NCBI GenBank assembly: GCA_947652375.1
Contig: CANTCS010000004.1
Coordinates: 542-64,541 of the forward strand
Reading direction: 5' to 3'
DNA: 64,000 nucleotides
Origin: an uncultured Mollicutes bacterium
Lineage (GTDB): Bacteria; Bacillota_I; Bacilli_A; RF39; UBA660
A program made the translations under genes and the position numbers. Numbering within the stretch: the first letter of the stretch is position 1; each line of letters starts with the position of its first letter. The notes under the pieces were generated by a model. That model saw only the letters and a program-made list of their open reading frames with translations. It had not been told where the DNA came from and did no database searches. Shown piece after piece: positions 1 to 64,000 of the stretch.

Positions 1-258
1 TTTTCAAAAAAATCTCGAACTAATATTACAAAAATAGGATTAGAAAGATTTAAAGAAGTAGTAAAAAGACTTTCAAAAAAAGATTCTTCTATTAAAGAAA
101 ATATTATAGATTGGTTTTCATATTTATATAAAAATGATAAAGAAATTAATTCTTTAATTTATCCATTAGAAAAAGCTTGTTATTTTACTGCATTTAAGTA
201 TGGTAAAGCACAACTTAAATCTGCTTTACTAAAATATTATAAATATGGATATGCTTAA
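1..258 (+). CDS. 3' end of an unidentified ORF entering from the left edge (partial)
   Basis: Frame 1 is open from nt 1 to TAA 256-258 (...LKYYKYGYA*). No recognisable motif. Broken frames at 300-440 downstream suggest decay. Confidence 0.3.
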   Translation, partial: FSKKSRTNITKIGLERFKEVVKRLSKKDSSIKENIIDWFSYLYKNDKEINSLIYPLEKACYFTAFKYGKAQLKSALLKYYKYGYA

Positions 259-518
259 AGTTTTACAAGAGAAGATAATTCAAGAAATTTATTAAAAGAA
301 AAGATTGAAGCAGAGGAATTATCATTATATATGGAAATTTATCTAAATTCTTATAAAGACGAAAGTGAAATTTATAAATATCGAAAGTTAAGCTTCTTAA
401 ACTTTGATAAATTACTTCAAATTTTTGTAGATAAATTTTAAGAAGAAATGAATAATTATAGTAAAGAAGAAAATAATAAGAAATATTATAAATAATTAAA
501 AAAAATTAATATATAAAT

Positions 519-542
519 CTCTAGTAATCTAGAGGTTTTTTT
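519..542 (+). terminator. Rho-independent terminator
   Basis: CTCTAG-taat-CTAGAG stem followed by G plus a T7 run. Confidence 0.6.
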
Positions 543-604
543 AAAAGAAAGTAGAATGTAATATTTATTTATGATATAATCACTCTAGAAATGGAGGTAA
601 AAAC

Positions 605-2398
605 ATGAAACAGGAAAATAATAGAAACTTTTGTATTATTGCTCATATAGATCATGGTAAGAGTACTTTAGCAGATCGTATTTTAGAATTAACTGGAGCA
701 ATTGATAAAAGAGAATTAAAAACACAAATGTTAGACTCCATGGATTTAGAACGAGAAAGAGGAATTACTATTAAATTGAATGCTGTACAATTAGCATATA
801 AAAAAGATAGTGAAGAGTATCAACTAAATTTAATTGATACTCCTGGTCATGTTGATTTTTCTTATGAAGTGAGTAGAAGTTTGGCTGCTTGTGAAGGGGC
901 TATTTTAGTAGTGGATGCAGCGCAAGGAGTTGAAGCTCAAACTTTAGCAAATCTTTATCTTGCTCTTGATAATAATCTAACAGTAATACCTGTAATTAAT
1001 AAAATAGATTTACCTAGTGCAGATCCTGAAAAAGTAATATCTGAACTTGAGGTAATTGGTTTTTCTAGAGATGAAATAGTTTTAACTAGTGCAAAAACAG
1101 GTGTTGGAGTAGATGAATTATTGGATAAAGTAATTGAAGTAATTCCAAGTCCTAAGGGAGATAAAAAAGCTCCTTTAAAAGCTTTAATTTTTGATAGTTT
1201 ATTTGATTCATATCGTGGTGTAATAACAAGTATTAGGGTTGTTGATGGTGAAGTTAAGGTCGGAGATCTTATTAAAATGATGGAAACAGGAGCAGTTTAT
1301 GATGTTGTTGGGATTTCTATTAATAATCCAAAAGAAGCAAGTGTTAAGAGTTTAAAAGCTGGAGAAGTAGGTTATTTGTATGCTTCTATTAAAAGTATAG
1401 AAGATGTTCATGTTGGAGATACAATTACGTTAGATAATAATCCTACTAAAGAAAGATTATATGGATATAAACCAATGAAACCTACTGTATATTGTGGACT
1501 TTATCCAATTGAATCGAATAAATTCGAGGATTTAAGAGAAGCTTTAAATAAATTAAAACTTAATGATGCTGCATTATCTTTTGAACCAGAAACTTCTAAA
1601 GCTCTTGGGTTTGGATTTAGATGTGGATTTTTAGGTTTACTTCATATGGAGATTATTGAAGAGCGAATTGAAAGAGAGTTTGGTATTGACTTAATTGCTA
1701 CTTCTCCATCAGTTGTTTATGAAGTAGAACTTACTGATAAAAGTTTGGTTATGGTTGATAGTCCAACAAAGATGCCAAAAAGAGAATTGATTTCAAAAAC
1801 AAAAGAACCTTTTGTAAAAGCTAGTATTTTTACACCAAGTGAATATATTGGTTCAATAATGGAACTTTGTCAGGATAAACGTGGAACATTTATTAATATG
1901 GATTATTTAGATGATAAAAGAGTTACAGTTTTTTATGAAATACCTCTATCAGAAATAGTTTATGATTTTTTTGATAAATTAAAATCTTTTACAAAAGGGT
2001 ATGCATCTTTTGATTATGAAGTTATTGGTTATAAGGAAAGTAATTTAGTTAAGATGGATATTTTATTAAATGGGGAAATAGTTGATGCTTTAAGTGTAAT
2101 TGTTCATAAAGATTTTGCTTATAATAGAGGAAAAGTTGTAGTTGAAAAATTAAAAGAAATTATACCTCGTCAAATGTTTGAAGTACCAATTCAAGCTGCT
2201 ATTGGACAACATATAATTGCTAGAACTGATATTAAAGCAATGAGAAAAAATGTTCTTGCAAAATGTTATGGTGGAGATGTTACACGTAAAAAGAAATTGT
2301 TAGAAAAACAAAAAGAAGGAAAGAAAAGAATGAAACAGATCGGTAGTGTTGAAGTACCACAAGAGGCATTCTTATCAATTTTATCAACGAAAGAATAA
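605..2398 (+). CDS. lepA: Elongation factor 4 (LepA)
   Basis: GTPase motifs AHIDHGKST and DTPGHVDF. Full-length LepA-like 597 aa with the characteristic C-terminal domain. GGAGG RBS upstream. Confidence 0.97.
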
Positions 2399-2416
2399 TA
2401 TTAAAGTGGTGAGTTT

Positions 2417-2977
2417 ATGATTAGTGAAGATAAATTAATGATGCGTCTTTTAAGAGATTTTCTTATATGTAAAATATATGTTCAAAAAGGGATTAGTACT
2501 AAAAATATTAGTAGTAAAACAGATATTCCTGTAGCAATAGTAAAAAGAGCTTTAAATGTAGTAACAGATAGAAAAGAAGATTTAATAAGATTATTACCAC
2601 AAGCTTTTAAAAAAGTTAAAGATGATAATTTAATTAAGGAAGAACAAACTGTTACAGAAGAATTACTTAGTCGTTTAGAGATTGCTTTAGAATTAGAAAA
2701 ACAATCTCTTATAGTTAATAATAAATATGTTCATAATAGTATAGCATATGCTGATGAAGATATTATTCTTGTTAAAAATATACATCATAAATATTGTGAA
2801 AATAAAAGAGATTTAGTATTGACAATTAATCAAGTAAAGCAATTAAGAGATGCTGATTTAAGTTATGGTCAAATTGCTTTAAAGTTAGGAATTTCAAAAT
2901 CTCTTGCACATAAGTATTATAATTTAAGCGATGAAGAAGTTTTATCGTTAGGAGAAAAAAGTGCTAAAAAAAGATAA
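2417..2977 (+). CDS. Hypothetical protein with two HTH-like segments
   Basis: 186 aa ORF between lepA and hemW. HTH-like stretches ISSKTDIPVAIVKRAL and LSYGQIALKLGISKSLAHKYY. Family not recognised. Confidence 0.6.
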   Translation: MISEDKLMMRLLRDFLICKIYVQKGISTKNISSKTDIPVAIVKRALNVVTDRKEDLIRLLPQAFKKVKDDNLIKEEQTVTEELLSRLEIALELEKQSLIVNNKYVHNSIAYADEDIILVKNIHHKYCENKRDLVLTINQVKQLRDADLSYGQIALKLGISKSLAHKYYNLSDEEVLSLGEKSAKKR

Positions 2978-4079
2978 AGTGAGGTCAGCTTATATCCATA
3001 TCCCTTTTTGCAATAATATTTGTTCTTATTGTGATTTCTGCAAATTACTTTATAACAAGAAAATAGTGTCTAATTATTTAGAAGAACTTGCGAAGGAAAT
3101 AAGTTTAATTTATCAAGGTGAAGAATTAAAAACTATTTATATCGGTGGAGGAACTCCTAGTGCTTTGTCAGTAGAAGAATTAGAAACACTTTTTAAGATT
3201 TTAACTAGACTAAACAGAAGTAAAGAATTAGAGTATACTATCGAAGGTAATTTTGAAAGTACTACTAAAGAGAAATTATTACTTTACAAAAAATATGGTA
3301 TAAACCGTCTTAGTTTTGGACTTGAATCAATTAGTAATAAAAATCTTCAGTTTTTAGAAAGAACAGTTATTAAACAACAAGTAGAGGAAGTTATCAAGAA
3401 AGCTAGAGAATTAGGTTTTAATAATATTAATATTGATTTAATGTATGCTCTTCCTACAGAGACAGAAAATGACTTAAATATAGATCTAGATTATATTTTA
3501 TTTCTTAATGTCGAGCATATTTCAACTTATTCTTTAATTATTGAACCTCATACAAAATTAAGTATAAAATCAGTAAAAAATATTGATGAAGATTTGGATT
3601 TTAAAATGTATAATTTAATTTGTGAAAAACTTAAACTGAATAATTATTTTCATTATGAAATTAGTAATTTTTCTAAGAATGGTTTTCAGTCAAAACATAA
3701 TTTATGTTATTGGAATAATCAAGAATATTATGGTTTTGGTTTAGGTGCTAGTAGCTATTTAAATAATTGTCGAATTAATAATACAAAATCAATTAATAAA
3801 TATTTAGAGGGTAATTTTTTTCTGAATAAAGATTTTTTGTCTGAGGAAGATAAAATAGAATATGAAATTATGTTAAATCTAAGAAAAAATGAAGGAATTA
3901 ATTTAGAAAAATTTCGTGAAAAATTTGGTAGAGAATTAAATAGTATTTATAATTATTATAGTTTATTAAAAGATGGTTTTTTAATAGAGAAAGATAATTA
4001 TCTTTTCATTCCTGAAGAAAAATGGTATATTAGTAATGAGATAATTATTAGAATTATAGAAGGTGAAGTAGATGGATAG
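2961..4079 (+). CDS. hemW: Radical SAM heme chaperone HemW (HemN-like, oxygen-independent coproporphyrinogen oxidase family)
   Basis: IHIPFCNNICSYCDF CxxxCxxC motif. Conserved lepA-hemN/W synteny of Firmicutes. Confidence 0.9.
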   Translation: MLKKDKVRSAYIHIPFCNNICSYCDFCKLLYNKKIVSNYLEELAKEISLIYQGEELKTIYIGGGTPSALSVEELETLFKILTRLNRSKELEYTIEGNFESTTKEKLLLYKKYGINRLSFGLESISNKNLQFLERTVIKQQVEEVIKKARELGFNNINIDLMYALPTETENDLNIDLDYILFLNVEHISTYSLIIEPHTKLSIKSVKNIDEDLDFKMYNLICEKLKLNNYFHYEISNFSKNGFQSKHNLCYWNNQEYYGFGLGASSYLNNCRINNTKSINKYLEGNFFLNKDFLSEEDKIEYEIMLNLRKNEGINLEKFREKFGRELNSIYNYYSLLKDGFLIEKDNYLFIPEEKWYISNEIIIRIIEGEVDG

Positions 4080-4653
4080 AGAAAAATTAATAGAATGTGA
4101 ACTTGGTTATTTGAAGATAGATAAAGTAAAAAATGCTTGTTTAGAAGTTATTAAATTATTGCCAGATTATTTTTTTGTAGTACCAGCATCATCAACTGGA
4201 AAATATCATCCTGATTATGCTTTAGGAGATGGTGGACTTTTAAGACATTCTAAGGCTGCTATTCGTATTGGGTATGAATTACTTAGTGATCCAGCTATTG
4301 GTGATAAATATACAGAATTAGAAAAGGATTTAATGTTGATGGCTTTATTAATTCATGATGGATTAAAAAGTGGTTTAGAAAAAGAAAAGTATACAAGATT
4401 TGATCATCCGCTTTTAATGGCAGATTTTTTAATGGATAATGAGGAAGTTTTAGGATTAGAGGTAGAAGAAATTGAATTTTTAGGAGATGTTATAAAAACA
4501 CATATGGGTCCTTGGACAAAAGATTATAGTGGAAATGATGTTTTAGAAAAACCAAAAACAAAATATCAAAATTTTGTACATATGTGTGACTTTTTAGCAA
4601 GTAGAAAGTGTATTTTAGTTCCATTTGATGATAAAAACAATATAAGTGTTTAA
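4072..4653 (+). CDS. HD-domain phosphohydrolase
   Basis: H...HD signature (LLIHDGLKSG) with further His/Asp residues. Start overlaps the hemW stop. Confidence 0.7.
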   Translation: MDREKLIECELGYLKIDKVKNACLEVIKLLPDYFFVVPASSTGKYHPDYALGDGGLLRHSKAAIRIGYELLSDPAIGDKYTELEKDLMLMALLIHDGLKSGLEKEKYTRFDHPLLMADFLMDNEEVLGLEVEEIEFLGDVIKTHMGPWTKDYSGNDVLEKPKTKYQNFVHMCDFLASRKCILVPFDDKNNISV

Positions 4654-4738
4654 TTTGACACTTTTTTTATTTTTGCTTGTTTTATTATGATGTATTTGGT
4701 AATATAAAGGAAGGATAAGTTTTATAGGAGGGATAAAT

Positions 4739-5407
4739 GTGGCAGGAAAAATTATTGTAGTTGAGGGGACTGATTGCTCTGGAAAAGAGACACAAACTAA
4801 ATTACTTGTAAAAAAACTTCAGGAAAAAGGTAAGAAATGTATTCGATTTGATTTTCCTAATTATAAATCTCCTACAGGTAAAATAGTAGGTGAAGCATAT
4901 TTAGGGAAACCTGAAATTAGTGAAAGTTTTTTTAAAGAAGGAGCAGTTAATGTTGATCCGTATGTAGTTTCTCTTTATTATGCTGCTGATAGAAAGTATA
5001 ATTTACCAGAAATAGAGAAATATTTAGATGAAGATTATTATGTGATTTTAGATAGATATACTACATCGAATCTTGCACATCAAGGAAGTAAAATTCATGA
5101 AAAAGAAGAACGTTTTAATATGTACCAATGGATAGATAAATTAGAATTTTGGTTATTAAAATTACCTAAACCTGATAAAACAATTTTTCTTCATGTTCCA
5201 TATGAATATACTTTAGAACTTAGAAAAAACAGAACAGATATTGAACATGAAAAGTCCGTTGATCATTTAAAACATGCAGAAGAAGCTTACTTAGAACTTT
5301 CAGAGTTATATAATTGGAATAAAATAGAATGTATAAAAGATGGAGAACTTAGAAGTATTGAAGATATTAATGAAGAAATATTTAAAATTATTGACGATAT
5401 AGATTGA
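4739..5407 (+). CDS. tmk: Thymidylate kinase-like (dTMP kinase family)
   Basis: P-loop VEGTDCSGKETQ and LDRY motif. GTG start 7 nt after AGGAGGG. Confidence 0.8.
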   Translation: MAGKIIVVEGTDCSGKETQTKLLVKKLQEKGKKCIRFDFPNYKSPTGKIVGEAYLGKPEISESFFKEGAVNVDPYVVSLYYAADRKYNLPEIEKYLDEDYYVILDRYTTSNLAHQGSKIHEKEERFNMYQWIDKLEFWLLKLPKPDKTIFLHVPYEYTLELRKNRTDIEHEKSVDHLKHAEEAYLELSELYNWNKIECIKDGELRSIEDINEEIFKIIDDID

Positions 5408-5428
5408 CTTAACATTAAGTCTTTTTTA
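5405..5428 (+). terminator. Rho-independent terminator after tmk
   Basis: GACTTAA-cat-TTAAGTC stem followed by a T6 run. Confidence 0.7.
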
Positions 5429-5769
5429 TTATCAAAATAACTTTCATTTAACAGCTAACGAAGTAAAAAAATACATGACAAGTAGCTGAGATAGAATGAA
5501 ACTTATACTTAAAATGCATAAAAAAAAGTCAAAGTAAGTTTAAAAAATGTTCATTTAAATAAAGATTAAAATTTAGAGATTAAAAGATTATAACCTCACA
5601 AAGATAAAAATGTTCTTTTGCTAATTATTGGTGGTGCATTTATGACAAATAAAGTTTTTATTTAGCACTGTGGTGATTAAAATCGGTATTTAAGAATATT
5701 CTATTTTATACTTATACTACATATAAGATGTATTATTGTAATATAAAAGTGAAAAAAATTAATAAATCA

Positions 5770-5828
5770 AAATGCAACTACCAACTAGTTGTATTTTTAT
5801 ATCCCCCTCCCTATACATAATCGAAGAA
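5770..5828 (+). repeat. Remnant of an adhesin-family gene 3' end plus its downstream sequence (left direct repeat)
   Basis: 59 nt, near-identical to 7773-7832 (AAATGCAACTACCAACTAGTTGTATTTTT..ATCCCCCTCCCTATACATAATCGAAGAA). Degenerate similarity to the adhesin 3' coding end extends about 40 nt further upstream. Confidence 0.85.
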
Positions 5829-6046
5829 AAAATATTTTATAAGTTATTCAATGTTTCATGGTGCATACCCATATCCTGTTGACTTAAAATATATATAATT
5901 CAAACACGATTTAGCACAAAAATTAATACAATATTATTGAACTGTACCAAATGATAATCTATATAATTTGATAAAAATTACACTGGGATACTTTTTCAGA
6001 TAAGTATTCTTATTATGTTAAAACTAATGATATATTAGTGAATCTG

Positions 6047-6055
6047 TGGTATAAT
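6047..6055 (+). promoter_or_regulatory. Extended -10 promoter element for the vbhA-fic operon
   Basis: TGgTATAAT about 25-35 nt upstream of the antitoxin start. Confidence 0.5.
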
Positions 6056-6079
6056 ATATATATAAACTTGAGAAAGTGA

Positions 6080-6280
6080 GTGAATTTAATGAATAATAAA
6101 AAGCAAACTGAAAAAAAAATACAAGAAAAAATAAAAAAAGTTGATGGTGCTATGGCTCAAGAGGGAATGCCATTAACTAAAGAAATAAAACAAAAACTTT
6201 ATAATTGTATAACTGGGAAGTCAACAACTGAAATAGAACGAAATAAAGTATTAGAAAAATATAGGAGAATCTATGGATAA
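6080..6280 (+). CDS. VbhA-like Fic antitoxin (small inhibitory partner)
   Basis: 66 aa ORF overlapping the Fic start by 8 nt. AMAQEG resembles the (S/T)xxxE(G/N) inhibitory motif. The true start may be ATG 6089. Confidence 0.7.
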   Translation: MNLMNNKKQTEKKIQEKIKKVDGAMAQEGMPLTKEIKQKLYNCITGKSTTEIERNKVLEKYRRIYG

Positions 6281-6944
6281 TAAATACAAATATACTTTTG
6301 AAAAAACTGCTGATTACTGTTATAAAGATACTGATGTTTTAATAAATAAACTTAATATAACAAATGATGAAGATTTATTTAATGCCGAAAGAGAACTTGT
6401 ATCTTTAAGAACTTATGAACTAAATGAAAATCCATTAAAAGGGAATTTTGATTTTAAGTATTTAAAAGTTATTCATAAATATTTGTTTCAAGATGTTTAT
6501 AGATGGGCAGGAGATATAAGAAATTGTAATATTGCTAAACAAGATTTATTTTGCTTATCAGAACATATAGAATCATTTGGTACTGATGTATTTAATAAAG
6601 TAAAAAAAGAAAAATACTTTGTAGATTATGATAATGAAACAACATTAGATAAATTAGTGGAATTATTTGCAGATATTAATGCTTTGCACCCTTTTCGTGA
6701 GGGCAATGGCAGAAGTCAAAGAGTATTTATAGAATCACTTGCCAAAATAAATGGAATAAACTTAGATCTTACAAATGTATCTAAAATGGATATGATTGTT
6801 GCTAGTCATGAAAGTATTAATGGCGATTATAAAAAATTAAAGGATATGTTTAAAAATAATAGTCATAATTTAAGTGAAGATGAACAATCAGAATATATAA
6901 ATATTTATTGCTCTGATGAACTAAAACACTTAATAAAATATTAG
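6273..6944 (+). CDS. Fic/DOC family protein (AMP-transferase toxin type)
   Basis: Canonical Fic motif HPFREGNGRSQR, matching HxFx(D/E)GNGRxxR. Confidence 0.92.
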   Translation: MDNKYKYTFEKTADYCYKDTDVLINKLNITNDEDLFNAERELVSLRTYELNENPLKGNFDFKYLKVIHKYLFQDVYRWAGDIRNCNIAKQDLFCLSEHIESFGTDVFNKVKKEKYFVDYDNETTLDKLVELFADINALHPFREGNGRSQRVFIESLAKINGINLDLTNVSKMDMIVASHESINGDYKKLKDMFKNNSHNLSEDEQSEYINIYCSDELKHLIKY

Positions 6945-6949
6945 GAGAA

Positions 6950-7330
6950 TTGGAAATGAAATTAAAAGTGCTAGAAGATAATAATACCTTTATTGATGAA
7001 TATTATTTGGGAGAACCCGGAGTCTCTTATTATATCGAAGATGGTGTTGAAAAAATATTATTTGATACAGGATATTCTTCTGTTATATTAGAAGAAAATG
7101 CAAGTAAAATGAACATTGACTTAAACAAGATAAATAAGCTAGTAATGTCCCATGATCATGATGAACATACTGGAGGTTAAAATATTTTTTTTAGAAGAAA
7201 AGAAACATTGAATTAATTGCCCATCCAGATTGCTTTAACTATAAAGAAGATGGAACTGGCTTATATATTGGAAGTCCACTTAGTAAAGAGGAACTAAACA
7301 GATTAGCGAAGTGTAGATATACCTACTCAT
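6950..7330 (+). pseudogene. Decayed metallo-beta-lactamase-fold gene
   Basis: The N-terminal 76 aa carry LFDTGYS and SHDHDEHTGG (HxHxDH) and then hit a stop. A continuation (ELIAHPDCFNYKEDGTGLYIGSPLSKEEL) lies in another frame. The gene is cut off by the adhesin cassette. Confidence 0.75.
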
Positions 7331-7339
7331 GATTATAAG

Positions 7340-7801
7340 TTGTTTGAAGTTCATGAAAGTGATTTTTCAGGAAGTGATTCTTCTAATATAATTATCTATG
7401 CCTTACAAATAACAGGAACAAATGGAGCGGAATTTAAAATTACAGATAGCTCAGGAGTATCTAAGGGAACAATAACAATTGGAAGTGATGGAATTGGTGA
7501 ATTAAAAGGCTTAAAATCTGGAACTTATACAGTAACTCAAACAAAAGCCCCAGCTGGTTATGCATTAATAAGTGGTTCTCAAACAGTAAAAGTAGGAACT
7601 GGAGGAACACCAGTTTCAGGGAAAGATGGGTACTATAACATTACAATGAGAAATTCCATTTTAGCGATATTACCTTTTACAGGAAGTATGGGAACACTAA
7701 TCTTTACAATTATTGGAACTTTACTTATAATAAGTTCAATTGAATTAATAATAAGATATAAGAAAAAAAATAAAGAAAATAGAAATGCAACTACCAACTA
7801 G
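7340..7801 (+). pseudogene. Promoterless 3' cassette of the LPxTG adhesin family (C-terminal domain, sorting signal and anchor only)
   Basis: 7397-7610 matches 19704-19917 at 212 of 214 nt. Encodes YALQITGTNGAEFKITD...LPFTGS plus TM plus a KKK tail. Lacks the signal peptide and N-terminal 380 aa, with no promoter module. Confidence 0.85.
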
Positions 7802-7832
7802 TTGTATTTTTTTTATCCCCCTCCCTATACAT
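7773..7832 (+). repeat. Right direct repeat (adhesin 3' end plus downstream sequence)
   Basis: Near-identical to 5770-5828. Confidence 0.85.
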
Positions 7833-7862
7833 AATCGAAGAATAAAAATTTAATTTTTTTAC

Positions 7863-7893
7863 TTGACAAATAGTTGGGGGGGGGGGGTATTAT
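7863..7893 (+). promoter_or_regulatory. Sigma-A type promoter of adhesin A with a poly-G spacer
   Basis: TTGACA 7863-7868, 19-bp spacer (AATAGTT plus G12), TATTAT 7888-7893. The module is conserved at 18450-18477. Confidence 0.7.
7876..7887 (+). repeat. G12 homopolymer tract
   Basis: Counted directly from the sequence: 12 consecutive G in a very AT-rich context. Confidence 0.95.
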
Positions 7894-7925
7894 TGAAATA
7901 GATAAGATAAGGAGTGAGAAGAAAA

Positions 7926-9515
7926 ATGGATAAAAAAATAAAGTTATTTGGCTTATTATTTATGTTTATTACTATTTTCTTAACTGGCAATATAAATGTA
8001 AAAGCTGTTGATATTACAACTAATACTACAAGTTTATCAACAGATTCATCATATAAACAGGTAACTAATAAAGGGTCATTTAAAATTTATACTAATCAAA
8101 GTAGCAATGATAGAACTTATTTTGCTTTATACAAAATAGTTAATGTTTATTATAATTCTAGTCAAGATGCTTTAAAGTACCAATTTACAACTGAGTTCCA
8201 ATCATATTTAAACAGTAGTTATTGTCCTAATAAATTTAGGAACTTAACTGTCGAAACATATATGACTTTATATAATGGTGGAGCGATTCGAGATACTATT
8301 AAAGGTACAGGGGAAGTTGTAAGTGGAGGGAATCTAACAACAAATGATTATGCTGAATTAATGAGTAGTTATGCAACTTATGTAAGAGAAGAGTCTATTT
8401 CTTCTAATACAACCATTACAAATTATTATACTTATATATATTCTTATGCTTATACAAATAATGTAGAAGTAGGAACATATTTAGCTTTACCTTATGGAAG
8501 ACAAGGCAATGATAGTTCTCCTTCTGTATTTGCAGTCATGGTTGATAGTGTAAGATTAGAAAAAAATGGTTCTACTTGGGAATTAAAAGACGCTAAAATT
8601 TTATCAAAATCGAGTTATTCATATTTAACTCATTCTATAGCTAAATCATCATCAGGTGGATATAGTTATTCACAAGATGTTACCTATGAAACTGAACTTG
8701 AGGGTAAAATTTCATTTAAAGTTCCAACGTCTCCTGCTAATGGAAAATTTTCTACAATAACTATCAAAATAGATAAAGTTCGTGAAACTCAAAGTGGAAT
8801 TATAAGATTTATTACCTCAGGATTGACAGGGTATATTACAATGCAGAGTGGAGGAGAGATTCAATATAATGGCACAAAAGTTGGCATGGCCAAAGTCAAT
8901 GCCACTACCAAGGAGCTTGAAATCGATTTTGATGGTGAATTACTCCCAAATGAAGTAGAATTTGTATATTATGCTGAGCCATTAACTTCAACTAATAGTG
9001 TAATGGGAGCTAATACTAGAAATGCATCAATAACATTTGACGATCCTTATACTTCATTTGATGTAGGCTATAAAACATCGGGTAGTAAAATTGTAACATT
9101 ATATACATATGCCTTACAAATAACAGGAATAAACGGGGCGGAATTTAAAGTTACAGATAGTTCAGGAATCTCTAAGGGAACAGTAACAATTGGAAGTAAT
9201 GGTATCGGTGAACTAAAAGGATTAGCAAGCGGAACCTATACAGTAACTCAAACAAAAGCCCCAGTTGGTTATGCATTGTTAAGTGGATCTCAAACAGTAA
9301 AAGTAGGAACTGGAGGAACACAAGTCTCAGGGAAAACAGGTTATTATAATATTACAATGAGAAATTCCATTTTAGCGATGTTACCATTTACAGGAAGTAA
9401 AGGAACAATTATATTTTCAATTATAGGAAGTTTACTAATTATAGCTTCAATAATATTTTTAATAAGATATAAAAAGAAGAAAAATAAAGTAAATCAAAAT
9501 GCAACTACTAACTAG
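7926..9515 (+). CDS. LPxTG-anchored surface protein, adhesin/pilin-like, paralogue A
   Basis: Signal peptide. C-terminal Cna-B/SpaA-like domain (YALQITG..GTYTVTQTKAPVGYAL). LPFTGS sortase motif, TM segment and KKKK tail. AAGGAG lies 12 nt before ATG 7926 (the ORF track starts at GTG 7914). Confidence 0.85.
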   Translation: MDKKIKLFGLLFMFITIFLTGNINVKAVDITTNTTSLSTDSSYKQVTNKGSFKIYTNQSSNDRTYFALYKIVNVYYNSSQDALKYQFTTEFQSYLNSSYCPNKFRNLTVETYMTLYNGGAIRDTIKGTGEVVSGGNLTTNDYAELMSSYATYVREESISSNTTITNYYTYIYSYAYTNNVEVGTYLALPYGRQGNDSSPSVFAVMVDSVRLEKNGSTWELKDAKILSKSSYSYLTHSIAKSSSGGYSYSQDVTYETELEGKISFKVPTSPANGKFSTITIKIDKVRETQSGIIRFITSGLTGYITMQSGGEIQYNGTKVGMAKVNATTKELEIDFDGELLPNEVEFVYYAEPLTSTNSVMGANTRNASITFDDPYTSFDVGYKTSGSKIVTLYTYALQITGINGAEFKVTDSSGISKGTVTIGSNGIGELKGLASGTYTVTQTKAPVGYALLSGSQTVKVGTGGTQVSGKTGYYNITMRNSILAMLPFTGSKGTIIFSIIGSLLIIASIIFLIRYKKKKNKVNQNATTN

Positions 9516-9632
9516 TTGTATTTTTTATATTTCACTAAAAAAAATAAATAGATATCAAGAATTTAAAAAATCTATAAATCTATCTAAACAATACCTTATC
9601 ACGATCAATTTTTTTATGTTAATAAATTATAA

Positions 9633-9659
9633 TAAAAAAAACTTCCATTTATCTTGGAA
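9633..9659 (-). terminator. Terminator of the ATPase gene (possibly bidirectional)
   Basis: CTTCCA-tttatct-TGGAAG stem flanked by an A8 run on the + strand, which is a T8 run on the - strand. Confidence 0.6.
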
Positions 9660-9735
9660 GATTTCTTATTTATCTATTTACAGTTTCAAACCAGATTAGG
9701 ACATAAATTAACTTAAATATTCTCAAATAAATATT

Positions 9736-11508
9736 CTATAAACGAGGTAAATCATTAGTTGTTTTTTCTAAATTAGTTTGAGGTTGTTCTGTTTCTAATC
9801 TTTTTGTGATAGGTATATTTGGAGGAACAGTCTCTTGTACTATTGAAGTGTTTGGAATTGGAGAGCTAGTGATACTTGGAATTGTTGAGTTTTGCATATT
9901 AGCAAATGACGGAATATTAACAAGTGTATTTTTCAATGGATTTGTTTCTAAAGTAATTCCTTGTTGTAAATTAGGAATAATATTTGTAGAAGGTAATTTA
10001 TCTACCTTTTCCATTATTAAATTTTTATTCTGCTTATTTAAATCAAGCACTTGACTATTATTGCTATTAGTTATAGCACTATCTTGTTTCTTTTTTGAAT
10101 CATCAAAATCAGCTGCTGTAAATATTGGTGGTGTATTAACTATTGAACCATCATTAGTTGTTTTAATTGAATCATCTAGTAAATCATCACTTTCTTCATC
10201 AACTTCATCTTTTGGAATAGTTTCTTTTACAGTTGTTTGAACTTCATTTTCATAATTATCATCATCTTCATTCTCAATTTCAATGTTTTTGTAAACCTCC
10301 TCAAAAGAAGTTTTTCCCTCTAAACACTTTATTAATGCATCTTGTAGCATTGTAATAGTATTACCAGAATAAACCATTTTTGCTAAATCTTTTTTCTCTA
10401 CATTCTCATTACTTAAGGCACTTCTTATATTATCGTCTAATTCCAAAACTTCATGAATTGCAATACGTCCACGATAACCATGTCGACAACGTTCACATCC
10501 TTTAGGATTAGCATCCCAAATATTTAAAACATCCTTATTCATATATTTTTTAAAAACTTTTCTTTCGTATTGTGTTGTTTTTCTTTGATAGCGACAAGTA
10601 GGACACAACATTTTAGCTAATCTTTGCGATATTATTCCTGATAAAGCCGTTGATAATAAATATCTTTCAACATCCATATCTAAGAGACGTTCAACTGTTG
10701 CTAAGGCATTGTTAGTATGGATAGTAGATAATACTAAGTGTCCTGTTATAGATGCACGAACGGCAATTTGAGCAGTTTCTGAGTCACGAATTTCTCCAAT
10801 TAAAATAATATTTGGATCTTGTCTTAGAATAGATCTTAAAGCAGCAGCAAAAGTCATTCCAATTTCTGTGTTAACTTGAACTTGATTTATACCCTCAATA
10901 TTCATTTCTATAGGGTCCTCAACTGTAATAATATTTGTCTCGGGTTTATTTAATCCTTGTAAAATAGAATAAGTAGTAGTAGATTTACCAGAACCAGTCG
11001 CTCCAGTAGTTAAAATAATCCCATTAGGGATTCCCATCATTCTTTTTATTTTCTCTAAATTTTTTGGATGAAATCCTAAAGAATCAATACCTTGTAAACT
11101 TCTAGTATAATCTAAAATACGAATAACAATTTTTTCTCCCTCATTTAAAGGCAATGCAGAAACACGCATATCTAAATAAGTACCACCATAATCTCCTTTA
11201 ATTGCTCCATCTTGGGGAAGACGTGATTCCGTAATATTCATATTCGAAAGTAATTTTATTCTTGTAACTAAATTTTTTTCATAAGCTTTTGGAACAAAAG
11301 TATAATCTTGTAAATCACCATCTATTCTAAATCTTACCATCATACCATCTTCTCTTGGGTCAAAATGAATATCGGAAGAATTGTGTTTTGATGCTGCTAC
11401 AATTATATAGTCTACTACTTGAGTAACAGGAGTCTTAGTAAAATCAAAAGACACCATGAAACTTTCGGTTCCTTGTTGAACACGTTTTACATCAAACTGG
11501 ACCATCAT
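9736..11508 (-). CDS. GspE/PilB/ComGA-family type IV pilus or competence assembly ATPase with a long low-complexity C-terminal tail
   Basis: Walker A GATGSGKST, Walker B ILIGEIRD, His box GHLVLSTIHT. Tetracysteine CPTC...CERC. The last ~180 aa are acidic and S/N/P/T-rich low complexity. Confidence 0.9.
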   Translation of the reverse strand: MMVQFDVKRVQQGTESFMVSFDFTKTPVTQVVDYIIVAASKHNSSDIHFDPREDGMMVRFRIDGDLQDYTFVPKAYEKNLVTRIKLLSNMNITESRLPQDGAIKGDYGGTYLDMRVSALPLNEGEKIVIRILDYTRSLQGIDSLGFHPKNLEKIKRMMGIPNGIILTTGATGSGKSTTTYSILQGLNKPETNIITVEDPIEMNIEGINQVQVNTEIGMTFAAALRSILRQDPNIILIGEIRDSETAQIAVRASITGHLVLSTIHTNNALATVERLLDMDVERYLLSTALSGIISQRLAKMLCPTCRYQRKTTQYERKVFKKYMNKDVLNIWDANPKGCERCRHGYRGRIAIHEVLELDDNIRSALSNENVEKKDLAKMVYSGNTITMLQDALIKCLEGKTSFEEVYKNIEIENEDDDNYENEVQTTVKETIPKDEVDEESDDLLDDSIKTTNDGSIVNTPPIFTAADFDDSKKKQDSAITNSNNSQVLDLNKQNKNLIMEKVDKLPSTNIIPNLQQGITLETNPLKNTLVNIPSFANMQNSTIPSITSSPIPNTSIVQETVPPNIPITKRLETEQPQTNLEKTTNDLPRL

Positions 11509-11593
11509 TTCAACCCCTTTGTCTACTTTTTATGGTATTTTATTTTATTTTATTATATAATAAATACATTACAATAGCAAGAAAAAGGGAAGA

Positions 11594-12307
11594 ATGAAAA
11601 TGAAAAAAATTAATAGTAAAGGCTTTGTCCTTGCCGAGACTTTAGTTGTAACAGTTTTTTTAATGGTAATATTTGGAATGATTTATAGTAACTTTTATCC
11701 ATTAATGGGCGAATATGAAAAAAGAGAAAATTATAACGATGTTGATAGTATTTATTCAATATTTTGGTTAAAAAGATTTATCGAAGATAGTGATTATCAG
11801 CCAAATAATGCAAAAAAAATGAATCTTTCCAAAAATCATTTTATGCGCTTTGATTGTCATGATATAATTGAAGCTCAAAAACAAGAAACTTGCAAAAACT
11901 TATTAAGTTCTCTTCAAGTAGAAGGTTGTAATAGTCAAGGTAGTAATTGTAATATTTTTATAACTCCTTATAAAATTGATGAATTTAAGGATTTAGTATC
12001 AAAAAAATTTAAAAGATATAAAGAAGATTGTAATTATTCTGATAATTATTGCAAAAATAAATATATAGAAAACAATTATGCTTCAGATAATACTGATGGT
12101 AATTTATCAGAAGAAAAAAGAAAAGAAAAATGGGAAGTTCGTTCTGAAAAAAGTGTTTTTAATAGTGGGATGGAGGATTATATATTTTCTCTTCCAAATT
12201 ACAAAAACACTACTAATAAACCAAAATATAGAGTAATCGCTAGTTTCCAACATAGAAAAGATAATAATAATTTTTACTCCTATGCAACAATTGAGGTGAA
12301 TAAATAA
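11594..12307 (+). CDS. Prepilin-type N-terminal domain protein (pseudopilin-like), Cys-rich
   Basis: N-terminus KGFVLAETLVVTVFL matches the G|F-x-x-x-E class III signal followed by a hydrophobic helix. The body contains 7 Cys. Confidence 0.7.
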   Translation: MKMKKINSKGFVLAETLVVTVFLMVIFGMIYSNFYPLMGEYEKRENYNDVDSIYSIFWLKRFIEDSDYQPNNAKKMNLSKNHFMRFDCHDIIEAQKQETCKNLLSSLQVEGCNSQGSNCNIFITPYKIDEFKDLVSKKFKRYKEDCNYSDNYCKNKYIENNYASDNTDGNLSEEKRKEKWEVRSEKSVFNSGMEDYIFSLPNYKNTTNKPKYRVIASFQHRKDNNNFYSYATIEVNK

Positions 12308-12939
12308 TGAAAAAATTAAATAATCGAGGAATAACAACCATAGAAGTAATAGTTTGTTTTGTATTAGTAGTTATTATTACAGTTACAATGTATTCAACAA
12401 TCTCAGCGTTTAATCAAAAACGCTCATTAGAAAGCTACAAAGCAAGAATTTATACATATAAAAATCTTCTTACCAAAGAAATACAAGATGATTTTATCAA
12501 AAAAGGATTATTAAGCGCTAACTATAAACGAGAAACAAATGATGCAAAAGTTACCTATACCGTAGATTGTCAATTAAAAGATAATACATCAAGGAAATTA
12601 ATTATTGAACAACAACTTACATATTCTAAAGGAGTCCATGAGGGAGGCTCTCCTAATGTTGATGATAGTTTTATGATTAAATATGGACCTCCAAATGATT
12701 TAATTGAATATCCACTCCCTAATATAGGGGAAGAAGATATAGAACAATCAAATGGTACAAAGACTAAAGCCATGGATTTAAGCATTAATAATATCATAAT
12801 CAATAAAGATCAAGATAATGTCTTATCAATATATATTGGATTTTATCATCCAGAATTAGGTACAAGGTATGGAATAGATATAGTTGCCCCAATTAATTAT
12901 TCACCTGGAGGAGGAGATAGTACAGGGTTTGATTTATAA
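12307..12939 (+). CDS. Prepilin-type N-terminal domain protein (pseudopilin-like)
   Basis: N-terminus RGITTIEVIVCFVLVVII (G|ITTIE). Its start overlaps the stop of the upstream pseudopilin gene. Confidence 0.7.
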   Translation: MKKLNNRGITTIEVIVCFVLVVIITVTMYSTISAFNQKRSLESYKARIYTYKNLLTKEIQDDFIKKGLLSANYKRETNDAKVTYTVDCQLKDNTSRKLIIEQQLTYSKGVHEGGSPNVDDSFMIKYGPPNDLIEYPLPNIGEEDIEQSNGTKTKAMDLSINNIIINKDQDNVLSIYIGFYHPELGTRYGIDIVAPINYSPGGGDSTGFDL

Positions 12940-13815
12940 TAATAGTAAAAAAATTCCAAAAGCTAGCATTGTTCCTAAAATTCTTCCAAACAAAAAATAT
13001 CTATATTTTATCTCTGTATCCGCAATAATACTTTTAACCTGCATATGAATAGAAAGTCCTCCAAAAGCAATAAATAACAAAATATAAAAAGCACGTAAAG
13101 TAATATTATTAGTTAAAGTAGTTGAGAAAACACCTTTAGTTAAATCAAAAAAACCATTTAATAAAATAAATCCATTAGTACCCAAAACCATGTATTTAGT
13201 AATAATAGTTGCAACTAAATAAAAAAATAGTGATGTTCCATATATTAATAATAGTGTATTAAAACTATTACTAACAGCCTTACTTAATACACTTGAAAAA
13301 TTACTTGGAATTTTATAATCATTTATAATTTTGTTTTTACTCTTATGAGAAAATAAATAAATTATCAAATTACTAAATATAATTGCTAAAAGCATCTTAA
13401 AACATAAACTTTTATCATTCAAGACCATATAAACAGATCCAAGAATAAATAAAGGATTAGGAAAATGACTAAACATAATAATTTTATTAGCCTCATCCAA
13501 AGAAATTAACCCTTTAAGAAGTAATTCTTTTGTATATTTAGCTCCACTAGGAAAACCACTAATGGCACTGATTAATAAAACATATAAACTACTAGTATTA
13601 ACCTTTAAATACTTTTGAATCAATTGAATTAATCCATATTCAATTAACAAACTTGAAAAAATAAAAAATAATAAACTAACTGGAAATAATTTAGTTAAAA
13701 ATAAAATTGAATAATCGATTATTGCATTAACAATTGTATTTGAATTAAATAAATATAAAATTAATAATGTAATTAATGTGACAAGTATTAATATACTTTT
13801 ATAAGTTTTTTTCAT
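12934..13815 (-). CDS. ylbJ: Polytopic membrane protein, YlbJ-like (sporulation integral membrane protein, nucleoside-recognition domain family)
   Basis: Multi-TM 293 aa. Divergent from a YlbL-like gene, as in the Bacillus ylbJ/ylbL neighbourhood. Confidence 0.55.
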   Translation of the reverse strand: MKKTYKSILILVTLITLLILYLFNSNTIVNAIIDYSILFLTKLFPVSLLFFIFSSLLIEYGLIQLIQKYLKVNTSSLYVLLISAISGFPSGAKYTKELLLKGLISLDEANKIIMFSHFPNPLFILGSVYMVLNDKSLCFKMLLAIIFSNLIIYLFSHKSKNKIINDYKIPSNFSSVLSKAVSNSFNTLLLIYGTSLFFYLVATIITKYMVLGTNGFILLNGFFDLTKGVFSTTLTNNITLRAFYILLFIAFGGLSIHMQVKSIIADTEIKYRYFLFGRILGTMLAFGIFLLLL

Positions 13816-13856
13816 AATTCTCCTTTTCTTTGTTATAATTATTATAAGGTGATAAA

Positions 13857-14873
13857 ATGTTTAAGAAGTTATTTAATTATATTAAGAATTTAATCAAAGA
13901 AGAATATAAATTTATTATTTTTCTAATATTAAGTTATATTGTATTTTCTTTTCCTTTAAATTATTACATAACAGTAGGAGGTGGAACTAGTGATGTTGCA
14001 AGTAGAATAGAAGTAAATGACAACTATAAAAGTAAAGGTTCGTTTAATATTAGCTATGTTACTCAATTAAATGGCACGATCCTAACTTATGGACTAAGCT
14101 ATCTAATACCAACTTGGGAAAGAGAAGATGCCAATCTTTATAAATATGATGAAAGTGAGAGTTTAGAAGATATTAGTTTTCGAGGCGATATCGATCTAAA
14201 AACAGCCAATGCAACAGCAACATATTGGGCCTATACCTTAGCAAATAAAGAAATAAAAGAGAAAAGTTCTAAATTATATGTAATTTCAACTTTTAAAGAA
14301 TATGAGACAACACTAAAAGTTCAAGATGAAATTTTGAGTATTGATAATTTTCACTATGAAACTGTTGAAGAATACAAAAAATATATGCAAACTAAAAAAG
14401 TTAATGATATTTTAAATATTAAAGTTTTAAGAAATAATAAAGAACAAACTTTATCTGCCAAACTCCATGAAGAAAATAATAAATTAATTTTAGGTGTTGC
14501 ACTACAATATGTTAAAGAATATTCCGTAAATCCAAAAGTTAAAATTAATTTTAAGAAAAGTGAATCAGGTCCCTCAGGTGGTTTAATTACAACTCTTGAA
14601 ATATATAATCAATTAACTAAAAAAGATTTGACAAAAGGCCTTAAAATTGCTGGAACAGGAACAATTGAAATTGATGGAACAATCGGTCAAATCGGGGGAA
14701 TAGAACATAAAATTCTTGGTGCCGAAAAAGACCATGCTGATATTTTCTTAGCCCCATCTGGAGAAAATTATCAAGATGCCTTAAACTATAAGAAAAAAAA
14801 TAAATTAAAAATCAAAATAATTGAAGTAAAGACAATAAAAGATTCGATAGAAAAATTAGAGGCCTTAAATTGA
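13857..14873 (+). CDS. YlbL/SepM-type PDZ plus Lon-like (S16) serine protease
   Basis: N-terminal TM, a PDZ-like middle region and a C-terminal Lon protease domain (SGPSGGL...KIAGTGTI...IGGIEHKILGA). Confidence 0.8.
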   Translation: MFKKLFNYIKNLIKEEYKFIIFLILSYIVFSFPLNYYITVGGGTSDVASRIEVNDNYKSKGSFNISYVTQLNGTILTYGLSYLIPTWEREDANLYKYDESESLEDISFRGDIDLKTANATATYWAYTLANKEIKEKSSKLYVISTFKEYETTLKVQDEILSIDNFHYETVEEYKKYMQTKKVNDILNIKVLRNNKEQTLSAKLHEENNKLILGVALQYVKEYSVNPKVKINFKKSESGPSGGLITTLEIYNQLTKKDLTKGLKIAGTGTIEIDGTIGQIGGIEHKILGAEKDHADIFLAPSGENYQDALNYKKKNKLKIKIIEVKTIKDSIEKLEALN

Positions 14874-15418
14874 ATATTGGAATAGATTTAGATGATACAA
14901 TTTGTGCAACTACAGAAGTTATTCAAAAATATTTAGAAAAATATTCAATTAAAGAAAATTTATCTCCCTTTGAAATAATTGATGATGAAATGATAAAATT
15001 AGAATTTTTTAATCTTTACTTAGATAAAATATACCAAAAAGTTAAACCAAAAAAAGATGTGAGTAGTGTCTTAAGAAGAATAAAAAATAGAGGCAATAAG
15101 CTATATATAATTACATCAAGAAGAAATGATTATGCATCAAATGTTAATAATGTTTCAGAAATTATTGAAAATTGGTTAAATAAACACAAAATAAAAGTTG
15201 ATAAAATAATAGTACTTTCTCATGAGCAAACAAAAATTGATATATGTCGCGAAAATAAAATAGATTTAATGATTGATGATGATCCTTATAATTATAAAAA
15301 AATAAATGCCGCAGGTATCAAATGCTTATTATTTGATGAAGACAACAAATTTGATTTAAAAGAAAATTCCGCCTCAAGTTGGTTAGAAATTGAAAGATAT
15401 ATTGAAAGGAATAGGTAG
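14870..15418 (+). CDS. HAD-superfamily 5'(3')-nucleotidase-like hydrolase
   Basis: DLDDT motif I at the N-terminus, ITSR motif II and IDDD motif IV. Confidence 0.7.
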   Translation: MNIGIDLDDTICATTEVIQKYLEKYSIKENLSPFEIIDDEMIKLEFFNLYLDKIYQKVKPKKDVSSVLRRIKNRGNKLYIITSRRNDYASNVNNVSEIIENWLNKHKIKVDKIIVLSHEQTKIDICRENKIDLMIDDDPYNYKKINAAGIKCLLFDEDNKFDLKENSASSWLEIERYIERNR

Positions 15419-15419
15419 T

Positions 15420-16244
15420 ATGAAAAAAATTATCTCATTATTATTAATATTAATTACATTATTTACTATAGAAGTTAATGCTGCAAATTATCAAATAAAA
15501 GAATTAATTCCTCTAGACACTTCTACAACAATAGTAACTGATAATTTTAGTTATAAAGATTTCTATTATAATGATAATAAATTAGAAGCAGAAGCTTTAA
15601 AAAATAATTTTATAATCTTTAAAGGAATAAAAAACATCTCTAATAAAGATCTTCCTGTTTCAATAAGCATCGGTTTATTTGATCAGAACAAACTAAATAT
15701 TGGCACAATAAATTATTGTTCGACAAGTGATAAAACAAGTATTGTAGCAGGGACTATATTAAAAAAAGATGAAGAAAAAGAATATGTTATAGAAGTAAAT
15801 GAAAGATTTCTTGCAGATCAAAAAACAGTACAAGATATTAAATACATTGCTATATTAAATGATAATATTCATTGCCGCAGTACAGGCTCTTTAGAATTTG
15901 TTGGAAAAAAAGTAGAGGACATAAAATTATCAAAAAAATCTCTTTTAGATGATAATCACACTCAATTAGTAATTCAATTATTTACTGTTTTAACGATAAT
16001 TTTAATAATTATTTTCTTATATAGATTTTTATTTACCAATTCATTTAATAATTTTAATGGAGAAGATTATCGTAGAGCTTTTGAAAAAAGAAATAAGCAA
16101 TTAGCTAAAGAAAGAGAAAAACTTCCTAAAGACGAGCCTAAAAAAATACTTTCTGGAAAAAGTGATTTTATTAAAGAACAGGAAGTAGAAGAATCTAAAA
16201 AAGTAAATCAAGAATCAACTGATCTACATAATATGTATAAATAA
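15420..16244 (+). CDS. Secreted/membrane-anchored hypothetical protein
   Basis: Signal peptide MKKIISLLLILITLFTIEVNA, a C-terminal TM and a charged tail. The ORF track start 15390 is probably too far upstream. Confidence 0.6.
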   Translation: MKKIISLLLILITLFTIEVNAANYQIKELIPLDTSTTIVTDNFSYKDFYYNDNKLEAEALKNNFIIFKGIKNISNKDLPVSISIGLFDQNKLNIGTINYCSTSDKTSIVAGTILKKDEEKEYVIEVNERFLADQKTVQDIKYIAILNDNIHCRSTGSLEFVGKKVEDIKLSKKSLLDDNHTQLVIQLFTVLTIILIIIFLYRFLFTNSFNNFNGEDYRRAFEKRNKQLAKEREKLPKDEPKKILSGKSDFIKEQEVEESKKVNQESTDLHNMYK

Positions 16245-16272
16245 TATAAGCTTTAAGTTTATATTTTTTTAT

Positions 16273-16304
16273 TTTCCCACAATTTCCCACAATTTTTTTA
16301 TAAT
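16273..16304 (+). promoter_or_regulatory. Tandem direct repeat TTTCCCACAA x2 abutting a TATAAT box (candidate OmpR-family binding site and promoter)
   Basis: Exact 10-bp tandem repeat at 16273-16292. TATAAT at 16299-16304, upstream of the RR-HK operon. Confidence 0.5.
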
Positions 16305-16471
16305 TCTAACACATTTATAGTTTAAGATTAAATTATCGAAAGGAGGAATGCTCATAAATTTAAAATAAAAATTAAAATAAAAAATATAACATATTAATAA
16401 ACATACAAAAGGAGGTATGTCATAATAGGAATAAAGTAAATATAGTGTTATACTATTAATAGGTGGTAATA

Positions 16472-17137
16472 ATGTATAAAGTGTGTTTAGTTGAAGATGA
16501 AGAAGCTCTCTTAAATATTGTAAAACTTTATTTAGAAAGAGCAGGCTATGAAACTATTTGTTTTACAAAAGGTCAAGAAGCAATAAATTATATTGGAAAT
16601 AGAGTAGATTTGTGGATTTTAGATATCATGTTAGGAGATGATAAAAATGGCTACGATGTAATCAATGCTATTAGAGAATATGATGAAAATGTTCCCGTAA
16701 TATTTACATCAGCTAGAGACCAAGAACTAGATAAAATTTTTGGTCTTGAACTAGGTAGTGATGATTACATGACAAAACCTTATTCCAGTAAAGAATTAGT
16801 ATTAAGAGTAAATAATATTATCAAAAGAGTCTATAAAGATTTAGACTCATCAAATAATATAATAAACTATGAAAACTATATAATTAACCTTGAGAAAAGA
16901 ACAGTTGAATTAAATAAAAAAGAACTAAAATTAACAACTTTAGAATTTGATTTACTAATATTATTTTTAAAAAATAAAGGTAAATGTTTTTCTAGAGAAG
17001 AAATATTAAATACAGTTTGGGGACAGGATTATTTTGGCAATGATAGAGTCGTTGATGATTTAATAAGAAGGATAAGAAAAAAATTATCAAAAATAAAAAT
17101 TGAAGCTGTCTATGGTTATGGATACAGAGTTTTATGA
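16472..17137 (+). CDS. OmpR/PhoB-family response regulator
   Basis: Receiver domain (VEDEE, DLWILDIMLGD, K residue) plus a winged-helix trans_reg_C domain (LTTLEFDLL...GYGYRV). Confidence 0.93.
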   Translation: MYKVCLVEDEEALLNIVKLYLERAGYETICFTKGQEAINYIGNRVDLWILDIMLGDDKNGYDVINAIREYDENVPVIFTSARDQELDKIFGLELGSDDYMTKPYSSKELVLRVNNIIKRVYKDLDSSNNIINYENYIINLEKRTVELNKKELKLTTLEFDLLILFLKNKGKCFSREEILNTVWGQDYFGNDRVVDDLIRRIRKKLSKIKIEAVYGYGYRVL

Positions 17138-18417
17138 ATTTTGGAAAAAATAATTTAAGTAAACAATTACTTTTTGTAGTCGGAATAGCTTTTATCTTAT
17201 TGTTCATTTCCTTAGGCGCTATTCTCCCAAAATTGTTAATTCCTCCAGCTGAAGCTAATATTTATAATTATCTAAATGAACCTTTAAAAATATATGATAT
17301 AAATAATGATAATAAACTTCTTGATACTGAAATAGCTTATATTTACATTACAGACAATTTAATAACAACTAGTGAAAATATTAAAGATGTTATAAAATAT
17401 AACAACCTTGGAAAAATACTTAATAAAATGACCAAATCTTATGGTAAATTTATTTATAATCATAAGACATACTACTACTATACTTTAAAATCAAAAAGAG
17501 TTACAAAAATTGCTATTTCAGATGATAGTTATATAAATAGAACTAAAACCTCTATACTAACTGCCATTTTTCCACTTGTACTTGGAACATTTTTACTAAT
17601 AGGATTGATGTTAGTCATTTGGTCCTCAATCGTTGTAAGAAAAATCGAAAAACTAAAAAATAAAATTGATAATATTGATAATCCAGATTACAATCATAAA
17701 GTAGACTTTACTACAGATGATGAAATAAGATCGCTTGCTCTAGCTATTGATGATATGCGTATTTCTTTAATAAGTCAAGAAGAATATCGTAAGCAAATGT
17801 ATCAAAATATTTCTCATGATTTTAAAACACCTCTTACCGTTATAAAATCATATATTGAAGCAGTAGAAGATGGCGTCGAAGATGAAAAAAATGCTTTCAA
17901 AACCATCAAAGAGCAAACGAACAAATTAGAACAAAAAGTACACTCACTTCTTTATTTAAATAAGCTTGATTATCTCAAAAATCAAAATAATATATCTTCA
18001 GAATTAATAGATATGCATAAATTAATAACTCAAGAAGTAGAAAAATTTAAATTTTTACAAAAAAATATAAAATTTGAAATTTCTATTGACCCAAAATCTA
18101 AATTTTATGGATCATTTGAAAATTGGGAAACAATTCTTGATAATATATTAAGTAATTTTATGAGATATGCTCACGCGACTGTTAAAATAACAGTAAAACA
18201 GAATAGAATAATTCTCTATAATGATGGAAATCAAATTGACACTGATTTACTTGAAGGAATTTTTACTCCGTTCCGAAAAGGAATCAAAGGTGAATTTGGA
18301 CTTGGACTTTCTATCGTTAAAAAAACTCTCAATTTAATGGATTACGATATAAAAATAAAAAACGAAAAGAAAGGTGTTTCATTTATAATTACTAGTAAAA
18401 AAAGGATTCGAAAATAA
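17134..18417 (+). CDS. Sensor histidine kinase
   Basis: Two TM segments, a HAMP-like linker, H-box SHDFKTPLT, N box and G boxes (GLGLSIV). ATGA overlap with the RR gene. Confidence 0.93.
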   Translation: MNFGKNNLSKQLLFVVGIAFILLFISLGAILPKLLIPPAEANIYNYLNEPLKIYDINNDNKLLDTEIAYIYITDNLITTSENIKDVIKYNNLGKILNKMTKSYGKFIYNHKTYYYYTLKSKRVTKIAISDDSYINRTKTSILTAIFPLVLGTFLLIGLMLVIWSSIVVRKIEKLKNKIDNIDNPDYNHKVDFTTDDEIRSLALAIDDMRISLISQEEYRKQMYQNISHDFKTPLTVIKSYIEAVEDGVEDEKNAFKTIKEQTNKLEQKVHSLLYLNKLDYLKNQNNISSELIDMHKLITQEVEKFKFLQKNIKFEISIDPKSKFYGSFENWETILDNILSNFMRYAHATVKITVKQNRIILYNDGNQIDTDLLEGIFTPFRKGIKGEFGLGLSIVKKTLNLMDYDIKIKNEKKGVSFIITSKKRIRK

Positions 18418-18449
18418 TGAATTCTTTTTTTGTTCCTCTTAATTATCGC

Positions 18450-18477
18450 TTGACAAATACTTGGGGGGGGGTATTAT
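18450..18477 (+). promoter_or_regulatory. Sigma-A type promoter of adhesin B with a poly-G spacer
   Basis: TTGACA 18450-18455, 16-bp spacer (AATACTT plus G9), TATTAT 18472-18477. The leader is identical to that of adhesin A. Confidence 0.7.
18463..18471 (+). repeat. G9 homopolymer tract
   Basis: Counted directly from the sequence. Confidence 0.95.
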
Positions 18478-18509
18478 TGAAATAGATAAGATAAGGAGTG
18501 ATAAGAAAA

Positions 18510-20111
18510 ATGGAGAGAAAATTAAAAATAGTTAGTTGTTTAGTTTTTTTCTTGTTTTTATTAATTAATTGTCCACTAAATGTAGAAGCAATAAATATTA
18601 CAACAAATAATGAAACTTATTCAGGTGATTCTTCATATAAAAAAGTAACAAATCATGGAAATTTTAAAATTTATACTAATACAAATAGTCATGATACAAC
18701 AAATTTTAGACTATATAAAATAGTAAATATATATTATAATTCTGTTAGAGATGAAATTAAGTATGGCTTTACAACTAATTTCCAAACATTCTTAAATAGT
18801 AGTGATTGTCCAAGTACTTTTAGAGCAATGACTATTGAAATATTTATGTCTTTAAATAAAGGAACCGCTATACGAGATCAATTAGATGGAAATAATTATG
18901 TAGTAAGTGGAGGAAATTTAACATCAAATGATTTTGCAAGACTAATGAGTGCATATGCAGGTTATGTAAGAGAGCACACAATTAGTACTGATGGATATCT
19001 TTCAATGTATTCTCTTTCGACATCTGGTCGACCATATAAAATGTCAGATTATGTTGAAGCGGGGACACATTTAGCTTTGCCAGATGATAGCATAGGAGCT
19101 GATTATGGAGTATCAGTCTTTGGAGTTATGGTAGATAGTGTAAGACTAGAAAAGAATGGCTCTACTTGGGAATTGAAAGATGCTGAAATTTTAGCTAAAA
19201 CAACTACTACATCTTTATCACATCAAATAGCTGCTAACTATCAAGGACCATTTAATTTGTCAGCAGACGTGGGCTATGGAGGTAGTCCAGAAGGTAAAAT
19301 TTTATTTGCAATCCCAACATATCCAGCCAATAGTTTAGTCCCTCCAATGATAACGGTAACAATTGATAAAGTTCGAAATGAAAGTGGTTGGCTTACTTTT
19401 GTTACTTCTGGATTTTCAATATCTGATATGTCATCAACTGGAGGAACAATTAAATATAATAATCAAACTGTTGGAACAGCTGTTAGAAATAGTAGTACAG
19501 GACAAGTTAAAGTAAAGTTTACAAGTATAAGTCTTATTCCTAAAACAATAGAATTTAAATATCATGCTGAGTCTCTAAACTCAATTAATAGTGTAATGGG
19601 AGCTAACAAAAGAAATGCGAAATTAGAGTTTAGTGATCCTTATACATCTTCTGAAACAGTAGCAATAAATACAGCAGAGAGTAGAGATGCAATATTTTAT
19701 ACATATGCCTTACAAATAACAGGAACAAATGGAGCGGTATTTAAAATTACAGATAGCTCAGGAGTATCTAAGGGAACAATAACAATTGGAAGTGATGGAA
19801 TTGGTGAATTAAAAGGCTTAAAATCTGGAACTTATACAGTAACTCAAACAAAAGCCCCAGCTGGTTATGCATTAATAAGTGATTCTCAAACAGTAAAAGT
19901 AGGAACTGGAGGAACACAAGTATCAGGAAAAACAGGATATTATAATATTACAATGAGAAATAGTATTCTTTTAGTCCTTCCATTTACTGGAAGTAAAGGA
20001 ACAATTATATTTTCAATTATAGGAAGTTTACTAATTATAGTTTCAATAATATTTTTAATAAAATATAAAAAGAAGAAAAATAAAGTAAATCAAAATACAA
20101 CTACTAACTAG
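18510..20111 (+). CDS. LPxTG-anchored surface protein, adhesin/pilin-like, paralogue B
   Basis: Same architecture as 7926-9515. The 3' ~130 nt are near-identical to paralogue A. LPFTGS motif. ATG 18510 follows AAGGAG (the ORF track starts at GTG 18498). Confidence 0.85.
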   Translation: MERKLKIVSCLVFFLFLLINCPLNVEAINITTNNETYSGDSSYKKVTNHGNFKIYTNTNSHDTTNFRLYKIVNIYYNSVRDEIKYGFTTNFQTFLNSSDCPSTFRAMTIEIFMSLNKGTAIRDQLDGNNYVVSGGNLTSNDFARLMSAYAGYVREHTISTDGYLSMYSLSTSGRPYKMSDYVEAGTHLALPDDSIGADYGVSVFGVMVDSVRLEKNGSTWELKDAEILAKTTTTSLSHQIAANYQGPFNLSADVGYGGSPEGKILFAIPTYPANSLVPPMITVTIDKVRNESGWLTFVTSGFSISDMSSTGGTIKYNNQTVGTAVRNSSTGQVKVKFTSISLIPKTIEFKYHAESLNSINSVMGANKRNAKLEFSDPYTSSETVAINTAESRDAIFYTYALQITGTNGAVFKITDSSGVSKGTITIGSDGIGELKGLKSGTYTVTQTKAPAGYALISDSQTVKVGTGGTQVSGKTGYYNITMRNSILLVLPFTGSKGTIIFSIIGSLLIIVSIIFLIKYKKKKNKVNQNTTTN

Positions 20112-20163
20112 TTGTATTTTGATTTTATTATTATCTAACTAAAATATTATTAAAATTTTTGCT

Positions 20164-20198
20164 AAAAAAATTATAGAAAATTTCTATAATTTTTTTTA
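20164..20198 (+). terminator. Bidirectional-looking terminator after adhesin B
   Basis: A-run, ATTATAGA stem, TCTATAAT stem, then T-run. Confidence 0.6.
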
Positions 20199-20361
20199 TT
20201 TTATGCTATAATTAAATAAAAGAATATAAAACTATTAAAAATAAAGAATAGAGAGGGAAGTATAATATGAAAATTTATTTATAATAATCTTTGAAAAAAA
20301 GAGAACGAAACAACTAGTATTTTAACATTTTAAAACAATTATAAAAAGGAAGTTGATAATA

Positions 20362-21225
20362 ATGAGTAGAATAAAAAATAAGACTACAAAAAATATAATC
20401 TCGATATTAATGCTAACAATTGGAACAATAATAGCTTCATTAGCATTAGAGTGTTTTTTAATTCCGAATACTATTTTAGATGGGGGTATTACTGGTATAT
20501 CTATAATAATTTCTAAATTATCAAAAATACCTTTAGCATTTTTGGTATTAGTTTTAAATATTCCTTTCATATTTATAGGTTTTAAAAATCTAGGAAAAAG
20601 TTTTCTTTTAAGAACTTTATATTCTATGATTTGTTTTTCTTTTTTTCTATCATTTTTTGGTAACTTTAAACCGTTTACAGAAGAAATTCTATTAGCAACA
20701 GTTTTCGGTGGAGCTTTATTAGGTTCAGGAGTTGGTATAGTTATTCATTTTGGAGGATGCGTTGATGGTACTGAAAGTGTAGCAATTGTAATAAGTAAAA
20801 GAACAAATTTAAGCGTTGGTCAAATAGTTTTGATGTTCAATTTAATAATTTATACAACAGCAGGTTTTATATTTGGCTTTGATAGAGCAATGTATTCACT
20901 ATTGACCTATCTAATAACATTCAAAGTAATAGATTTTGTATCAGAAGGGTTAGAGCAAGCTAAAGCTGCCTTAATAATAACAGCTAAAGGAACTTCACTA
21001 TCTAAAGAAATTTATGCAAAATTAGGAAGAACAACAACAACAATTAAAGGAAAAGGATTAATAAGCGGAGAAAAAGAAGTTTTATATTGTGTTTTAACTA
21101 GAATTGAAATATATGAATTAAAAAACTTGGTGGAAGAAATGGATGAAAGTGCTTTTATAACTATATTAGATGTTTCAGATATTATTGGAACTCATATAAA
21201 AAGTAATAACAAAAGAAAAATTTAG
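20362..21225 (+). CDS. YitT-family membrane protein (DUF2179 C-terminal domain)
   Basis: Five to six TM helices plus a C-terminal soluble domain typical of YitT. ATG 20362 lies 9 nt after AAAGGAAG. Confidence 0.8.
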   Translation: MSRIKNKTTKNIISILMLTIGTIIASLALECFLIPNTILDGGITGISIIISKLSKIPLAFLVLVLNIPFIFIGFKNLGKSFLLRTLYSMICFSFFLSFFGNFKPFTEEILLATVFGGALLGSGVGIVIHFGGCVDGTESVAIVISKRTNLSVGQIVLMFNLIIYTTAGFIFGFDRAMYSLLTYLITFKVIDFVSEGLEQAKAALIITAKGTSLSKEIYAKLGRTTTTIKGKGLISGEKEVLYCVLTRIEIYELKNLVEEMDESAFITILDVSDIIGTHIKSNNKRKI

Positions 21226-21419
21226 GAAACTAAGTTTTTTTATTTGCCTATAATTTTAATTTACTTATATATCATTTGAAGTCATCTCACTAGATTTTAG
21301 ATTTCTTTGTTTAATTCTCACAAAAATAAAGTATCAATTTTATAAATAAATAACTAAAATTAATAAATTTTGATTAATGTAAAAAAACTTAATTAATTTT
21401 TAATTTTTAAAAAAAACTT

Positions 21420-21467
21420 AAAAAAGTGTTGACATTTTAAAATGTTATTAATATAATGTTAATAACA
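21420..21467 (+). promoter_or_regulatory. Promoter (TTGACA-17-TATAAT) overlapped by a 23-bp near-palindrome: candidate NAD-regulon operator, copy 1
   Basis: TTGACA 21429-21434, TATAAT 21452-21457, palindrome GTTATTAATATAATGTTAATAAC 21444-21466. 45 of 48 nt identical to 29046-29093. Confidence 0.75.
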
Positions 21468-21538
21468 AGCGGGAAAACTTGTTAAAAAATTTAACTATAG
21501 TTATTAACAAAATATTAAAAAGAAGGGTGATGTTGAAA

Positions 21539-21946
21539 ATGGAATTAAATTTTACAAAAGAACAAATGATTTTAATACTAAAAGAATATTATAAAAATCA
21601 TTTTGATATTGAAGGAGAAATTGAAATAAAAGCTTATTCTTCTCAAGTTGGGTATGAAATGTATCCATCACTAGCTACAGTAGTAGAAATGAAGATAGTA
21701 GGTGATATGGATATTAATAATATGAAAACTAAAATAGAACAAAAAATTACAACCGATGATTTAGAAAATGCTTTTAGTTATATATTAAGTAGTAAAAATA
21801 TTGATGTCGAAAGTGTTAAACTTGACAAAGGTATAACATCTATAAGTATTGGTTATGGTTTAGGTGAAAAGAATGTAGAAACTGCTTACTTTAAAGGAGT
21901 GAAAGTTATTACGAAAAATAATAATAAAAATTTAGGAGGAATGTAA
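21539..21946 (+). CDS. Hypothetical protein, first gene of the pncA-pncB operon
   Basis: 135 aa from ATG 21539, 11 nt after AGAAGGG. No recognisable motif. The ORF track start 21479 runs back to just downstream of the operator (21444-21466), within the predicted leader. Confidence 0.6.
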   Translation: MELNFTKEQMILILKEYYKNHFDIEGEIEIKAYSSQVGYEMYPSLATVVEMKIVGDMDINNMKTKIEQKITTDDLENAFSYILSSKNIDVESVKLDKGITSISIGYGLGEKNVETAYFKGVKVITKNNNKNLGGM

Positions 21947-21947
21947 A

Positions 21948-22499
21948 ATGAAAATTAAAAATTTAAAAATGTATAAAGGAATGTTAATTGTTGTAGACAT
22001 GGTTAATGGGTTTGCAAAGAAAGGTGATTTAGCTGATCCTAAAATAGGAGATGTTGTTCCAAGACAAATAGAACTTATTAAAGAAGCAAAAGCAAATGGA
22101 TATTTAATAGTTTTTATTAAAGATACTCATAAGGAAGATTCAGTAGAGCATAAAAGATTTAATGGAAGTAAACATTGTGTTGAAAACTCAGGAGAAGAAT
22201 TAGTAATAGATGAATTAAAAGAATATGAAGATTTAGAAGATACAATTAGTATTCCAAAAAATTCAACAAGTTATATGGAAGCACCAGAATTTAGAGAATT
22301 AATAAGTGAAGCTACTAATATTGAAAAAGTTGATGTAGTTGGATGTTGTACAGATATATGTGTTGCTAATGGAACGATAGGACTTGCAAATTATTTTGAT
22401 CAATGGAATAGAAATGTAGAAATTAGAGTTCATGAAGATGCAATTGCAACATTTTTAGAAGGGATAGACAAAATTATGTTGATGCTGCTAAATTATTAA
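21948..22499 (+). CDS. pncA: Isochorismatase-family nicotinamidase (PncA-like), 3' end probably frameshifted
   Basis: Catalytic D (VVDMVNGF), K (FIKDTH) and C (GCCTDICV). A plausible native C-terminus (NYVDAAKLLMAQQGIKLVKKR*) lies in the -1 frame and ends at 22537. Confidence 0.8.
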   Translation: MKIKNLKMYKGMLIVVDMVNGFAKKGDLADPKIGDVVPRQIELIKEAKANGYLIVFIKDTHKEDSVEHKRFNGSKHCVENSGEELVIDELKEYEDLEDTISIPKNSTSYMEAPEFRELISEATNIEKVDVVGCCTDICVANGTIGLANYFDQWNRNVEIRVHEDAIATFLEGIDKIMLMLLNY

Positions 22500-22659
22500 T
22501 GGCTCAACAAGGAATTAAATTAGTAAAGAAGAGATAGTTTTTTTTAAAACTTTGATATTAATAAAATGATAATAAGAAAATAAAATAATTTATTTGATAT
22601 AAATATATTTTTATAAAAAATGATATTAATGAAATGATAAAAAGATAAAGGAGATTAAA

Positions 22660-24405
22660 ATGAATACAAAGAAATTAAAATTTTTAGAGAGAATATTAAA
22701 TAAATATAATTATAACGGAGTTTACTTTTGTTATAACAATGAGAAAGTTGAACCTGAAAATAATGAGGTAGTAATCAGTGTTTTAGATGACCATTATAGT
22801 GTATATGCAAATTCTTTAGATAACAAATTTAATGCTTATGATTTTAAAAAAGAGGAAATGGTTTTATGTTATGTTGCTTGTTTATTTGATAATGAGGATT
22901 TATATAATGAAATTATGAGTTTTCTTAATGATAAAGAAAATCAAACTTTAATGACAGATTTTTATGAATTAACAATGGCTCAAACTTACTTCAATGAAGG
23001 AAAGAAAGATGAAAAAGTATTTTTTGATATTTTCTTCCGTAAAAATCCTTTTGAAGGTGGTTATACAATGAGTGGAGGACTTGATGAAACAATTAAATAT
23101 ATTGAAAATCTACGTTTTTCTGATAGTGATATTAAATATTTAAGAAAATTAGGAAAGTTTAATGACGAATTTTTAAATTATCTTGCTGATTTAGAGTTTA
23201 GTGGAGATGTATATGGTGTTCCAGATGGAACTGCAATTTTTCCAAATGAGCCAGTGCTTACTGTAGAAACTGATATTATTACTGCTCAACTTTTAGAGAC
23301 TGCTTTACTTGCTAACTTTAATCATGGTTCTTTAGTAACAACAGCAGCAAAAAGAGTTACAAGTGAGGCAAATAATAATGGTAAACAAATTCCAGTTATG
23401 GAGTTTGGAGCACGTCGTGGACGTGGTGTTAATTCTGCAATCGAAGCAAGTAAGAATGCTTTTATTGGAGGCTGCTGTGGAACAAGTAATACTAAAGCAG
23501 GGAAATTATATGGAATTCCAGTACTTGGAACTATGGCACATTCTCTTGTAACAGAGAGTGAAAATGAATATGAAGCATTTTTAGGATATGCTAAAAGTAA
23601 TCCAGATAATTGTATTTTCCTAGTTGATACTTATGACACACTAAAAAGTGGTATTCCTAATGCTATTAGAGTTGCAAATGAATATTTAAAACCAAATGGA
23701 TTTAGTTTTAAAGGAATTAGAATTGATAGTGGAGATTTAGCTTATTTATCAAAAGAAGCAAGAAAAATGTTAGATGAGGCAGGTTATCCTGATGCAACAA
23801 TTTGCTTATCTAATGGTTTAAATGAATACAGTATCAGTGACTTATTAAAACAAGGTGCAGTAATTGATTCAATAGGAGCAGGTGATAATATTGCAGCTCC
23901 AAATGAAAGAGTTGGTGGAGTATATAAATTAGTAGCTGTAGAAAAAGATGGTGTTATAGAAGATAGAATTAAAGTAAGTGAAGATAGTATTAAAACTATC
24001 AATCCAGCAAGAAAAAGAGTTTATCGTTTCTATGACAAAGATACTGGTTATGCTTTAGGTGATGTTATTACATTAGCAGAAGAAAAAATTGCAGATAATC
24101 AATATACTCTTGTTCATCCAGTTGAAACATGGAAAAAAACTACACTTAAAAATTATAATGTTCGTCCATTATTAGAGCCAATTTTTAAAGATGGAAAATT
24201 AGTATACAAAGATCCATCTATAAAAGAAAAACAAACATATTGTCATCAAGAATATGAAAGTTTATATCCAGAAGTTACACGTATTTCTAAACCTAGTGAA
24301 TATTATGTAGATTTATCTAATAAATTAAGAGAATTAAAAAATGAACTTATTAAATTACATCAAGAAGAAGTTTTAGAAAAATCTTATCAAAAGATAAAAA
24401 AGTAG
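22660..24405 (+). CDS. pncB: Nicotinate phosphoribosyltransferase with a ~95 aa N-terminal extension
   Basis: The NAPRTase core starts at TLMTDFYELTMAQTYF (about residue 96). GTMAHS motif present. Confidence 0.92.
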   Translation: MNTKKLKFLERILNKYNYNGVYFCYNNEKVEPENNEVVISVLDDHYSVYANSLDNKFNAYDFKKEEMVLCYVACLFDNEDLYNEIMSFLNDKENQTLMTDFYELTMAQTYFNEGKKDEKVFFDIFFRKNPFEGGYTMSGGLDETIKYIENLRFSDSDIKYLRKLGKFNDEFLNYLADLEFSGDVYGVPDGTAIFPNEPVLTVETDIITAQLLETALLANFNHGSLVTTAAKRVTSEANNNGKQIPVMEFGARRGRGVNSAIEASKNAFIGGCCGTSNTKAGKLYGIPVLGTMAHSLVTESENEYEAFLGYAKSNPDNCIFLVDTYDTLKSGIPNAIRVANEYLKPNGFSFKGIRIDSGDLAYLSKEARKMLDEAGYPDATICLSNGLNEYSISDLLKQGAVIDSIGAGDNIAAPNERVGGVYKLVAVEKDGVIEDRIKVSEDSIKTINPARKRVYRFYDKDTGYALGDVITLAEEKIADNQYTLVHPVETWKKTTLKNYNVRPLLEPIFKDGKLVYKDPSIKEKQTYCHQEYESLYPEVTRISKPSEYYVDLSNKLRELKNELIKLHQEEVLEKSYQKIKK

Positions 24406-24421
24406 AGTTTGGTGAATTAGT

Positions 24422-25048
24422 ATGCGTAAAGAAAAATTGGAACAACTACATAATTATATTAATGAGTTGAAAACGGTACGTAGGACTCTTATAGAACCTG
24501 AATATATCAATATTGATGGTAAATTGCAAAGAAAAGAAGGTTTTATAAATGTTGAAAAATATATGGTGGAACTTGTTAACGGAATGAAAATACCACGAGA
24601 AAAGATTTTAAAAGGTGGAAAAAATAAAAGTGCAGCGGTTGTTATGCCAGTAACAAAAGATAACAATGTCGTTTTAGTTATTCAGTCAAGGAGCAGTACT
24701 CATGAATCAGTTTGTGTAGAGTTTCCGTCTGGTTATATTGAAGAAGGAGAAGACCCAGTTTATGGTGGAGCTAGAGAAGTTACAGAAGAAACTGGTTATA
24801 TTCCAGAAGAAATGGTCTTATTAGATAAATTCTATCAAGACCAATCTTGTGGAGTATGTGCCTATAATTACAATTATCTAGCTTTAGGGTGTCAAAAAAA
24901 ACAAAATCAACAATTAGATGAAAATGAAGCAATAAGATATTTAGAATGTACTATTGATGAAGTATTTGAATTGTTAGAAAAAGGATATATTACCGACATT
25001 CAAACAAAGTACACTCTAAATCTTGCTAAACAGTATATAAAGAGATAA
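24422..25048 (+). CDS. Nudix hydrolase, ADP-ribose pyrophosphatase-like
   Basis: Nudix box GYIEEGEDPVYGGAREVTEETGY. Confidence 0.85.
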   Translation: MRKEKLEQLHNYINELKTVRRTLIEPEYINIDGKLQRKEGFINVEKYMVELVNGMKIPREKILKGGKNKSAAVVMPVTKDNNVVLVIQSRSSTHESVCVEFPSGYIEEGEDPVYGGAREVTEETGYIPEEMVLLDKFYQDQSCGVCAYNYNYLALGCQKKQNQQLDENEAIRYLECTIDEVFELLEKGYITDIQTKYTLNLAKQYIKR

Positions 25049-25085
25049 TAAAAGAAAGAGTGTGTTATTATGAAAAAAAATTGGA

Positions 25086-26309
25086 ATGACTTTTCCAAGA
25101 CAAGATACATCCCTAGGTTTAGAACCGTCATTACTTACGGTTCTACCTGAAGGGGATAATGTAATTTATTCCATGGAAAACAAAGATTTTAATGATGAAG
25201 AAGTAGAAAATTATGCTTGTTCAGTATATATTACTGGAATGAATGAATTTAAAGAATGGGCTAAGAAGCATGATCGCGAAAAAATTATTGTAGGTGGATA
25301 TGAACCAACGATTAATCCAGAAGAATTTGTACCATATGCTAAAAAAGTGATGGTAGGTCCTTGTGATGATTGGTATCAAAGCATTGCTCAAGAAGGAAAT
25401 ATTATCAAAGGAATAACTACTAATAAAAAAATTCCAAGATATGATTTGTATGACATAAAAAATAATCAACAAATAATTCCTGATAAAAAAATTGATGATA
25501 TTTGTACATCTATAGATACATCTCAAGGATGTCCCTTTAAATGTGATTTTTGTTGTAGTCCTTTAATGTGTGATAAACTAATGTCAAAACCTCTTGATTT
25601 GATAAAAAAAGAAGTTGCATATTTAAAGCAATTTAATCCTAAATTTGTTTTTATTCGTGATGAAAATTTTCCTCTTCAAAAAGATTGGAGGGAACGTCTT
25701 CAAGCAATTAATGAAATGGGAGCTAAGATATATCTTTTTGCATCAGCTAATCTTTTGAATGAAGAAACGGTTAAATTTATGAAAGAAAATAATGTTTATA
25801 TGGTATGCTTAGGTTTAGAAGATATTACAGTTGATTATACTAAAAATAAAACTTTAAATGAAGCTTGTAGATTACTTCATGATAATGATATTATGGTTTA
25901 TTTATCTTTCATCGTTAATCCCTTAAAAGTAAGAACCCAAGCAGAAAGTGATGAATTCTATTCTAAATTATTAGATAGATTTATTGAACTTCGTCCTGAA
26001 ATGGTTTGTGGAAACTTTTTAATGCCTTTTAGAGGTACTAAAATTTGGGATGATTATAAAGAATTAGTTTCTGAAGATGATTATGATTTTTATAATTCTA
26101 AAAGTGCTTTTTTAGAAAAAAATCAAGAAAATCGACAACGTATGGAATATGAAATGTTTTATTATCAATGGTTATATTATAATTCAGAATTTTATCAAGA
26201 AAATATTAGAAAGTTTCAAATAAAAGATACTCTACATTTAAGATTTCTTGAATTGGAAGAACAATTTGAAGATTCAAAAAATCTTAAGGTTTATAAAAAG
26301 TTAATATAA
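25086..26309 (+). CDS. Radical SAM protein with an N-terminal B12-binding-like domain
   Basis: CPFKCDFC (CX3CX2C). IVGGYEPTINPEEF is typical of the class B N-terminal domain. Confidence 0.8.
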   Translation: MTFPRQDTSLGLEPSLLTVLPEGDNVIYSMENKDFNDEEVENYACSVYITGMNEFKEWAKKHDREKIIVGGYEPTINPEEFVPYAKKVMVGPCDDWYQSIAQEGNIIKGITTNKKIPRYDLYDIKNNQQIIPDKKIDDICTSIDTSQGCPFKCDFCCSPLMCDKLMSKPLDLIKKEVAYLKQFNPKFVFIRDENFPLQKDWRERLQAINEMGAKIYLFASANLLNEETVKFMKENNVYMVCLGLEDITVDYTKNKTLNEACRLLHDNDIMVYLSFIVNPLKVRTQAESDEFYSKLLDRFIELRPEMVCGNFLMPFRGTKIWDDYKELVSEDDYDFYNSKSAFLEKNQENRQRMEYEMFYYQWLYYNSEFYQENIRKFQIKDTLHLRFLELEEQFEDSKNLKVYKKLI

Positions 26310-26464
26310 TTTAGAAAAACATAATAAAAAAATATAATGATGAGATTTATTTATTGAAACTATAATGAATAATTGTAAATTTTATAAAGAAAGTGATATT
26401 ATATAAAAGTGGATAATGTTGAGTTTTAATTTAATAAAGTTAAAAATGAAAAGGAGAGATTTAT

Positions 26465-28396
26465 ATGAGAGAATATGGATTCATTAGAGTAGGAGCTATA
26501 GTTAATCGCTTAGCTTTAGCTAATCCAATAGAAAATGCAAAAGAAATTATAAAGATGATTAAAGATGCAACAAAAAAAGGAGTAGGGATTGTTACTACTC
26601 CAGAATTAAGTCTAACAGGTTATACTTGTCAGGATTTATTTTTACAAGACTGTTTGATTGATGAGGCATATGAAGCTTTAAAAACAATCTTAAAGGAAAC
26701 TGAGAAAATTAATATTATTAGTATTTTAGGTATGCCCATTAGAGTAGATAATCAACTGTTTAATTGTGGAGTAGTTATAAGTAAAGGAAAGATTTTAGGA
26801 ATTGTTCCAAAAACTTATGTACCAAATTATTCTGAATTTTATGAAAAAAGATGGTTTCAATCTAGTAGTAATCTAATTAGTAATGAAATAAATATTCTAG
26901 ATCAAATAGTTCCAATTGGTACTAATATCCTTTTTAAAGATAAAGAAGTTTGTTTTGGAATAGAAATTTGTGAAGATTTATGGTGTGTAAATCCACCAAG
27001 TAATGCTCATACCTTACATGGAGCAAATATCATCTTTAATTTAAGTAGTAGTAATGAAGTTATTGGTAAATATGAGTATCGAAAAAATTTAGTTTCTATG
27101 CAATCTGCTAAAACTATTAGTGCTTATGTATATGCATCAAGTGGAATTATGGAATCAACATCTGATATTTTATTTAGTGGAGCAAGTATGATTTATGAAA
27201 GTGGTTCACTTTTATGTGAAAATGAAAGGTTTAGTTTAGAAAGTAATTTGATTTATACAGATATTGATGTTTCAAAAATAAATAATGATCGTAATAAAAA
27301 TATAAGTTATATGGGTGTAGTTGGAAATGAGAAATATCGTTACATAGATATAGAAGTAATTGATACAAAAAAAGAATTATCAAGAACTTTTCCAGAGTAT
27401 CCGTTTGTTCCAAAAACAGAAGTAAAAAGAGATGAAAGATGTAGAGAAATTTTTACTATTCAAGCATCTGCTCTTGCTAGAAGACTTTTAACATTAGGAA
27501 AACCAAAATGTGTAATTGGAATTTCAGGAGGACTAGATTCAACATTAGCTTTCTTAGTTATAGTTGAAGCGTTTAAAAAAATTGGGATGGATATGAAAAA
27601 TATTATTGGAGTTACGATGCCAGGTTTTGGTACAACAGGAAGAACATATAATAATTCTTGTGAGTTTGTTCGTGAGTATGGAGCAACTCTAAAAGAAATA
27701 GATATCAAAGCTGCTTGTATTCAACATATGAAAGATATTGGACTTGATGAAAATGATAGAACAATTGCTTATGAAAATACTCAAGCACGTGAGAGAACTC
27801 AAATTTTAATGGATATTGCGAATATGGAAGGTGGCCTTGTTATCGGAACAGGTGACTTATCAGAATTAGCATTAGGTTGGTGTACTTATAACGGAGACCA
27901 TATGAGTATGTATTCAGTAAATACATCTATTCCTAAAACACTTGTTAGGTATTTAGTAAGATGGGTTGCTGATACAGCTGATATAAAAAAGAAAGAAATA
28001 ATTTATGATATTTTGGATACACCAATTTCTCCAGAATTATTACCTCCTGACGAAGCAGGAAATATATTACAAGAAACAGAATCAAGTATTGGTCCTTATG
28101 TTTTACATGACTTTTTCCTATATCATTTCTTAAGATATGGAGCAACTCCGAAGAAAATTTATTATCTTGCTAAAAATACTTTTAAAGAAAGTTTTAGAAA
28201 TACAGAAATATTAAAATGGTTAGAAGTATTTATAAAAAGATTTTTTACTCAACAGTTTAAACGTAATTGTGTACCAGATGGTGTGAAAGTAGGAAGTATT
28301 TCTCTATCTCCAAGAGGAGATCTTAGAATGCCAAGTGATGCTAGTTATGCTATTTGGTTAAAAGAAATAGAAGAATTAAAGGAACTATCAAAATAG
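26465..28396 (+). CDS. nadE: Glutamine-dependent NAD+ synthetase
   Basis: N-terminal CN-hydrolase domain plus a C-terminal NAD synthase domain with the SGGLDS PP-loop. Confidence 0.95.
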   Translation: MREYGFIRVGAIVNRLALANPIENAKEIIKMIKDATKKGVGIVTTPELSLTGYTCQDLFLQDCLIDEAYEALKTILKETEKINIISILGMPIRVDNQLFNCGVVISKGKILGIVPKTYVPNYSEFYEKRWFQSSSNLISNEINILDQIVPIGTNILFKDKEVCFGIEICEDLWCVNPPSNAHTLHGANIIFNLSSSNEVIGKYEYRKNLVSMQSAKTISAYVYASSGIMESTSDILFSGASMIYESGSLLCENERFSLESNLIYTDIDVSKINNDRNKNISYMGVVGNEKYRYIDIEVIDTKKELSRTFPEYPFVPKTEVKRDERCREIFTIQASALARRLLTLGKPKCVIGISGGLDSTLAFLVIVEAFKKIGMDMKNIIGVTMPGFGTTGRTYNNSCEFVREYGATLKEIDIKAACIQHMKDIGLDENDRTIAYENTQARERTQILMDIANMEGGLVIGTGDLSELALGWCTYNGDHMSMYSVNTSIPKTLVRYLVRWVADTADIKKKEIIYDILDTPISPELLPPDEAGNILQETESSIGPYVLHDFFLYHFLRYGATPKKIYYLAKNTFKESFRNTEILKWLEVFIKRFFTQQFKRNCVPDGVKVGSISLSPRGDLRMPSDASYAIWLKEIEELKELSK

Positions 28397-28542
28397 TTCT
28401 TTTTTTTATAAAAAAATCTACAAATTATTAAATTTTGATTAAATTATTATTATATGTAAGTCTTATATTTATTTAATTTTGAATAATTTGCGTTTAAAGA
28501 AAATACTTGCTAATATTCTATTAATAATGTTATAATGAATAT

Positions 28543-28655
28543 GTCAAGGAAACTTGCATAAAATAAAAAAGGAATACCTAGTTTTGAAGAGTTAGGTACT
28601 ATTCCAAAAAATAAATGTTCAAGTACCGACTTTAAACAGTTGATACTATTTTTAT
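28543..28655 (+). ncRNA. Predicted antisense RNA (type I antitoxin candidate), copy 1
   Basis: TTGCTA-18-TATAAT (28507-28536). The conserved 5' segment GAATATGTCAAGGAAACTTGCATAAAATAAAAAAGGA is shared with copy 2. Terminator AGTACCGACT/AGTTGATACT plus a U-run at 28622-28655, overlapping the 3' end of the toxin ORF. Confidence 0.4.
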
Positions 28656-28724
28656 TAAAATGATTAAAATCACAATAATAAGGAGAATTATGATAGTACA
28701 AAGATATTTCTCTGTTTTTTTCAT
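28632..28724 (-). CDS. Small hydrophobic peptide, type I toxin candidate (30 aa: MKKTEKYLCTIIILLIIVILIILIKIVSTV)
   Basis: GGAGGTG lies 6 nt before the ATG. Single TM peptide. The SD can pair with upstream CTCCTTT. Terminator with U-run downstream. A paralogous module is at 39296-39385. Confidence 0.6.
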   Translation of the reverse strand: MKKTEKYLCTIIILLIIVILIILIKIVSTV

Positions 28725-29045
28725 AATTTTCACCTCCTTTCACTTTTTAAAGTAAAGGAGAATAGTACCTAAACTAACTAAATATTCCTGAATTAATTAT
28801 ACCGAACATTTGTTTTTAATACAATAGCTTTATTATAGTTTGATAAATTATTGTAGAGTAGTAAAATTAATTTAAAACTATAATGAGGTATAGAAGAAAT
28901 ATATGATATCAAAATTTTTTTATATAAGGAATTATAACAATATTTATAAGAAATATTTTTAAAACTAGTTTATTTTTTATGGGACTTAACTTTAAGATTA
29001 TATAAATATTTTAGGTGTTTTGAAAGTTTTTATTTGGAAATATAT

Positions 29046-29093
29046 AAAAAAGTGTTGACATTTTATTATGTTATTAATATAATATTAATAACA
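29046..29093 (+). promoter_or_regulatory. Promoter (TTGACA-17-TATAAT) overlapped by a perfect 23-bp palindrome: candidate NAD-regulon operator, copy 2
   Basis: TTGACA 29055-29060, TATAAT 29078-29083, palindrome GTTATTAATATAATATTAATAAC 29070-29092. Confidence 0.75.
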
Positions 29094-29224
29094 CGACTGA
29101 TATTTTTTTTAAAATCAGATATTAACAAAATATTAATAAGAAGAATATTGTTAGTAATTAAATTGGTAAAATTGAAAGTTATAAATAAAAGTAAAAGAAA
29201 TAAAAAAGAGAGGATTATATTTTT

Positions 29225-30322
29225 ATGAATAGTAGAAAATTAAAGTTAATTGTTATGCCTAATTGTAAAAAGTTGGGTGAGAGTATTGATTATGAATTAA
29301 AAAGGATAAATAAAACTGATAATAGTTTTTTAGTGGATTTTAAACCAGATCGATTTGGTAATGGTGAAGGTAAGGTAAAAATTAATGAAAGTGTTAATAA
29401 TACAGATTTATATATATTAAGTGATGTTGGAAATTATGATATTAGTTATAACTATCATGGGAGAACTCATTACATGTCGCCTGATGAGCATTATGAAGAT
29501 ATTAAAAGATGTATTGCTGCAACTAGTGGTCATGCGTCTAAAATAAATGTTTTGATGCCACTACTTTATGAATCTCGTCAGCATAAAAGAAAAGGTAATG
29601 AATCGCTTGATTGTGCTATAGCATTACAAGAACTTGAACATATTGGAGTTAATAATATTATAACTTTTGATGCACATGATCCAAGTGTTTCTAATGCTAT
29701 ACCTCGTCTTCCTTTTGAAAATTTTTATCCAACACATAGAATATTAGAAGAATTGATTGATAATGAAGAGATAAAAGATTTGTTAGTAATTAGTCCAGAT
29801 ATGGGAGCTATGGAGAGAGCAAGATATTATGCTGATATGTTGGAAAGTGATGTCGGAGTTTTTTATAAAAGACGTGATTTATCAAAAGTTGTTAATGGTA
29901 AAAATCCAATAGTTGAGCATATGTATATGGGAGCAGATCCTAAGGGAAAAGATGTTATTATAGTAGATGATATGATAGCATCAGGTGGTTCAATTTTAGA
30001 AGTTGCTTCTAATTTACGAAAAAAAGGAGCAGACAAAATATTTTTAATAGCAACATTTGCATTATTTACAGAAGGAACTGAAAAATTTGTAGAAGCTTTT
30101 GATAAGGGGCTATTCAACAAATTATATTCAACTAATTTAAGTTATGTTCCAGAAAGTATTACAAATAAAAATTGGTATCAAGAAGTAGATTGTTCTAAGT
30201 ATATTGCAGAAATTATAAATACTCTTAATAAAAAAGAAGATATTGAAGGATTATGGAATGGTAAAGAAAAAGTAATTAAAAAAATAAAACAAAAAAAGAA
30301 ATTAGAATTTGAAAACAGTTAA
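29225..30322 (+). CDS. prs: Ribose-phosphate pyrophosphokinase (long PRPP synthetase paralogue)
   Basis: PRPP-binding loop VDDMIASGGS and N-terminal Prs domain motifs. 365 aa. Confidence 0.88.
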   Translation: MNSRKLKLIVMPNCKKLGESIDYELKRINKTDNSFLVDFKPDRFGNGEGKVKINESVNNTDLYILSDVGNYDISYNYHGRTHYMSPDEHYEDIKRCIAATSGHASKINVLMPLLYESRQHKRKGNESLDCAIALQELEHIGVNNIITFDAHDPSVSNAIPRLPFENFYPTHRILEELIDNEEIKDLLVISPDMGAMERARYYADMLESDVGVFYKRRDLSKVVNGKNPIVEHMYMGADPKGKDVIIVDDMIASGGSILEVASNLRKKGADKIFLIATFALFTEGTEKFVEAFDKGLFNKLYSTNLSYVPESITNKNWYQEVDCSKYIAEIINTLNKKEDIEGLWNGKEKVIKKIKQKKKLEFENS

Positions 30323-30339
30323 TAAGGAAAGTGATATTT

Positions 30340-30927
30340 ATGAAAATAGGTATTTTTGGAGGTAGTTTTAATCCTCCTCATAATATGCATATTAATATAG
30401 GTGAGGAATTAATTAAACAAAGTTATCTTGATAAAATTATCTTTGTTCCAACAGGAATAAAGTATAAATATAAGTCTAATTTGTTACCTAATGAAAATCG
30501 ATTTGATATGTTGAAAATACTTACTCAAAAAAATAAAAATTTTTCTGTTAGTAATTATGAATTTAGTGAGAATGTTGTATATACATGTGAAACACTTGAT
30601 TATTTTAAAAATAAATATTTAAATGATGAGATATATTTTATATGTGGTGCAGATAATTTGAGTTATATTGATAAATGGAAAAATGGAGAAGAAATATTAA
30701 AAAATTATAAAATTATTGTTATTTCTAGAAACACTGATAATTTAGAAAGTATTTTAAAAAAATATTCTAAGTATAATGATAATATTTTAGTTGCTAGAAT
30801 TCCTCCTTATGATTTATCATCAACTGAGATTAGAAAATTAATAAGTGATGGAGAATATCATTTATTAGATAAATATTTAGATTGTGATATAATAGATTAT
30901 ATAATTGAAAATAATTTATATATGTAA
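30340..30927 (+). CDS. nadD: Nicotinate-nucleotide adenylyltransferase
   Basis: GGSFNPPHNMH (HxGH-type) and SSTEIR (ISSTxxR) motifs. Confidence 0.93.
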   Translation: MKIGIFGGSFNPPHNMHINIGEELIKQSYLDKIIFVPTGIKYKYKSNLLPNENRFDMLKILTQKNKNFSVSNYEFSENVVYTCETLDYFKNKYLNDEIYFICGADNLSYIDKWKNGEEILKNYKIIVISRNTDNLESILKKYSKYNDNILVARIPPYDLSSTEIRKLISDGEYHLLDKYLDCDIIDYIIENNLYM

Positions 30928-30976
30928 ATTATAAAATGCTAAAAAATGTATATTCTAAAGATTGAGGAGAGATAAT

Positions 30977-31450
30977 ATGTTAAAAGAATTAGTAGAAAAA
31001 TTACTTGATTTAGGTAAAACTATTAGTACAATGGAGTCTTGTACAGGTGGTGGTGTTGCAAATGCAATTACTAATATAGCAGGGGCTAGTGAAGTTTTAA
31101 AATTTAGTGCAGTAACTTATTCTAATGAATTTAAAATTAAAATGGGAGTATCTAGTGAAGTAATTGATAAATATAGTGTTTATAGTATGGAAACAGCAGA
31201 AGAAATGAGTAAAAATATTAGTGCTTTTACAAATAGTGATTTTGGAGTTGGAATTACTGGAAAACTAAATTCAAGTGATAGTAGTAATCCAGAAGGAGAA
31301 AATGATATTGTATTTGTAAGTATATATGATAAAGAAAAAGATAAATACTATAATACTACTATTAAAGTTTTAGTACAAAGTCGTGAGAAAAATAAGGAAT
31401 TAATTATAACAAAGATTAATGAGTTAATTTTAGAGATATTAAATCAATAG
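30977..31450 (+). CDS. pncC: CinA C-terminal-domain protein / NMN amidohydrolase
   Basis: ESCTGG motif. About 157 aa stand-alone CinA_C domain. Confidence 0.85.
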   Translation: MLKELVEKLLDLGKTISTMESCTGGGVANAITNIAGASEVLKFSAVTYSNEFKIKMGVSSEVIDKYSVYSMETAEEMSKNISAFTNSDFGVGITGKLNSSDSSNPEGENDIVFVSIYDKEKDKYYNTTIKVLVQSREKNKELIITKINELILEILNQ

Positions 31451-31509
31451 ATGATTATTGAAAAAAATTAGGAGTATGTGTATAATTTATTTAGAAGTGA
31501 GGTGGTAGT

Positions 31510-32346
31510 ATGGAAAAATATCAAACAGAAGAGGAATTTCTAAGAGATTATAATTCCGATGAATTTGAAAAGCTATCGATGACTGCTGATATTTTAATAC
31601 TAAGTGTTTCGAATCAAGAGACAACTAATTATCGTAAAAATGCTCGTAAAATGATGAGTGTTTTATTAGTAAAAAGAGATGATTATCCTTATAAGGGTAA
31701 ATGGTGTTTACCAGGAGGTTTTTTAAATCCTAAGACAGAAACATTAGAAGAGTGTGCTAAAAAAGTATTGAAAAGAGAAACTAATTTATCAAATATTTAT
31801 TTGGAACAATTATATACATATGATTCTATTAACAGAGATCCACGTATGCGTGTTGTTTCTACTTCTTTTGTTGCTTTAGTTGATAAAGAAAAATTAACTG
31901 AAAAAGTTGAACATGCATCTTGGTTTGATATTGTTTTATATGAAGAAAAAAATAATGTTGTTCATTTAACACTTGATAATGGTTTTGATACGATTAGCTT
32001 AAGTATTAAAAAAGTTTTAAAAGAAAAAACAACTGATCGTTATCAATTTGTTACTAAAACAAATGATAATATTGCCTTTGATCATGATTTAGTTATTTTA
32101 AGTGGTTTGGAAAGAATTCGTAATAAAATAAATTATACTGATGTTGTCTTTAATATGATGCCTACATATTTTACACTTGGAGAACTTCAACAAGTTTATG
32201 AAGTAATACTTAATAAAAAATTATTAGATCCTGCTTTTCGTAGAATTATTGCTGATAAGGTAGAAAAAACTAATAAAATGAAAACAGGAGAAGGACATCG
32301 TCCATCATATTTATTTAAATATAAGAAAAATGAAAAAAATAAATAA
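31510..32346 (+). CDS. nrtR: NrtR-family Nudix-related transcriptional regulator
   Basis: Degenerate Nudix domain (GKWCLPGGF...KRETNL) fused to a C-terminal winged helix with the NrtR signature (FTLGELQQVYEVILNKKLLDPAFRRII). Confidence 0.85.
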   Translation: MEKYQTEEEFLRDYNSDEFEKLSMTADILILSVSNQETTNYRKNARKMMSVLLVKRDDYPYKGKWCLPGGFLNPKTETLEECAKKVLKRETNLSNIYLEQLYTYDSINRDPRMRVVSTSFVALVDKEKLTEKVEHASWFDIVLYEEKNNVVHLTLDNGFDTISLSIKKVLKEKTTDRYQFVTKTNDNIAFDHDLVILSGLERIRNKINYTDVVFNMMPTYFTLGELQQVYEVILNKKLLDPAFRRIIADKVEKTNKMKTGEGHRPSYLFKYKKNEKNK

Positions 32347-33130
32347 AGTAAAATTATTTATAAATAATAATATAAAATCTCGTAAGGTTGCTAAAGAACT
32401 GGTTGAAGTACTTAAAAAAAAGAAATTTCAAATAGTTGATGATGATTTTGATTTAGGCATAGCCATAGGTGGAGATGGCTCATTTTTAAGAATGATAAAG
32501 GATTGTAATTTTAATAATGAAATTTTTTATGTTGGGGTTAATGCAGGAACATTAGGTTTTGCTCAAGATATTAGTGTTGATGAAATAGGGGATTTTGTAG
32601 CTAATCTATCTAGGGGTGAATATACTTATGAAGAAATAGGTGTGCAAGAGGTTCTAATTGTAACTAATACTTCTACTTCAAAAATGTTTTCTTTAAATGA
32701 GATTGTTATTAGAGATGAAGCTTTAAATACAACTAGTTTAGATATTTTAGTAGATGATATATTTTTAGAGCATTATACAGGAGATGGTATTTTAATAGCA
32801 ACTTCTTTTGGTTCAACTGCATATAATCTTAGTTTTGGTGGTAGTTTTGTTTATAATACTTTTAATACTTTACAAATTACTCCAATTGCTCCTTTAAATA
32901 ATAAAAGTTATCATGGTTTAACAAATTCTGTTATAATTCCATCAAATAAAATTATTAAACTTGTTCCTAAAAGAAATAATGGGAATTTGATTGTTACAAT
33001 TGATGGGGATAATAATTTTTATAATAATGTTACAAAAATAGAGACATCAATGAGGACGCAAACAATAAAAATAATTAGAAAAAAAGATTATAATTTTATT
33101 AGAAAGATTAATGAGAAATTTTTAAAGTAG
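32330..33130 (+). CDS. nadK: NAD kinase
   Basis: GGDGSFL motif and TAYNLS motif. Confidence 0.93.
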   Translation: MKKINKVKLFINNNIKSRKVAKELVEVLKKKKFQIVDDDFDLGIAIGGDGSFLRMIKDCNFNNEIFYVGVNAGTLGFAQDISVDEIGDFVANLSRGEYTYEEIGVQEVLIVTNTSTSKMFSLNEIVIRDEALNTTSLDILVDDIFLEHYTGDGILIATSFGSTAYNLSFGGSFVYNTFNTLQITPIAPLNNKSYHGLTNSVIIPSNKIIKLVPKRNNGNLIVTIDGDNNFYNNVTKIETSMRTQTIKIIRKKDYNFIRKINEKFLK

Positions 33131-33139
33131 GCATTTATT

Positions 33140-33682
33140 ATGGAAAATAAGATAATTAAAGGATATAAAGCATTTAATTATAATATGACAAATAGAATTG
33201 GTCTTACATTCAAAGAAGGGAAAATTTATAGGGTAGTTGGTAAATTAAAGTTTGGTAATGATGGAAATGGTTATCATTTTTGTAAAAATTTAGAGGATAC
33301 TCTTCGTTATTTTTCTGCTCGAGATCAAGAAATCAAACTTTGTTGTGTTACTAGTTATGAAGATGTAGTAGAATATTATGATGATTATTATGGATATTAT
33401 AATATGTATGCAGCAAGGTGTATTTCAATTGATAAAATATTAAGTCGTGAAGAAATTATCAATAAAATGTTAAGAGAGAATTCTTTTTCTGTTCAACGAT
33501 TTTGTAGTTTATTTAAACTTACTAAGGAAGAAATGGAAACTTTTAAAAAGCATTTTGATTCTGATATTGCAGTTTTAAGATGTATTCAGTTTTATCAAGA
33601 AAATGATTTGGATGTTTATGCAATAAGAAAAGAGGAAAAAGTTAAAACAAAAAGTTTAAAGAGCATCAATTATGATAATTGA
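33140..33682 (+). CDS. Hypothetical protein
   Basis: 180 aa. N-terminal KGYKAFN...GNGYHFC segment. Family not confidently recognised. Confidence 0.55.
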   Translation: MENKIIKGYKAFNYNMTNRIGLTFKEGKIYRVVGKLKFGNDGNGYHFCKNLEDTLRYFSARDQEIKLCCVTSYEDVVEYYDDYYGYYNMYAARCISIDKILSREEIINKMLRENSFSVQRFCSLFKLTKEEMETFKKHFDSDIAVLRCIQFYQENDLDVYAIRKEEKVKTKSLKSINYDN

Positions 33683-33749
33683 ATGCTTTTTTATTGTTAA
33701 TTTAGTATTTCTTTGATATATTTATTTTAATAATTATTACGAGGTGTTT

Positions 33750-34328
33750 ATGGATACGTATTTTTATAAAATTATTAGACCGTTTATTAGTTTTTTATTT
33801 AAAATATTATTTCGACCTGTTGTTTTGGGAATTGAAAATATACCATCTAGTGGAGGAGTAGTTTTAGCTGGTAATCATACTAAATGGCTAGATCCTATAG
33901 CGTTAATTGCTATTAATAAGAGACAAGTTCATTTTTTATGTAAAGATGAATTGTTTCATGGAATTACAAAGCCAATAGTAAAGGCAATGGGATGTATTTC
34001 TGTAAATAGAAAGATTCATGATAAAGAAGCTCTTAGTTTAGGTTACAAAACTTTAGAAAAAAATAATGTGATTGGAATTTTTCCAGAAGGAACAATTAAT
34101 AGAAGTAGTGATATTATTATGCCTTTTAAAATAGGAGCAGTGAAAATGGTTAGTAAAACTAATTCTTATTTAGTTCCTTTTACTATTACTGGTAAATATA
34201 AATTATTTAAAAAGAGTATTAAAATAGAGTTTTTAAAACCTTATAAAATTAAAGATAGTAAAACTTTAGATGATGAAAATAAAAAGTTAATGCATATAAT
34301 TAGTAAAAATCTTCAAAAAAGTATTTAA
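33750..34328 (+). CDS. plsC: 1-acyl-sn-glycerol-3-phosphate acyltransferase
   Basis: NHTKWLD (HX4D) and FPEGT motifs. Confidence 0.88.
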   Translation: MDTYFYKIIRPFISFLFKILFRPVVLGIENIPSSGGVVLAGNHTKWLDPIALIAINKRQVHFLCKDELFHGITKPIVKAMGCISVNRKIHDKEALSLGYKTLEKNNVIGIFPEGTINRSSDIIMPFKIGAVKMVSKTNSYLVPFTITGKYKLFKKSIKIEFLKPYKIKDSKTLDDENKKLMHIISKNLQKSI

Positions 34329-34340
34329 TAGGAGAATAAA

Positions 34341-35168
34341 ATGAAGAAGGAAAAAATGTTTTTATATAAAATATTAAAACCGATTTTAGGAATTATTTAT
34401 AAGTTATGGTATAATCCTAAAATAATTGGGGCAGAAAATATTCCTGATAGGGGATCAATATTAATGGTTGGAAACCATATTCATTTAATGGATCAATGTA
34501 ATGTAATTATAAGTACAAAAAGAGTTTTACATTTTATGGCAAAAAAAGAATATTTTGAGAGTAAGTTTGCTTGGTTTTTTAAAAATGTAGGTTGTATTCC
34601 AGTTGATAGGAGTAAAAAGGACGAAAAGGCAACAAATAAAGCAATAGAAGTATTAAATAATAACTTAGCTTTAGGACTTTTTCCAGAAGGAACAAGAAAT
34701 GGTTTAAAAGAAGAAAAAATTAAAGAAATTTATAATTTATATTTGAAAGATAATTTATCTTATCGAGAAGCAATAGTAAAATTAAAGAAAAATAAAACAT
34801 CACAGTATAATTTTTTAGAAGATTTATTTTTAAAAAAAATTATTACTAAAGATGAATTTATCGATAATATATTTGAGATTGATGAATTTTTAAAAGATTT
34901 AATTATAAATAAACGTATAACAACAGAAGAATATTTTTCTAATTTACTTTTACCTTTTAAGTTTGGAGCAGTATCAATGGCAAGTAAGACAAATTCTTAT
35001 TTAGTTCCTTACGCTATAACAGGAGAATATAAATTTAGAAGTAATAATTTGGTGATTAGAATTGGAAAAAGTTTTAAAATAGGTAATGATTTAGAAAAAG
35101 AAAATCAAAGACTTTATGAAGAAATAAAAAAATTAATGAAGGAAAATCTTAATAATAATGGTAAATAG
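34341..35168 (+). CDS. PlsC-family acyltransferase paralogue with an internal insertion
   Basis: NHIHLMD (HX4D) and FPEGTRN motifs. About 80 extra residues between block III and block IV. Confidence 0.8.
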   Translation: MKKEKMFLYKILKPILGIIYKLWYNPKIIGAENIPDRGSILMVGNHIHLMDQCNVIISTKRVLHFMAKKEYFESKFAWFFKNVGCIPVDRSKKDEKATNKAIEVLNNNLALGLFPEGTRNGLKEEKIKEIYNLYLKDNLSYREAIVKLKKNKTSQYNFLEDLFLKKIITKDEFIDNIFEIDEFLKDLIINKRITTEEYFSNLLLPFKFGAVSMASKTNSYLVPYAITGEYKFRSNNLVIRIGKSFKIGNDLEKENQRLYEEIKKLMKENLNNNGK

Positions 35169-35234
35169 TGTAAAATAAAGAAAGCTTATAATTAGTAAGT
35201 TTTCTTTTTATGTTATTATATAAGTGGTGGTAAT

Positions 35235-36098
35235 ATGAAAGAGTCTGAATTATTTTTTAAATGTAATTTATATAAAAGTATAAGAGAAATTCTACATCCA
35301 AGTATTTCTAAAAAAAATATTAGTAATTATAAAATAATTATAGACCAAGATTTACTACCTTTAAAAGTTTATTATCCTAAAAAAGTATCGAATTTAAATA
35401 ATATTTTAATATATATCGAAGGTGATAGTAATATTACTAAGAATGTTTTAGGAGATAATTTTTATTTAGAAAAATTTGCTACAGAATATAATCAATTAAT
35501 TATAGAGATAGATTATAAAGATTATAAAAATTTATATTTATTAGATTTATATAAAAAAATATATGAAACATTTAAATTTATTTATCAAGAATTATTAAAA
35601 AATAAAATTTCTAAAGAAAATATTTTTGTTGCTGGTGATTCAACAGGAGCAACAGCTATATTATATTTGATAAATAATATGAATAAAGATTATATAGAAG
35701 TTGCGGGACAAATCCTTTTTTATCCTTTGTTATCAGGTGAATATTTTGGGAAGAGTAAGTTTTTATCTATAAATGATTGTGATGATTATAATAAAAGTAT
35801 TTTAAATAATATAGAAGAGTTTTATAAAAATAAATTAAAATATAAAAAAGATTATAAAGATAGTAATATATTTCCGCTATTAAAAAAAGACTTTTCTAAT
35901 TATCCTAGAACTTTGATTATATGTGGTAGTGTTGATTTTTTAATAGATGAAGTAAAGTGTTTGAATACTCTTTTACAAGAAAATTGTGAAGTTGTAGAAA
36001 TTCCATTTACTTATCATGGATTTTTAAATGGACTGGATTTTGATATAGAGAAAGTATATAAAGAAAAATTAAAAGAATTTTTAAAAATAAATATTTAG
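35235..36098 (+). CDS. Alpha/beta hydrolase (esterase/lipase family)
   Basis: Nucleophile elbow GDSTGA and a C-terminal His (YHGF). Confidence 0.75.
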   Translation: MKESELFFKCNLYKSIREILHPSISKKNISNYKIIIDQDLLPLKVYYPKKVSNLNNILIYIEGDSNITKNVLGDNFYLEKFATEYNQLIIEIDYKDYKNLYLLDLYKKIYETFKFIYQELLKNKISKENIFVAGDSTGATAILYLINNMNKDYIEVAGQILFYPLLSGEYFGKSKFLSINDCDDYNKSILNNIEEFYKNKLKYKKDYKDSNIFPLLKKDFSNYPRTLIICGSVDFLIDEVKCLNTLLQENCEVVEIPFTYHGFLNGLDFDIEKVYKEKLKEFLKINI

Positions 36099-36158
36099 TG
36101 AAAATATTTATTTTTTTGTTAAATGTGTTATAATAACGTATTAAAAAGAGGGGTTGTT

Positions 36159-37961
36159 ATGGCAAAAGTAAAATATTTTATTGCAAATATGCCTTTAAAA
36201 GAATGGTGTCTTTTAAATGGTTATTCTTATAGTACTGCAACTAATTTTATTGCTAGAAACAAGAATAAATATTTAATTGTTGATGATTTATTAGAAGCAT
36301 TAGAAGATTATTTAAAAAATATGAATACCTTTTATTATTATGAAGGGTTGCTTTTTAAAGAATGGTGTAATTTAAATGGATATTCATATAATACAGCTTT
36401 TTCAATATTAAATAAACTTAAAAGTGAAATTACAGATAAAGATGAGCTAGTTAAACAGACTGTTCTGTTACTTAAGGAAACACCACGAAAAACACAGTAT
36501 TTTTATAAAGGGCAAAATTTAATAGATTATTGTAGAGAAAATGATCTTAATTATTCAACGATTCTTTCAAGGATTAGAAAAATAAAGAAATATAATAAAG
36601 ATATAGAAAATGATGCTGCTGTTATTATTGCTATTGAAGATTATACTGATACAAGATGTAAATTTTTTTATAATGCTATGTCTTTAAAAAGATATTGTGA
36701 GTTAAATGGTTATGATTATCCTTATATTTATCGTCAAATTAAAGATTTAGATGAGAATGATGCAAAAGATAAAATGAAAGCTTATTTTGAAAATGCTCCT
36801 GTAAAGATAAATGGAAGTTATAAAATAGCAGGTCTAAGTTTAAGGCAATATTGTATAAAAAATAATTATAATTATTCAACTGTGAAATCATATATTAGCT
36901 TTGTAAAGAAAGAATATCCTTCTTTTACACAAGAAGAAGTTGTTATCACTGCTATAAATTATTATAAAATTAGATATATTGATAATGAAAAGTTTTTTTA
37001 TAAAGGAGAAAAACTTATAGATTTTTTAAAAAGAGTTAATTGCTCTTATAAAATTTTTATGTATTATTTAAGTCATATGAGAGTGGATGATTATAATTTA
37101 TCTGATGAAATAGTAACTAAATGTCTTTATAAATGTAGAATAAAATTACGTAATGATTTATTTAAAAGTTTAGAAGAGATAGATTATAATACTTGTTTAG
37201 AAATTGCTAAGAATTTATCAATTGATGAAGACTGTTTAAATAAATTAGTAGGATATGGTTTTTCTTATAAAAAGGCTATAAATTTTATTTGGTATTTTGG
37301 AACTTTTAATGTTAATAAGTTAATTATTAATGATGAACAAATAAAAAAAATAATTATGAAAGATGTATCAAGGAATATGGATTTACTATTATTAATAGGT
37401 TATTATAAAAGTGGTTTAAGTGATACAAGAAATTTAATTATTGAAAAGGTTTATTTATCTTGTATGGCTATTTTAAATAAATTATTAGAAGTATACTCAC
37501 TTTTTAATCAAGAAGTAAAAGAAGAATTAAAATGTCAATTGTATTTATTAATACTTGAATTTATTGAAAAAACTAATAGTAATAGTTTAGAGGAAATTAA
37601 TAGTTATTTGAATAATTATATAAGAGGTAAATTATTAAGTAAAATTTTAAAGTATCTTGAAGAAATTAAAGATATAAGTTTAAATCAAACGTTAAATAAC
37701 GATGAAAAAACTAAGTTAGATTTTATAGTTTCCAAAAATAGTATTGACAGAGAATATATAAGTAATGAATTATTTGAAAGTATATTAACTCTTTCTTTTA
37801 TAGAACAAAAGGTTATTATATTATTTTATCAGAAACAGTTTACGAAAGAGGAAGTAGCGTTAAAGTTAAATATTACTGTTCAGGAAGTAGTTGATATTAA
37901 AAATACAAGTTTAGAGAAATTACAAAAGAAGATAAAACCGAATGTAAAAATAAAAAAGTAG
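36159..37961 (+). CDS. Sigma-70 region-4-containing protein with six N-terminal ~55 aa HTH-like repeats
   Basis: Repeats of the form (Y/F)FYxGxxLx(E/D)(W/Y)CxxNGYxYST... occur six times. C-terminal LSFIEQKVIILFYQKQFTKEEVALKLNITVQEVVDIKNTSLEKL resembles sigma region 4.2. TGTTATAAT extended -10 upstream. Confidence 0.7.
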   Translation: MAKVKYFIANMPLKEWCLLNGYSYSTATNFIARNKNKYLIVDDLLEALEDYLKNMNTFYYYEGLLFKEWCNLNGYSYNTAFSILNKLKSEITDKDELVKQTVLLLKETPRKTQYFYKGQNLIDYCRENDLNYSTILSRIRKIKKYNKDIENDAAVIIAIEDYTDTRCKFFYNAMSLKRYCELNGYDYPYIYRQIKDLDENDAKDKMKAYFENAPVKINGSYKIAGLSLRQYCIKNNYNYSTVKSYISFVKKEYPSFTQEEVVITAINYYKIRYIDNEKFFYKGEKLIDFLKRVNCSYKIFMYYLSHMRVDDYNLSDEIVTKCLYKCRIKLRNDLFKSLEEIDYNTCLEIAKNLSIDEDCLNKLVGYGFSYKKAINFIWYFGTFNVNKLIINDEQIKKIIMKDVSRNMDLLLLIGYYKSGLSDTRNLIIEKVYLSCMAILNKLLEVYSLFNQEVKEELKCQLYLLILEFIEKTNSNSLEEINSYLNNYIRGKLLSKILKYLEEIKDISLNQTLNNDEKTKLDFIVSKNSIDREYISNELFESILTLSFIEQKVIILFYQKQFTKEEVALKLNITVQEVVDIKNTSLEKLQKKIKPNVKIKK

Positions 37962-38004
37962 AAGTAAAAAAAATATTATGATATAATTTATATGGTGAAG
38001 ATAA

Positions 38005-38532
38005 ATGGAAAAAAGAAAAACAAAAAAAGAGATAGTTCAAATGTTACTTAAAAATAATTCTATGGATATAAAAGATGAAGAAGAGTTATTGGATCTTTTG
38101 ATAGATCAACCGATTAGTATTGATGTTGATAAACAAGAAGAAGCAAAAATGACTTTTGGTGATAGAGTAGCTGATAAAGTAAGTGAAATAGCTGGTTCTT
38201 GGGGTTTTATTTTAGGGTTTAGTGCTTTTTTAATTTTTTGGATAGTTTTAAATACTGTACTTTTAAAAGGAGATGCTAAAGTTGACGAGTATCCATTCAT
38301 TTTACTTAATTTACTTCTTTCTTGTATTGCAGCATTACAAGCACCAATTATTATGATGAGTCAAAATAGACAGGCTGAAAAAGATAGTTTAAGAAATCAA
38401 AATGATTATCGAACTGATTTAAAAAGTGAATTAATTTTAGAATCTCTTCATGATGATTTAGAATTACTTTTAAAAAATCAGAAAAAAATTTTAAAATTTA
38501 TTGAGGAGGCAAATAATGATGAAAAAAATTAG
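38005..38532 (+). CDS. DUF1003-family membrane protein
   Basis: FGDRVADKVSEIAGSWGFI... two TM helices, then PFILLNLLLS...QAPIIMMSQNRQ, characteristic of DUF1003. Confidence 0.8.
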   Translation: MEKRKTKKEIVQMLLKNNSMDIKDEEELLDLLIDQPISIDVDKQEEAKMTFGDRVADKVSEIAGSWGFILGFSAFLIFWIVLNTVLLKGDAKVDEYPFILLNLLLSCIAALQAPIIMMSQNRQAEKDSLRNQNDYRTDLKSELILESLHDDLELLLKNQKKILKFIEEANNDEKN

Positions 38533-39028
38533 TTTAACAATAATGTTTTTTTTAAGTTTATTTTTAGTTACAGGGTGTAGTAATGATGATAATAAAGTAG
38601 TTAGTAATGGTCATAAAGTTAATACTAGTAAAATGCAAGTGATGCATTGTAGTAGAAAAGCATCAGCAAACACTGGAGTAGAAGTTGAATTAAAATATGA
38701 TCTTTATTATACTGGTGAAGATTTAAATATATTACATTCAGAAGAAAAAGTTATTTCTGCAAGTGATGAAAGTTTAGATTTATATGAAGATGCTTATAAA
38801 AAAATTCATGAAAACTATGAAGGATTAGAATATTATGATGCTAAGGTGGATAGAGGAGATACTACAGTAATAAGTGATATAACAATAAATTATGAGAAAA
38901 TAGATGTTGAAAAACTTTTAGAAATAGAAGGTGAAGAAGATAATATCATTGAAAATGGTAAAGCTAAAGTAGAAAAATGGTTAACATTAGCTAAGAAATT
39001 TGGAACAGAATGTGAAGATGAGGAATAA
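38516..39028 (+). CDS. Lipoprotein (DUF1307/YehR-like)
   Basis: Lipobox LVTGC after a hydrophobic signal. GAGGAGG RBS before ATG 38516. Confidence 0.75.
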   Translation: MMKKISLTIMFFLSLFLVTGCSNDDNKVVSNGHKVNTSKMQVMHCSRKASANTGVEVELKYDLYYTGEDLNILHSEEKVISASDESLDLYEDAYKKIHENYEGLEYYDAKVDRGDTTVISDITINYEKIDVEKLLEIEGEEDNIIENGKAKVEKWLTLAKKFGTECEDEE

Positions 39029-39042
39029 TTAACCTCTTAAAT

Positions 39043-39118
39043 GTTCAGATAGTCTAAGTGGATAAAATATTTCCCTCCGACGGAAATGTTAAGGGTTCGA
39101 ATCCCTTTCTGAACGCCA
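39043..39118 (+). tRNA. tRNA-Arg (anticodon CCG), CCA encoded
   Basis: Folded by hand. 7-bp acceptor GTTCAGA/TCTGAAC. Anticodon stem TTTCC/GGAAA with loop CTCCGAC. T arm AAGGG-TTCGAAT-CCCTT. D loop AAGTGGATA. One C-A mismatch in the D stem. Confidence 0.7.
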
Positions 39119-39189
39119 TTATGTAAACATGTCAGTAACAATAGAAAACGCACTTGATAATGATGTGTATTTTATGTTATTATGAATAT

Positions 39190-39305
39190 GTCAAGGAAAC
39201 TTGCATAAAATAAAAAAAGGAAATACTTAACTTTGGCTAGTTGAGTACTTACCTAAATATTTAGATTTGTACTTAATCTTTTGCTAGATTGAGTACTATT
39301 TTTTT
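39190..39305 (+). ncRNA. Predicted antisense RNA (type I antitoxin candidate), copy 2
   Basis: TTGATA-18-TATTAT (39154-39183). Conserved 5' segment shared with copy 1. 10-bp terminator stem 39269-39278/39287-39296 plus a T7 run, overlapping the toxin stop codon. Confidence 0.45.
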
Positions 39306-39385
39306 ATGCATAGAATTATTAAAGAGACTATTAATAAAATGATAATTAATATTAGAAATGAGATTAACAAATCTTTTTTCTTCAT
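39296..39385 (-). CDS. Small hydrophobic peptide, type I toxin candidate (29 aa: MKKKDLLISFLILIIILLIVSLIILCIKK)
   Basis: AAGGAGGC lies 8 nt before the ATG. The SD can pair with upstream GCCTCC. Single TM peptide. Paralogous organisation to 28632-28724. Confidence 0.6.
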   Translation of the reverse strand: MKKKDLLISFLILIIILLIVSLIILCIKK

Positions 39386-39619
39386 AATATCAAGCCTCCT
39401 TTCTCATGAGTTGGAGGCAAGTACTCAACAGTTTAGTATTTTCTAATAAAAATTATACTATAAAGGAAAAACTAAAAAAGTGAACAATTTTGATAATTTA
39501 TATTATACTTATATTAGTTAAAATTATTACTATTTCTTATATTATTAGGGTTAAAAATTGGAAAGAGATTAAAGAAATTTTAGAAAATATCTAATCTTCA
39601 TTTAATCAAGGAGGGAAAT

Positions 39620-40159
39620 ATGTATATATTTTTAGGAATTGATGTGGATAATCAATTTGCAGAAATTAAAAATAAAGCTTATTTAATAGATAAAAATATT
39701 GGTTTTAAAAATTCATGTTTTACTTTACCTCTACATATTTCTATAAAAGCATCTTTTAAAATTGATAGTTCTAATTTTAATAATATAATTGAAGAAGTTA
39801 TAAACTATTATTCATCTATACAATCTTTTAAAATAGATATTTGTAGGTTAGAAATGTATGAGAATATAATTTGGATAAGAATGTGTCGAAATAAAGAATT
39901 AGATAAAGTTCATGATGATCTAAATAATCTTTTATTAGAAAAATATAATGTAAGATTACATGAATATGATTTGGATTATAAGTATCATACAACATTATTT
40001 ATGGATAATAATACTAATAGTATTAAAGAAGCATACGATTTGATAAATAAAATGGAGTTGCCACAAAGTATTATGGCGAATCAATTTATTATTGGTGTTT
40101 CTGAAACAGGTGAATTAGGTTCGTATACTATTTCTCATAAAATAAAAAGAAAACAATAA
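39620..40159 (+). CDS. 2H phosphoesterase superfamily protein (LigT-like 2'-5' RNA ligase/cyclic phosphodiesterase)
   Basis: Two Hx(S/T)x motifs: LHISIK and YHTTLF. Confidence 0.7.
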   Translation: MYIFLGIDVDNQFAEIKNKAYLIDKNIGFKNSCFTLPLHISIKASFKIDSSNFNNIIEEVINYYSSIQSFKIDICRLEMYENIIWIRMCRNKELDKVHDDLNNLLLEKYNVRLHEYDLDYKYHTTLFMDNNTNSIKEAYDLINKMELPQSIMANQFIIGVSETGELGSYTISHKIKRKQ

Positions 40160-40164
40160 TGTTT

Positions 40165-40863
40165 TTAAAAATTTATATATGGTAAATTGTTACAAATATA
40201 AATTAAATTATTATCTATAATTTCTTTTTTATCTTCTATTGTCCAGATAAGAGTAGGGATACTTTTAGATAGTTTTCTAAATTTCTTATTATCTAATAAA
40301 GTTTTTGAAATAGCTAAAAAGTCAGGATTACAGTATTTTAAAATAAAATTACTTTTTAGAAGTTTATTATATAAAAAATTATTAGATTTATCCGTAATTA
40401 ATAATCCTACTTCTAATTCTTTATAGTTTGTTTTTAAGTATTTTACTATTCTTGGATTAAATGATTTTATAATATAATTAGAGTAGTTTTTTAATTCATT
40501 TATTAAGATATCACACGTTTCCTTTATTTTATTGGTATTTTTTATTTCAATGTCTATTAGAATTTTATTATCAACAAGCTCTAGAACTTCTTTTAGAGTT
40601 GGAATTTTTTCATTTGTATTTAAAAGTTTTAAATCTTTAATATCTTGATAGTTAGTATCTTGAATATAGTTTGTATTTTTAGTCATTCTTGTTAATGAGA
40701 AATCATGAAAAACGACTAAAATATTATCCTTAGTAAGTTGAACATCAAGTTCAATTGGATAGTTATATTCTATTGCTTTTTTAAAAGCTTCTAAAGAATT
40801 TTCTGGAGTTCTTTTATTGTCGTGTACTCCTCTATGAGCAATAATATTTCCATTTATTTTCAT
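40165..40863 (-). CDS. glpQ: Glycerophosphodiester phosphodiesterase
   Basis: AHRG...ENSLEAF...ELDVQLTKD...VFHD motifs. ATG 40863 preceded by AGAGGTG. Confidence 0.88.
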   Translation of the reverse strand: MKINGNIIAHRGVHDNKRTPENSLEAFKKAIEYNYPIELDVQLTKDNILVVFHDFSLTRMTKNTNYIQDTNYQDIKDLKLLNTNEKIPTLKEVLELVDNKILIDIEIKNTNKIKETCDILINELKNYSNYIIKSFNPRIVKYLKTNYKELEVGLLITDKSNNFLYNKLLKSNFILKYCNPDFLAISKTLLDNKKFRKLSKSIPTLIWTIEDKKEIIDNNLIYICNNLPYINF

Positions 40864-40996
40864 AAGACACCTCTTTTTACATTTTAACATAGTTATTAAT
40901 AATATATTTAAGCTTTTTAAAAAATTAAATTATATTTAACTATTGATGAGAATTAATTTGTTTGGTAATATTATGGGGAAGAGAAAGGAATAAATT

Positions 40997-42049
40997 ATGA
41001 ATAAAAATAAAATAGAGTTTATTGAATTTTTAACTATAAAAAGAAATAATTTAATTAAAGAATTACAACCACTTTACGAAAGATATGAGCAAAGAGAGGC
41101 TGCTTGTATGAATGTTTATGGAGTAGCAACTTTAAAAGAAGAAAATAATTTAAGAGAATTAGAAAGAATTAATAATCTTTTAAGTGTAATTGAAGCTTCT
41201 TTTGATTTAGATGAAGTTAAATCTTTGTTAGAGAGTAGTTTGAGTGCAGATAATAAATATACTGTTGAATACCAATTAGGTTTAATTAATCAGTTTTTAG
41301 ATTTAAAAAGTAGGAATGAAATTCCTTATTATGAAGCTAATAAGTTACCTGATTTTTTTTCAGTAAGAAATGTTGAACAAATAAATTATTCTTTTGAAGG
41401 AATGGAAGGTAAGAAATGTTTTTGTTTTTTTGATAATGGATTTAATTCAAATATTATTGAAGGAAATAAAAGAGATATAAGATTTATTTGGGATGGTTTT
41501 ATTCTTTTTACTGATAAATCTTATACTTTAGAAGATCTTCAAAATGGAATAGATTTATATGACAGTAGATTAGTAGCATTACAACGAGTAAATCTTTTAG
41601 GTAAGGAAGCTAACTCTTTAGAAGTTAGAAATTATATTACCAATTTATTAAATGAGAAAAATATTCCTTATGAATTGATGCCAGATAAACGTACACCAAT
41701 TGGCAATTATCCATCAAAATGTGATTTGTGGTCTACTAGGGAATCAGCTGTTTTACTAGATGCAATTGATTGTGTTGGCAATGGAGATGCTTATTTCTTT
41801 AAAGATAATAATTTTATGTATACAATTAATTTTACTGACTCTCGGATTAAACCATTTATTTATAGTCATAAAGGAGCATTAGTTTTACGTGGTGAAAATA
41901 GCACTGCCATTTCAAGATTAATTAAGTATAATTCTGATCTCCAAGAACAACTTATTGATATTATAGGTGAAGATAAGCTAAAAGCATATTTAACAGGTGA
42001 AGAAATATCAGGTACTTATATTGATAATGTAAAAAGATCATTTAAATAA
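40997..42049 (+). CDS. Hypothetical protein (350 aa)
   Basis: Long ORF with an RBS. N-terminal coiled-coil-like region. No recognisable motif. Confidence 0.6.
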   Translation: MNKNKIEFIEFLTIKRNNLIKELQPLYERYEQREAACMNVYGVATLKEENNLRELERINNLLSVIEASFDLDEVKSLLESSLSADNKYTVEYQLGLINQFLDLKSRNEIPYYEANKLPDFFSVRNVEQINYSFEGMEGKKCFCFFDNGFNSNIIEGNKRDIRFIWDGFILFTDKSYTLEDLQNGIDLYDSRLVALQRVNLLGKEANSLEVRNYITNLLNEKNIPYELMPDKRTPIGNYPSKCDLWSTRESAVLLDAIDCVGNGDAYFFKDNNFMYTINFTDSRIKPFIYSHKGALVLRGENSTAISRLIKYNSDLQEQLIDIIGEDKLKAYLTGEEISGTYIDNVKRSFK

Positions 42050-42158
42050 AATATATAAAATCCTTATATTATTCTAAAATATAATTTTATTTACAATATT
42101 TATAAATCAAAAGATCTTTATATATATAAATATTTTTATCTAAAATTAACTAATCAAA

Positions 42159-42190
42159 TAGATATAATTTTTATATCTTTTTTATTTTTT
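42159..42190 (+). terminator. Rho-independent terminator
   Basis: AGATATAA-tttt-TATATCT stem followed by a T-rich run. Confidence 0.6.
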
Positions 42191-42270
42191 TATTGACAAG
42201 TGTATCAATATACACATATAATTAAAGTGTTAGAAGTTATAAAATAGTATCTTATAGGAGAGGTGTATTT

Positions 42271-43377
42271 ATGAAATGTTTAAAGATTGCTTTAACTGGA
42301 GGTCCATGTGGTGGAAAAACTACTTCGATTGATAAAGTTGTTTTAGAATTTACTGAAAAAAATTATAGAGTCTTAGTTGTTCCTGAGGCAGCAACAATTC
42401 TTATTAATATGGGAATTAAACCATTTGGAGAAACTAAAATTGATATTATTGAATTTCAAAGAATGGTAATTGATTTACAGTTAAAATTAGAAAGTTATGC
42501 AGAAGAGGTGGCTAGAAAAAGTGATAAGAAAACTATTATATTATGTGATAGGGGAATAATGGATGATAAAGCTTATGTCACTAAAGAACAATTTTTAGAA
42601 TTATTAAAAGAAAGAAATTTAACTCAATTTGAGGTTTGTAAATCTTATGATTTAGTAATTCATCTTGTAACTGCTGCTAATGGTAAAAAAGAGTTTTATA
42701 CATTAGATAATAATTCAGCCCGAAGCGAATCGATAGAAGAAGCAATTATAAAAGACCAAAAAACTCTTGAAGCATGGCTTTTACATGATAATTTAAAAAT
42801 TATAGGTAATGATACTGATTTCGAAACAAAAATAAATAAAGTTATTTATAATATTTATTCAATACTAGATCGTCCTTATCCTTTACAAAATCAAGAAAAA
42901 TATCTTATTGATAATATAGATTTAAAAAATATCGAAAATTTTAGCCCTGTTAAAATATCTATAGAACAATATATACTTCCTAAAGACAATGGTGAAATTA
43001 TCTATCGTAAAACTTCGTGTGATGGCGAAGTTAAATATTCTGAAATTATTAAAACAGATACAAATATAAATAATGAAAGAATTAAAAAACAAAGAAATAT
43101 TAATGAAAACGAATATTTTACTAATATTCCTGTTAATGAAATACCAATAAGAAAAGTTAGATATTGTTTTGAATATAAAGAACAAAACTTTCGCTTAGAT
43201 ATCTTTGATGATGGATTAAAGTTACTTGAAATAGAAGATACAAATAAAACTAAAAAAAGAATTATTCCAAAATATTTAAATGTTATAGATGATGTTACTA
43301 CAAATGAAATTTATCGAAATAGTAATATATATTTTAGAAAGAATAATAAAAATAAACAAAAGAAAAAAACAATTTAA
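42271..43377 (+). CDS. AAA_28/NadR-like P-loop ATPase fused to a C-terminal beta-rich domain (possibly CYTH-like)
   Basis: Walker A LTGGPCGGKTT and Walker B-like IILCDRG. The C-terminal half has ExE-type strands (ISIEQY, LLEIED). The domain call is tentative. Confidence 0.65.
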   Translation: MKCLKIALTGGPCGGKTTSIDKVVLEFTEKNYRVLVVPEAATILINMGIKPFGETKIDIIEFQRMVIDLQLKLESYAEEVARKSDKKTIILCDRGIMDDKAYVTKEQFLELLKERNLTQFEVCKSYDLVIHLVTAANGKKEFYTLDNNSARSESIEEAIIKDQKTLEAWLLHDNLKIIGNDTDFETKINKVIYNIYSILDRPYPLQNQEKYLIDNIDLKNIENFSPVKISIEQYILPKDNGEIIYRKTSCDGEVKYSEIIKTDTNINNERIKKQRNINENEYFTNIPVNEIPIRKVRYCFEYKEQNFRLDIFDDGLKLLEIEDTNKTKKRIIPKYLNVIDDVTTNEIYRNSNIYFRKNNKNKQKKKTI

Positions 43378-43575
43378 AGAAAATATTTATCTAAGAAAAT
43401 TGTAGTCTTAAATCAAATGAAAAAATAGTTTTCTTTTAAGGAGCAAAATAAATAAAACATAAAAAGTAGTAAAAAACCTACTTTTTCTTTTTCGACAAAA
43501 TTCACAATATCTTTCTAAAAATTTATGTTATAATAACATATAGTAAGAATAAAAAAAGTTAAAAGGGTGATTAAG

Positions 43576-46203
43576 ATGAAAGATAAAAATTATTATTCCA
43601 TGAGTAAAGATGAAATATATAAAAAACTACAAACAAGTGATGATGGTTTAACAGCTAAAGAAGCAGAAAAAAGATTATTAAAATATGGTAAAAACGAATT
43701 ACCTAAGAAAAAAGCTGACAGTATATTAAAAATATTTTTTAATGAACTATTAGATCCCATCGTTCTATTATTAATAGTAGCAATTGTTGCATCTTTTATG
43801 GTCGGGGAAGTTGTAGATGCAATTGCAATTATCTTTATTATTAGTATTGATTTAATAATGGGAACTTATCAAGAGAAAAAAGCTTCAAATACTGCAGAAG
43901 CTTTGCAACACCTCGTAAAAGAAAAAGTAAAAGTACAAAGAAACTCAAAAGAAATTCTCATTGATTCAACAGAATTAGTTTTAGGGGACTATGTTTATTT
44001 AGAATCAGGTGATAAAATATCAGCAGATTTGAGAATATTAGAAGCCCACAACTTTACAGTAGATGAATCAATATTAACAGGAGAAAGTTTAGCCATTGAA
44101 AAAAATTCTAAAGTTTTAGCTAACAAAAAAATTTCATTAAATCAAAGAACTAATATGTTATTTGCTGGAACAAGTGTTGTAACTGGTCGAGCAAAAGCTA
44201 TCGTTGTTCATACTGCCCTTGATACAGAGATAGGTAATATAGCTACTACCTTAAATAATACCAAAGAAGAAAAATCTCCATTAACAATTAGAGTAGAAAA
44301 ATTTTCCAAACAAATTACAATTTTAATAGCAATTATTTCAGTTATCATAGCCATAATTTTAGGAATTAAAAATTTTCCCTTTGATGAAATTTTATTATCA
44401 GTTGTAGCTCTTGGTGTTTCAGCAATGCCAGAAGGATTACCTTTAGCCTTAACTATGGCTTTAACAATAGCATCAAATAAAATGTCCAAGCATAAAGTAG
44501 TTGCTAAAAAACTTAATTCAATCGAGTCTCTAGGTAGCTGTACAGTAATTGCCAGTGATAAAACAGGAACTTTGACAGTAAATGAACAAACAGCTAAAAA
44601 AATTCTCTTACCAAATGATTATGAATACTTAGTAACAGGATCTGGTTATTCCATTAATGGAAGTGTTACTGGAGAAAAATTAAACTACGCTAAAGAATTA
44701 GCTCTATTAGGAGTTATAAATAATGAAGCAAAATTTTCCAATGATACTAAAATAGGAGATTCAATAGATATTGCCTTTCTTGTACTTGGAGAAAAAATGA
44801 AAGTTAAAACAAATGATACAAAAATCCTTGAGACAATCCCTTATGAATCTGCTAATAAATATTCAGCAGTTTTCTATGAAAAAAATAATGAAGTATATTG
44901 TACCATCAAAGGATCATTAGAAGTTGTAACCTCTTTTTGTAAAAGTATTAATTTAAAAAAAGAATTTAATTTAAATAGAATAGAAGAACAAAATGAAAGT
45001 TTAGCTAAAGATGGTTATCGAGTTATAGCTATTGCTAATGGTAAAATAACTAAAAAAGATAATTATAATAAGAATGATATAAAAGATTTAAAATTTATGG
45101 GTTTAGTAGGCTTTATCGACCCAATTAGAAAAGAAGCTGTACAAGCTATAAAAAAATGTACACTTGCAGGTATAAAAGTTTTAATGATTACAGGAGACCA
45201 TCCTTTAACTGCTTTTAAAATTGCTAAAGATTTAAAATTAACAACTAACTATGATGAAGTTACAAACGGTGAAGAAGTTGACAAATATTTAGAAAAAAGT
45301 ACACAAGAGTTTGATCAATTCGTAAAAAGTAAAAAAATATTTACTAGAGTTACACCAATTCAAAAACTTAAAATAGTTGAATCTTTAAAAAGACAAGGCG
45401 AGTTTGTTGCAGTAACAGGTGATGGGGTAAACGATGCTCCTGCTCTTCGTGCAGCTAATGTAGGAATTGCTATGGGAAGTGGAACAGATATTGCTAAAGA
45501 AACAGCTAAAATGATTGTAATTGATGATAATTTTAAATCAATTGTTAACGGAGTATTAGAGGGTAGAGTAGCTTATTCTAATATTCGAAAAATAATTTAC
45601 TTTCTGATTTCTAACGGTTTAGCCGAAGTACTTTTCTTTACCTTATCAATTTTATTAGATATGCCAATGCCATTAGTTGCTATTCAATTACTATGGCTAA
45701 ATGTCGTTACAGATGGAATTCAAGATTTTGCTTTATCTTTTGAAAAAGCCGAGAAAAATATTATGAAAGAAAAACCACGAAATCCCAAAGAAAATCTTTT
45801 TGATAAAATACTGATTGAAGAAATATTTGTATCTGGTATCTCTATAGGTTTAATAGTATTTGCTCTTTGGTTTTATCTTATAAATTTTGTCAAAATGGAT
45901 GTAGCAAGTGCCAGAGGTTATGTAATGGCTTTAATGATTATTATCCAAAACATTCATGCCTTTAATTGTCGTAGTGAAAAAGCAAGTGCTTTTACTGTAC
46001 CAATTACAAATAATTTAATTTTCTTATTTGGAATAATTGGCTCTGTAATTTTAGGAATTGCAGTTATGGAAATAGATATCTTATCCATGTTTTTAAAAAC
46101 AACATCAATTCCTTTGATTAATTTACTTAATTTATTTTGTTTAGGTTTTTGCATTTTTATAATAATGGAAATATACAAAATAATAAAATTTCATAAAAAA
46201 TAG
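43576..46203 (+). CDS. P-type cation-transporting ATPase (Ca2+-ATPase-like, P2 type)
   Basis: DKTGTLT phosphorylation site, TGES, TGDGVNDAPAL and 10 predicted TM helices. Confidence 0.93.
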   Translation: MKDKNYYSMSKDEIYKKLQTSDDGLTAKEAEKRLLKYGKNELPKKKADSILKIFFNELLDPIVLLLIVAIVASFMVGEVVDAIAIIFIISIDLIMGTYQEKKASNTAEALQHLVKEKVKVQRNSKEILIDSTELVLGDYVYLESGDKISADLRILEAHNFTVDESILTGESLAIEKNSKVLANKKISLNQRTNMLFAGTSVVTGRAKAIVVHTALDTEIGNIATTLNNTKEEKSPLTIRVEKFSKQITILIAIISVIIAIILGIKNFPFDEILLSVVALGVSAMPEGLPLALTMALTIASNKMSKHKVVAKKLNSIESLGSCTVIASDKTGTLTVNEQTAKKILLPNDYEYLVTGSGYSINGSVTGEKLNYAKELALLGVINNEAKFSNDTKIGDSIDIAFLVLGEKMKVKTNDTKILETIPYESANKYSAVFYEKNNEVYCTIKGSLEVVTSFCKSINLKKEFNLNRIEEQNESLAKDGYRVIAIANGKITKKDNYNKNDIKDLKFMGLVGFIDPIRKEAVQAIKKCTLAGIKVLMITGDHPLTAFKIAKDLKLTTNYDEVTNGEEVDKYLEKSTQEFDQFVKSKKIFTRVTPIQKLKIVESLKRQGEFVAVTGDGVNDAPALRAANVGIAMGSGTDIAKETAKMIVIDDNFKSIVNGVLEGRVAYSNIRKIIYFLISNGLAEVLFFTLSILLDMPMPLVAIQLLWLNVVTDGIQDFALSFEKAEKNIMKEKPRNPKENLFDKILIEEIFVSGISIGLIVFALWFYLINFVKMDVASARGYVMALMIIIQNIHAFNCRSEKASAFTVPITNNLIFLFGIIGSVILGIAVMEIDILSMFLKTTSIPLINLLNLFCLGFCIFIIMEIYKIIKFHKK

Positions 46204-46241
46204 ATTATTATGGTATAATACTTTAAATGGGAGTGGTGAAT

Positions 46242-48233
46242 ATGTTACATCATACAAAAAAAGAAGAAGAAATAAATCATCAAAAAATAATAGATCAAAT
46301 AAGATGTTTAGGTCTTGATATGATAAATGAGGCAAAAAGTGGTCATCCAGGAATTGTTTTAGGAGCAGCCCCAATAATCTATAGTTTATACGCCAATCAT
46401 TTAAGAATCGATCCCAAAAATCCTAAATATTTTAATAGAGACAGATTTATAATGTCTGCTGGACATGGAGCTGCACTTTTATATGCAACATTGTATATGG
46501 CAGGATTTGATTTAGAAATAGAAGATTTAAAAAGATTTCGTCAAATTGATTCTAAAACTCCAGGACATCCAGAGTATAATGTAACACCAGGAGTTGACTG
46601 TACTACTGGACCATTAGGACAAGGATTCGCAACAGCAGTAGGAATCGCAATGGCAGAAGCAAATTTAAGAAGTAGATATAACAAAAGTAAAACTAAGCTT
46701 ATTGACTTCAATACGTATGTTTTATGTAGTGATGGAGATTTAATGGAGGGTATCTCATATGAAGCCTCATCCTTAGCAGGAACTTTGAAATTAAATAAGC
46801 TAATAGTTTTATATGATTCAAATAATATCTGTTTAGATGGAAAAACATCAGATACTTTTAACGATAATGTTGCTATGCGTTTTATTGCTCAAGGTTGGAA
46901 TGTAATGACTGTAGAAGATGGAGAAAGTTATGAATTAATTTCTGAAGCTATTGAAGAAGCCAAAAAAAGTACTGATAAACCAACTTTAATTGAAATTAAA
47001 ACCACAATAGGAAAATATTCAGCTTTAGAAGGTACTAATTCCGTTCATGGAACTCCGTTAACAAAAGAAGATCTTTCAAATATAAAAGAAAAATTAGGAA
47101 TGCGCGATATAAGTTTTGCTATTTCTCAAAATACATGTGATGATTTCAAATTATTAATTAATAAAAGATGTAAAAATTTAAATGAGAAATTTTTAGATAA
47201 AATAAAACGTTTAAAAGAACAAGATCAAAATGAACTTAATTATTTTATGAATGATAACAAAAAAATTGATTTTGTCGATTTAATATATGAAGCACCTGAA
47301 AATAAAGAAGAAGCTCCAAGAGATACTTCATCAAAAATACTTAACTCTATAGTGAAAAAATATCCTTATTTAATCGGAGGTTCAGCTGATTTATTTTCTT
47401 CTAATAAAACTTATATAGAAGAAGGAGGTAATTTTACAGCTGATAATTATTTAGGAAAAAATATATTTTATGGTGTAAGAGAACATGCTATGGGAGCCAT
47501 AACTAATGGTTTCAGTTTATGTGGATTCAAACCTTATGCTTCAACATTCTTAACATTTAGTGACTATTTAAAACCAGCATTACGACTAACATCTCTTATG
47601 AATCTTTCAAATATTTTTATTTTTACTCATGATTCGATTAGTGTAGGAGAGGATGGTCCCACTCATCAACCAGTCGAGCAATTACTTGACTTAAGAGTTC
47701 TTCCTAATATGGATGTCTTTAGACCTGCTGATGCTAATGAAGTAATAGGCTCTTATAAGACTATTCTAGAAAAAGAGCAAGGACCAAGTGCTATAGCCTT
47801 ATCTAGAAATACTCTTCCTATTTTAGAATATACCAAAGCAAATGAAGTTGAAAATGGCGGTTATATCTTAATTGATTCTATGAAAAAACCAGATGGAATA
47901 ATTATATCTAGTGGGGAAGAGTTACATCAAGTTATTAAAGCTACGCAAATTTTAAAAACAAAAGGAATCGACATCAGAGTTGTTTCTATGCCAAATTTAA
48001 ATAGGTTTTTAAAACAAGACACTGAATATATTGAAAATATTCTTCCTGTAGAAATAAGAAAAATAGTTGTAGAAACTTCACCATCTTATTCATGGAATAG
48101 TTTGATTTTTAATCAAAAATACATTATTACTCAAGAAGACTTTGGAGTTTGTGGAAAATGTGAAGATATTTATAAAAAGTTTGGTTTTGATGCTGAAACT
48201 TTAGCAACTAAATTAGAAGATCTACTAAAATAA
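46242..48233 (+). CDS. tkt: Transketolase
   Basis: SGHPG, the GDG thiamine-diphosphate motif (CSDGDLMEG) and the full three-domain length. Confidence 0.95.
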   Translation: MLHHTKKEEEINHQKIIDQIRCLGLDMINEAKSGHPGIVLGAAPIIYSLYANHLRIDPKNPKYFNRDRFIMSAGHGAALLYATLYMAGFDLEIEDLKRFRQIDSKTPGHPEYNVTPGVDCTTGPLGQGFATAVGIAMAEANLRSRYNKSKTKLIDFNTYVLCSDGDLMEGISYEASSLAGTLKLNKLIVLYDSNNICLDGKTSDTFNDNVAMRFIAQGWNVMTVEDGESYELISEAIEEAKKSTDKPTLIEIKTTIGKYSALEGTNSVHGTPLTKEDLSNIKEKLGMRDISFAISQNTCDDFKLLINKRCKNLNEKFLDKIKRLKEQDQNELNYFMNDNKKIDFVDLIYEAPENKEEAPRDTSSKILNSIVKKYPYLIGGSADLFSSNKTYIEEGGNFTADNYLGKNIFYGVREHAMGAITNGFSLCGFKPYASTFLTFSDYLKPALRLTSLMNLSNIFIFTHDSISVGEDGPTHQPVEQLLDLRVLPNMDVFRPADANEVIGSYKTILEKEQGPSAIALSRNTLPILEYTKANEVENGGYILIDSMKKPDGIIISSGEELHQVIKATQILKTKGIDIRVVSMPNLNRFLKQDTEYIENILPVEIRKIVVETSPSYSWNSLIFNQKYIITQEDFGVCGKCEDIYKKFGFDAETLATKLEDLLK

Positions 48234-48279
48234 ACAAAAATAGACATTTTATTTTGATACCATTAATATGGTGATAAAA

Positions 48280-48711
48280 ATGAAAGTCTATTATGCTTTT
48301 AAGTTAAAAACTGAATTTTTAAATCTTTATAAAGATAAGCCTAGTGTACTCTATAGTATTTTAAAAAGTATTTATTTTTTAGATAAAAGTGATGTTGCGT
48401 ATGGTTATAACTTATTTAAACAATTGATTACCCCATTACGAAAAAATAATATCGATCGTAACATTTTTATAAAATTACATAAAGAATATCCATATATTAA
48501 AAGAGAAAATATTCATTATATAAATAATTTTTATAAAGATGAAGTAAGTAGATTGATAATTAATAATTATTATATTAGATTAGAATTGGATCAAGATTTT
48601 TCTAGTTTCTTTTCCATTTTATATGATGAAATAGATAATTTATTTGTTTGTAATTTTAAACAGACTGATTTTTTCTTTTTAAAAGAATATCTGAGAAAAG
48701 AACTTGTCTAA
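48280..48711 (+). CDS. sirA: SirA-like protein (sporulation inhibitor of replication), assigned mainly by synteny
   Basis: ~143 aa ORF lying between tkt and yneF, exactly as in B. subtilis tkt-sirA(yneE)-yneF. The N-terminus YYAFKLKTEF resembles SirA. Confidence 0.45.
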   Translation: MKVYYAFKLKTEFLNLYKDKPSVLYSILKSIYFLDKSDVAYGYNLFKQLITPLRKNNIDRNIFIKLHKEYPYIKRENIHYINNFYKDEVSRLIINNYYIRLELDQDFSSFFSILYDEIDNLFVCNFKQTDFFFLKEYLRKELV

Positions 48712-48755
48712 ATATTCTTATTTATGTAAAATAGAAGTTAAGGAGATGATTTTTT

Positions 48756-48965
48756 ATGTTACATGATATTTTAATTTTGTCAGCAGGACTTTTATTAGGT
48801 TTAGTAATAGGTTTCTTTGGAGCTAAATATTTTATGAAGAAATATTTAAAAAAGAACCCTCCAATTAATGAAAATATGATTAAAACATTAATGATGCAAA
48901 TGGGCAGAAAACCTAATCAAAAACAAATTAATCAAATGATGAAAGCTATGGAAAAATATCAATAA
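48756..48965 (+). CDS. yneF: UPF0154 small membrane protein YneF
   Basis: 69 aa, an N-terminal TM helix then [23 protein letters not shown]..., typical of YneF. Confidence 0.85.
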
Positions 48966-49053
48966 TTAATATGTAGAGAAATTTACATATTTTTTATTGT
49001 AAAATAAAAAGAATAATGATATTATACTAAAAAAAGTTTAGGAATGTGATAGT

Positions 49054-49611
49054 ATGGCAGGAAAGAGAGAAGAATATCTTAGTTGGGAAGAGTATTATAT
49101 GGGAATAGCTCTTTTAGCATCAATGAGAAGTAAAGATCCACATAATCAAATTGGGGCCTGCATCGTTGATGAAGAAGAACATCAAATTTTATCAATTGGT
49201 TATAATGGTTTAACTAAAGGTATGAATGATGATTTATTTGATTGGCTTTCAACAGGAGAAGCTACAAATAATAAAAAACATATTAAAGATTATTATGTTA
49301 TACATGCAGAGAGAAATGCAATTTTAAACTTTTCAGGTGATAAAAAAATCTTACAAGGAAAAACTTTATATGTAACTTGGTCACCTTGTACAGAATGTAT
49401 AAAAGAAATTATTCAAGTTGGAATCTCCAAAATTATCTATTTAAGAGAATACTCAAAAAAAGATTTAATTGAAATTGGTAATATAATGTTAAATTGTGCT
49501 GATGTAATAATAGAACCTTATAATAAAAAAAGAGAAATTTCTAAAGAAGAATTTGCAAAAACAACAGCGAATATACAACAGAAAATAAAGAAATTAGGTG
49601 AATGGAAGTAA
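49054..49611 (+). CDS. comEB: dCMP deaminase (ComEB family)
   Basis: Zinc motifs HAERNA and PCTEC. Confidence 0.9.
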   Translation: MAGKREEYLSWEEYYMGIALLASMRSKDPHNQIGACIVDEEEHQILSIGYNGLTKGMNDDLFDWLSTGEATNNKKHIKDYYVIHAERNAILNFSGDKKILQGKTLYVTWSPCTECIKEIIQVGISKIIYLREYSKKDLIEIGNIMLNCADVIIEPYNKKREISKEEFAKTTANIQQKIKKLGEWK

Positions 49612-49671
49612 CTATTCAGTCGAGTACTTTTATTTTTAAATTTTTTAAAATAGTTAGTAGATGGTGATTAA

Positions 49672-50475
49672 ATGAATTTTTTATATTTAAATAAAATGGT
49701 TGAATATATCGAAGATAATATTGATGACTTCATAGATTATAATATGCTTAGTAAAATAGTGAATACTAATATATTTATTCTTGAAAGAATTTTTATGTTT
49801 TTAACAAATATGACAATAAATGAATATATAAAAATGAGAAGATTAAGTAAAGCTTTTGAAGATATAAGAAATACAGATAAAAAAATTATAGATATAGCTT
49901 TAAAATATCAATATAATTCAGCAACATCTTTTAATAGAGCTTTTAAAAAATTATTCAATATAACTCCAAGTGAATGCAGAAAAAGTGACGGTATTTATAA
50001 AATTATACCTAAATTATATTTTGAATCTAATAATAAAATTTATAATTTTGACTATAATATAAAAAAAATAAATTCTATAAGTTTGTATTGCTATCATGTA
50101 AAAGCAGAATCACATTCTAATTTATTGTACAAAATTAAAGAGTTATATGAAAAAATTAAAATTAATGGTAGATATGAACAATTTAATGAAACAGGAATGT
50201 ATGGCATATTTTCTAAAGAAGAAAATATTTATCATTATTATTTAGGTCCTACTTTGTCTTTTTTAGATTTAGAAATTTTAAAGCTAGAAGAAAATCAATA
50301 TGCAGAGTTTAAACTTAATACAAGAAATCAAGAAAAAATTGTAGCATTACAAGATAGAATTAATAAGCAATGGATACCATCAACGAATTATAATGTTAAA
50401 AACAATTTAAAAATCGAATTATATAAAAAAGAAGAATGTTTTATATATTTACCTATAAATAGTTTACAATTTTAA
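49672..50475 (+). CDS. AraC-family transcriptional regulator with a GyrI-like effector domain
   Basis: HTH_18 signature (YNSATSFNRAFKKLFNITPSECRK) plus a ~150 aa C-terminal SOUL/GyrI-like region. Confidence 0.85.
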   Translation: MNFLYLNKMVEYIEDNIDDFIDYNMLSKIVNTNIFILERIFMFLTNMTINEYIKMRRLSKAFEDIRNTDKKIIDIALKYQYNSATSFNRAFKKLFNITPSECRKSDGIYKIIPKLYFESNNKIYNFDYNIKKINSISLYCYHVKAESHSNLLYKIKELYEKIKINGRYEQFNETGMYGIFSKEENIYHYYLGPTLSFLDLEILKLEENQYAEFKLNTRNQEKIVALQDRINKQWIPSTNYNVKNNLKIELYKKEECFIYLPINSLQF

Positions 50476-50533
50476 TATTTAAAATGTAGTGCAAGAGAAT
50501 TTTAAACATACTATACTTTTATTGGTGAATATT

Positions 50534-52229
50534 ATGTTTAAAAGAAATAAAAAAATTATAAAAGACTATTTTTCATTAGTAAAATTTAAGAATAAATATT
50601 TAATACTATTTATAATAGTTGATTTAATTAATGTTTTAGTTGGTTTATTGATACCATATTTTATGTCAATTATAGTTAATAAAGTAACTAATAATTTTTA
50701 TTTTGAAGCATTTATTTTTGTTGTTTTTTTAGGTTTAAGCTTTTTATTTAATAAAATTCTTTCTTATTATACTAATTGGACTTATGCTAATTTTTTTAAA
50801 GAGATTTATGTAGATATACATCGATTATTAGTAAGTAGTATCTGTAATTATGATTTTTTAAAATTAAAAAAATTATCTATTGGAAAAGTTATTCATTCTT
50901 CAAATATGGATATTATAAATATTGCTGAAATGCCTTCATTTTTTATTAAAATTTTTTTTGAGGTAATTAAATTAATTATTATATATTTTGTATTTTTTAG
51001 ACAAAATATAATTATAGCTCTTTATGTTATTGCAATTAATGTGATATATTATAAATATTTCGAAAGGATATAATCATAAGAGTATATTTTATTTAAAGAA
51101 ACAGAGAAAATATGCTGATAAATTAATTGAAGTGGTTAGTGAGATTATTGAGGGATTTAAGGATATTAAATGTTTTGGAATAGGTGATAAATTAAACAAA
51201 AAATTAAATTTATATAGAAGTAAGTGGCAAGAAAGTTACTTTTTTAAAAGAAAGTATAATTTTACTCGAAAAACATTAGTAGGTCTAATAATTGATTTTG
51301 GAAAAATAGGTTTATTAATTATTATGGTAATAATGATTTCAAAAGATAAAATGGATATTGCTATGTTTTTATTATTAATTTCTTATTTTGATAAAATAAA
51401 AGAAGCAACTAATAATATAATTAGTTTTGATGTTTCAATTATGGAAGAGGCTGTTTGTTTATATAGAATAAGAGATATTATATTTTATAAAAATAAATTG
51501 ACGGGGTTATATGGTAGAAAGCATAAGAGTAATGTTTTAGGTTTTGTAGAATTTAGAAATGTATCTTTTAAATATAGTCAAGATTTTATTTTGAAAAATA
51601 TTTCATTTTGTACAAATCCACAAAGCATAACCGCAATTGTTGGTAAAACAGGAGTGGGGAAAACTACTATATTTAATCTTCTTTTAAAATTAATCAAAGT
51701 AAAAAAAGGTGAAATTTTTATTGATAATATTAATATTTATGAATATTCTTTGGATATTTATAATTCAATAGTTACTGTTGTAAATCAAAAAACATTTATT
51801 TTTAATATGAGTATTAGAGAAAATTTATCACTAATTGATACTAATAAAAAAAGACAAATTGAAGTTTGTAAGAAAGTTGGAATTCATGATTTCATAATGT
51901 CTTTACCGCAAGGATATAATACAATTTTAAAAGATGATGCAACTAATATTAGTGGAGGACAAAAACAATTATTATCTTTAGCTAGAGCATTACTTTCTAA
52001 TACTAAAATAATACTTCTTGATGAAGTAACATCTTCATTAGATCCTAATACAAAAGAGCAAATTATAAAACTTTTAGAAGAATTAAAAATTAATCATACA
52101 CTTATTGTTATAACGCATGAGATGGAATTAATGAAAATAGCCGATAAAATTATCATGTTGGAAAATAAATATGTAAAAAGTTTCAATACAATGGAAGAAA
52201 TGATAAGCAATAAGAAAAAATCAAACTAA
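50534..52229 (+). pseudogene. ABC exporter (fused TMD-NBD) interrupted by a frameshift
   Basis: The TMD N-terminal part ends at TAA 51071-51073. The same protein continues in another frame from about 51069 (YNHKSIFYLKKQRKYADKLIE...). NBD motifs GKTGVGKTT, LSGGQKQ, ILLDE. Confidence 0.8.
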
Positions 52230-52326
52230 ATATTTTATAATAATTCATAAATAGACATACAGTTTTATTTATGATAATATAAAAGAAAATGTCTACAGTA
52301 ACTAAAATAATTATAGGAGGAAGAGA

Positions 52327-54087
52327 ATGAAAGACTTTAAAGAAAAACTTAGTTTAGTTCCAACCAAACCAGGAAGTTATCAAATGAAAAACAAAGATGG
52401 AATAATAATTTATGTTGGAAAAGCTAAAAATTTACAACGTAGACTTAGAAGTTATTTTACAAGAACAGTTACTGGAAAGACTAAAATGCTAGTTGAAGAT
52501 ATAGATGATTTTGAGTATATTGTTACATCAAGTGAATTAGAAAGCTTGATACTAGAAATTACTTTAATTAAAAAATATGATCCAAAATATAATATTCTTC
52601 TTCGTGACGATAAATCTTATCCATACATTGAATTAACTAATGATAAATTTCCAACACTTAAAGTTGTACGCAATGTTAAAAGAAAAAAGAATAAAAATCA
52701 CTTATACGGACCATATCCTAACGTTAGTGCTGCAAGAAAAACAGTTAATATTATTAATCGTATTTATCCATTACGAAAATGTGATAATTTAAAGAAAGAT
52801 TTATGTCTTTATTTTCATATAAATGAATGCCTAGGTTATTGTAAAAAAGAAGTAGATACTGAAAAAATTGCTTTGATGAAAAAAGAAATAATTTCTTTTC
52901 TAAAAGGAGATAGTTCGATTATAGCAAATAAAATAGAAAATGAGATGCAACGAGCTAGTGAAAATCTAAATTATGAACGAGCTTTAGAATTAAAAAATAT
53001 GCTTGAAGATATCGATACAACTTTAAAGAAACAAAAAATCGACTTAAACAAGAATTATAATTTTGACTTAATTAATTATTATTATGAAAATAATTATTTA
53101 GCCATAGAAATTTTCTTTATAAGAGAGGGACTTCTTTTTGGACGTCACAATGAAATTATATCCTCACTTGGAGATATCTCTAATGAAATTACTGAGTATT
53201 TAGTAAAATTTTATGATAAAGGAATATTACCACGTGAATTAGTAATACCTAATGAATTAGATGAAGAACTTCTTAGTAATTATTTTAATATAAAAGTTGT
53301 AAAACCTCAAAAAGGTAAATTGAAAAATTTAGTAAATTTAGCCTATGAAAATGCCAAAGAACAATTAGAACTTGAAAAAGAAACATTAAAAAGAGATGAT
53401 GACGAAAGATTAAATGCTTTAAATGAGTTAAAAAACTTATTACAATTAGATAAATTAAGTCGTATGGAATCATTTGACAATTCACATTTATTTGGAACTT
53501 TTTATGTTGGAGGAATGGTTGTTTTCGATGATTTTTTACCCAATAAAGATTTATATCGTAAATATAAAATTTCTACGGAAGTTAAAGATGATTTATCAGC
53601 AATGAAAGAAGTTATTTATAGGCGTTATTTTAAAACTTTAATGGAAGAATCTTATAAACCCGATCTAATTGTAATGGATGGAGGTAAATTACAAATAAGT
53701 GTTTGTAAAGAAATAATTGATTCTTTAGGTTTAAAAATTCCTATAATTGGTTTAGTAAAGGATAAAACACATCGTACTAGTTATATAATGAATGATAAAT
53801 ATGAAATTTTAAATGTAAGTAAAGATTCTAAGTTGTTTTTATTCTTAACAAGAATTCAAGACGAAGTCCATCGCTTTGCAATAAGTTATCATCGTAATAT
53901 TAAAGCCAAAGGAGCATTATCAAGCATTTTAGATGTAGTGCCAGGAATAGGAGAAGTGCGTAAAAAAGAATTGTTAAAACATTTTGGTTCTCTAAAAAAG
54001 ATTAAAGAAGCATCGATTGAGGAGTTAAGTAATATTGTAGGGAATGAGATTGCAACAAATTTATTAAATTATTTAAAAGAAGTGTAG
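52327..54087 (+). CDS. uvrC: Excinuclease ABC subunit C
   Basis: GIY-YIG N-terminus (GSYQMK..IIYVGKAKNL), UVR domain, endonuclease V-like region and C-terminal HhH. Confidence 0.96.
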   Translation: MKDFKEKLSLVPTKPGSYQMKNKDGIIIYVGKAKNLQRRLRSYFTRTVTGKTKMLVEDIDDFEYIVTSSELESLILEITLIKKYDPKYNILLRDDKSYPYIELTNDKFPTLKVVRNVKRKKNKNHLYGPYPNVSAARKTVNIINRIYPLRKCDNLKKDLCLYFHINECLGYCKKEVDTEKIALMKKEIISFLKGDSSIIANKIENEMQRASENLNYERALELKNMLEDIDTTLKKQKIDLNKNYNFDLINYYYENNYLAIEIFFIREGLLFGRHNEIISSLGDISNEITEYLVKFYDKGILPRELVIPNELDEELLSNYFNIKVVKPQKGKLKNLVNLAYENAKEQLELEKETLKRDDDERLNALNELKNLLQLDKLSRMESFDNSHLFGTFYVGGMVVFDDFLPNKDLYRKYKISTEVKDDLSAMKEVIYRRYFKTLMEESYKPDLIVMDGGKLQISVCKEIIDSLGLKIPIIGLVKDKTHRTSYIMNDKYEILNVSKDSKLFLFLTRIQDEVHRFAISYHRNIKAKGALSSILDVVPGIGEVRKKELLKHFGSLKKIKEASIEELSNIVGNEIATNLLNYLKEV

Positions 54088-54096
54088 GTGTATTTA

Positions 54097-55893
54097 ATGA
54101 GTAGTATAACAGTAATGGATGAAGTTTTAGCCAATAAAATTGCTGCCGGAGAAGTAGTAGAAAAAACAATGAATGTAGTTAAAGAACTTGTTGAGAATTC
54201 TATTGATGCTAAAAGTAGTGAAATAACTATTAAACTAATTGATTCAGGTGTTAAAGAAATTGAGGTTTCAGATAACGGAATCGGAATGGATGAAGAGGAT
54301 GCTAAACTGGCCTTTCAACGTCATGCCACTTCTAAATTAAAAAATTTAGATGATTTATTTTATATCGAAAGTTTAGGTTTTCGTGGGGAGGCATTACCAT
54401 CTATTGCAAGTGTATCTAATATAACATTAAAAACAAGCGATGGAAAAAAAGGAACACTAGTTACTATTGCAGGTGGAAAAGCCATGACAGTAGAAAGATG
54501 CGATTTACAAAAAGGTACGACAATTACTGTAAGTGATTTATTTTATAATACTCCTGTTAGATTAAAATATTTAAAAAATCTTTATGTTGAACTTGCTCAT
54601 ATTGTTGAATATTTAAATAAGATGGCCTTGTCATATCCAAATATAAAATTTACATTAATAAATAATGAGAAAACCCTTCTTCAAACAGACGGTAATGGCG
54701 ATTTATTAAAAGTAATTTACTTTATATATGGAGTAGATATAACTAAAAAGATGATTGCTATAAATGGCGAAAATGATGATTATTATATTACTGGCTATAT
54801 CTCTTATCCAGAAGTTACTAAAGGAAATAGAAATTCAATTACTACTTTAATAAATGGAAGAGTTATAAAAAATAACGAATTAAATAAATGTATAATCGAT
54901 TGCTACCACACTTATATTCACAAAGATCGTTATCCTGTTATAATTTTAAATATTGACGTTGATCCAATATTAATAGATATAAATATTCATCCTACAAAAA
55001 TGGATATAAAGTTTTCTAAAATGGATACATTAAAAGAATTAATCATTAAACTAATTACTGAGCGATTAGAAGAACTAACTTTAATTCCTGAAGTGTCTGT
55101 TCGTGATAATTATTCGGTTAGTGAAGTTCATCGTCAAATTGTCAATAAAGAAATAATTCCTGAACCACATGAGGAAAAAAAAGAAGAACAAGTTTATGAA
55201 GAAATGACTCTTGACTTTGAAGTTGCCGAAAAAGAGCAAAAATACGAATCGATTAAAGAAGCGGTTGAACTATCCTCTAAAAAAGAAGAAATTCCTAAAG
55301 AAAATAAAGTTCGAATCAAAAAAATGATTCCAAGAGGTGTTGTTCTATTAACCTATATTGTAGCTGAAAATGAAGATGGGATGTATTTAATTGATCAACA
55401 TGCTGCAGCTGAGAGAATTAATTATGAAAAAATTTTAAAGGAAATGAAAGAAGAGCCTATTATCATTGATTTACTTGTTCCAATAAAAATAGAACTTCGT
55501 CCCGATGAATATATACTTATTAAAGAACGATTTACAATATTAGAAAAATATGGTTTTAGAATATCCGAGTTTGGTTTTAATACCATAATAATAAGAAGTC
55601 ATCCAGCTTGGATTAAAGAAGAAAGAGCAGAGGATATAATTAAAAAAATAGTTGATATCATTATTGAAAAATCTTCTTTTGATTTTGATCAATTTGTTTG
55701 GCGTATGGCTGCCACTACTTCTTGTCGTATGTCTGTCATGGCTAATACTTATATTTCTAAAGAAGAACAAGAGTGGATTTTAGAAAATATTAGATATTGT
55801 GATAATCCTTTTACTTGTCCCCATGGACGACCGACTATTATAACTTATACTCGTTATGAATTAGAGCGATTATTTAAGCGTCAGCTCGATTAA
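54097..55893 (+). CDS. mutL: DNA mismatch repair protein MutL
   Basis: GHKL ATPase motifs (IAAGEVVE, DNGIGM, GFRGEAL) and a C-terminal dimerisation/endonuclease domain. Confidence 0.95.
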   Translation: MSSITVMDEVLANKIAAGEVVEKTMNVVKELVENSIDAKSSEITIKLIDSGVKEIEVSDNGIGMDEEDAKLAFQRHATSKLKNLDDLFYIESLGFRGEALPSIASVSNITLKTSDGKKGTLVTIAGGKAMTVERCDLQKGTTITVSDLFYNTPVRLKYLKNLYVELAHIVEYLNKMALSYPNIKFTLINNEKTLLQTDGNGDLLKVIYFIYGVDITKKMIAINGENDDYYITGYISYPEVTKGNRNSITTLINGRVIKNNELNKCIIDCYHTYIHKDRYPVIILNIDVDPILIDINIHPTKMDIKFSKMDTLKELIIKLITERLEELTLIPEVSVRDNYSVSEVHRQIVNKEIIPEPHEEKKEEQVYEEMTLDFEVAEKEQKYESIKEAVELSSKKEEIPKENKVRIKKMIPRGVVLLTYIVAENEDGMYLIDQHAAAERINYEKILKEMKEEPIIIDLLVPIKIELRPDEYILIKERFTILEKYGFRISEFGFNTIIIRSHPAWIKEERAEDIIKKIVDIIIEKSSFDFDQFVWRMAATTSCRMSVMANTYISKEEQEWILENIRYCDNPFTCPHGRPTIITYTRYELERLFKRQLD

Positions 55894-55908
55894 AAAAGGA
55901 GATTATTA

Positions 55909-56363
55909 ATGTTACAAAATGGCAAAATTCTAGTTTCTGATAAATTAAATAGTGAAGAATTAGAATTTCTTATAGATCAATCTTTTGAATTGTTTTGTAA
56001 ATTAAGAAATTACACAAATTTATCTCCAAATAAGGTTCTTTTTCTAAAAGAACAACTTCAAAAAATGTATTTAGAAAATAAAAATAATCTTAGAATATAC
56101 ACCATAAAAATAAATGAGGAAATTATAGGTTGTGCATGTTTACTAAAGGATAGTGGAAATATTAGAGACTTGTTTGTCAAAGAAGAAAATCAAAGACAAG
56201 GAATTGGAACTTTACTATTAAAAAAATCATTCAAGATATGGCAAGTATAAAAGATATAACTATAACAACACACAATTCTATTGTTGATTTTTATAGGAAA
56301 AACGATTTTTTAGTTGTTGAATCAAATGAACATAATCTAATAATGAAAAAATCAAATAAGTAG
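55909..56363 (+). pseudogene. GNAT acetyltransferase disrupted by a frameshift in an A7 run
   Basis: QRQGIGTLLLKK (acetyl-CoA motif A), then a stop at 56248-56250. The native-looking C-terminus (IIQDMASIKDITITTHNSIVDFYRKNDFLVVE...) is in the +1 frame from the A7 run at 56220-56226 and ends at TAG 56361-56363. Confidence 0.75.
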
Positions 56364-56510
56364 ATAAAGATCATGCTATTTTTTTAATAGATGAGATGAA
56401 GACCTATAACCTATATAAACAATCTTGACCATCAGAAGGGAGCATGATATAATCCCCTCTAACAAAATATGTGGACAATGTGCTTGTATCAAAAAGGAAA
56501 AGGTGATTTT

Positions 56511-57380
56511 ATGCAAGATATTATAGTTATTGTTGGACCTACAGGAGTAGGAAAAACCAAATTAAGTATTGAATTAGCTAAAAGATTTGATGCTGAAATA
56601 ATTAATGGTGATAGTGTAGCAATCTATAAAAGGTTAAATATAGGTAGTGCTAAACCAAATATTGAAGAGCGCGAAAATATTCCTCATCATTTAATTGATA
56701 TTAAAGAGGTGAATGAAAACTATACGGTTTATGACTATCAAAAAGACTTGAGAAAAAAGATTATTGAAATTGCCAGTCGTGGTAAAAGAATTATTATAGT
56801 TGGGGGGACAGGTCTTTATATTAAAGCAGGTTTATATGATTACAAATTTGTTTCAGGAACCACTAATAATACTTATGAAGAATTAACTAATTCTGAGCTC
56901 TTATCTAAAATTCAAAATTATCACCTTGAAAATATTCCAGATTTAAATAACCGACGCCGTCTAGTTAGACTTTTAAATAAACTAGAAAATAGAGAGGAGA
57001 TAACAAATAGCAAAGATAAATTATTATATAATATTAAAGTCATTGGATTAACTACAGAACGCTCTCTTCTATATCACAGAATTAATAAAAGAGTTGATAA
57101 TATGATTGAAAATGGTTTATTAGAAGAAATAAATTTATTAAAAAATTTCTATAAAGATTCTCGAATATTGAATAGTGCAATTGGTTATAAAGAATTTTCT
57201 GATTATTTATTCCATAATAAACCATTAGAAGATGTAATATCAGAAATAAAGTTAAACTCTCGTAGATATGCCAAAAGACAGTATACTTTTTTTAAAAATC
57301 AATTTGAAACAAAATGGTTTGATGTAGATTTTAATTGTTTTACAAATACCATCGAAAAGATAATTGCATTTTTAAATTAA
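56511..57380 (+). CDS. miaA: tRNA dimethylallyltransferase
   Basis: P-loop GPTGVGKT, full-length MiaA. TTGACC-17-TATAAT promoter at 56436-56464. Confidence 0.95.
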   Translation: MQDIIVIVGPTGVGKTKLSIELAKRFDAEIINGDSVAIYKRLNIGSAKPNIEERENIPHHLIDIKEVNENYTVYDYQKDLRKKIIEIASRGKRIIIVGGTGLYIKAGLYDYKFVSGTTNNTYEELTNSELLSKIQNYHLENIPDLNNRRRLVRLLNKLENREEITNSKDKLLYNIKVIGLTTERSLLYHRINKRVDNMIENGLLEEINLLKNFYKDSRILNSAIGYKEFSDYLFHNKPLEDVISEIKLNSRRYAKRQYTFFKNQFETKWFDVDFNCFTNTIEKIIAFLN

Positions 57381-57492
57381 TTTAAATTCAGGGGGTTAAA
57401 AAGAGAGAATTTAATCAGATGAAAAATATATTGACAAAAAAACATTTAAAAGAGTATGATTAAATAAAGTAGATTAGAAAGAGGTTGTTTTA

Positions 57493-58875
57493 ATGAAAAA
57501 GTTTTCTTTAAAAATAGGGTATTTTATCATTATATTTCTTGTTCTATGCATTAGTATTGGTTATTCTGCTTTGAACGAAAGATTATTAATAGATAATATC
57601 ACTGCAGAAGTACGAGTTGAAAAAGATATAAGAATTACTAATGTAGGAATTAATTCTAGCGAAAATGAAGCAATCTCTAAATATGAAAACTATAATATTA
57701 ATAATATTACTAGCTCTGTTTCTCTTCCCACAGTTAACTCAAATATTACTTATCGAATTGATATTACTAATCTTGGAAATACAGAAATGGCTATTAAAAC
57801 AATTACTGGTCTTCCAGAAAACTTAACATATGAATTATTAAATTATAATTTAAAAGATAAAATATGTGCAAATAATAAATGTAATTTAGGTATAAAAAAA
57901 GAGATTCTTTTAAAAATAAAATATAAAAACTTTAATCCCAGTCAAACTAATTATACCTTTAAATTAGATTTTGAATTTAGCCAAATTTATTCAATCAAAT
58001 ATTTAAATTTAGAAAATAATAATTTATACCCTAAAGAAATCTTAGATAAAGAGACATTAAAAATCAATTTTCAAAATTCTCTTCCAAATAGTTTAAGTAT
58101 AAAAATGAATAATCTTTCTTTACAAGAAAATATTGATTATACTTTTACTAACAATTGTCTAACTATTCCAAATATAAATGGAAATATAGAAATTATTCTA
58201 AATTATCAATCTTTCTTAAAAGAAATAAATAAAGGCGAATATTTTAAAGAAGAACTTTATTTTGACAAAATAAAAAATGTTTATTTTGTCGACTATATTG
58301 AAAAGGATAATTTTTTAAAAAGTTATGATGTTACAGAAGAACAAAATGGACGAATTATAGCTTGGATAGTTGCCAATGAAAGTGATTTTGATTTATATAT
58401 TGGTTCCAATGAAGAAATAAAAGCCAAAAGTTTAAAAGGTCTATTTCAAGATATGTTAATAGAAAATATTGATTTTAATAACTTTTCCACTGAAGAAACA
58501 ATCAATTTTCAAGATATGTTTAATAATTGTCAAAATTTAAAAAAACTAAATCTTAATAATTTTACTACAGAAAAAGCAAAGAATTTAGAAAGAATGTTTG
58601 CCAATTGCGAGAATTTATTAAGTTTAAATTTTTCTAATTCTATCTTCAATCAAGATAATAATTTAAATGAAATGTTTTACAATTGCACTACATTAAAAGA
58701 TTTAAAACTTGGCACTATTTCTCCAAATGTTATTCTCTGTAGCAATATATTTAAAAATGTAAATATCAGTGCAGAAATTACTGTAAAAAATGAAGAAACA
58801 AAGAATTGGATTTTAAATCTACCTGTAAATGATCGCCCTGAAGTATGGTCTGATGTAAATATAAGCATTGTCTAA
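57493..58875 (+). CDS. Surface protein with C-terminal BspA/DUF285-type leucine-rich repeats
   Basis: N-terminal signal anchor. Repeats of the form F(x)NCxNLKxLNLxNFxT...NLxxMF. Confidence 0.75.
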   Translation: MKKFSLKIGYFIIIFLVLCISIGYSALNERLLIDNITAEVRVEKDIRITNVGINSSENEAISKYENYNINNITSSVSLPTVNSNITYRIDITNLGNTEMAIKTITGLPENLTYELLNYNLKDKICANNKCNLGIKKEILLKIKYKNFNPSQTNYTFKLDFEFSQIYSIKYLNLENNNLYPKEILDKETLKINFQNSLPNSLSIKMNNLSLQENIDYTFTNNCLTIPNINGNIEIILNYQSFLKEINKGEYFKEELYFDKIKNVYFVDYIEKDNFLKSYDVTEEQNGRIIAWIVANESDFDLYIGSNEEIKAKSLKGLFQDMLIENIDFNNFSTEETINFQDMFNNCQNLKKLNLNNFTTEKAKNLERMFANCENLLSLNFSNSIFNQDNNLNEMFYNCTTLKDLKLGTISPNVILCSNIFKNVNISAEITVKNEETKNWILNLPVNDRPEVWSDVNISIV

Positions 58876-59128
58876 AAAAATAAAAAACTACATGATTTTT
58901 TAAGTAAACCTTATATTTTATTTTTTTCACATTTACTAATACTATTAATTATTAAAACTTCTATTTTTCATATTTAAAAGGATAAAGAGATATGAGTGAT
59001 AAATATGATAGGAATGCTCTAGGAAAAAATAATTACATAAAATATTTGCTTATAAATATGCTTGTAATTTAGAATTAAAATATAAATAAAATGGTGCGGT
59101 TGAAATTACAATAAAGAAAAGAAGCTAA

Positions 59129-60040
59129 TTAAGCTTCTTTTAATTCACTAAATATTTCTTTATCGAATTGATGTTCAGTTATATCTAATTTTAGTAATTT
59201 CTTTGTAGATATTAAAAAGTAATTATGTTCTAAATAGTTATTTCCATCACTTGCAACTGGATCATCCCAAGTAAGATCTAAATGATACCATTTATTATCC
59301 AAATAAACAGCATTCCAAATATGATTATTACTAGAAACTTTAAAGCTTTTAATCATTAATCGTTCCAGAAATAATTCCATTAAATCAGTATATCCACCAC
59401 AAATAGCATATCCCTCAAATAATGGGCCATAAGCTATATCAGATTTATAATTTGATAATTTATTTTCGCTTCTATTTGAATCATATTTGGAATTATTAAT
59501 AATAAAATCATGAATATTTTTAATTTTCTCTCGATTAGTCATATTCGCATTAATTAATTGTTCAAGCAATTCACTAATTTTATTTTCAATTAAATCAATT
59601 TGATTATCAGTATAACTTTTAGTAATCTTTATTACAACTTTTCCTAAATTATCATATTCAGTTTCAATATGAGAAAATCCATTATAAGGGTGAACATAAT
59701 TATTTATATTAGATAAAGTTTCTTGATTATTAGCAAGCGTTTTGACTTCATTTAAACAATCTTTATAGTCTTTTGGACAATGAAAAACAAATTCATCCTT
59801 ACCAGCATTTATAGCCGTGTAATAAATATTTAAAATGTCTTGTTTAGAATAAGGTTTAAAATTATTAGTATTTTGTACAAATTGAAAATCATAGTCACGA
59901 TAATATTTATTTTTTTCTTCCATTTTAATATTATTAATATTTAAGATATTGTCATTAACAAAGTTAATAATATGTTCTTTATTATTTAAAGCTAAACCAG
60001 TTAAAATTAAAAATAATCCTAAGAATATAATTTTTTTCAT
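59129..60040 (-). CDS. Secreted transglutaminase-like cysteine protease-fold protein
   Basis: Signal peptide. Core triad context CGGYTDL ... HIWNAVY ... HLDLTWDD. Confidence 0.8.
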   Translation of the reverse strand: MKKIIFLGLFLILTGLALNNKEHIINFVNDNILNINNIKMEEKNKYYRDYDFQFVQNTNNFKPYSKQDILNIYYTAINAGKDEFVFHCPKDYKDCLNEVKTLANNQETLSNINNYVHPYNGFSHIETEYDNLGKVVIKITKSYTDNQIDLIENKISELLEQLINANMTNREKIKNIHDFIINNSKYDSNRSENKLSNYKSDIAYGPLFEGYAICGGYTDLMELFLERLMIKSFKVSSNNHIWNAVYLDNKWYHLDLTWDDPVASDGNNYLEHNYFLISTKKLLKLDITEHQFDKEIFSELKEA

Positions 60041-60186
60041 AAATCCTCCTAATATAAATATATTTAGAAAATAAAAAATAACAACAAAATTATAAATTCT
60101 TAACTATAATGATTTTATCTTATCTTTTAAAATCTGTCTACCATTTAAAAGTATTCTAAAAATAAAAACCAATTAATTAAATTGGT

Positions 60187-60450
60187 TTATTTTATTGCAT
60201 TCTTCATTTTTGTTAATCTTGATTTTAAACGAGCAGCTTTATTTTTATGAACTAATCCACTTGTCATAGCTTTATCAATTCTTTGAAAAGCAATATTTAA
60301 ATTATTATTAGCTTCTTGAGCATTTCCTGCTTTTACTTCTTTTTCAAAACTTTTAATAGCAGTTTTCATACTTGAAGTTATTAAATTATTAACTTCAGCT
60401 TTTTTTGCATTTGAACGCATACGTTTTTTTGCACTTTTAATATTTGGCAT
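60187..60450 (-). CDS. rpsT: 30S ribosomal protein S20
   Basis: MPNIKSAKKRMR... 87 aa. Terminator hairpin AACCAATT/AATTGGTT downstream. Confidence 0.96.
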   Translation of the reverse strand: MPNIKSAKKRMRSNAKKAEVNNLITSSMKTAIKSFEKEVKAGNAQEANNNLNIAFQRIDKAMTSGLVHKNKAARLKSRLTKMKNAIK

Positions 60451-60551
60451 TTTTTCACCTCACTTTTTGTAAACACATTAATTTTACCAAAAAACAAAAA
60501 AAAAAGCAAATAAAATTACAAATTTTGTCAATATTATTAAAAGGTGATAAA

Positions 60552-61358
60552 ATGCATACAATTAATACAAATAATTTAAATATACGTACAGATCTGGTAA
60601 TAGAGCAAGATTTAACAAAAAATGAAGATACGGAACTTATCAAAGATAATGTCAAAATAACAACTTCTAAAATTGAAGATAATCTTTATTCAACAATAGA
60701 ATTTGATGATATTACAGATAAAGATAATTTTCAAATAGTCCAAGATGTATTTATTAAAGAATTAAAAAAATATATAACCATTAATAAAGATGATATATTT
60801 TTAATAATAGGATTAGGAAATAGTAACAGTACCCCAGACTCTTTAGGACCAAAAACACTTGATAATATCGTTGTAACTAGGCACCTATATCTTTTAGGCG
60901 ATACAGATCCCAATTATAGTAATGTCGCTAAATTTAAGCCAAATGTAATAGGGGAGACAGGAATTGATTCAATCTCAATATTAAAAGGTATTATCAAAGA
61001 TAGTAAAGCCACAAAAGTAATAATAATAGATGCCCTTAAAGCAAGTAAAGTAGAAAGACTAAATAGAGTAATTCAAATAACTAATAAGGGTATTAATCCC
61101 GGAAGTGGAATAAACAATAATCGTGGTGAAGTTAGTAAAAAAACTATGAAAACAGAAGTAATTGCGATAGGAGTTCCAACTGTAGTAGATGTAAAAACAA
61201 TTGTAGAAGATCTTATTAAAGAAGAAATAACTCTAAAAGAAAATCTGATAGTTACACCAACTAATATTGACTTCACAATTGAAAAATTAAGTCTTTTAAT
61301 TGGCAATGGTTTAAACATATTTTTACATAAAGACTTCAAACGACAAAATAATTATTAA
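60552..61358 (+). CDS. gpr: Germination protease (spore endopeptidase GPR)
   Basis: IRTDL, GLGN..TPDSLGP and IAIGVPTVVD motifs. rpsT-gpr-spoIIP synteny. Confidence 0.88.
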   Translation: MHTINTNNLNIRTDLVIEQDLTKNEDTELIKDNVKITTSKIEDNLYSTIEFDDITDKDNFQIVQDVFIKELKKYITINKDDIFLIIGLGNSNSTPDSLGPKTLDNIVVTRHLYLLGDTDPNYSNVAKFKPNVIGETGIDSISILKGIIKDSKATKVIIIDALKASKVERLNRVIQITNKGINPGSGINNNRGEVSKKTMKTEVIAIGVPTVVDVKTIVEDLIKEEITLKENLIVTPTNIDFTIEKLSLLIGNGLNIFLHKDFKRQNNY

Positions 61359-61387
61359 ATCAAGTTTATAATAAACTTGGTGATATA

Positions 61388-62305
61388 ATGAAAAGAAAAT
61401 TTATTACTAAAAAACTCAAATCAAATAAAAAAATAAAATTTTTATTTGTTTTTATTATGTTTTTAATTGGTATCTATGCGAGCTATAAAAATTTAGAAAA
61501 ATCAAAAATTGAAATAACAGATAAAGATTTAATCAATTTAGTAATAAAAAATAGTTTTAACAATGAAGAAAATATTCTTGAAAAAATGATTGATAAGACT
61601 TTGAAAGTAAGCAATCCAATTAAACTTTTAAATAAAAATTACAATAAGTATATTACAGCTTCTCAAATAGAACAAAAAGTAGTAAAAGAAGAAGTAGAAC
61701 CCATGATATATATTTATAATTCTCATCAAACAGAAGAATATGCCTCGAGTAATTATGCCGAATTTAGTATTAATCCAACCGTTGTTATGAATAATTACAT
61801 TTTAGAAGATATTTTTAATAAGAATGGTTATAAAACTTTAGTTGAAGAGAGAAATATTAAAGAAATCCTTAATAAAAATAATTGGAAATATGCAAATAGT
61901 TATAGAGCAAGTCGAGTCTTTCTTGAAGATGTAATAGTAACTAATCCAACTTTAAAATATTTTATTGATGTACATAGAGATAGTTTAGGAAAAGATAAAA
62001 CAACAATCAAAATAGATGATAAAGATTATGCTAAAGTTATATTTTTAATCGGAACAGAAAATAAAAACTATCAAGCTAATCTTGCTTTGACAGAAAAAAT
62101 TAACAATAATTTAAATAAGTATTATCCAGGCCTCAGTAAAGGAATTTATAAAAAAGGTGGCACAGGAGTTAATGGAGTTTATAATCAAGATTTTTCCCCA
62201 AATACTATTTTAATAGAAATGGGAGGCTATGAAAATACAACAAATGAAGTTTTAAATACAGCTATTGCATTCTCAAAATGTTTTATGGAGGCTATCAATG
62301 AATAA
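61388..62305 (+). CDS. spoIIP: Stage II sporulation protein P
   Basis: N-terminal TM. IYIYNSHQTEEY, DVHRDS and ILIEMGG motifs of SpoIIP amidase/peptidase. Confidence 0.88.
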   Translation: MKRKFITKKLKSNKKIKFLFVFIMFLIGIYASYKNLEKSKIEITDKDLINLVIKNSFNNEENILEKMIDKTLKVSNPIKLLNKNYNKYITASQIEQKVVKEEVEPMIYIYNSHQTEEYASSNYAEFSINPTVVMNNYILEDIFNKNGYKTLVEERNIKEILNKNNWKYANSYRASRVFLEDVIVTNPTLKYFIDVHRDSLGKDKTTIKIDDKDYAKVIFLIGTENKNYQANLALTEKINNNLNKYYPGLSKGIYKKGGTGVNGVYNQDFSPNTILIEMGGYENTTNEVLNTAIAFSKCFMEAINE

Positions 62306-62594
62306 ATTATTAAAAGTATCTACAGTAATTGTATTAATACTATTTTTTTCTCTCTTTTTTAGTCGTTACAACAATTATTATGAAAATAAAAAAGTCCTAA
62401 CTGATACAGCAATAGAAAGATTTGAACAAGATTTAAAAGATGGAAAAGAGATAGTGGCTAGTAATTATATAGAAAAAGAAAAAAATTATAATAACAGAAT
62501 ATCTAAAATAGGCATCAAAACATCTAAATTAATTGAAAATACCTTTAACAAAGGCATGAAACTATTAATGAAATATATAGAAAAATTACAATAA
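62298..62594 (+). CDS. YqxA-like small membrane-anchored protein
   Basis: 98 aa with an N-terminal TM. The position after spoIIP matches B. subtilis yqxA. GGAGG lies 6 nt before ATG 62298. Confidence 0.55.
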   Translation: MNKLLKVSTVIVLILFFSLFFSRYNNYYENKKVLTDTAIERFEQDLKDGKEIVASNYIEKEKNYNNRISKIGIKTSKLIENTFNKGMKLLMKYIEKLQ

Positions 62595-62632
62595 AAAAAT
62601 CCTCTTTTTAGAAGATTTTTTTTATACTAAAT

Positions 62633-63508
62633 TTATTGATACATTTCCTTTTTTATGATTTCTAAATTATCGTTCATTATTGAAGAATAATTAAAGTTTT
62701 CACTTCTTTCATTATCTGTAATATTATCTAATTTATGTAGACCTAGCGTTTTAACATTAGGATATTTAGCAATAAGTTTATTAGCGTTATCATTAAGCTT
62801 TTGTCCTTTAAACATTAAAATATAACTAATTTTCTCACTTTTAATTAAATTTTCAACATCACTTAATGTTTTTTGTGTTGCATCACTATCTATACAGAAA
62901 ACTTTTAATCCAAATTTCTCAAGATATTTTAAAGCACTATCAGCTACGACTACAATGTTATTATTTGTACTTTCAACAGCTAATCTATATTCTGCATCTA
63001 TTTCAGATAATTCTATTTTTAGTTTATCATAAGCTTGATTAACTTCTTTTTTTAAATAAGTACTAGTAATATATTCTACTAATCCAAGTCTTACGTTTTG
63101 ACTCATCATTAATAAGGATGATGGGTTAAGCCATAACTCCTCAGGAGAATAGTCAGTTTCCAAAACATAGGCAGTATCAATTATTTTTAAATCAGAATTA
63201 ATTGCTAATAAATCAACAGCTAAATTTCTTTCTTTTTCTAATAATCCGTTATAGATAAATAAATCTTTCTTAGCCCAATCTTGTTTTTGCTTATTACTTA
63301 TCTTATAATCATCAATTATAACTCCATCAGGATAAATCGAACTTATAGTAGCATGATCCCCATATAGTTTTTTTACTATATATTCATTAGGATAATTAGT
63401 TACAATAATTTCTATATTATCCATCGTATCATTAGTACATCCTGTTGTTAAAAATATAATTGGCATTAAAAAAATTATAAATAAAATTAATCTTTTGTTT
63501 TTTTTCAT
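62633..63508 (-). CDS. Lipoprotein of the ZnuA/TroA solute-binding fold lacking the usual metal-binding histidines
   Basis: Lipobox LTTGC. Family-like blocks ([27 protein letters not shown]). AAGGAG lies 7 nt before ATG 63508. Confidence 0.6.
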
Positions 63509-63742
63509 ATTTATCTCCTTTTTATCTGGTACTGGATCATATCCAGTCGGACCAAAGGGGTTACATTTTAAAATTCTTTTAATACTAAGAAAAAAGCCCC
63601 TTATTATTCCATATCGATTAATTGCTTCTTTGGCATAATTTGAACAAGTAGGAAAAAACCTACATTGTCGATGACTTGCAAATGGAATTTTCTGATATAA
63701 ATTAATGATAGATATAATTAATCTCTTCACTATCATCACCAT
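63509..63742 (-). CDS. yidD: YidD (membrane protein insertion efficiency factor) reading frame, in frame with the downstream lipoprotein and with no stop
   Basis: [15 protein letters not shown] and GYDPVP motifs in the first 72 aa of the 369 aa ORF 62633-63742. No stop codon before the lipoprotein ATG. Confidence 0.7.
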
Positions 63743-63863
63743 TTTAATTTTATATTATTTTCTAAAAATTTACAAGACTAGTTTTTAATTAATAGAATAA
63801 TTTATTTTATCTTGGCTTTCTATGAAAAATATGTTAAAATATAAAACCAAATGGAGGGGGACC

Positions 63864-64000
63864 ATGTTTTTATTTAAAAAAAATAAGATAAAAAATAATC
63901 AGAAAGATAATATAGATATTTTAATAGAGACTTTATTACTATTATTAGAAAATTTAGGTCTATTCAATTATTTAGAAATACAAAAAAAACTTAATGAGAA
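63864..64000 (+). CDS. 5' end of an unidentified ORF leaving the right edge (partial)
   Basis: ATG 63864 lies 5 nt after GGAGGGGG. Open to the window end (MFLFKKNKIKNNQKDNIDILIETLLLLLENL...). Confidence 0.4.
   Translation, partial: MFLFKKNKIKNNQKDNIDILIETLLLLLENLGLFNYLEIQKKLNE

Follow-up and report, generated by a model that had tools for sequence, protein, structure and literature searches.

Only three phyla and few families have so far yielded type I toxin-antitoxin systems (PMC12390103), which are hard to find because both of their parts are tiny and unannotated. Among the hallmarks of type I toxin mRNAs are sequestration of the SD and long-distance interactions between the 5' and 3' ends (PMC8594479). 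In the bsrG/SR4, bsrE/SR5, txpA/RatA and bsrH/as-bsrH systems of Bacillus subtilis, the toxin and antitoxin RNAs are convergent and overlap at their 3' ends. The antitoxins of such Bacillus systems share 100–140 bp of complementarity with their targets and promote RNase III-dependent decay (PMC6562991, PMC3834814), and binding of SR4 also buries the bsrG SD (PMC3834814).

A convergent gene pair of this kind is found at positions 39154–39484 of the 64,000-nucleotide stretch analyzed here, referred to as the window (uncultured Mollicutes bacterium, assembly GCA_947652375.1, contig CANTCS010000004.1, positions 542 to 64,541). It is composed of a hydrophobic ORF on the minus strand and an antisense RNA gene on the plus strand, named below toxin and antitoxin according to their putative roles. 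All sequence features listed in a first-pass annotation of this DNA are present where it had placed them, including the minus-strand ORF 39385–39296, which encodes the peptide given in Table 1. The locus had also been described as a second, diverged copy of a module found elsewhere in the window, and this description is borne out: the copies at 39154–39484 and 28507–28800 align over ~340 nt, and the same architecture recurs at at least 119 loci of other genomes. Of a block of ~40 nt reported as the same in the two copies, a 30-nt part, ATGTCAAGGAAACTTGCATAAAATAAAAAA, is identical (39188–39217 and 28541–28570), with 0 chance matches expected. A profile search with nhmmer detected these two copies only, with no third, diverged one in the window. 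We regard the locus as a likely chromosomal type I toxin-antitoxin module with 3' overlap, belonging to an undescribed family, in which both RNAs would be made and the peptide would be toxic. Its architecture and the conservation of this architecture, coding selection on the ORF, and covariation of a long-range helix and of both hairpins support this reading in silico.

Table 1. Features of the module at 39154–39484 and of its sibling copy. Positions are those of the window; RNA ends, promoters and structures are predicted.
Feature	Position	Strand	Remarks
tRNA-Arg(CCG)	39043..39118	+	ARAGORN; Rfam tRNA 55.6 bits; directly upstream of the antisense RNA gene, co-oriented
tRNA trailer/spacer	39119..39153	+	Contains GTAACAATAGAAAACG, common to the ~77-nt tRNA-to-module spacer at other loci
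Antitoxin promoter	39154..39183	+	-35 TTGATA, 18-nt spacer, TG-extended -10 TATTAT
Predicted antitoxin RNA, ~115 nt	39188..39305	+	Fold z = -4.4; nhmmer E = 4e-32 against the family profile
Antitoxin 5' stem-loop	39188..39206	+	ATGTCAAG-GAAA-CTTGCAT, GNRA loop; same in copy 1
Hairpin H1 (antitoxin)	39219..39253	both	Minus-strand complement is the toxin mRNA terminator hairpin H3
U-tract after H3 of toxin mRNA	39218..39207	-	
Antitoxin intrinsic terminator H2	stems 39269-39278/39287-39296, T-run 39299-39305	+	T7
Toxin ORF, 29 aa	39296..39385	-	MKKKDLLISFLILIIILLIVSLIILCIKK; one predicted transmembrane helix, lysine-rich ends
Toxin stop codon	39298..39296	-	TAG
SD	39401..39394	-	AAGGAGGC; predicted local hairpin with the anti-SD (local fold)
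Anti-SD	39418..39413	-	GCCTCC; SD sits 12 nt downstream
5' pairing element of toxin mRNA	39416..39443	-	GAAAATACTAAAC-TG-TTGAGTACTTGCC; complementary to both H3 arms
Toxin promoter	-10 39457..39452 or 39462..39457; -35 39484..39479	-	-10 TATAAT or overlapping TATAGT; -35 TTCACT
Sibling module (copy 1)	28507..28800		Toxin ORF 28724..28632 encodes MKKTEKYLCTIIILLIIVILIILIKIVSTV
Copy 1 antitoxin promoter	28507-28536		5' hairpin 28541-28559; H1 28571-28605
Copy 1 5' element	about 28798..28760		

The plus-strand promoter proposed by the first-pass annotation, TTGATA-18-TATTAT, is the top promoter match in the region, and its -10 box is preceded by TG. This promoter is kept throughout the family, with the TG present in 121 of 125 copies, a -10 of the form TAnnnT and a -35 of the form TTGnnA. 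The antitoxin RNA is predicted to start at about 39188–39191 and to end near 39305, after the terminator H2, which overlaps the toxin stop codon, as previously noted, together with the last codons, and is the sole terminator-like site found in the region, compared with 0.1 expected. The predicted RNA has a folding energy of -28.7 kcal/mol and consists of a 5' stem-loop, an A-rich linker, H1, and H2 followed by U7. The 5' stem is retained through compensatory changes in ten copies that lack the exact 19-mer of this hairpin, with variants such as GUGAAG-GAAA-CUUCAU and AUGGAG-GGAA-CUCCAU, indicating that the conserved block acts as a hairpin in RNA and not as a site in DNA; on the same ground, its interpretation as a DNA operator or a minus-strand promoter is disfavoured.

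On the opposite strand, the toxin -10 box TATAAT is found at the homologous position in 65 of 84 copies, and this family-consensus box would place the start of the toxin mRNA within about 2 nt of its 5' pairing element. As judged from sequence prediction, the antisense promoter is stronger than the toxin promoter. The toxin mRNA is predicted to be ~236 nt long, from about 39445 to 39210, and no leader ORF is found within 39386–39450. Its 3' end corresponds to the complement of H1 followed by U7AU4 (39253..39207), which provides the minus strand with an intrinsic terminator too. The predicted overlap between the two RNAs amounts to ~96 nt (39210–39305) with perfect complementarity by position, and it covers the toxin 3' UTR, the stop codon and, within the ORF, only the last ~3 codons. 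When folded in full, the toxin mRNA reaches -57.5 kcal/mol (z = -4.9), its 5' end being paired with the 3' hairpin. The SD has an unpaired probability of ~0.18, and in every state modelled both it and the AUG are predicted to be base-paired. The pairing of the SD with the upstream GCCTCC, suggested by the first-pass annotation, is compatible with the family alignment (75% paired) and shows no covariation, as the SD is invariant.

The family was delineated by exact matches to the 19-mer of the antitoxin 5' hairpin, which are present at at least 119 loci in species-representative genomes. Among the matches listed, the carriers are nearly all MAGs, assigned to uncultured Bacilli, Tenericutes, Erysipelotrichaceae and Candidatus Ventrenecus, from animal and human guts. 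Several diverged copies occur per genome, tandem arrays are observed, and the genomic context of the modules differs between genomes. An intact antisense hydrophobic ORF of 24–33 aa, starting 179–213 nt downstream of the 19-mer motif, is found in 84 of the 108 complete copies, that is, those with enough flanking DNA, and the intact peptides form at least five subfamilies. The other 24 copies are decayed: they carry internal deletions or in-frame stops, or have only the antitoxin half left. Searches of Rfam, with gathering thresholds and with permissive E-values, returned the tRNA only, the weak matches to SpF41 and tsr33 being far below threshold. Peptides of the five toxin subfamilies retrieved no toxin family from Pfam and NCBIfam at E <= 10, and an exact look-up of eight peptides (those of both window copies and of six other loci) found none of them in a collection of 15 billion proteins. 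No matches were obtained in phage and plasmid collections by blastn or in viral contigs by a 19-mer scan. Elsewhere in the window, the segment 6956–7273 matches DNA lying beside the modules at two other loci (L048 and L020) and was discarded as an unrelated frameshifted ORF, which may be read from its translation alone as metallo-beta-lactamase-like.

The toxin peptide is predicted to form a single hydrophobic helix. Within subfamilies, synonymous changes make up 42% of the observed variants as compared with 24% of the possible changes (p = 1.6e-11), an excess which argues that the ORF is read as a protein. Such purifying selection would suit any functional peptide, and we infer its toxicity; the locus might alternatively be a gene for a small, non-toxic membrane protein, for example, an accessory or regulatory subunit of a membrane complex, with a cis-antisense regulator, and not a toxin-antitoxin system. 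The only profile similarities of the peptides, all weak, are indeed to single-helix membrane subunits, SecE (E = 0.02), KdpF (E = 0.09) and MacP, but these matches lie far below cut-offs. We consider this alternative unlikely, given the multiple diverged copies and tandem arrays, the inactivation of the ORF in more than a fifth of the complete copies with survival of the antitoxin half in some of them, a strong SD that is nevertheless buried, and an antisense promoter that outdoes the sense promoter. All these traits, together with the variable genomic context, are commonly seen at type I toxin loci, whereas genes for housekeeping subunits rarely show them.

The inverted repeats flanking the ORF, reported by the first-pass annotation to differ in sequence between the two copies, are confirmed: they comprise 39240–39254/39415–39429 (15 nt, 93%) and 39289–39297/39420–39428 (9 nt, 100%), the corresponding pair of copy 1 being 28592–28604/28760–28772 (13 nt, 100%), with an unlike sequence. 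Only half of the pairing had been described, as an adjacent second pair, 39218–39232/39430–39444 (15 nt, 87%), was absent from that annotation. At its extreme 5' end, the toxin mRNA is complementary to the two arms of the hairpin H3 that terminates it, which is also the predicted target of the antisense RNA. The proposal that this 5'/3' pairing covaries held when extended to all intact copies, the complementarity being kept across 84 aligned toxin mRNAs. With this alignment, RNAalifold returned a single consensus helix, between the 5' element and the first arm of the 3' hairpin, with double compensatory changes in 10 of its 11 pairs. In the 14-pair core helix, 91.8% of cells are paired and 13 of 14 pairs are compensatory, several of them with 4–6 pair types; H1/H3 (79% paired, 10 of 13 pairs compensatory) and H2 (79%, 8 of 10) behave similarly, and these compensatory changes mostly separate about 5–6 subfamilies, with independent events far fewer than the cell counts. 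Since both H1/H3 and the long-range helix covary, the first arm of H3 has two alternative partners. The extended structure, specified by hand, is paired in 81.4% of cells, compared with 33–53% when the 3' partner is slid by 1–3 columns, and none of 500 shuffles reaches the observed pairing. Counted by column, no more than 61% of the outer panhandle helix is paired, since the subfamilies differ in its register; this part was covered by alignment-free duplex energies. The 5'/3' duplex has a mean energy of -34 kcal/mol for cognate ends, as compared with -19 across subfamilies, a conservative contrast as the subfamilies of this test are crude similarity clusters, and -10 for shuffled sequences.

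The 5' element has almost the sequence of the antitoxin H1 without its loop; the toxin mRNA would in effect carry a copy of the antitoxin's recognition hairpin, which occupies the antitoxin's target. H1 is nearly palindromic and is, as a consequence, partly complementary to the 5' element beside the SD, whose arms can pair imperfectly with the opposite H1 arms. The antisense RNA might then act mainly in trans on the toxin 5' UTR, the 3' overlap being secondary, as in the Fst and SprA1 families, whose functional contacts fall outside the overlap (PMC8594479). This mode of action seems quite unlikely here, as the 5' element pairs with its own 3' hairpin at a mean of -34.2 kcal/mol and with the antitoxin H1 at -17.0 kcal/mol, the intramolecular pairing being the stronger one in 83 of 84 modules. 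The distribution of wobble pairs also fits the intramolecular helix: among its non-Watson-Crick cells, G.U on the toxin strand is four times commoner than C.A, which indicates RNA-level selection on the minus-strand transcript and speaks against DNA-level terminal repeats.

The location of the module 3' of a tRNA gene, which the first-pass annotation considered typical of accessory insertions, is a property of the family. In 45 of 122 copies (~37%), a tRNA (Leu, Thr, Arg, Met, Ala or Lys) or tmRNA gene in the same orientation ends 42–109 nt upstream, with a sharp mode at 75–79 nt. The spacer between tRNA and module is conserved and contains a terminator-like hairpin that carries the antitoxin -35 box in its loop. 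A related trailer, GATTGATA..AAACTCGAAC-loop-GTTCGAGTTTT, follows those tRNAs that have no module, and is their own terminator. The position therefore looks more like a fixed junction with the conserved terminator of the tRNA itself than like a generic accessory insertion, and suggests either that the modules spread by recombining at conserved tRNA trailers or that they are functionally coupled in some way to the transcription of tRNAs. It is very improbable that the flanking repeats are the DNA terminal repeats of a MITE-like element inserting beside tRNA genes, with RNA pairing as a by-product: the several copies per genome, the fixed position after tRNA genes, the ~11-nt fragments resembling a tRNA 3' end that alone precede some modules, and the identity of module DNA between genomes (82–92%, with flanking genes there at 70–78%) would suit such an element, but DNA repeats would give no strand asymmetry of the kind seen for G.U and C.A, the repeats do not bound the conserved unit, which extends past them to include the antitoxin promoter, the antitoxin 5' hairpin and the toxin promoter, and phage, plasmid and viral collections hold no matches.

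tRNA transcription units are controlled by growth rate. With the fixed junction to a tRNA or tmRNA terminator and the -35 box within a terminator-like hairpin, the supply of antitoxin could follow read-through from, or occupancy of, the tRNA unit. The hairpin copy at the 5' end of the toxin mRNA, by occupying the antitoxin target, would gate the access of both antitoxin and nucleases to the mRNA. A more speculative reading, for which we see a small chance, would combine the two, the module being a toxin-antitoxin system that gut bacteria with reduced genomes have tied to their tRNA loci, with an mRNA-borne hairpin copy gating the antitoxin. Spread by recombination at the conserved tRNA trailers could account for the linkage instead of such coupling.

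For the type I module with 3' overlap, the following mechanism can be proposed. The toxin mRNA would be closed on itself, with the SD buried and the first ~28 nt paired to the two arms of the terminator hairpin, and a primary transcript in this form should be stable and poorly translated. The antitoxin would probably enter at the unpaired hairpin that directly follows the stop codon, then zip through the toxin 3' UTR, displacing the mRNA 5' end. RNase III could cut the long duplex formed by antitoxin and toxin mRNA, in which case the toxin mRNA would be cleared for as long as the antitoxin is made. This decay route, by which the antitoxin would act, is modelled on the Bacillus 3'-overlap systems. 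An SR4-like SD switch, in which the antitoxin would free the 5' element and the anti-SD to bury the SD, was dropped after a negative outcome in silico, as SD accessibility is about 0.18 in the free, the antitoxin-blocked and the 3'-truncated mRNA alike (Wilcoxon p = 0.36). With this model failing, the best-supported mechanism is the common 3'-overlap route of Firmicutes, RNase III decay of the duplex (PMC6562991).

The family is absent from Rfam, Pfam and NCBIfam, and yet it is present, often in multiple copies, in well over a hundred species-level uncultured gut genomes. Its ~100 natural variants document, with unusual clarity, the covariation of a long-range mRNA helix that would compete for one site with an antisense RNA, which makes this competition directly testable. 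The fixed tRNA-terminator junction offers a handle on the spread or the regulation of the modules. For genome annotation, the family makes legible loci which are otherwise read as empty intergenic DNA.

When compared with hok/sok and AapA1/IsoA1, the module shows a likeness that we take as an analogy only: by pairing its 5' and 3' ends over a long distance, the full-length toxin mRNA adopts a compact structure that is translated poorly. The hok/sok antisense RNA binds the 5' leader, and processing takes away the 3' fold-back element, whereas here the antisense gene lies opposite the 3' fold-back partner, so that the antisense RNA and the mRNA 5' end would compete for it. The host lineage also differs, hok/sok being Gram-negative, and the module has neither a match to the Hok profile nor a leader ORF.

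Fst/RNAII (par of pAD1) and SprA1/SprA1as are closer in several respects, as they are convergent Firmicute systems with a hydrophobic toxin of ~30 aa and a 5' structure that limits translation. However, none of the peptides of the five subfamilies matches the Pfam Fst_toxin family, and the module has no shared bidirectional terminator; instead, the two RNAs are terminated separately, and transcription of each one runs through the complement of the other's hairpin. In Fst/RNAII, the two RNAs interact functionally through their 5' ends, beyond the overlap; here, H1 is partially complementary to the 5' element, and this pairing is weaker than the intramolecular helix in 83 of 84 modules (-17 versus -34 kcal/mol, as given above).

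The module is most similar in layout to the Bacillus 3'-overlap systems. It shares with them the convergent arrangement, a perfect complementarity of comparable kind (~96 nt here, 100–140 bp there; PMC6562991), a small hydrophobic toxin (29 aa in BsrH and 30 aa in BsrE), burial of the SD, and the placement of the antisense terminator hairpin for the first contact (PMC3834814). It differs from them in that neither toxin nor RNA homology is detectable with Pfam, NCBIfam and Rfam, that the overlap takes in only the last codons of the ORF, that the locus is chromosomal, beside a tRNA, and not prophage-borne, and, with respect to bsrG/SR4, that no SR4-like SD switch is predicted. A further difference is that the hairpin targeted by the antitoxin is itself the predicted partner of the toxin mRNA 5' end. 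[quoted passage not shown]

Among the matches listed, 45 of the 122 copies of the toxin–antitoxin module lie downstream of a tRNA gene, of several identities, or of a tmRNA gene, in the same orientation and at a near-constant distance. In these linked copies, the distance from the CCA end to the conserved 19-mer of the antitoxin 5' hairpin has its mode at 75–79 nt. The intervening spacer is itself conserved and contains a terminator-like hairpin, the loop of which holds the antitoxin –35 element.

tRNA genes that carry no module share a common trailer and terminator, GATTGATAxxAAACTCGAAC-loop-GTTCGAGTTTT, found in the 100 nt following each of five tRNAs and the same across differing tRNA identities and differing genomes. 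Such conservation of tRNA 3' flanks, across both identities and genomes, is unusual.

Features associated with the module, its tRNA context, and other ORFs of the window (L numbers denote genome loci from the 19-mer search)
Feature	Locus	Position or distance
tRNA/tmRNA-linked modules	window	39043-39187
	L004, L008, L018, L020, L027, L033, L038, L047, L052, L064, L078, L083, L089 and others
Module-free tRNAs with common trailer	L014 (tRNA-Leu), L015 (tRNA-Ala), L016 (tRNA-Thr), L031 (tRNA-Arg), L074 (tRNA-Leu)
tRNA 3'-end-like fragment	L048, L094, L097, L116, L003, L036	~80-95 nt upstream of 19-mer
Clustered modules	L016, L038, L056, L068, L073, L078	300-1200 nt apart
Antitoxin-like body	L092	~6286-6376, minus strand
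5' linker / 3' tail complementarity	window	39202-39213 with 39299-39310
Fic/DOC-like ORF	window	6273-6944
Region of the Fic/DOC-like ORF and the frameshifted metallo-beta-lactamase-like ORF	window	6273-7300
612-aa ORF	window	36123-37961

An antitoxin-like body at L092, composed of the A-rich linker and the hairpins H1 and H2, directly follows a tRNA-Leu gene and lacks the usual promoter and 5' hairpin; it may represent a module copy that has decayed, or else an antitoxin transcribed together with that tRNA. In the window copy, the A-rich 5' linker of the antitoxin, TGCATAAAATAA, is complementary to its 3' tail, TTTTTTTATGCA, and a mirror-image pairing is possible in the toxin mRNA, between the last codons and the terminator U-tract. 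At six loci, two to three modules are clustered, in tandem or head to head, and the toxin subfamilies differ within a cluster.

Elsewhere in the window, an ORF that appears Fic/DOC-like by eye, from its translation alone, is followed by a frameshifted ORF that looks metallo-beta-lactamase-like on the same basis. The latter stretch has ~80% identity to DNA adjoining the modules in L048 and L020, and seems to be without relation to the module itself. The C-terminus of the 612-aa ORF gave a sub-threshold match to sigma-70 region 4 (20 bits, cut-off 24.1), and the remainder of this ORF had no Pfam match.

At some loci, the module spacer is preceded, in place of a full tRNA, by a piece of ~11 nt like a tRNA 3' end (..CGCACCA). 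This arrangement resembles a partial tRNA duplication of the att type.
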